Shown in pieces: positions 1-52,267 of a stretch of 52,267 bases of DNA. Position 1 is the first letter of the stretch, and every line of letters starts with the position of its first letter. Below the pieces are notes generated by a model. The model worked only from the letters and a program-made list of their open reading frames with translations, was not told the origin of the DNA and searched no databases. The DNA is from Girardia tigrina (taxonomy: Eukaryota), in NCBI GenBank assembly GCA_001938485.1, contig MQRK01240224.1, positions 1 to 52,267 on the forward strand, written 5' to 3'. Position numbers and translations under genes: made by a program.

Positions 1-682
1 AGAAATTGGAGAAGCAGATTTGGTGGAAATGGCATCCGAACCCCAAATAAATGAAATCGATTCTAGCTCTGATGAATATAATGAAGTTAATATTTTGACA
101 CTAAAAAAATTACAGGAAGAATTAGACTTGGCCAAAAAATTGGAATTGTTGTTTTTGGATGCAGACCCTTTCGCTGAAAGAAGCCGAAAATTCAAAAGAG
201 AACTACAAAATTGTCTATCGCCGTATCAAGAAATTTACAACAACCTTGAACGGACAAGGAAACAAGGCAAAATTACGGATTTTTTTAAGGTATCNNNNNN
301 NNNNNNNNNNNNNNNNNNNNNNNNNNNNNNNNNNNNNNNNNNNNNNNNNNNNNNNNNNNNNNNNNNNNNNNNNNNNNNNNNNNNNNNNNNNNNNNNNNNN
401 NNNNNNNNNNNNNNNNNNNNNNNNNNNNNNNNNNNNNNNNNNNNNNNNNNNNNNNNNNNNNNNNNNNNNNNACGTGGGTTTATATTTGTTTTTTTGAATA
501 ATTAATTGAATTTTTATTTATTTTTTATCTTTAATAGAATTAATGTTCATTCCGTGGCATTTAAATGTTTTTTTGGAACTTAACCCCACATTTTGTACCA
601 GCATCTCGTCTGCTATAGCACGGTTTCACATAACACGTCATATTTTTGGAACCTATCGACCGTGTTATAGGAGGGATACCTG
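1..682 (+). mobile_element. 3' end of a pogo/Tigger DNA transposon (TIGD1-like transposase C-terminus and right TIR)
   Basis: Frame 20-294 reads DPFAERSRKFKRELQNCLSPYQEIYNNLERTRKQGKITDFF, a typical Tigger/TIGD1 tail. 660-682 reverse-complements to CAGGTATCCCTCCTATAACACGG (Tigger-like terminus) and is followed by TA. Interrupted by an N gap. Confidence 0.75.
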
Positions 683-754
683 TATATATATGTATATGTA
701 TATATATCAAAAAGAAAAGAAAGTAAATTAAAATTAAAAAAAATTTAAATTTAA

Positions 755-873
755 AAGGGCAATTACGCCGAAAGAATTGGGTATGGAGCGCCGTTAATCT
801 GGCTGCAGTGTTAGGGAATTTGGCGGCCGAGGTGTTGGAGTTGGCGGGCAATGTCGCAAGAGACAACAATAGA
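755..873 (+). pseudogene. H2A: Histone H2A fragment, frameshifted
   Basis: KGNYAERIGYGAP, then a 1-nt frameshift, then LAAVLGNLAAEVLELAGNVARDNNR; matches the H2A core [40 protein letters not shown]. Both termini are missing. Confidence 0.85.
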
Positions 874-1139
874 CGAGAATGTAAAACGGTCCTCATTAGG
901 GCCATAAATTGTTATTGGTCGATCAACGATATCGCAAAACGACGACAAATACGGACATTAACAATAACATCAATGCTTCATACGACACTCTCTTACTATC
1001 AAAATCTCAAGGAATCATTGATTTTCAATACTATGATGTCTTAGTTATTAAGTGATAAAGTTGCTCGTTTATGTAATTGACAAAGCAAATTCAATGTAAA
1101 AATTTTGTAAAAATTTGAAAATTCAAAAATAGTTATGAG

Positions 1140-1600
1140 GGAAATTTTGGAATGTTGTAAGTTTGTTGTTCGTATGCTGTTTAGATTGGTGATTCTTCTA
1201 CTCAGATGGGATTGATATGTTTATTGATTGATTATTTGAAACTAATGAAATTAATTTAATGATATTAATTTTAAGTACTAATTAATTAAAGTTTTATAAT
1301 TATGAATTTTAATGATATTTTAAGTAAACAATTTTAAGTTATTAAATTTAATATATTTTAAAAATTAATGTTTATTTAAAAAATTAGGTAATGCATTTTT
1401 ATCCAATAAAATTATGAGAAATTTAAAGTTAATATTAAAAAATTTTCCATTCATTGTTTTTAGATTTCTAATACAAAAACAAAAACTATATCAATCAAAG
1501 AAAGATACTCTCTGAGAATTGTTGTGAAGAATCTGTTTGTGTTGTAAATAAATGTTTACATTCAAATTGTGATGTTGTTAATAAGTTATCTGAATGAATT
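1140..1600 (+). repeat. Unknown two-block dispersed family, copy 1
   Basis: Block A TTAGATTGGTGATTCTTCTACTCAGATGGGATTGATAT, an AT-rich spacer, then block B translating ILSENCCEESVCVVNKCLHSNCDVVN. Block A plus spacer is closely similar to 45726-45935. Confidence 0.7.
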
Positions 1601-3739
1601 TTTATAATAAATGAAATATATTTTACACATAATACAGTGTACTAAAATTATATGTGTTACAAAGGATACCAAGTAGGAAAAAGTAAAACAAAAAATATTA
1701 TTACTATCAAGTAATATAGCTTGACGTTCTGGATCTCTACTTTAAATGAAAAATGTTTGGAGCGAGAATTAGAATGGGAACAATTAATGGCTTGGGAATG
1801 ATTACAATATGACTTCGTTTTCAAATTTATAGAAAAATACAATAAATAATTATCATTGATATCTTTGTTGGATCAGATAGAAGTCTATCAAAAGTGGCCC
1901 ATGATAGTAAAAAACTTTAAGTTAATATAAAAGTTGCTTTTAACAAAGTCCATATAGACTCATGTTTTTTTTACATTAACAACATAATTACTTGATCAAA
2001 TTTTACATTCAAGCCCTAATGAAATTTTCTTTAAAAACATTTTGTACGTTCTTTGCAGATTTCATGGTTTATGAATCTTTCATAACACTGGTATTATAAA
2101 GTAAATACGTTTTTATCTATAAATAATTATGGCTTTTTTTTACCAAAAATAAATTCTTAAAACAAATAATTTTCAAAATAACAAAGTAGTAAGGCAAACT
2201 ATTTAAAATACAGATTTTTGAACATCACAACTTTAAATCATCACTTATTATTTTTTACAAGACAGTTCCAACTGCTTAATATTTACTGACATGTTCTATA
2301 CTCAAGTGATAATGAATATGATATAAAAATTAGAAAATAATAGTGAAGAAACTCGTAGAAAAACAGAGTCAATCTAAAAGTCTTGTTCTATTATACAGTA
2401 AAGATGGAGAACATTTTCTACTTTTGAAGGCCAAACAATAAGAAAATATAAGACAAATACTGCAATTTATGTTTCTGAATTTTCCCCAGAACAAATCGCA
2501 ATAATAAGTGAAGAACAATGCTTTGTGAGCAGCAAAGCGACCATCTTTATTTAAATGAACACTACACTCCACCTAACAGTGTGGAAGGTTGCTCATTGAT
2601 AAACACTGCATGAACCATGTAGTGACAGTTGTTAATATAGTCTCTTATATGTGAAAATGGAAAATTCGTTCGAGATAAAGGCCACTTAATACTGTATTTC
2701 CTCAACCTCGAAGACCGCTGTATTAATATATTAAAATAAAAACCATATTTTTTGGATATTGTCTCTCCATTTTTAATAATATTGACATTGGAAACTAGAT
2801 TCTCTTTTATCAAATTAATAATTATAATTCATATTATTGCGATAAATATCCACACAGAGCAATTTATTTTATATAATTTCTATCGGACTATATCCGCCTT
2901 CGTTTTAATGTTATTATAATTAATTTGTTATGACAATAATTTATTAAGAAAAAGTTCCATAAGAATGAAAAAGAAAAAGCAAGGTCTAATGTTCACAAAA
3001 TGAAAAACGGGAAACTTTTCTTAATGTTCAAATTCGAATTTCGGCAACATTATTTTATCATATAAAGGAAATACCAAATTATATTTACAAAACAAGGTGG
3101 CATAAACTTGAAAAATGCACTTGATATTTAAAAACATAAGTAAAATTAAAATAAATTGAAAAATATCTAAATCTAATTCCTAAAAATGCAAGTCCACATG
3201 TAGCTGCAATTATTTTATCTCTCCTGTAGAATGCAAATTTTAATATCTTTTATTACATGAACATATATTTCTACATAAATAAGTATATGAAAATACTCCT
3301 CAATTCGAAGTAAGAAATATTTACAATTGTTAAAAAATTTCAATTTGCATTAGTGCCAACTTTAGGAAATTATTTTTGTATTTTTGTAACTTGGACTGAA
3401 TTTTAGATTTCGATTTCAGGTAATGTCAGTCCTCTTATCTTTTGCATCTATTCGAATGCCTGGAGAAGCTGTTCATTTAATTTACTTACTTCTAATATCA
3501 TTCATTTTACAAAGTTGTATATAAATATTTATTTTTCTGACAAACGTATTTTAATATGGAAAATCTGTCCGAATTTCTAGTAAAAATTAGAAAAAATTAA
3601 ATCTCTATTGACAAAAAAGGATTACTGGAATTTACCCTAACGCAAAAACATAAATGGATAATCAAAAAAATAATTTAACCACAATCGAATAATATTCAAC
3701 AGCATCTAACGTGAATTTTATACATATTGCTATAAGAGG

Positions 3740-4315
3740 TTAGTTTAAATTTAAGTATCGTCAAAATAGTTTATTATTTTTTTATTTGAAGATTTAAAAG
3801 AAATAAATTAAAAAATTAAAATGTAAAGTAAAAATATGATAAAATAAATACTTATTTAAAATATGCTTACAATAATAAAAATTGATATATTTTATAAAAG
3901 TAATGAAATAAGTTTAAATAAATTTTAAAATAAATAATTAACGGATTAATATTTTAAGAAATAATTTTTTTAATAAAAGGTTTTATTGTAAATTTAAATT
4001 AAATAGTTTTTATGATAAAGTTTCGTAAAAATGTTTGAATTATTCTTCGTAAATTTCGTAAAATTTTCTTAAAAAATGTAAAATTATTTTAAGGTTTAAA
4101 TTTCGTAAAAGTTCGTAAAAATGTAAAATAATTTAAAGTTTAAATTTCGTTAATTTTCAAAATTTAATCGAAAAAATTTATTGAATTAATTTTGGGCGAA
4201 ATAAATGAATTATTAAGAAATTTGTTTAAATATGTGAATTGTTGATATTATTAAATTTTGTGGTGTTAAATTATGACTACAGAATTTAAAAATACTGAAA
4301 GTCGCATAAACGCTA
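3740..4315 (+). repeat. AT-rich MITE-like dispersed repeat (homologue of 30761-31303)
   Basis: Shares AATTTTAAAATAAATAAT.AACGGATTAA, TTTTGG(G)CGAAAT and terminal GCATAAACGCTA with 30761-31303. Internal tandem TTTCGTAAAA units at 4020-4150. Left boundary approximate. Confidence 0.6.
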
Positions 4316-5813
4316 CTTACAATTGCAAAACAATCTTCAATTTGTTTTCATCTTATAATAAAATATAAGTTGAATTAGGTTCAATTTTCAGAGATGAAAT
4401 CGTAACACCAAAAATATATTTATAACACAACTATTATTTTGTAACAAGTTTGTAGGAATTTTTTTTGTTTTTCTTAAATCTCAGACCATTATAAATATTA
4501 TTGAAAAACTTAAATCCGGATAAGAATTTTTCATGTAAAGCGAAATTCATCCATTAAAAATTAAATTTTTAAATGGATGAACTTTGTTTTACATTATAAA
4601 TATTCATATTTTAAAAAATTTAATTCACACTTATCATTTTATAATTTCTTAAACTACCATTTTAGAAATTTAATTTACGACTATTCTTTTACAATTTCTT
4701 TTTATCTTTTTTTTTCTTTTTATCTTTTTGCATATTTTCAATATTTCCCTAATTTACAATTTTCAAAATTTCTGAATTTTACATTTCTTATTTTCGAATA
4801 TTTGAAAATTTTTACAAATTTAGTTATTTTTTTATAATTTACAAATTTAACAAATTTATTTTTATAAAAACAAATACATTTTAAATATTAACAGATTAGG
4901 ATTAACATAAAGTTATTACGTTTAAAACTCCCTTGATCGAGAATTAACTTTTATATGAAATTTCTTGCATGGATTCGAAAATTTACCACTTTATAATTGC
5001 AAAAATAAGTTCACCAATAAACAACATCTTTATTATTAGCGAGACTACTTTTAACTATTACGCAAAATAAAATAAATAAATACTCGGGTGATAATATTTA
5101 AAAATATTACTATAATAAATTAAACATAAGGAAAAGCGAACATATGAATTCGAGATCAAGTAATAAGAAATAGTTTTTTTTAAGGAGAATAGCTAAGTAA
5201 TTTTTTACTTGTAATTTTCAATATTTTTAATGGCAGTAATGGTCACGAACTTCTGAAATCCATAATAGTCGTTTGATAAAATAAAACAAAGAATCAGACG
5301 AATAAGTTATTTTATTGTAGAATTATAAAGATTGAAATTTGTTTTTTTCTTGATTCTATAAGGAAGTGGGTTATAGAGTAGACTTTCATGAATCACTTCT
5401 TTATTTTCATTTTTCTTGTTTTCGAACGAATAAATTTAATATATCGAATGACGTAATCAGAAAAATATTTGCAGCTAAAATAAGCTGATGTCGATAAAAA
5501 TCAAGACGACTTTAAATTAAACAATCATCAAAATACATAAATTATCAATTTAATGATTTTTTATTTTTTAATTTAAGATCTAATTTTTATAATTTAATTA
5601 GCATCTTAATGACGCTATATCGTCAAGATGTTAATTTACATTATAATTAATGTTTTTTTAAATAATAACTAAATAATGTCAAATAAAATAATAATGATGA
5701 TGTATAAATAAAATAGAATAATATTAAATAATACAGGTAAAATAAAAGAATATTGAAATACGATTAGTACTAAATAAGGATAAAAAATAACTTGTTATAA
5801 TAATTATGTAATA

Positions 5814-7100
5814 AGGACTGAGTGCGAAAAATATTACTAACTTTAAATCTCAATAACTCCAAAATAAATTTACAAATTACAAAAATCTAATCAAATAGGC
5901 TGTTGTTTGAATAAATCAAAATAATATTCATTTATAGTATTCATTTTTAAATTTCATTTTTCATGAATATATCGTCAGAGACAGAAAGTCGGGAATTAAT
6001 TATTCGTTTATTTCAAGAAAATCCACAAAAAAAGTTAGAAAACAATTGCCAGAAAGGCAAAGGTTTGTCAGAAATAAGTTTCTATCGTTATTAAAAACTT
6101 CAATGAGAACTTGAACGATTTCAGAAAAATTGGTTCGGGAAGAAGAAAGGGTTTTTCGTGTAAACAGAATATGAAGAAAGTAAAGGCTTTGTTAGAGAGA
6201 AATCCTCGTCTATCAAATCGAAAACTGGCGGTAAAGGCAAATTGTAGCGAGAAAACAGTTCGGAAAATTAATCAGTCCTGGGTTTAAAAACGTATAAAGT
6301 TCAAACAGTACCAGACCGGAACGCTAACAAGAACGTAAAGGCGCAGCAGCGAACCAGAAAGTTGAAATTTGGTTTCTTTGCGAAGAAAAAATGTTACATT
6401 ATGGATGATGAGACTCATGTGCTCTGCGATTTTTCCCAGCTACCCGGACAAGAATTTTACTGTGCCACGAAGAGAGGAGGAGTTGAAGAAAAATTTAGTA
6501 GCAAGAAAAAATCTAAGTTTCCCAAAAGATTTCTTGTTTGCCTGGCTATATGTGGATGCGGGAAAGGAGTAAATGCTTTATCTGGCACAATAAACACAGA
6601 AGTCTATATGAAGGAGTGCTTGCAAAAGCGTTTATTACCATTCATAAGTCAGCACGGAGGTCTTACTCTCTTTTGACAGGATTTGGCATCGTATAACTAT
6701 GGTAAAGCAGCCAAGAAGTGATACGAAGACAATAACTTCGATTTGGTGCAAAGAGTGGCAAAGCCACGAAATTGTCCAGAGCTTCGTCCAATCGAAAGAT
6801 ATTGGGACCTGGTAAAAAAAATTAAAAACGACAAACAAGAGGGCGCAGACAATTGCAGATTTTCAGAACAAGTGAAATAATGCAGCCAAAAGCGTGACAG
6901 AAACTACAATTGCAAGTCTAATGGCAGGTATTCCGGAAAAGCTCGCAGAATTTATTTAAAAAAATAAATAATCTTTCTTAGCTTACAAAAATTATTTTGA
7001 ATTAAACACATTTTGTAAAACAGTCGGTATTTTTTCAATCAAAAATATGGTTGTGAAGATAGAGGATTTAAAGGTAGTAATATTTTTCGCACTCAGTCCT
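5814..7100 (+). mobile_element. Full-length, inactivated IS630-Tc1-mariner element of the DD37E type
   Basis: Perfect 26-bp TIRs AGGACTGAGTGCGAAAAATATTACTA (5814-5839 and 7075-7100), TA on both flanks, 1287 bp long. Confidence 0.95.
5963..6959 (+). pseudogene. DD37E transposase pseudogene
   Basis: Motifs IMDDET, F*QDLAS and NCPELRPIERYW; 37 codons between the second D and the E; several frameshifts and stops. Confidence 0.9.
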
Positions 7101-7384
7101 TAGAAAATTTGAAGAGAGTGTTTATACAATTATTAATATATACAATAAAATAATTATTCTATTTTAGATAAAAAATTTACGTTTTTAGTTTTAATAAAAA
7201 CTTATTTTTTAGAGGGTGTCCATTGAATGGATTCAATAAAGTACTCCTTGATCTTTTATCAAGCGGTCAAAATGTTTAAATTTAACTTCTAAATGTTGTT
7301 TCGAAAATATCTATTATAAATTATATTTAATTTTCTTATTACCTCATTACTAAAAATTATTTAACATTTAAGTTTGAAGGTGAT

Positions 7385-7565
7385 ACACATTATGGGGAGA
7401 TGGTTTACATTTCCAAAATAATAGACAGTGGTTGACATTCGGGCAGCGGCTAATCTAGGCAAAAACAAAACCATAATTTTGCGATATTGCATTTTATTAG
7501 CATGTGTCACAAATATTAATACTTCAATTTGTTCGGTCGGCATATGCGTCAGTACTGGCATACAG
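7385..7565 (-). pseudogene. Possible degraded PHD-finger exon
   Basis: Across shifting minus frames: VCQY*RICRP, ICDTC, FCLD*PLPECQP, WKC, in PHD-finger order. Heavily disrupted. Confidence 0.35.
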
Positions 7566-8677
7566 AAGTAATTAAATTTATTATTAACGACCTTTTCTCC
7601 CTATTTTGTAAGAATTCCTAAATGTTTGTTTTATGCGTTGTGTCTACAATATGCTAAATTTTATTTTTTATCAAATTGTCTTCTCAATTTAATAAGCTTA
7701 ATGACATTTTTTTCTGTAAAAATACTAACGTATCATTATGTATTCATTCGTACAGTTCAACGCGTTGCATACATTTATCACGTCAAACTAAAATCAAATC
7801 TTAAATTTTTTTAAGTAAACTAACAAATTATAAAATTTATTTGTTTTAATATAACAAAGGTTTTAATTAAAACAAAAAAGTGGAATATTTTACACTCCAA
7901 TATTATACAATAATTTCGTTTTTCATCAATTAATTGTAAAAAAATTTTGAATGAAGATTTTTTTCTTCTTTTTAATGTATTACTTACTTAATATCCAAGA
8001 AACAACATATTACATGAAACAAAATATAATGAAGACATGTATTGTAAATAAATGTAAAATATTATAAAATAAATTTACAAAAATGTTTCATTGATTCTGG
8101 TCGAATTTGTCAGCAAGGAATCCTTTGAAGCGACTCATTCTCGCAATTCCGTCACTGACAATTGCAAAAGAATGATTGAAAAAGGATTTATTTCAGTTTT
8201 GTCACATCAGTATTCATACATTTCAATATATAATATTTGATGAATAAAGTCATAAAATAAATATAAATTTCTCATAAAGATAAGAATATTATTTTATTTA
8301 GAAGTATAAAGCAAAAATAAAAAAATTAAAATAAAAGCATGATCCAAAGTTGTATGAATTGAAAAATATCTTTTTTGCATATTGTTCTTCATTTCTATAA
8401 ATAACAGATTTAACTCCTGAATTACAACAACTTTTACTCAAATAATAAACAAAAAATCCAAAAAATACACTTGCTAAATTTTTGAAATTCGAAACAAAAA
8501 AATAATATTTACATTTAAATCGTTTAGAGAAAAGAAATTTCGTTTATTATAACAAAGATTTTCTTGGATTTATTTGTTTCAAATATGACAACAGGTAAAC
8601 AGTCCGAATTATTATCTTAACCATTTATCTTTAATTTTGTAAGATCTTTTAAAAACCTTTGGTTAGGTATAATAAGA

Positions 8678-8700
8678 TATATATATATATATATATATAT
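8678..8700. repeat. (TA)n microsatellite
   Basis: Seen directly. Similar (TA)n or (TA)n(TG)n tracts at about 10185-10226, 19539-19577, 21109-21143, 29674-29725, 37908-37949, 39793-39834 and 52209-52267. Confidence 0.95.
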
Positions 8701-8894
8701 GTGATGCCTCGTTTGGGGAAAAATATAATTTAAAAAAAAATCAATATCGATTTATTATGATAAAACCAAACAGATAATGCTTATGATTACCATATATATT
8801 TCCTGTAAAATTATTCTTAATATCTGATAATATCGAGACTTCGTCATATTGATAATTCCAATTTGATGCAGAAGTAGAACAACATTTGAAAAGC

Positions 8895-9030
8895 AGTTGA
8901 GAAGAAATTTGGGATGAAATATGAATATTATGTGAGCGATTGGATTGGCGCGAGTGAAGGCAATGCTCACTGTCGACAGAACGTTGAACATATACACAAA
9001 TCTGTTCGACCTTTTTGTATGATCGATCAT
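8895..9030 (+). repeat. Unknown two-block family, block-B-like copy
   Basis: GGGATGAAATATGAA...AGTGAAGGCAATGCT aligns with the reverse complement of 14870-14935 (GGGATGAGAAGTATT...AGTGAAAGCAATGCT). Translates MKYEYYVSDWIGASEGNAHC. Confidence 0.45.
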
Positions 9031-10181
9031 TAATAGATTGAGGCAATTCAACAAATAGAATGTCGAAAAGAAATTAAATCGTAAAGAAGTCGCTACTATT
9101 AAACTTAGTGGTAGAAATATTTTCAATATTGCTATATAAAGGAGCTTCATTTTTCATAATTAATCGGTTATTTTTTTTTAAATTTCGTTCAATGAATATT
9201 TAAACAAAAACAAAATGTTTTGGATTTTGTGGTATATTTCCATTTTTTTAAGAAAAATTAATTTTTAGTTAACGAATGAATTTTTCGTAATGGAATTTTT
9301 TTTTATCTGTTCCATAAACAATTCGTAGTTTTCAGAAAACTTAAATGTCCAAAAGTTATTATTTTCTATANNNNNNNNNNNNNNNNNNNNNNNNNNNNNN
9401 NNNNNNNNNNNNNNNNNNNNNNNNNNNNNNNNNNNNNNNNNNNNNNNNNNNNNNNNNNNNNNNNNNNNNNNNNNNNNNNNNNNNNNNNNNNNNNNNNNNN
9501 NNNNNNNNNNNNNNNNNNNNNNNNNNNNNNNNNNNNNNNNNNNNNNNNNNNNNNNNNNNNNNNNNNNNNNNNNNNNNNNNNNNNNNNNNNNNNNNNNNNN
9601 NNNNNNNNNNNNNNNNNNNNNNNNNNNNNNNNNNNNNNNNNNNNNNNNNNNNNNNNNNNNNNNNNNNNNNNNNNNNNNNNNNNNNNNNNNNNNNNNNNNN
9701 NNNNNNNNNNNNNNNNNNNNNNNNNNNNNNNNNNNNNNNNNNNNNNNNNNNNNNNNNNNNNNNNNNNNNNNNNNNNNNNNNNNNNNNNNNNNNNNNNNNN
9801 NNNNNNNNNNNNNNNNNNNNNNNNNNNNNNNNNNNNNNNNNNNNNNNNNNNNNNNNNNNNNNNNNNNNNNNNNNNNNNNNNNNNNNNNNNNNNNNNNNNN
9901 NNNNNNNNNNNNNNNNNNNNNNNNNNNNNNNNNNNNNNNNNNNNNNNNNNNNNNNNNNNNNNNNNNNNNNNNNNNNNNNNNNNNNNNNNNNNNNNNNNNN
10001 NNNNNNNNNNNNNNNNNNNNNNNNNNNNNNNNNNNNNNNNNNNNNNNNNNNNNNNNNNNNNNNNNNNNNNNNNNNNNNNNNNNNNNNNNNNNNNNNNNNN
10101 NNNNNNNNNNNNNNNNNNNNNNNNNNNNNNNNNNNNNNNNTTTTAGTCTAAGATAACAGTTAAGACTCGGACTTTACCATT

Positions 10182-10232
<51 letters not shown>

Positions 10233-10932
10233 ATAATTTTGTTTTTTAAGAAATCTATTATTGTACATGTTTTGGAAATTCTTCAATTATCATCAATTAT
10301 ATTTGTTACTATTTTTGTTACTATTATATTACTATTTTAATGTTAATTTTTAAAATGGTATTTTTAAAATGGAAAAAAATATTTATTTATTTAATTTAAG
10401 ATATTATTGGATAATAATAAAAAAATGTTTTAAAAATTTTAATTCAAGTTTTGTATACGCTAGTTGCGTTTACATATTCATTTAAAAACTCATCAAGTCA
10501 ACAAAAGCTACAACGATAACTCAGTATCTAAATTTTTTATTGTATTTAAACAATTTTTTTAAATTTTAACATCAACTATTTATTTACATAATTTATTGTT
10601 ATATACAAACTTTCTGATTTGAATTTAGTTTTTGGATAATTTGATTTAGAATATTTTGGTTTCGAATATTTTTGATCAAATTGAATTTTTTGGATATTTT
10701 GATTTCGGATATTTCTGATTACAGAATGAATTAACATTTAATTAATTAATTAATTAAATTAATTTCTCTGCTCCTGCGAGAAAATTAATTCACATGTAGA
10801 TGAAAAAGTGAAGGGTAAATTCGAGAAAGATGTTAAGATTAAAATTTTTTACCTTATTCTGAAAAATTCAAACACCTAAATAATTCTATTCTTAAAGTAA
10901 CAAATAATATTTTAAATTTAAAAATCATTTCA

Positions 10933-11276
10933 CAGTCATTTAAAGTTGAAAATGTTTTGTAATAAATCACCTAATCCTTTGAGTTTGTGTTCGGACGTGG
11001 TTTATCAGTATACATGTAATGGGTGAAATGCCACATTCATTGGAGACTGCCCGTCATCTGAGTCCAAGAACACGCTTATAGAGTGAGTAAGAGTAATATT
11101 GCTGAGCATAGGACAACTTGTAAATGTGATTGGAGTATAAATGATTTCAAAATTCTGGCAAGCATTTAAAACTAACTGGAAGAGTTCCGCGTGAAGCTTT
11201 GTTAATAAGGTCTCGTGACCCTAAAATTAATGTGCAAACGGCACTCTCAACCAATTTGTTTAGAGTTTCCGATTAA
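10933..11276 (+). mobile_element. Penelope-like retroelement 3' fragment (GIY-YIG endonuclease pseudogene)
   Basis: SDVVYQYTCNG*NATFIG, TARHL, QEHAYRVSKSNIAEHRTTCKC, FKILA, REALLIRSRDPKINVQ: the PLE GIY-YIG signature, with frameshifts. Confidence 0.85.
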
Positions 11277-11337
11277 TATTACGTATCCGATTACTTAAGC
11301 ATTAATTTCGTATCAATAAAAAAACTAAAAAATCAGT

Positions 11338-11369
11338 GATCTGAAAATGACGGTAAAACCTTCATTATC
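11338..11369 (+). ncRNA. Degenerate minimal hammerhead ribozyme remnant in the Penelope pseudo-LTR
   Basis: GAT-CTGAAAA-T-GACGG-TAAAA-CCTTC-ATT-ATC aligns to the hammerhead at 37681-37719, with the GAAA core deleted. Lies about 60 nt after the GIY-YIG stop. Confidence 0.5.
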
Positions 11370-11599
11370 ATAAAAATATATATTTTGAAATGACGAATCC
11401 TTTGTTTTATAACAAAAATTACCATTGTTTTATAAAATATTTTCATAAATTCCTTTATTTTCGTGTATTGCATTTTAGACATGTTTTCATTTTGCATTTT
11501 TGATCCAAGTTATTATTCTTTGGATTTAAAATGTGTTTTCAAAATGTTATTCTAATGTATAAGCTTTGCCAGTTACGAAATTTAATCTTGGAACTTTCG

Positions 11600-11624
11600 G
11601 CGAGTGTTCCAGCACTCGTTTTTT
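11600..11624 (+). other. Short GC-rich hairpin followed by a T-run, possibly a Helentron/HINE-type 3' end
   Basis: GCGAGTG-TTCCAG-CACTCGT-TTTTT. Confidence 0.3.
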
Positions 11625-12570
11625 ATATAAATTACTTTTTAAAATTTAAAGCACTTTAAATAACATTGTTAATATTTACAAGTCTAGTAAATTTTCGTCT
11701 TTCTTGGAAGACCTCTAACAATAATACGAACTCCCGATTTCAACTAACAATATTAAATCTCAATTTATAATTACAAAATATGTTGTTAAATAATTTAGAT
11801 TAAATATTCAAAATAAATATTAAATCAATTTTTAATTCAAAATAAAATTTTATAATTAAATTAAAATTTCCTAAATTCAAGAAAAGTTAGAAAGATCCAT
11901 TTAGCACATTAGAGTTTTCGATTATCGATTTATTTAGAGATTAGAATCAATTATTTAATTAATGCATTAATTATTAACGAAAAGCAAGGTCAAATTGTGG
12001 TACGAAAATTGAAAAAAAAGAGAAAACAAAAATTTATTCTTATCGATTCTATGACAAAACTAAAAAGAATTATTTTAATAATTGATACTGAGATTGCTTT
12101 TGTTCTGAAAATTGTAACGAAAGTAAATCAAATAATTTTTTCTTTGGTATCCTTCGCTGAAACTTACAAATACCAATTCCAATAGATGTGCAAAATGCTA
12201 TACATTTCGCCAATCTGAGCATTGTTCGAAACTGATATATTCGATATTTAGCTCGTTTGAATTTAAAATATATAAAAAACTCAATTCTATTTCCAATAGC
12301 AAATTCCGATCGATGTGGTATTTACTAGAATTGGGCGATTCAGTGCAGGTTGTCAATGACAATTATGGAGTCTTCTGTGACAAAACAGCGATTGACGAAA
12401 ATCTTGTCTCTTTGGTACCCATTTTAAAATTCGATTTAAAACTTGAAACAGTAAGTGTTATTCAGCATCTTTCATAAACAAATTTTAAAAAATATTATCG
12501 ATGTTGCGTTACGTGTCAAGTTGTACTTATTTTTTTAACAGTAAAAATAGTGATTTCGCTACATCGGCGA

Positions 12571-12856
12571 ATTCATTATTTTTACATTTAACATAATGGA
12601 TCGAGAAGACGAAAGCCTATATCGTAGACATTTGAAGCCCAATTAGAATCGACAAATAAAGAAGACGAAAAATATGAACCACAAAGAAGTCAAAGAGAAC
12701 GAAAACTTCCAAACTACTTAAAGGACTTGGAGAGGTAAAGAGGAAGGAACTGTAACAGTAATTATTAAAAAAATTAATTCGTTTGTTTAAATATACTGTT
12801 TGTCATAATAAATAAAAGATTTAAATTTGACTTCAGCTTTTTGATTTAATATAACA
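12571..12856 (+). mobile_element. Ty3/Gypsy 3' end: integrase tail, PPT and short LTR (12751-12856)
   Basis: EPQRSQRERKLPNYLKDLER*, purine tract AAAGAGGAAGGAA, then TGTAAC...ATAACA (106 bp) containing AATAAA. Confidence 0.75.
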
Positions 12857-14136
12857 ATAATTTTCTAATTTTGGATTATTTGGAAGAAAAATATTCAAAT
12901 ATTATTATTCAATATTATTATAGTGTCTTCACGATTATTTTAACTCTTAACGGCCACAAGGAAAGTGTTTCGTCTTAATCTTTCTATCTACTTGAAATTC
13001 CCATTTTTGTTTTAAACTTTTTACTTTTAAAAATTTTAAGTGGCCAAAAAATCCTAGAAAAAACAATTACAGAATGAACAAAAATAATCTTAATATATTC
13101 AATTTTAATTACCTAATTTGCGAATCCCGATATCCTCAATCTTTTCTTCTGATTCTTATCTCTTTACTTGCGGATCTATTGTTGCTAATAACTGATACGA
13201 GTATGTAAAAATTGTCAATAGTGTTTAATCTGATTTTATTTTTTTTGATAATTTCAAACAGGAAAATTTTCAATTCTTAAATTTTCAAAACAACAAATTT
13301 TAATAAGAATAAAAATTTTATTTTATTTCTTTTCTTCTGTTAAACAATTTTTTCTATTTTCATATTGAAAACAGTGATGATAATTTTGCAATATTCTATT
13401 GTCAAAATTTCTACAGTTCAGAAGCCACGCTGTCAAATTCAATTTGTAACAATTATTATCATTCATTACTTCTTATATTATTTATATTTTATATAAAGAA
13501 TTTACCTCATTTTATTGATAATTAAAGTTAAGCTCATTAATAAATAAATGATAAAAAGAAAAAAAAGCGAAATACAAAGTGTTTTTACAGAAATAAATTC
13601 CATCGAATAAACAATGATAATATCAAATAATTTATTATATTATTTTAAATAAAACTGTATTCGAGGATATAAGATAAACCGGAATATAAAATATTAAAAT
13701 GTATGTTTTCAGCAAAACCATAAAAAATATTCATTTTATTTTTAAAGGCTTTATTTAATTAACTAACTTTTAATAAGGACCACATTTAATAGAAAAATAT
13801 AAAATAATATAAATGTTACTTTTTTCCGTTTACATTTTACTCTGTAGAAGATTAAATAAAATAAAGTCTATAAGTTCTAATTTTATTAGTATATATTGTT
13901 AAAATATTCATTTTTATATATAAGAAAATGTATATTATACAAGTAAATGCATTATAATACAGAAATAAGCACACATCTGTTTTACCATTTTGCAAGCGTA
14001 TAGAATTTAAATCATATTTAATATTATTTTGTAAGGTATAATAGAAGATTGACGAATTTTATATCAAAAATAACCTTTTGAGACCCTTTGACCATTCTAT
14101 ATAGACAGTGTTTCCGAATTAATTACAACAAAAGTG

Positions 14137-14166
14137 TTAGGGTTAGATTTAGGGTTAAGGCAAGGG
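14137..14166 (+). repeat. Degenerate interstitial TTAGGG telomere-like repeats
   Basis: TTAGGG TTAGAT TTAGGG TTAAGG CAAGGG. Confidence 0.55.
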
Positions 14167-14789
14167 TCAAAATAAAAAAAATGTGTAGATTTTGTTCTTT
14201 AATTTTATTTTTATTATTACTTCAGGATTTATTGAAATTTAATTTTATCTAAATAATACAATTTAAGTAAAATTAAAAATTGAGAAAAGTTTTTTCCTAT
14301 TTTGCACATTTATTCTGTTAAATATTTATTCAATAATTAATAAAAATGTTTGGGAATAAATTCCATTAATTACAAAATATAAAATAAGTCTTACAAATGT
14401 ATTAGTTAATTTGAAAATTTATTATTAATTTATTGTGAATACATTTATTAATTCAACTGTCTTATTTTAGTCAATGTAAATATTAAAGTAGGTATTAATT
14501 ATGAAGGCTGAATTGACATCAGATGATAAAGGATCATAAAATACAAATTTTTATTTATTATTTTTAGTTAATTTGGAAAATGGATAACATTATTTATTTA
14601 ATAAATATGTGGTAATTTTCAGATTTCAAATGTTTTATTAAACTTTTCGAAAATAACTTTTATTTGGTTTAATTTTTATACAAAACGAATATTAATAACC
14701 AAACAATATAGCCTCAATAATAAATATTTTTCAATAAATTTGTACTACACAATGTTACTATTCTTTTGTTGGGGAAAATTAAAGAGCAT

Positions 14790-15270
14790 TGATATAACAT
14801 CACTCCTGTTAAGAGAACTCACACATTTGACAGAACATTTATTACATTGACAATTTTGATCATCTATGACGATCAATAGCATTGCTTTCACTAAAATCCA
14901 TCACTCAATGTTTAATACTTCTCATCCCAATTTGATCTAACTCGAAGAAAATTATTTTATTTAAAATATTTAATCTAAATTTTATTGGCTAAAATAAGAT
15001 TACTTTTTATAATCATTTTTAAACATTAATTGGATTTTAATTACTTAAAAATTTGCAAAAATAAAATCAATAAAATTATTTAAAATTTATAATAATAAAA
15101 ATTAAAAATTTGAATAATAAATCTAAATTTAAATAAATTAGTTTCAGATTATAAGAATTAAAATATTAATCGTCCATTTCACTAGAAGAGACACAATCCA
15201 AATCAACACACACACCAATTAAACATGCAAATACTACACAAAAACATCAACAGACCAAATGTTCATCACA
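14790..15270 (-). repeat. Unknown two-block dispersed family, copy 2
   Basis: Minus-strand block A TTTGGATTGTGTCTCTTCTAGTGAAATGGACGATTAATAT; block B translates DDQNCQCNKCSVKCVSSLNRSDVI. Confidence 0.65.
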
Positions 15271-16270
15271 ACTCCCTAGAAAGACATGAAAAAACATGTA
15301 AATTTTGATATCTTTAATTTTCTTTCGTGAGGTCACGATAAGAAAGTATGTTGATAATTAATATATTAATGAAAAAATTGGATGAAATTTGAAGTGTTTA
15401 GATATTCAAATTCACAAGAACGTAGTTCCAAAAGTACGCAGTTCTCTAATGAGTAGGTGAGGGGTCAAGATTTTACAATGACAGAATACCAGGATTCACA
15501 AAAGTATGAAAATGGAAACTTCATAATAAATTGAGGCAGAAATTATTTTGTAATAATGCTTTGCTCAGCTTAAGCAATCAAACAAATTAATGTTTTTGGT
15601 CATAATGAAAAAAAATACATATTTTAGTTTATCACACCCTTTTTAACTCGTCTTCTTGTTTCTCGGGATAATCGTTAAACATCTTCGTTTAATTCTTTCC
15701 GTTATATATTTGTAAAGAACACAAACTAATGAATAAAATTTATTCAATGAAATATTGATGGTGGTTTGATAGCCGATTAAAATTGGAAATCCTCGCCCTT
15801 CTATATTAAGGAAAATTATATAATATGCCCTGAAGTCAGTTGATGAAATTGAATCTGACCTTACAATTGCATTTTTCGGTGATGTCATGACATAAGAAAT
15901 CACCGGAATTTGAACTTCAGTGATGTCATGAGATGTGGTATCATCGAAGTTCGAAATTACTAAATGTTGTGAGGAATGACATCGCCACAACGTTATTTGT
16001 TAAATTCAATTTAAAATAATTATAACTAGTACTATTCGATAATTATTTATCTTACTTATTTGGTTTTTATTTAGAAGTGATTTCAGAAATCATATTAACA
16101 TCAATGTTATAATTTTATTTTCTGAAGTCAGTTCTATTTAGGGATTTTTACTCAGTTAACAAAATAATTTAACCATAAGTACATCTAAGATACTATCACA
16201 TTACAAATAATAAATTCAAAACGATTTTATAAGTTTAAAGTTTACTATACTTACATACATAGAGAAAACC

Positions 16271-16876
16271 TTTTCGTCTATCTAAATCGGGTATTCTGAA
16301 GAAACAAAAGAGAAATACGAGACTATATTATATCTGTTAGAAAAACTACTTCTTGCAGAGTTTGAGTAAAATGTATGCGAAACTTCAAGATCACTCGAAT
16401 CATAACAAGCTTGCAAAACGGATTCACTAAATTTTTTGTACAAATTGGATAGCAGGGTAAGAACAAAATATTCTATCAGTTCGTCAAAATCAAGCTCCAG
16501 GGCAAGTCAACATTAGCTATGAAGCGCTGGTTCTGCAGAAAATATTTTATTATCTGCACTTCACATAAAATACTACTATTCAAAAATTTACTGTAAGGTT
16601 TAAAAGTAGACAGCGAGTCCATTACTATACTAAAATATATATTTCCCAAATTCTCATCTGCCAAAGTAAAAGAAGGCATAACACCAGGAAAATGATGAAA
16701 TGTGGCTGAATCATAGATTCTTTAAATGCTATTGAACGAAGAGCATGGATGGTATTCAAGAATGTTTCAAAAGGCTTCTTAGGTAAGTTTATTTAACTTT
16801 TTATTTTAAACATAATTTATCTCAAATTTCAGGAAAATATCGTGATCCTAACTACAAGGATTTTGTCGATGAATTG
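16271..16876 (+). mobile_element. Chapaev3-type (CMC superfamily) transposase pseudogene fragment with a 50-nt intron
   Basis: Motifs IGYSEETKEKYETILYLLEKL, LQNGFTK, DSR, PGQVNISYEALV, LLSALHIK, FPKFSSAKVKEGI, AWMVFKNVSKGFLG|KYRDPNYKDFVDEL. A GTAAGT...TTTCAG intron at 16783-16832 restores the frame. Confidence 0.75.
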
Positions 16877-19534
16877 AATATATTGAATATTGAACACTTA
16901 TTGTTTTGCATTAAAATCTTTTTATATTTTTTCGTAAATAAAATATGAAATTTGTTTTATAGATTTTTTTTTATTAATAGAAAATCGGTAAATTTTATTT
17001 TAATAAACAATTTTTAACTGATAAATCATTTTTTGTGGTTTCGTTTTATAAGAAATTGATTATTTGAAATATCGATAGATAATTATGTAAAAAATGAATT
17101 GATCGATTGTAAAAGAATTCTTCACGAAATTGTTGAATATCAAGCTGATTTCTGGCGATTATCTTTTGTGTGAGTTCCGCGATCAATTGAGAGACAATCG
17201 GAATTTCGCAAAGGCAAAGGCGAGTGGAGGGGTTGCGAGGAGGAGCGAGGGTGCTTCCGAACTGACTGTCAAAAGTTTTGCGGTTTCTATAGGTTTTTGC
17301 GATCGGACACAAATCAATTGCTTAATCAATGACCAGAACGATACAATCGATTTTTTTATTGTAATGAAAGTAAAACAAGTCACAATGTAATCTTGAAAAA
17401 GATTGTGTCCTTTCTAAATTTTGATTATTAATCAAGATAAATAGAAATAAAATGAATAAATTTTCGGTTCCGGTTTTAGATGAATAGAACTTAAAAATAA
17501 GTTTCTCCAAACAAAATATCAAAATGTTAAAAAGTACTGACGAAGCTGTTCAAATAATTCGCGAAGCAAGTACATTTTATTTTCACTTGAATATTAATTT
17601 TAATCGTGTACTGTGTTCTAAAATATGTTGTTTGTGTCTCAATAGATTCATTCTACCAACCGGGTGATGTGTCAACCGAAAATAACAGCTCACGACGTGT
17701 TTAATATTTCTTAATACACTACGCTCAAGTTTTAAACACTATATTCATCTTTATAAAAAAGGTTTTTTCCTTTAAAACATCGCTTTATTTAATTTTTTAA
17801 ATTTTAAGTGTATATTTAGGATTCTTTCCATTAACAGATTTTGAAGCGATTTATTTTCTTATACTCTCTGTAAAACGCTTTATATGGCATAAAAATCAAA
17901 TTTTCCAAATACCTTTCAAACCTAGAGGTCATATAAAAAGCACTGTTTTTATAAAGAAAACTATATTTAAATCAGAAACTCGATGTGATTGAAAAAAATG
18001 GATATCATATCCGTGTGCAACTCAAAACACTGAAACAGGTGCAGATTAAATTTAATCTAATATTAAATTTTTATTTGATATAGTATTTGTTTAACATTGA
18101 TACCTTTTGACTTTTTTGTAAAAAAATATTTATTAATTGTGATGAATTACTGAGCATTTAAGTATCAGTTTTAGTAATAATGTTTTTCAAAACTCATTTT
18201 CAATTTTTATTGTTTTATTTTATTAATTAGGCTTCACATGAACCGATAAACTGGTTTATCAATGAAGGGAACAAAAAATAGGCTGATGTCACGAGTGAAG
18301 AGACAAAAACTGTATAATGGATATTTGCGGACATGAGACAAATTTGGTTATTCTTATTGATTAAAAATTTTTGAAATGAAATACCACAAGAAAAAAATAT
18401 AGATCAGTACTCATAATTGTCAATGACGAAGAACGAATTTACTCATTTATGGATCATTTTTTTAATATGAATAGCATATTCATACTGTGAATAGTTTATT
18501 AAACTGTAATTAGTATGGCATACTGAGGTTTACATATTAAATAGTGTTCAGTACTTGGAAAGCATCAATATTTTACAGTAAACATTTTTAGAAAATAAAT
18601 CATATTTTCTTTGATAATTCAACAACCTGAAAAAAAACTTTGAATTTGAGATATTGACAATGGTCTAGGAGGATCATGAAGGATATTAAATGATATTTAT
18701 CTAATATCATAACTATATGACTTAAAATCAACTTTGACATAAAACTGTAGATCGCGTAAGCTTTAATTCAAAGTATTAAATGTTTGCTGTGTCTCTTCCA
18801 AGAGGTTATTTTTGAAGGAGATTTTAACAAGTATAAATAAAGTTCTTTATAATGCATATTTAATGCTAATTTTATTATATTTTCTATAAAATAATAATAA
18901 TAATCATTATTAATTCAAATAAGAAATATAAATAACAGAAATATGAATTTTAAATTTTATTTTTTTAGTAATTAATTGACTTCTATTTTTTAATATGTTC
19001 CTAAAATAAATTTTGAAAAAAATCCACTTAAAAATATAAAATTTCAATAAAAAATAGAGCTTATTTAAATAGATTCTAGAATTTCATTTATTGGAATATG
19101 ACATCTTTTTTCCTGTAAAATATCAATTAAAAATAAAAAAAATAATTTTGTTTAATTTTTTGTAAATAAAAAAAATTATTATTATTTAAATATAAAAAAT
19201 TTTGAAGAGAGAAAATACTTAAAATAACCCTGAATTGTATGACGAACAATTTGTCATTTTAAACATTATGACTAAAATTATTGTTTCATACAAATCACTA
19301 GCAAGAATATTAATAAAACCAGTCAATCTGAGATAAAACAAACTGTATATTTAGAGTCAAAATAAGGCCAAAAATCAATGGGAGAATATTATAATTTATT
19401 TATTCTCCTATTTCATGATTTGAATTGGAACTATTATTAAAATTATAAAAAAAACTTCTCTGAAAGAGTAATATTTTAATTACTAATTGTAGTGATATAC
19501 ATAATCACACATACATTTTTATATATATAATAAA

Positions 19535-19580
<46 letters not shown>

Positions 19581-19999
19581 AATTAATAAAAAAATCAATA
19601 AAAAAATATTTGGACAATAATTAATTTTGAAGTCTGGATTCTTTGGATTCTTCTATTCTCTCAACAACAATTTCCGTCGTCGTTAATAACAAAAATAATA
19701 ACAAACATAATTCCATAAAACCCAAAAATCAATTCCTACTCGAAGAACCTCTCTCGAGCTGGACCCAATAATCCTAATTACAATACAAATAATTAGACGG
19801 CCCCCGTCGCATCTTCTGCCAATCTCGTCGACGATCAACATAATTATCTCGTCTATAATCATTCGAACAACAACTAAAATTATCGGTATTTTATATCAAA
19901 TTTCTTTCTGATAGTTTATTATATTGTTATATAGTGTAGTTAAATTATTTTTTTATATTTTTATTTATTTATATACTTTGTTAAAAGAGCTAATTTTAC

Positions 20000-20420
20000 A
20001 CTGTGGGGTATGTTTTGAATTGTGTGTTGATATTGTGTATGTTGTATGTTGATTCGGATTGTGTCTCTCCTACACAGATGGATGATTGATATTTTCTTTG
20101 AGTCTTACTAATTAAAAATAATTTAATTTAATTTTAAAGTAAAAAGATTTAAAGTAATTTTTGAATGTATTATTTATTTTTTAATGTAATTTAAATTTTT
20201 AATATATTAATTTAATATGTTCTTTTTTTAAAAATGTTTAGATTTAATTTTAACCAATTAGATTCTTTTTAATTAATAATTTTTATTAACAGATTTTCAT
20301 TTATTGAAAATAATTAGTGTGAACTCAAAAATATATTGATCAAGAGAGATGTCAAATAGTGAAAGTGCTTGTGATATTAATAAATGTTGTAAAACTCATA
20401 TTGATGTTGTTAATATACAC
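20000..20420 (+). repeat. Unknown two-block dispersed family, copy 3
   Basis: Block A TTCGGATTGTGTCTCTCCTACACAGATGGATGATTGATAT; block B translates SESACDINKCCKTHIDVVN. Confidence 0.65.
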
Positions 20421-21108
20421 TAATAATTACTTTAAATAAAGTTGGAAGGAAAATTAATGTTCGTCAAACTTTTTTTATATTAAATAAATAAAAAGACAAA
20501 TCTGGCTCAGAAATATATATTATAAACTGTTAAAACAAAGAACAAAAAACGGTAAGAGAAAAAGAATTGGTTTAATCGTCACCAAAAACTTAATGTTAGT
20601 CGATGAAGTAACAATAACAAAAAATGGTAAGTTGCTTTAAATTGTTTGGGGAATCAGAAATTTGGCTCTTGAATTGTAAATTTGTTCAACATTTGTAATT
20701 AATATTTTGGCAAATTATTGTTTTTTAGGACAAAAAATAAAAGTCTGATAATCAACAGGAATATAACTTCGTTTGTCCTGGATTATTACTTCATTGAATA
20801 GTAATTTGGATATTTCGAAAGTTTGTTAAGCGAATTTGACGTGAATCAGCTTAGCTAAATTGGGGAATGGTTTTTATGTCTTCAGTCGTCGTTAAAGTAA
20901 ATTTAATATGAATTTGAATTTATTTGATTTAATTTTTTTAATCCATATTAATATTTATAAGTATTGTTTCATACAATAACCATTATGTTTCAAGGTTTTT
21001 ATTTTTTTATTTTGAACCACTTACTGGAACGACCCCGTAATGAATCGTCTTCTAGTAGAGACACGAGATAAAGAAAAAGAAACATATTAAAAACACTTAT
21101 AAATACAT

Positions 21109-21143
<35 letters not shown>

Positions 21144-22036
21144 TGTGTCGTAGGACATTACAATTAATATTCTTTGATATTTAACAGTGAAAATCAATCA
21201 GGAAAAAATAAATCAACCAATTATCCATCTTCGAGTACATCCTGTTCGAGTATATATACATGTATATTTAAATGTGGAAATGTAAAGAAGAAATTTTGAA
21301 TAAATTATTAACGGATATTATCAAATAGTATGACTAAATAAAATTTATTTTTAGTTATATTATTTAATATGACTAATGAAATATTATGACTAAGATTTTT
21401 TTATTATAATTATAATGCCCATCAACAAAGCAAAAAAAACATTGTAATAAAAAATTAGTTTTGTTTTAATAATATTATAATGTACACAATTTTGAATTTT
21501 CGAAATACATTTTTGAATATAACTATGTCGAATTCTCGATTTATTGATGGTGGAAGAAAATGAGATTATTAGAACAAGAAATTTAAATCATGTCATTGTG
21601 GCACCCCTGTGTCGATTCGATCTTGATCAATATTCCGTTCCTGATATAATTATTGTGGATTATTCAAGTTCACTAATCGAAACACGAACGAAAATGGCCG
21701 GGCCGACTGATACCTCACTCAGAATATCGATACACAGACGATAAATTTCTCAACCCAATCTCGAATTAGGAAAAAGTTATATTATACAAAGCAGCAAACA
21801 GATCATCTTGAAAGGTAATCGTGGAGAGAAAACAATAGGGGGATTAAATCTATGATCTTAATAACGGGAAAGTCAATCGAAGCAGCTGTATACTGGAATA
21901 AGAACACTCCTAATGAAAGCGGTATAATACCGATTGTCTAATCTTTAATTATGAAATTAAACTGCTAACTTGTTGAATATAAAGATCGTTGAAGAAATCT
22001 TTATTAATAACAAATTAACTATAAATTATCTCGCCT

Positions 22037-22495
22037 GTGGAACTGAAAATGAAAACAAGGTACACTGAAGGGTGGATTTTAGGTGTAATTAAAGGGTACA
22101 AATCGGATCAAATATATATAGTGAAAACAGACAATGTCTGTTTTCCACGACACATTTTGGATCATCGACCACGGCATGACGAGGACATCAGTAGGTCGAA
22201 ACTGAAAATATCAGACGACGAAGAGAAAAAAAGGTAACAGAGGTACCCGGAGAAGGCGGTTAAACAACTAGTCAAGTGAGTGAAAATCTAGATGACCAAA
22301 CAGGTTTAATGACTACATCATGGATGAAGAATCTTAAGATTCTAGTGGGGATGTAGATTAATATTGTGGAAAAATGTATTTCAATTAAATTTGTTTTAAT
22401 GTTGAGAATTTTAGGGTGATATTGCACGCGTGTTGGTGAAGTATTTGTTTAAATAAATATAATAACGAGTCTTTATTTATTTTACGTGCGCTACA
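22037..22495 (+). mobile_element. Ty3/Gypsy 3' end: integrase C-terminal region, PPT and short LTR (22352-22495)
   Basis: WILGVIKGYKSDQIYIVKTD...RHILDHRPR...PNRFNDYIMD; AGTGGGGA purine tract; TGTAG...CTACA LTR of 144 bp containing AATAAA. Confidence 0.75.
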
Positions 22496-23940
22496 TATTT
22501 ATCACTGTTTATTTTTCTTGCCATTAAACGTAAAGAACTTTATGTGATACGATAAACACTAGTATTAATAATATGTTTTCTATAATTAATATAAAATGTA
22601 TTCATTCAATGATTTTTTTAAATAAAATATTTTTTCAAAAACATAAGTAAAGATTATTTTAATGTTTATTGAGTAACTCAAAAAACGTATTAGGCGAATT
22701 GTCATTTGTAGGTTGTTGATCTTAATAAAATTTGAACGTATCACCGACTCTTTCCTTTGACAAAACAGTCGCTCGACGCTCTTGTCTTATCTATTTTTGC
22801 GATTCTTCCTTTTCTTCATAATTCTATCAAATATCGGATTGTCATTTAACATGTGAAGAACATTAACATTAATTTATACATCATTGTATAAGATACATTC
22901 AGGACCGTAAGTAATGCAGATAATAATTCAAAATCTCTTTCATATTAAATAAAACTGATTCAGTTTATTCATCTGGAAGTCTAGATTCCTTTACTGATTC
23001 AACATTATTATTATCAAAAAAAATTTATTAGAAAGCATTTTGTTAAAAAAATGATGGACTAATAAGAAAGGGAAAAAAATAATTATAAATTTCGTTTTTT
23101 TTGTTTTCTTTTTAACTTTACATTTGAATAAAGGTTTTTAAAAATTTTCCTTTTAATTTTCATTTTAAAAATAGTAAAATTAGTCAAGTAAGGCTCGTAG
23201 TAAAATTTGATATTTTATCTAGAAAAATATTATTGTTATAATAATTACTCAATTAATATTTTTTTATTATCATTAAAATTACAAAAATGATTTAATTGAT
23301 ATCATGTTGGTCATCATTTTAATGAGATTTATAACTAAACTATTGATGCTCCTAACTTATTCTGAAGTCATAATTATGTTTTTAACATTTATGTGATTTA
23401 AAATAAAGTTAAACGTGTTAAAGTAAACCATTTTGTCGCAATATAATGACACCAAAACCGCGTTTCCCAAAGTGAGGCATACACCCTTCCGAGGAACAAT
23501 TCAAAAATTGACTGATCTTAAGAAGAACTGCAAGATTTGACAAATATGTTATATAATTTTAAATATTTTAAGTATTGTTATAGTTTCTTATAATCTTTGG
23601 ATTTTTGTTCTCTAATATTTTTTTGAAATTTGCTGTTTTTTCCTGATAGTCATCTCGTCATAGTGTTTCTTAAAATTCATCATTTCCTTCGGTGAACATT
23701 TATTTGCTCATTATACAATTTATATATAATTATGTTCATGCGAAAAGAAAGAGAGTAATACGAATTTGAGGTATGTTTGTATCGGACACAAAGGAATAAA
23801 GAAAAATTGCTCTAAAAAAACAATTTTTTTGCAAGACAAACTATTGTTTTCCTACTTATTCATATTGTCTGTAAAATATGGTTGATCAAATTTTGTAGAA
23901 TTTTCATTTTCAGGAACCAAAACATCCTCAATAAATTCAA

Positions 23941-24116
23941 ATTCATTATTTTTACATTTAACATAATGGATCGAGAAGACGGAAGCCTACGTTGTAGACA
24001 TTTGAAGCCAAATTAGAATCGACAAATAAAGAAGACGAAAAATCTGAACCACAAAGAAGTCAAAGAGAACGAAAATTTCCAAACTACTTAAGGGACTTCG
24101 AGGGGTAAAGAGGAAG
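23941..24116 (+). repeat. Second copy of the Gypsy integrase-tail/PPT segment at 12571-12746, without LTR
   Basis: Nearly identical sequence starting at the same ATTCATTATTTTTACATTTAAC boundary. Confidence 0.9.
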
Positions 24117-24140
24117 AAGAAAAAGATCCTAAGTTCAAAA

Positions 24141-25141
24141 GGGTCCACGTCAATTGGTCGTGGTAAATTGGTCGGGGGTGACAATTTGTCGAGGCGACAA
24201 TTGGTCGGGGAAACAATTGATAGGAGATTTTTGGTAGTGACGATAATTTGTCGGAGAATTTTTGAATTTTTTGCTAGATATATGATCTACGAAGCGTACA
24301 AAAAGACTATTTTCTTTTGAAAATTCATGGAATCTCAATTGAGTTTCCATAAAAAAAGCATGCACTATAATAAAAAAAGAAGACTCATTATGGAAATAAT
24401 TATATTTAATTATTTATATAGTTTCTGTAAAATTATTTTTAAGAAATCTTTTTTTCTAAAATCTAATAGAGTTTTGGTTGGTGCGACAATTAATCGGGGG
24501 ATTTAGGATTGACAATTTATTCAAAATGATAATTTATTATGGCTATAACTGGTCAGTAAGATATATGATCACCGAAGTGTACAAATTTTTTTTGGTACAA
24601 TGTATAAATATATATTTAATATGTTAATTAATAATTATTAATAACAACTAATAAATTAAATAAAAGATAATATTAGAAATTAAAAGAAACATTAACAAAT
24701 TCAACAATTTATTATAAAACATAAATATTACTACACAAAAATTAAAATGAAAAAAATCCAAATTGAAATTAAAAAATTAAAAAAAATTAAATTAAAAAAT
24801 TCAAGATGAATTGTAGAAAGGAAACAAAATCCCCGATGAATTATATATCTGATAAAAAAATCCCTTGTAAATTGTCACCTTCATTAAAATTGTCTTTAAA
24901 TCATAAATCCCCGACGAATTGGCGACCAAAAATACCCTATGAATTGAGCCTCCAACAAAAAATGCGTGATGAATTGTCACCCCAACCCATTGTCGCCCTA
25001 ATCTATTGTCCCCTCGACGAATTGTCGCCTCGAATATTTGTCACCTCGACAAATTTTCGCCTCGAGGAATTGTCACCGCGACGAATTATTGCTGACGAAT
25101 TGAGTCCCGACCAATTTAACACGATCAATTGACGTGTTTCC
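24141..25141. mobile_element. Non-autonomous Mutator-like (MULE) element
   Basis: TIRs GG(GTC/AAA)CACGTCAATTG(G/A)TCGTG(G/T)TAAATTGGTCGGG; 9-bp TSD AGTTCAAAA (24132-24140 and 25142-25150); subterminal tandem GACGAATTGTCNCC-like units; AT-rich interior. Confidence 0.92.
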
Positions 25142-26280
25142 AGTTCAAAATTTATTAAAAATTATTAATGCTTGAATAGGTGAAAATCTCTGGTTCACGA
25201 AAACGTAATGGTTATCAAAATGAAAATTCATTTTGATGAAACTTGCCTGTTTGTTAATAAACTGAAAGAAGATGGCTATTGTTTTTAATAAAATTCTTGA
25301 CTAACCTAAATTATTTTACCAAGTTTTTATTACCTCAATTTCGTCTATGTTTATCTATCCATGATGTTTTGGTACATTGACAATTTATTTCTCGACCATT
25401 TCCTCTTGCCTAATTTTTACCAAACTTTATAATTATGCTGATTCCCGAAGAAAATTTAATTAATTAACTTTTTTTCTAATTAACTAATTAACTTTTCTAA
25501 TTAACTTCAATTAAATGGTTACTTTTTAGGTGATAATAATCTACAGTCAAGGATGTCTTTAATAATAACTAAAAAATTTTCACAAGTGCAAAATCCAATG
25601 TTTAAATGAGTAAACATTAATATTATCATTAATAATAGTTTATTTAAATTAAGAAATTTTTATAAAATTACAAAAAAACGTATTTCACAAACATTTTTGA
25701 ATACAATCAAGAATAGATTGAATAATATTTTGTACCAAAAAATTAAAAATAAATAATATATAAATTAAGATTTTTATGAAACACGTTTTTATTCGGACCA
25801 GAAAGGATAAAATAAAATAAATTGAAAAAACTAGTAACATAAAGTAAATTAAAAGTGAACCATCCGGGAAATGCAACCCAACGTTTATAGTTATGAGCAA
25901 ATGTACTCCTGTTCCTTTCTTGGAAAGGAGAAAATTTATTTTACTTTTTACTGCATCATTACAAGATAGATTGGAACAGTAATAAAAAAATATCTCTTAA
26001 AACATTTAATAAGTAGGAAAAACTGCATACCATTTCGACCTGCATACTTATCTTCGACCTCAGAACACAAATAACATCAAACAAACATAATACAAGAGTC
26101 CAGATTTCAACTTCAACGGAGGTTTTCCGGCAATCTTTCGGCACTCACTTGAATCCTCTGGTAAATAAAGAGTCAGAGAAAATTCATCATGAGTAATAAT
26201 TTTCGAAATAAACTGGTCACCATAACTGATTAAAATTTCAAAGTAGGCAGTCTTGTATTACATACGTCACTCTACTCAAG

Positions 26281-27228
26281 CTGCAGCAACTTCATGATAA
26301 GTGTCATTTAGGAGCAAACAGAATGCGATATCTATGTGCGAAGCAAGGAATAGGTGTGTCAAACGCGGATATCAAGGATCTGATTTCAANNNNNNNNNNN
26401 NNNNNNNNNNNNNNNNNNNNNNNNNNNNNNNNNNNNNNNNNNNNNNNNNNNNNNNNNNNNNNNNNNNNNNNNNNNNNNNNNNNNNNNNNNNNNNNNNNNN
26501 NNNNNNNNNNNNNNNNNNNNNNNNNNNNNNNNNNNNNNNNNNNNNNNNNNNNNNNNNNNNNNNNNNNNNNNNNNNNNNNNNNNNNNNNNNNNNNNNNNNN
26601 NNNNNNNNNNNNNNNNNNNNNNNNNNNNNNNNNNNNNNNNNNNNNNNNNNNNNNNNNNNNNNNNNNNNNNNNNNNNNNNNNNNNNNNNNNNNNNNNNNNN
26701 NNNNNNNNNNNNNNNNNNNNNNNNNNNNNNNNNNNNNNNNNNNNNNNNNNNNNNNNNNNNNNNNNNNNNNNNNNNNNNNNNNNNNNNNNNNNNNNNNNNN
26801 NNNNNNNNNNNNNNNNNNNNNNNNNNNNNNNNNNNNNNNNNNNNNNATAGATCAAAGGAAATATCTAGTAAATTGCAACGGATTTTGTGGTCCAAGACAT
26901 ATCGCAGACATTCGACCTAGACAGCCTGACTTGGTTGAAAATTCCAAGTCATATTATATGGATATAGAGGAAACTGCATCACTACCAGACAATCAAACAC
27001 CAGAGGAACAATCATTGAACTGTAGGCCTAGTAGAGAAAGACGAAGACCGCCTTATCTAAATGATTACATTGTGGATTCAGATTNNNNNNNNNNNNNNNN
27101 NNNNNNNNGTGTTGGATATTAGATATTTTAATTATTTGAAATATTTAATATTTACTTTTTTGATAAATATTTTGTTTAAATATTATCAATTAAACATTGT
27201 TTTGAAAATAAACTTTTCGCGTGTTACA
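26281..27228 (+). mobile_element. Ty3/Gypsy integrase remnant (H2C2 region and C-tail) with 3' LTR, gapped
   Basis: LQQLHDKCHLGANRMRYL...NADIKDLIS; after the gap YLVNCNG...RHIADIRPR...RPSRERRRPPYLNDY; LTR-like about 27110-27228 ending TGTTACA, with AATAAA. Confidence 0.75.
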
Positions 27229-29669
27229 ATATTACTTATTAATACGTTACAATGACGTATTACATACGTCATTTCTAAAGTAAAACATTTTGGCAATAAT
27301 TGGGAGCACAACTTCCGATAACCTAAGGTCGAAGTGATGTCGTTTCATAAACCAACAGATATCCATAAATTTTTAGCCAACTCTTAAACTTGAATACGCC
27401 TGTGTTATCGAATAAATGACTCACGTAAATTGAAATTTTGTCTTCGGAAATCTCCGTTGGTTGACCACCATTTTCATCGATTTTGAATAAAAAATAAAAC
27501 AATTATCTGCCATATGAAATATAATTAGTACATGAAAAAATTCTTGATAGTGTCAGCAATACCACGAAATCAATGAACTCACATTTTCCCTTCTTATATA
27601 GTCCGAGACATTTGATAATGTAAAACGTAAATTAAACGTTGTAAAAATGGAACAATGAAAGCGCCAAATCTTTTAATATTCCATACAATAAAATATAAAG
27701 TAGAAATATGCGGGCAAATTTATATATACAAATTAAAATTTTCAGACAGTATGGTGGAATGTTTCAAATTCTAAGAATTCCAGAGTTCTGGAATCATTTT
27801 ATTCAAAAGAAATTAGCAAGATTAAGGATGAAATATAAATAAACTAATATTTTAAATATTTAAAATATAAAAACAATAGGGGTGAAATTAAAATTTTAAA
27901 TTTATTAAAATTATTTTAAAAACCGGCATTTTTTCAAGGAAAATAATTTAATCAAAAATACAAAAATTTTAATGAATTGTTTTTAATATTAATAATTTTA
28001 ATTACAAAATAAAAAATTTATTTTTCATTAAAAACAATATTTTTTGTAAGAGATAAATGAATTAAGTGTAGGCGCCTTTTAACTTAAATAATACATTTAT
28101 TCCGTTTTATTTTTCTTTTGAATTGCTATTTCGATTTGTAATTAAAATAAAAATTTTCCAGATAATAGAAATATTTAATGAACATTAGCAGAGTTGACTG
28201 TGACCAATCAGCTAGAATCCCCGCAGCAGTATGCTGGATGGGATTCATCTTCCTCATCCTACTTATCATCCCTCTACCCCAAGAATCGACAATGTATTTA
28301 TCCAATCAACTGTAATTTGCCTTTTCATCTCAATAATGCAATGATCAACTGTTAGATCAGTTTTAAATGAATTTCAACTCGAATTTACATCGGCAATTTT
28401 TAATAATTTCAAACAGAGTCGCAAAAAGAGAAAAATTAAAGAAATAGAAAATAAAATCGCTTTCATTTTCTTTAAATAGTCTCATGTGACAGAATTTTTT
28501 AATTTTCTTAAATCGACAAAATAGTAAAAAAAAGTCAAACTATCTATAGTGGTCCCCAGAAAAAGTGGAAAATTTAAATGTTAATTGAGGTCATCCACAA
28601 AATGAGTAATTGTTGGTGTAAAGGATAATTATTGACTGTCGTTTGTTTGTAATTATTTTTTATTGTATGTGTTGACAAAGGGGACGTAGTTATACAATTA
28701 CGGCTGTCACTGTTAGTTGATCACTGGATTGCGGTTGAATGACAGAAAATCTATTCTTAATGTGGTTGACGTTGAAATTCAAGTGGAACTTAAACAACCA
28801 AATAACGACTGCTGAATGAATTTCGGTTCTCATCGGACAGATATGATTCAAATTAGAATTGGTAAAATTTAACTCATAATTAACAAGCCTATGACGTTTG
28901 ATAATTAAATCAATGAATATTTGAAAATTTAGATCGCATGTATTTATAACAATTCCTTTTTGGTTAATAAGTTTCTTTTAAAGTTTGAATATTTCTCCTT
29001 TTTCTATCGCTCATAAAAAGCGGTTAAAATTATACTCGATTAAATCCAAAATACAAAACGAATATATTATTGTTATAATTAATCATCGGCAAGTTTAGTA
29101 AATTATATGTCGACAACTTACTTTTGCATTTCGGTTAGATAATAAATATAATATAATTCAGATAACAGTAGATGACCAAGCGATTCATTTAGCTCATCTA
29201 CCTTTCAAGGATAATCTTCTTCATTTTGTTTCGAACTAACTCAAAATCAACAATTTCAGAAATGACTATAATCTTGGCACATACTTTCAATCTAGGGATT
29301 TCAGTATTAAGTTTTTTAAATCCTGTAATTCAAGAATATCTTAAGAATATCAGATATCAAATAGAAAACAAAATTTTATCTAAGTCAATAGACAAATCAT
29401 TTAGATCAATATTTATTTCCTTCCATGTATAACTTTTTAAATGAGCACATAGACACAGCAATTACTTTGATAAATAGACATTGCTACACTAAATTTGCAT
29501 TATTTTCTGTTTTACCGGTTTATTCACAAGATATACTCTAAAAAATTTTATGCACTCCTACATTGACGTATATTTTTTCAACAATTGCGTTCATCGTAAA
29601 CGCTGAATGTAAAAAGTTATACCATAGAACTAATGTATTTTTTGAAGAAGCACCCATTACCGATTTCAA

Positions 29670-29725
<56 letters not shown>

Positions 29726-30079
29726 TAAAGGAAGTATTTTGTCTTCTTATTTTCGATTATTAATATTTTTCATTAAATATACAGATCAGAGTTGTAAATT
29801 CATTATAACCATGATTAAATTAAAGAATATCTTCATTTGTAACATCGCAAAATTTCCAGAATTGTCAAAACAAAATGTAAATAAAACGAAAAAAATTTTA
29901 CGAAGAAATGTTGTCGCAAATATTATTATTCTAATTTTTTTTTACAAAAATGAAAAAATATTTATTCAAAAATCGGATAGATTTTTTGCAAGGCTGTACC
30001 TTGAAAATCGTGTATTTTATATCTGTTTTCAGAAATAAGTTATCATCAAGTCAGATCAATCACTCAAAACAATTTATTT

Positions 30080-30545
30080 ATAGTTAACGACACTGTTATG
30101 AACATTTAGACAATTTTCATTTGAATAATCATTATTATCAGATTTAGAGTCATCACAACTCACCGATAAAAATATTTAATTTCAAAAAACCTATTTATTA
30201 AAATAATTAATTTTTACCATTTCTGTATAAAAACACAACATAATAAAAATGTACTCAAATTGTGAGAAATGAATTTAGATTTAAATTTTATTAGTTTTAT
30301 CTATATATATTTAAATGCTTTTCTTTCGTTTAAAAAAATATTAAACTTGATTTTAATTGTTAATTTAAAAAATTTAAACTTATCAGATTATTATTTTAAT
30401 TATGTTCGAATAGTCAATTACTGTAAATACAAAAATATCAATTTCTATCTGAGTGGGAGAATCACCATTCTAAGTTCAACTTACTCGTATCAACAATTCA
30501 ACAACAAGAACAAAGTTTACAGCATTCATACATTCACACATTCAT
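30080..30545 (-). repeat. Unknown two-block dispersed family, copy 4
   Basis: Minus-strand block A TTAGAATGGTGATTCTCCCACTCAGATAGAAATTGATAT; block B translates LSVSCDDSKSDNNDYSNENCLNVHNSVVN. Confidence 0.6.
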
Positions 30546-30760
30546 AGAATTTAAAGTATTCCTTACAGAAACGATGAAATTTTACAGCCTAATCTTCGAA
30601 ACGTTGCACGCACTTATATTTTGAGAGGAAAACTTTGCGATGAAGTGTTCATTGACGACATGTTGAATGTCACTATATATTTAAGCCTTTGAAAAAGCTT
30701 TTTTAAAAATTATTCTTCGTAAAAACGAATCACCGATTACCAAATACTCCCCTATCTTAA

Positions 30761-31303
30761 TTTATGCCATTAAAACTATGAAAAGTGAGTTAAAATTTTG
30801 ACTTCGCCAAATAATTTATATTTTTTTGAATTTGAAAATTTGAAAAAAATAAATAAATATAAAAAGTTACAAAATTAAAAAATAATTTTTAAATAAAAAA
30901 ATAAATAATTGTATAAAACTAAAACTTTTTTACATTAATAACATTTGCTATATTTTAATAGGAAAAAATAAAAGTTTTAAAATAAGAATTTTAAAATAAA
31001 TAATAAACGGATTAAAATTTATATTATTTTTAGAAATAATTTGTTTAAAATAAAATGCTTCTTGTAAAATAAAATTTAATAGTTTTATAAATAAATTTTA
31101 ATTATTATTTAAAAATTAATTTCATTATTATAAGTTAAATTTTACAGATTAAACTAAAAGAAATTTCAATAGATGGATTTTGGCGAAATGATTAAATTAA
31201 CGAGAAATTTGTTTACATATATATGTGTACAATTTTCAATAATAAATTTTTGCGATAAATATAAATTCTGAAATTTCTGGTAATGAAAATGGCATAAACG
31301 CTA
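30761..31303 (+). mobile_element. AT-rich MITE-like element with degenerate TIRs
   Basis: TTTATGCCATT...TTCGCCAAA at the left versus TTTGGCGAA...AATGGCATAAA at the right; homologous to 3740-4315. Confidence 0.55.
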
Positions 31304-32039
31304 TTAACCAAAAATAAATAAAGAATTAATTAAAAAATTAAATTATTAAAAAATAAAAAATCAAATAAAAATATTTGATTAAATTTAAAATAAATTATTA
31401 TAAAAGGATTTTTTGAGTTTTTTCTATTAAAATATAATAAACAAATTTTTTTTGTTTATATCGAATATTTAATAAAAACTTTTTCGTTCAATTTGTGAAA
31501 AAAATGTATAAAAAATAAATAAAGAAAATCAAAAATTTATTTTAAAACAAAAAAAAATAATAATTGAACTATGTACTTGCTTTCATTGTTGTGTACTTTA
31601 AGATCGAAAATCAAATCCCCATCGAGTATCGTAAATTAGAGAATACTGAAAAAAATAATTAATTAATTAAAAAACTAAATAGAAAAGGAATTCCTTACAT
31701 TAAAAGCTTCAGATGAATCAGTAACCAATTATAAAAGCTTCGAATGTTTTGTTTTTGTGAGATTTACAGACACTAGATATCAGATGAAATTCTTAAATTA
31801 ACAAATCTTAAATAAGCATTAAATGATTAAATTGATGAATTAAAACAAATGAAAGTTAAATCAATTTTTTTTACGATTTTTGAAAAAATTCTCATTTATA
31901 TTTTATTAAATATTGAAATATTTAAGAAGAAATTTTTTCATTGACTTTCTGTAGTTTTATTTTTGAGTAAGAAGGAATAAAAATGATAAATGAATGAGGT
32001 GGACAAACGATTATTTTTATCAAGTATTATTGCAATGAT

Positions 32040-32330
32040 TTTTCGATGTATTGATTTGAAATTGTGTCTCTCCTTCCAAGATGACTGATTATTATGTTGA
32101 TTTGTATTATCTAAAAATAATTTAATCTAATTTTCAGTTTACTATTTGAATTTATTTTAAATTTTTTAATGAGTAAATCAGATTAATAATTTTATAAATA
32201 ATTAAAATTCATTTATTTAACTAACAAAATTTCTGATAATTCAAAATTACAAATATTAAACAATTGAATGATGCAAACTTAAGAAAGTTGTGTAATGATT
32301 GTTCTCAGTACAAGTCCACTTGTAATAATA
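32040..32330 (+). repeat. Unknown two-block dispersed family, copy 5
   Basis: Block A TTTGAAATTGTGTCTCTCCTTCCAAGATGACTGATTAT followed by the shared ATCTAAAAATAATTT spacer start; weak Cys-containing block B (LCNDCSQYKSTC). Confidence 0.55.
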
Positions 32331-32429
32331 GTAAAAATTAGTAAAATAGTATTTTTGATAATTATTTTTGAAATTTATTAATGTTGATTTTAATTATAGC
32401 AATGAATACTTTAAACTTTTATTATAATT

Positions 32430-32475
32430 CAGTGGTGGGCAAACTGTCGATTACGAATTGTTTGATAGTAGATCA
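32430..32475 (+). mobile_element. Isolated hAT (Charlie/Buster-like) terminus
   Basis: CAGTGGTGGGCAAACTGTCGAT...GTAGATC resembles hAT termini. A similar isolated end, CCGCGTTTCCCAAAGTG, is at about 23459. No partner TIR found. Confidence 0.35.
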
Positions 32476-33202
32476 CAGACGTTTTTTCAGATAAATTTAA
32501 AATATTTAACAATAGATTTACCTGACAAAGCATAACTTTGTCACACACTCATAGCATCAGTTCTTTCAGAAATTTTCGATTATAGATTCACCCGTTTTTC
32601 GAGGTGTTTTTCGAAGTATTTGAGAGCTTTTGTGGTAGTCAAGCAATAGATAAGAAATGAAGGAACCTATTTAAGGTAACCTTTTCTGGATTGCAAGTTC
32701 CATGATAATTGCAAAAAAATAGAATTGCTCCAATATTTTAGCAATCATTTCTGATATTTGTAATTTGTTTGAAATATATAATTAAAATTATTGTTTAATG
32801 TTGTTATTTGTTTCATAATTAAAAAAATAACATATTTAAGTTATAGTACATTTTATTCCTAAAAAACATTAATGATTTGCATAATAATACATGTTAGTAT
32901 CGGTGGTCATATCACCGAGGACAGAAGAAAGTTCATTTTAATAATTTGCAATTTTATCAACAATACACGAAATTATATCAGCACGAACAAGTGTGAATAT
33001 CCGGATATCAAAATAATAACTACGGTTAAGATAAATTCCAAATACGAACGGTTCGGGAATTTAAGCGGATGGCTTAAGTAAATAATACGATATTGTCAAA
33101 ACTGTAATCATTTCAGAATCTTTAGATTATTAGGTTTGGAATTATCTTCCATTCTAAATCAAAAAGAAATTAAGACTTGCAAAATTTATTCAAACTACCA
33201 AA

Positions 33203-34500
33203 TTGTGCAAAGATTCTTTTCGAAATTCTAACTTCATATCCAGGCTGCTCAGATAGTTAATCCACCTTAGAAACTGCGATGTAGTGTTCAGCATAAACGT
33301 AATTGCTTTATGGTCGGTACGCAAAGTAAATCGTTTACCATACAGAAAATGTCTAAAATAGTAACAAAAATAATACCTTTCAAGCAATTCTTTTCTTGTA
33401 ACACAATTACCCTTCTCGTGACTATTTATTGATCGAGATCCATAAGCTACAACTCTTTCCTTTCCTTGATCGTCCTTCTGTGCAAACACGGCTCCAATGG
33501 TGTCGAAACTAGCATCCGTATTTAGAATAAAATCTCTTTTCATGTCTGGAAAACACAATATCCGGCTTCTAATTATTGCATTCTTCATCTCTTCGAATGC
33601 TAACTTTAGCTCGCTTGTCCAATTCAGTTTTTATTGCTATTTTGCCCGCATAATTGTTCTAATACTCTAACTTTCTTTGCATACTCTTTTAAAAATTGTC
33701 GATAATAGTTACAAATGCCCAAAAAACTGCGTAAGTTTTTAACACACTTTGGCTTCGTAAACGTCGTTATTGCTTCAATCTTGGACGAGTCCGTTTTTAC
33801 ACCGTCTTCGTTAACTATATATCGTAGGAATTTGAATTCTTGTTTCAATAATTGACATTTTTCTTGGTTCACCCGCAATTCTGCTTTCCTAATATTGTCT
33901 AAAACATGATTGAAAACAATATAGTGTTGCTCCCGATCTTTTGTTTACACCATGATATCATTTAAGTATACAGTGGCACCCTTGATTCCTCCAACTTCCT
34001 TTGTCATCATCTCTAGGAAAGTTCCCGGCGCAGCCGCTATACCAAACGGCATCCGAGTAAAACAAAACTGTCTTTTCTTTGTAGAAAATGCCATTTTTTC
34101 CTGAGATTCTTTGTCCAGTTCAACATGATAATAGGCATTTCCTAGGTTAATCGAGTTTAAATACTTTGCATCCCCTAAAGCATCCAACATCTCATCAACA
34201 TTGGGCATCAGAAAAGCTTGTCTCTCCGTTATTGCATTGAAACGCTTAAAATCCAAACAGATACGAATATCCTTCTTCTCTTTTTTCCACACACAAATTA
34301 ATGGTGTGTTCCAAGGTGAATTTCTCTTCCGAATGATATTATTATCATAAAAAGTGTTTATAGTCTCGATGATTTTTTCTTCGAGATGCATTGGTTGATG
34401 ATAAGGTTTTTAATTAATTGGCTCCTCATTCGTCTTAATATAATGTTTTACTAAGCTGGTACATCCAATATATCATTTTTCAACCATGAATACTTCTGTC
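33203..34500 (-). pseudogene. Gypsy pol pseudogene (RT and RNase H)
   Basis: ORFs 33945-34391, 33624-33878 and 33190-33588 carry RT and RH motifs in consecutive shifted frames; YLDD is degraded to YLND. Confidence 0.92.
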
Positions 34501-34650
34501 TGTTTCTGAATGACCTCTAACAGTTTTGAATCTACTTTACCTATGTAATCTAACACTCTTTTTAATATCTCCCCTGACCTTATCACCCTGCCAAATTTTG
34601 CCTCGATGTTACACACACTTCATGTTCGAGATTGAAATTAAAATTAAAAT

Positions 34651-34679
34651 TTGGAATTGGAATTTAATTCCAATTCCAA
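34651..34679. repeat. Perfect 29-bp palindrome near the edge of the insertion in the Gypsy element
   Basis: TTGGAATTGGAATT-T-AATTCCAATTCCAA. Confidence 0.8.
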
Positions 34680-35689
34680 TGAATTTTATATGTATATTTA
34701 TATAAAAAAAATAACTTTTATAAAGAAAGGAAAATTATTACAAAAAAATTACTTTTGTTGATTGTTAAAAAAANNNNNNNNNNNNNNNNNNTAAAAAATA
34801 TTATATCAAAAATGTTATTTGTTATAATGTGTTAATTGTAATTAGATTTATATAGCAAATAAAAATTATACATGGAAATATCGATTTTTTAATGATTCTA
34901 ATTAAAAGATAAATTATCCATCAGAATATTGCAGAAGAAAAAATTTCAACATGCCTTGGCTTTTAACTATGGAACTTTACGTTAANNNNNNNNNNNNNNN
35001 NNNNNNNNNNNNNNNNNNNNNNNNNNNNNNNNNNNCAAAAATTAATGATAAATGCATTTAAATTGGCAATAGCAAGTCAAGCTTTTTGGAATCTGTTGCA
35101 ATCGGTTGGCAGAGATGGAAAATTGAATTTTAACTGTGATCATCCGAAAGACCTAGAAATAATACTTCGATATGCTCNNNNNNNNGAAAGAAATACGGTC
35201 CTCTTAAGGACCATAATTGAAGATTGTGAACAGGAATTTTGGGGCGCGTTCCTATGGGCCCGAACGTCGCTCAACAAAAATAATTTTGAAGTAAATAATT
35301 TTCCACTTCACGTGATACCCTTGATAAATCAATGTCTTGAGACTCGTTTCTTTGTATGTAATAACCGAAATTTTCATGAATACTGTGCCTCCGATCAGTT
35401 CTGGAACCACACTCTCCACGTCCAAACCCATAGACCTTATTCATCGTTCGCATATCCAGCTCAAATCCGATTCGGTTGGAATTATCTTCTAAGATCAATG
35501 ACATCCGGCTCCCACCAACTCCTCAATTGGTGGAGCCGAGTCGTTTGGATACGGCTTATCGTTTTTTTCTTCATTATCATCAAATGTGCGTTCTTCATCT
35601 TCGTTCATTATGTTAATTTTAAATTTCTGATCATTGTACTGCATTCTCGATCTTCCATTATCGTAAACATTATTCTGTCTGCTAAAGTT

Positions 35690-36559
35690 CATGCCACTGT
35701 TAGATGCCTATTCCGGCTACAATTTTCACAGCGTATCTCTGGACATTGAGTTCGCCTCTGTCTCTTTTTCCTGCACAAGAAACAAACCAATGTTAGGAAA
35801 GTTTCTACTGATGTACCCAGTCTCTTCACAATTCCAATACTGCACAGGTCTTCTTTGTTAGCAATTCCTGCTAAAATGTCCTACTAGATGACATGTATAG
35901 CATTTGGATTGGTTTCACCCTTGAAAGTTGTTTTCTAAGATGAGTCTGATTTACCAATTTTTTAGTTACCTCAGGAGCCCTGTTGTTTTGAACAACATCT
36001 CGATAACTTCTGAAAGTATTGATCCTGCTCTTCTTTTCGTGGTTTATTTCATCGACGAGTGCAACGAATTTAGATATTTCCTTCACACTCTTTAATTTCC
36101 GTAATTTAATTTCATTAACAACATCTTCATCATCAATGCAATGAACATTTAAGCCTTTAGCTCTTCTTCCTCTAGTCTATGCGACAATGCATTTTTTACC
36201 AGGGGATCTACATTTCTGAAAAAAATATATGCCTTATCAGCACCCTTGCGATAACTCAACAGTTTTTCCCAATCCATCGCGGCTAATCTAGGCTTCTGAA
36301 ACGCTAGTCTTAGTCGATACTCAAAATTATCAGCTTTACCAGCTGTGTTCTCATATGCTTCCAAGAGCACTTCATGTATCATAGAGTAAATACATGTTTG
36401 CCATTTCTTTTGATTAATTTCTGCGACTTCAAAATATCTTCTGCAGCGAGAAATAAATTTCTCTAGGTCTTCTCTGATCTGGAACATGTCGGGAATGAGT
36501 CGGTTCGTGATTAAATCCGCTAGCGCAGCCACCATGTTAGATTGGGAATTATCTTCCAT
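35690..36559 (-). pseudogene. Gypsy gag pseudogene with degenerate CCHC knuckles
   Basis: ORFs 36149-36559 and 35871-36086, plus WNCEETG, CFLCRK and CENCSRNRH remnants at about 35700-35850. Confidence 0.75.
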
Positions 36560-37609
36560 TCTAAATAAAAAGAAATTAAGACTTGCAAAATTTATTCAAA
36601 CTACCAAAGGTTAGATTTGTTATTTAAACAAATTTTCTTTTTTTATTTTCTTTTTTTAATTTTATTTTCCAATATTTTTTTTAATTTCGATTACATTTTG
36701 AAATTTTTAATAAACAAAATTTCCTATTTCTGAAAATTAAAAAATTAACAACAACAATCTCTTACACAGATATCGGAAAAAATTTTTAAATTTTCAGATT
36801 AAGAATTGATATTGATTGGTTCCGATTGCATCTAAATTTTCTCTCACCATGATATTTTTTTGTCATGTAATTTCTGCTGAATATTAAAACTAGCTATTGT
36901 TTACAAAAAATTAAATCTTATTTATTTTTAATAAATGATTTTAATTTTTGAGGAACTATATTATTTAAGTTTTATTTTTCTTTGCTAAAACGGTGTTTTG
37001 TTGTTTAATTTTATATAACAAACTAATTTAATTATACTTTTATTTGTCTGTTATTTTTTATTTAGTATTTTGGTAACTTATTTCTTATTATTACTTCAAA
37101 ATTTTCCACTTACTTTTCATTTCCAATAACACATTAAATTATGAATGATGTTGCACTAATCGGCTGCCTATACATTTTTATTTTTACAATTGTTATATGA
37201 AACTTATAAAATGGTGGTCCTAACATATAGATTTTAACCGAGTACGTCTAGGAACACATTAGACGTAAACTAAATTAATTTTAAGAACTCCAAGTTTTAA
37301 GTACTGATAGGTTTTTTAACATTAATCAACAATTAATTTATTTCTAATTTTAATAATAAAAAAATTTCCAAAAAATTGAAAAATTGGTTATTATTATTTT
37401 AAATTACTCATTTAATCTAAATGAACTTTAATAAAAATAAATTCAACTGGAAAGTAATTCATATTATAATCTTTACAGACGTCGTATAAATACAGGTGTA
37501 TTTGATAGAATAATTCTTCCGTAACGAATAAATGAATCGGGGAATAATAAAAAAATAAAATAATAAATATATTTGCAAAGACACGCCATTTGTTAAATTT
37601 ATTTTTTAC

Positions 37610-37648
37610 GACAATTAATTTCGACGGTATAACCGTCATCTTCAGGTC
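37610..37648 (-). ncRNA. Minimal type I hammerhead ribozyme (inverted copy)
   Basis: Minus strand GAC-CTGAAGA-T-GACGG-TTATA-CCGTC-GAAATTAATT-GTC; differs from the plus copy only at the variable core position N7. Confidence 0.75.
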
Positions 37649-37680
37649 TCAAGAAAGTTTAAAATTCATTTCTTTCTTGA

Positions 37681-37719
37681 GACCTGACGATGACGGTTAT
37701 ACCGTCGAAATTAATTGTC
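37681..37719 (+). ncRNA. Minimal type I hammerhead ribozyme
   Basis: GAC (stem I)-CTGACGA-T-GACGG/TTATA/CCGTC (stem II)-GAA-ATTAAT (palindromic stem III)-T (H17)-GTC (stem I'). Confidence 0.75.
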
Positions 37720-37903
37720 ATAAAAAATAAATTTAACAAATGGCGTGTTTTTGTTTTTAAACATAATTTGCCATTATTTTTTAATTTTTTGAATCAATAT
37801 TTGCAAAGTTTTAATTATTAGAGAAATCCCATCAAATAAACTTAACCGTATGTTTTTGTATAAGTTATAATCTTTATCTTCTTTCTGCATACATATCCAT
37901 ACG

Positions 37904-37949
<46 letters not shown>

Positions 37950-38153
37950 NNNNNNNNNNNNNNNNNNNNNNNNNNNNNNNNNNNNNNNNNNNNNNNNNNN
38001 NNNNNNNNNNNNNNNNNNNNNNNNNNNNNNNNNNNNNNNNNACTATCCCCCGTCAATTGTAAATGCGCGCCGAACTCCGAACAGGATGAGGAGCCCTTCT
38101 AAAATAAAAGAACAAAAGTTAAAATTTTAATTAATTTAATTAATAGTACTTAC

Positions 38154-38527
38154 CGTTGTCTCTTTGTAATTAGGTTTAACTGTCTGAAATCTAGACACAG
38201 TCTGATTTCGTCCTTATCTTTTTTCCAAACTCATACTATGGTGTGTTCCATTGTGAATTGCATGTCTTTATTATTCCATTTTCCTCTAGATTTTTGATTG
38301 CTTCCTCAAGTTTGTCCTCTAAGTGTACTGGCTGTCTTCTCGGTTTTATGTTTATAGGTCCCCTGTTGTTTCTATTATGTGTCGTAACAAGTTTGTACAG
38401 CCGATAATCCCAGTCATTTGCCATGAATATGCCTTGATATTGGTGAATTATTTCTTCTAGGGCTTTATCGTTTCACGTATCTATCATTTTCAATGCTTCT
38501 TTTCCTCTTTCTTCGTCTGTGATTCCT
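38154..38527 (-). pseudogene. Second Ty3/Gypsy RT N-terminal fragment
   Basis: GPINIKPRRQPVHLEDKLEEAIKNLEENGIIKTCNSQWNTP, then VWKKDKDEIRLCLDFRQLNLITK; paralogous to 34230-34430. Confidence 0.85.
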
Positions 38528-38528
38528 T

Positions 38529-39791
38529 AAATTATCTTCAAAATAACTTATTAAATGTACTAGTTGTGGTGGATAATCTGCAACAAGTTCGTTAAAAGCA
38601 TCAATTACCTCATTTATTAGAATAAAAGCTCATGCAAGGATCATCTTTATTGATTTACAGATATTCTCGTTCTGCACATATGACATTTTTAATCCTTCAT
38701 CCTGTATTTTTCTCCAAAGCGATTTTCCTAAATGAAAGTAACAGCCATAAATTAATGTTTCTAAAAATCCTTCTGTTATGGCATTTTTAGAAGCTATTTT
38801 AAAATCTATTTGAATACTTATAGGAGAAAGTTCGTGCATTAAAAATTTGATTTGTCTTCACATTTCACGATAAGTTGATTGTTGCTTATTTGGAAGTAGA
38901 ACAAATACACAGGATAATAAATTGTTTCTTATTAAAACATGTATTGGGAAAACTTGATAAGACAATCTTTGGGATACTTTGAATGTTCCATCAAACATCC
39001 AGTGCTCATATTCATGCAACCGTTTAAAAAATTGATTATTACTGAAAATAATAATCCTGTTATAATCCTTTTAACATTGACTACTATCATATAATAAAAA
39101 TGGTCGTTGATTTATAGTAAATTTCAAATTTAGAGGAATCACTAATTCTCTGAAACTGGTAGGGACTAAAGGACAATTGAAGTTAGCTTTTCTCTTCTGT
39201 CGAATGATCTCACGAAAATTCGCTACAGAACTTAAAGCTGATGAAATTTCCTGATTAACTCCGGCCAATGCATTTGGTACAAACATGTTCTATTTTTCAA
39301 ACTCCCACTTCCATTGGATTTGGAGGATGTGTATGGGTACCAGTAATTACCGGTGGCTCTAGCTGTTCTCGAAATTGAAAACATCTAATTAGGGGACCCT
39401 TACATCCCACATTTATACATCTCCAATTAACTGTCCTTGATTGAATTTTATCTCTTTTATATAAGAATCCTTCAAAATTGATCAATTCTCCTCCTTTTCT
39501 CGATTTAAGAAATTCCATATTAATAGTAACTAAAATATATTTAAATTTGCAAAATACATTTTTAAAAATACTTTTTTTGAGATAAAATATTTAAATTTAT
39601 AACACTTATAACTAATAGTCATTTTTAACAAAAACTTTAATATTAAAATACTTTTTTATATTTTGAATATTTAAATTAAGAAAATCTCTATTAAATATTA
39701 AAATATTTTTTGCAAAATACTTTTTATATTTTGAATATGTCGCTATTTTGTATGTGTCGCTATTTTGAAGTTGCTATTTTGACTGTATTCC

Positions 39792-39792
<1 letters not shown>
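38529..39792 (-). mobile_element. Mutator-like (MULE) transposon with FLYWCH and MULE transposase pseudogene, 3'-truncated
   Basis: ATG at 39518; FEGFLY..WRC..CKG..HTH (FLYWCH); WMFDGTFK, LLPNK, IDF, GCYFHLGKSLWRKIQ, YFEDN. The 5' terminus CGGAATACAGTCAAAATAGC with repeated CAAAATAGCGAC units abuts a (TA)n tract. Confidence 0.92.
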
Positions 39793-39836
<44 letters not shown>

Positions 39837-50552: not shown

Positions 50553-51787
50553 TTAGGTTGTCCTAAAAGTTCCCGGTCAAAAATGAAAATACAATTTTTT
50601 TTCAATTTCTTTTTGGCATTATTTATTTGATATTGATATATATCTATTTATTCATGGCATTATATGGACTGTGAGATTACAAACCTTGAAATCCGTGTGT
50701 TGCTGCGTCACTATTGGAAGAAAGGCTTGATAACACGATATGCTGCCAAGGCAATTTGCAAAGTTGAAGGTACGCAAACGGTTGAAAAAAGTACGGCAAT
50801 TGATTGGTTCAACCGTTTCAATAAAGGCAACTTTGACTTGAATGACAGTCCTCGTTCTGGACGACCAACAAAATTCGATAACGATGACTTGCAAGTAGAG
50901 CTGTACATGAAGCCTTTGTCAAGATCTCGCGATTTGACATTTAAGCTATGAGTTGTAAAGTCATGCATAAATGGGCATTTCAAACAGCTCGACCTTATGC
51001 ACAAAAAACCACGTCAAGATCCCCACGAACTCAACAAAGCACAAGCTAATAAAAGAGTCCAAATTTGTGGACCACTGCTACAGAATCCACGAGATAACCG
51101 CTTTTGGAAACAAATTATGACGTCGGATGAGAAGTGGGTCTACTTTGTTAACCACAACCAAGACAAGCGATGAGTTCCACCGGGTGAAGCAACGCCGTCA
51201 GTTCCAAAACAAGATCCATTTGGCTTGAAAATCATGTTGTGCGTCTGGTGGAACTTTGAAGGAGTCGTGCACTTTGAGTTGGTTCAGAACGGCAAGGCCA
51301 TTGATGCAGAACTCTATTGTCAACAGCTGGACCGTGTCTACGAGAGGCTCAAGGAGAAGTACTTTGCCTTAATCAACCGAAAACGTGCACTGCTTCAGCA
51401 AGACAATGCCAAACCGCATACCGCCAAGAAGACCATGGGTAAGTTCCAAGAGTTGGATGGAGTCGAGATACTGCTGCATCCTGCTTACAGCCCTGATTGC
51501 TTGCCCTCCATCCGACTATGGCCTCTTTCGATCCATGCAACACTTCTTGAAAGGCCACAGATTCAAATTTGATTCGATGAAGTTGAACAAGCATGTCAAG
51601 AATTCTTCAATTTGAAGCATCCGGAATGGTACTTTGACCAGATCCCAAAGTTTTCAGATCGTTGACAGAAAGTAGTCAAAAACGATGGACTATACTTTGA
51701 AGATTAATTGTTATTTATTTAAAATAAATTCTAGCACTAAAAAATTGTATTTTTCATTCTCTACCGGGAACTTTTAGGACAACCTAA
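50553..51787 (+). mobile_element. Full-length, inactivated mariner (DD34D) element
   Basis: Perfect 25-bp TIRs TTAGGTTGTCCTAAAAGTTCCCGGT, TA on both flanks, 1235 bp long. Confidence 0.96.
50664..51707 (+). pseudogene. Mariner transposase pseudogene
   Basis: PRSGRP, PHEL, TSDEKW, KIMLCVWW, QQDNAKPH, HPAYSPD..PSDY; stops and a frameshift. Confidence 0.93.
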
Positions 51788-51976
51788 TATTAAGGTTAAA
51801 TGGCTGTTCATATAATGTGTAGATATTAGCAGAAATCATTGGGCGGAGAAGATATAATATAAGGTTTCACTAAATTCATTAATGATTTTTTTTCTGTGGA
51901 GTTTCAATGTAATGGGCGCTTAGGATTATAAAATCTATCCAGTATGGAAATGAAGATTCCAAATCAAAACATATTA

Positions 51977-52078
51977 ATTCAATCCAAAAGTGACATCGCT
52001 TACTTAATTGACTTGTTACCAGAAATTAATGAAATCAATCATCACCTTCAAGGTAATAAACTGAATTTAATAAAATAA
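51977..52078 (+). pseudogene. hAT (Buster/SCAND3-like) transposase fragment
   Basis: IQSKSDIAYLIDLLPEINEINHHLQGNKLNLIK* resembles the DIAYL.D.F..FN..N..LQG..LNLIK segment. Confidence 0.6.
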
Positions 52079-52267
52079 CTTCATCAAGCAATGCAAAATT
52101 TCTCGATGTCATGTTGAAACCTTTAATTCCAAAAGGTTTTGGGTGTCTTGATATTTTTTAATTTGTGGATTTTATTTCAAAATTCGATATTAATAATAAT
52201 GATGAAATTATATATATATATATATATAATATTATTATTAATTATAATATATATATATATATATATA

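Follow-up and report, generated by a model that had tools for sequence, protein, structure and literature searches.

Within a window of 52,267 nucleotides of Girardia tigrina DNA (contig MQRK01240224.1; "the window" denotes the whole stretch that was analysed), two hammerhead ribozyme motifs lie back to back on opposite strands of a near-perfect inverted repeat, which raises the question of how the pair arose and whether it has any function where it stands. The original prediction had described an inverted pair of Penelope-like pseudo-LTR (pLTR) hammerheads with no ORF beside it, and this was borne out by family alignment and by a window that holds no ORF of this Penelope family. The feature is a back-to-back pair of cut-short Penelope ribozyme-bearing ends, an ordinary and already described outcome.

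Boundaries of the insertion and anatomy of its hammerheads

The inverted arms occupy positions 37581-37657 (minus strand) and 37672-37748 (plus strand) and are 77 bp long with two mismatches, at 37688 (N7; C in the right arm, A in the left) and at 37720. Alignment of the arms, together with a descriptor scan of the window that found these two motifs only (the mean in block shuffles was 0.21, n = 100), upheld the predicted pair of 77-bp arms with a hammerhead core in each. The predicted extent, 37581-37748, was right for the arms but too short for the feature; the whole insertion spans 37581-37796 (216 bp), with the hairpin as its core, and is flanked by a 12-bp target-site duplication. The left copy of this duplication (ATATTTGCAAAG; 37569-37580, plus strand) and the right copy (37797-37808, plus strand) are exact direct repeats that abut the ends of the element at offset 0, and the same 12 bp are present once in an empty allele from another sample. 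That allele is carried by a contig of run X2 (207 nt, depth 18) that aligns to 37797-37898; the 30 letters in front of this stretch are the same as those at 37539-37568, and depth in this run is also 18 over about 37490-37540. Run X2 bears the same organism label as run X1, the best-matching run. A single contig from one run represents the empty allele, and over about 100 nt it shows 4 differing letters and 1 gap. No contig or read among those listed extends across the filled allele or across the junction at its centre; therefore, the interior of the insertion rests on the assembly. Nothing from runs X1, X8 and X9 aligned to the right flank, and no reads of X21, a raw-read run labelled as another organism, aligned at all; these absences carry no weight.

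The left arm (37581-37657, minus strand) is a tailless, 5'-truncated pLTR fragment that runs from -18 to +59 relative to the ATG of the element's ORF when aligned to copies L007 and L155. The right arm (37658-37796, plus strand) is likewise a 5'-truncated pLTR fragment, running from -32 to +107, and it alone carries the "tail" of Penelope-like elements (PLEs), about 35 nt at 37762-37796 (plus strand; left boundary approximate), as placed by the 3'-end clusters and one-armed tails of the paired copies described below. The two fragments meet head to head at 37657/37658 in a blunt junction with a gap of 0, no inserted bases, no palindrome and no microhomology, and this junction has a single match in the 1.43-Gb assembly when up to one mismatch is allowed. 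The 14 nt between the arms (37658-37671) had been proposed as a spacer from which a transcript could start and so expose the ribozyme; however, they are the right copy's own truncated pLTR sequence, found at the same position in other copies, and in runs X1 and X2 the loose ends that precede 37658 are normal pLTR continuation. Both arms also stop short of the TATA-like motif TATATAAG, which lies at -44 to -37 from the ATG in longer copies and which we infer to be a pLTR promoter element.

The ATG at 37690-37692 (plus strand) is made of core A9, an extra U and G10.1, and is the likely start of the element's ORF (MTVIPSKLIV...); in L007 and L154 the frame that it opens continues as the N-terminus of the PLE. 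The locus had been called a ribozyme-only footprint, a description that fails because the arms keep the first 19 (left) and the first 35 (right) codons of this ORF as well as the RT-start tail. The AATAAA reported after each ribozyme is indeed present; however, it is part of the ORF codons K-N-K, and the printed copies run past it to discrete end points that carry no poly(A) run.

The left motif (37610-37648, minus strand) carries the rare variant N7 = A, found in 16 of 1,389 genomic copies, and the right motif (37681-37719, plus strand) carries N7 = C, as does the majority of the family. Each comprises GAC, CUGANGA, stem II (GACGG/CCGUC), GAAA, the palindrome AUUAAU, H17 = U and GUC, with a stem I of 3 bp and a stem II of 5 bp, or of 6 bp when a U-A pair closes a 3-nt loop. 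The extra U (U37691) lies between A9 and G10.1, and the pair G10.1-C11.1 is G37692-C37706. Cleavage is predicted after U37716 in the right motif (plus strand), where the original prediction had placed it (AUU triplet) in agreement with the motif anatomy, and after U37613 in the left motif (minus strand); the cut falls after nt 27 of the ORF. The type I core, the extra nucleotide that separates positions 9 and 10.1, the G10.1-C11.1 pair and the palindromic stem III region are those of the minimal hammerheads of PLE pLTRs described in PMC4209133, which also reports many solo motifs from truncated PLEs. Stems I and II of the Schistosoma families in that account measure 4-5 and 7-8 bp, and its dual motifs lie about 100-700 bp apart on opposite strands, whereas the motifs here are 32 bp apart. 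The other hammerheads of the fetched loci have AUAUAU, ACUAGU or ACGCGU as their palindrome, and one copy with ACGAGU is not palindromic. Between families the palindrome thus changes while the core, the extra U and the AUG remain, and conservation of the fold is visible only at that level.

The search with hammerhead models that had been suggested came back empty, with no Rfam hammerhead family in the window at gathering score or at E ≤ 10, and the minimal form therefore appears to lie outside the Rfam hammerhead models. The only Rfam matches on the hairpin were to miRNA-precursor models, below their gathering scores, and arose because the sequence forms a hairpin; a miRNA identity was accordingly rejected and these matches were treated as hairpin artefacts.

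The Penelope-like donor element

The exact 32-nt motif, with N7 left free, has 1,389 matches in the genome (682 + 707), against 0 for the reversed control, and a DNA search of the same genome gave at least 86 matches (40 scored of 103 candidates). The anticipated linkage of such copies to PLE frames was also found. In other copies the C-terminal end of a GIY-YIG frame lies upstream of the motif, and in L155 a pLTR fragment in inverted orientation is followed by an N-terminal frame, then by a frame of 603 aa (2967-4775) and last by the same hammerhead (at 4850) with its tail, the ORF having one break upstream. The 603-aa frame contains DKG, YVDD, VY-C-x2-C-YIG and EALYI. L155 thus combines an RT (DKG, YVDD) with a C-terminal GIY-YIG domain with CCHH, followed by the pLTR hammerhead, as in EN+ Penelope-like elements. 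Pfam RVT_1 matched the L155 frame at E 1e-6, 0.6 bit under the cut-off, and the Pfam GIY-YIG match, in L163, was weak (E 0.01, below the cut-off).

In the translation, read by eye, the linker that joins RT to EN is without a CX2-5CxxC zinc finger. The absence of this finger is part of the definition of Penelope/Poseidon given in PMC8557442, and because of it the linker points to a donor of Penelope/Poseidon type. No named PLE reference was present among the 120 homologues listed, which bore generic names or none, and a PDB sequence search with the ORF gave weak matches to retron and group II intron RTs only (best E 0.002).

Internally deleted derivatives, in which the N-terminal part of the ORF is joined to the GIY-YIG end, were seen in L007/L030, L031, L032, L033 and L042 and are possibly a non-autonomous subfamily; the join lies at about -230 to -237 from the 3' ATG, and 14 of 147 mapped 5' ends lie at -211 to -230. 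Distant PLE fragments of other families (67-77% DNA identity) occur in the window at about 10849-11267, 47576-47741 and 52093-52211; the first two (the first within 10849-11370) are followed by apparent decayed hammerhead cores.

Paired copies and the route of insertion

This architecture has been published (PMC4209133, PMC3846280, PMC8557442), and the inverted pLTR with a one-sided tail and a target duplication is described in PMC3846280 and PMC8557442 (the latter in the scheme of its Fig. 2 legend) and repeated in PMC8969392 and PMC6765202. Head-to-head truncated pLTRs, a one-ended tail and a target duplication are all found at the present locus, which is a new instance of this insertion type and likely an inert stump. 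A close likeness is to Pen2/Pen2a of Adineta vaga as described in PMC3846280, in which the pLTRs are inverted head to head, one of them bears a tail of 30-40 bp, the duplication encloses the whole unit, the pLTR overlaps the first ORF codons and an empty site is present on another allele. Unlike in Adineta, both copies here are stumps with the first ORF codons only, and the duplication is 12 bp rather than the 8-10 bp reported there. With its exact duplication, empty allele and blunt junction, the locus is a clean polymorphic example of PLE integration, the cycle of which is called undefined in the cited papers.

We consider it highly probable that the 216 bp stem from one insertion of a Penelope/Poseidon-type element, 5'-truncated in both arms and flanked by a 12-bp target duplication, which was likely written by reverse transcription from both nicked target strands. 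The GIY-YIG domain would make staggered nicks 12 bp apart, and from each 3'-OH reverse transcription would be primed at its own internal start, at about +107 for one strand and at +59 to +70 for the other, on template RNA that, for both strands, would come from the same donor subfamily. Both cDNAs would stop early, at 139 and 77 nt, and the truncated cDNAs would be joined head to head by end-joining, with the hammerheads carried along as passengers from the donor; the copy has likely been decaying neutrally since. The nicking, the starts on two strands, the early stops and the end-joining are drawn from the family pattern and, by analogy, from the in vitro behaviour of PAc, the Poseidon protein of Anolis carolinensis (Frangieh et al. 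2024, PMC11167929). As reported there, PAc nicks and extends both strands, uses two internal RT starts that bound the tail, and inserts without need of ribozyme cleavage, elements with a cleavage-dead ribozyme being inserted too. As in PAc, the ORF here starts at stem II, with the cut after nt 27 (about 26 nt downstream in PAc), the tail lies between two internal RT starts in the first ~120 nt of the ORF, and the targets are AT-rich. Different from PAc are the outer start (near +105 to +107 here, 111-118 in PAc) and an extra class of ends near +40-47. The literature search gave, by title and abstract, no report on twin priming for Penelope-like elements, although one may still be published.

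Paired copies were surveyed in loci L001-L153, with judged duplicates dropped, and comprised 80 single-copy loci and 44 neighbouring pairs; because similarity or pattern decided which loci were taken, and six were taken for showing pairs, the pair frequency is not a genome-wide estimate. Divergent copies within 3.5 kb made up 37 of the 44 pairs, with 5 pairs direct and 2 further apart, and flanks were clean in 33 of the 37. A duplication of at least 11 bp at both ends was found in 17 of these 33 pairs, compared to 9 of 1,056 mismatched-flank controls; the remaining 16 had none of that length, and 2 of the 17 positives (L028 and L098) lie in microsatellites. Exactly one arm bore the tail in 28 of the 33 clean-flank pairs, and the tail arm was the longer one in 12 of 15 pairs with no N and a short junction (p 0.035). 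The 3' ends fall into groups near +40-47, +63-72 and +95-113, and the left arm of the present locus, which ends at +59, misses the main class (+63-72) by a few bases. With L116 left out for its whole-flank inverted duplication, arm divergence was 7.1% within pairs and 10.2% between pairs, and of the 22 pairs whose length allowed scoring, 20 had both arms in the same indel-defined subfamily (Fisher p 0.0003). This pattern fits priming on the two target strands at separate internal starts but does not set it apart from fold-back self-priming or a later central deletion.

An origin in the same element and with the same duplication, but with the inversion made by fold-back self-priming or by a longer inverted insertion that later lost its centre, is unlikely, although it is the strongest competitor. 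Self-priming from palindromes at inverted junctions, on an antisense template, is argued for in PMC3846280, and some pairs have junction overlaps that would suit it, such as the 6 nt in L098. The junction in the window, however, is blunt and has neither palindrome nor microhomology, its outer ends fall at or close to separate RT-start classes, an outcome not readily expected from a single fold-back copy, and short added AT-rich bases at several other junctions are what end-joining would leave. As to a later loss of the centre, long palindromes are prone to central deletion, which counts in its favour.

Within the survey, a fixed or capped 5' end for the short arms was rejected, since 5' ends are spread (147 clean-flank copies of 184 mapped); 9 copies with 5' ends at -11 to -21 had no shared position, and the two junctions inspected showed microhomology or a T-run. 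L116 (G000:C183380) has a tail on both arms and mutually inverted flanks, and is an inverted duplication or an assembly artefact. L005 and L010 have different flanks and a near-identical inner junction (left to about -107/-111, right from about -416), which reflects either a hotspot or recopying of an inverted unit.

Core-base variation, folding and function at the locus

The N7 mismatch had been singled out as the only difference inside the ribozymes and as falling at a freely variable position; comparison with the family does not support any meaning in it. Against 1,337 unchanged copies, single-site variants numbered 52 at N7 (A 16, T 35, G 1), 34 at C3, 43 at G8 and 56 at G12, counts that do not differ significantly (chi-square p 0.10; N7 vs two other CpG sites, p 0.80). 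Copies decay alike at free and essential positions; N7 was therefore rejected as a selected neutral site, and neither an "intact" hammerhead nor a lone N7 change in such a copy is a sign of selection. An origin of the arms from two different templates was also rejected, the N7 A/C discordance seen in many pairs being ascertainment by our own query: N7 = A in 16 of 1,389 copies is close to C3-to-A (12; p 0.57), and the arms share a subfamily. The C3 variant was confined to one arm in all 6 pairs fetched for it, and of 4 pairs of this sort with an N7 = T variant, one (L094) carried it on both arms. Two pairs have ribozyme changes common to both arms, namely G12-to-T in L033 (G000:C234216) and three changes, in stem II, palindrome and stem I, in L032 (G000:C231434); G12-to-T is not amplified genome-wide (8 of 56 G12 variants). 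Either copying went on from donors whose ribozyme was disabled, which the in vitro data for PAc allow, or the arms were later homogenised.

The insertion is predicted to fold into a 77-bp hairpin (-117.1 kcal/mol, z -22), and the claim that a read-through RNA would bury the ribozyme is in line with this predicted duplex. The motifs lie on opposite strands and, therefore, a transcript would hold one sense ribozyme, with no dimerisation in cis. Because of the opposite strands, the likely lack of a pLTR promoter and the mutual pairing in read-through RNA, the hammerheads would be inactive at this locus.

Exaptation of the locus, whether as a hairpin RNA whose read-through dsRNA feeds small RNAs or as a switch in which a central start frees the ribozyme, is improbable. 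The strength of the predicted duplex and the antisense small RNAs reported from Penelope copies in Adineta (PMC3846280) speak for it; however, the X2 contig lacks the insertion, neither arm reaches the TATA-like motif, and essential bases mutate as often as N7 in family copies. Runs guessed or recorded as RNA contained at most 0.20 of the sequence words, which speaks neither for nor against expression. Furthermore, the insertion sits between Ty3/gypsy and FLYWCH/Mutator-like remnants, and no host gene was found beside it by homology (a search that did not include gene prediction).

Folding of the single arm bears on a separate proposal about the donor RNA, to which we give little weight. In the right arm alone (N7 = C), the core is predicted to pair with the cut-site strand (P about 0.8) and stem I hardly forms (P 0.04); in the arm with N7 = A, the core/cut-site helix is lost (P 0) and stem I rises to P 0.28. 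N7 would then not be free in this family, and the donor RNA might be a switch: with the majority C at N7, UGACGAU would pair with AUUGUC(A/G), and the resulting 7-bp helix would mask core, cut site and start codon together, so that the RNA stays off as long as neither a partner RNA nor the element's own protein refolds it. If so, the switch would couple ribozyme cleavage both to translation and to which RNA serves as RT template, and copies ending near the cut site would be its products. Counted in its favour are the modelled loss of the helix with N7 = A and the 4 of 177 copies that end at +25 to +27. However, other hammerhead families here have A or U at N7, and most of them are likewise predicted to form little stem I as monomers, so the helix may be an accident specific to this family. 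Fig. S2C of PMC11167929, which deals with RNA folding, may already show an alternative fold. The four copies (L058, L067, L080 and L106), which stop at the predicted cut (after +27) or just short of it and continue into unrelated AT-rich sequence, hint weakly that RNA can serve as template once cleaved; nearby ends were seen in L137 (+23), L035 (+28), L130 (+29) and L122 (+34).

Propagation as a unit, by a palindromic mini-element or retrozyme, is very improbable and largely refuted. The insertion has its own duplication, and the junction positions of L005 and L010 are similar, though not identical; however, the junction occurs once in 1.43 Gb, on which ground an amplifying palindromic unit was rejected, and inner ends vary from pair to pair. 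Animal non-LTR retrozymes (bioRxiv 10.64898/2026.07.22.740005) are likewise non-coding, derived from PLE pLTRs and equipped with a type I hammerhead; unlike them, as described in that preprint, the present locus is one inverted pair with a unique junction, whereas retrozymes are direct tandem arrays (at least 2 hammerhead units) thought to replicate as circles. An assembly artefact (a fold-back chimera or a mis-filled gap) is about as improbable, for although the assembly is fragmented (255,254 contigs), an N gap lies 150 bp away and no listed contig covers the junction, the exact 12-bp duplication matches an independent empty allele, the arms have different ends and two mismatches, and 16 other pairs show the same layout with different duplications.

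The neighbourhood contains remnants of other elements. A broken Ty3/gypsy remnant with RVT_1 and RNase H matches lies at 33190-36595 (minus strand), and a FLYWCH/Mutator-like remnant lies beside a short gypsy-like piece at 38050-39590 (minus strand). Further along, a protein-kinase fragment and mariner-like transposase fragments occur at 44216-44515 (minus strand), 46477-47208 (minus strand) and 50637-51572 (plus strand), and a tRNA match (Rfam RF00005, 46 bits, E 1e-6) was found at 45435-45539 (minus strand).
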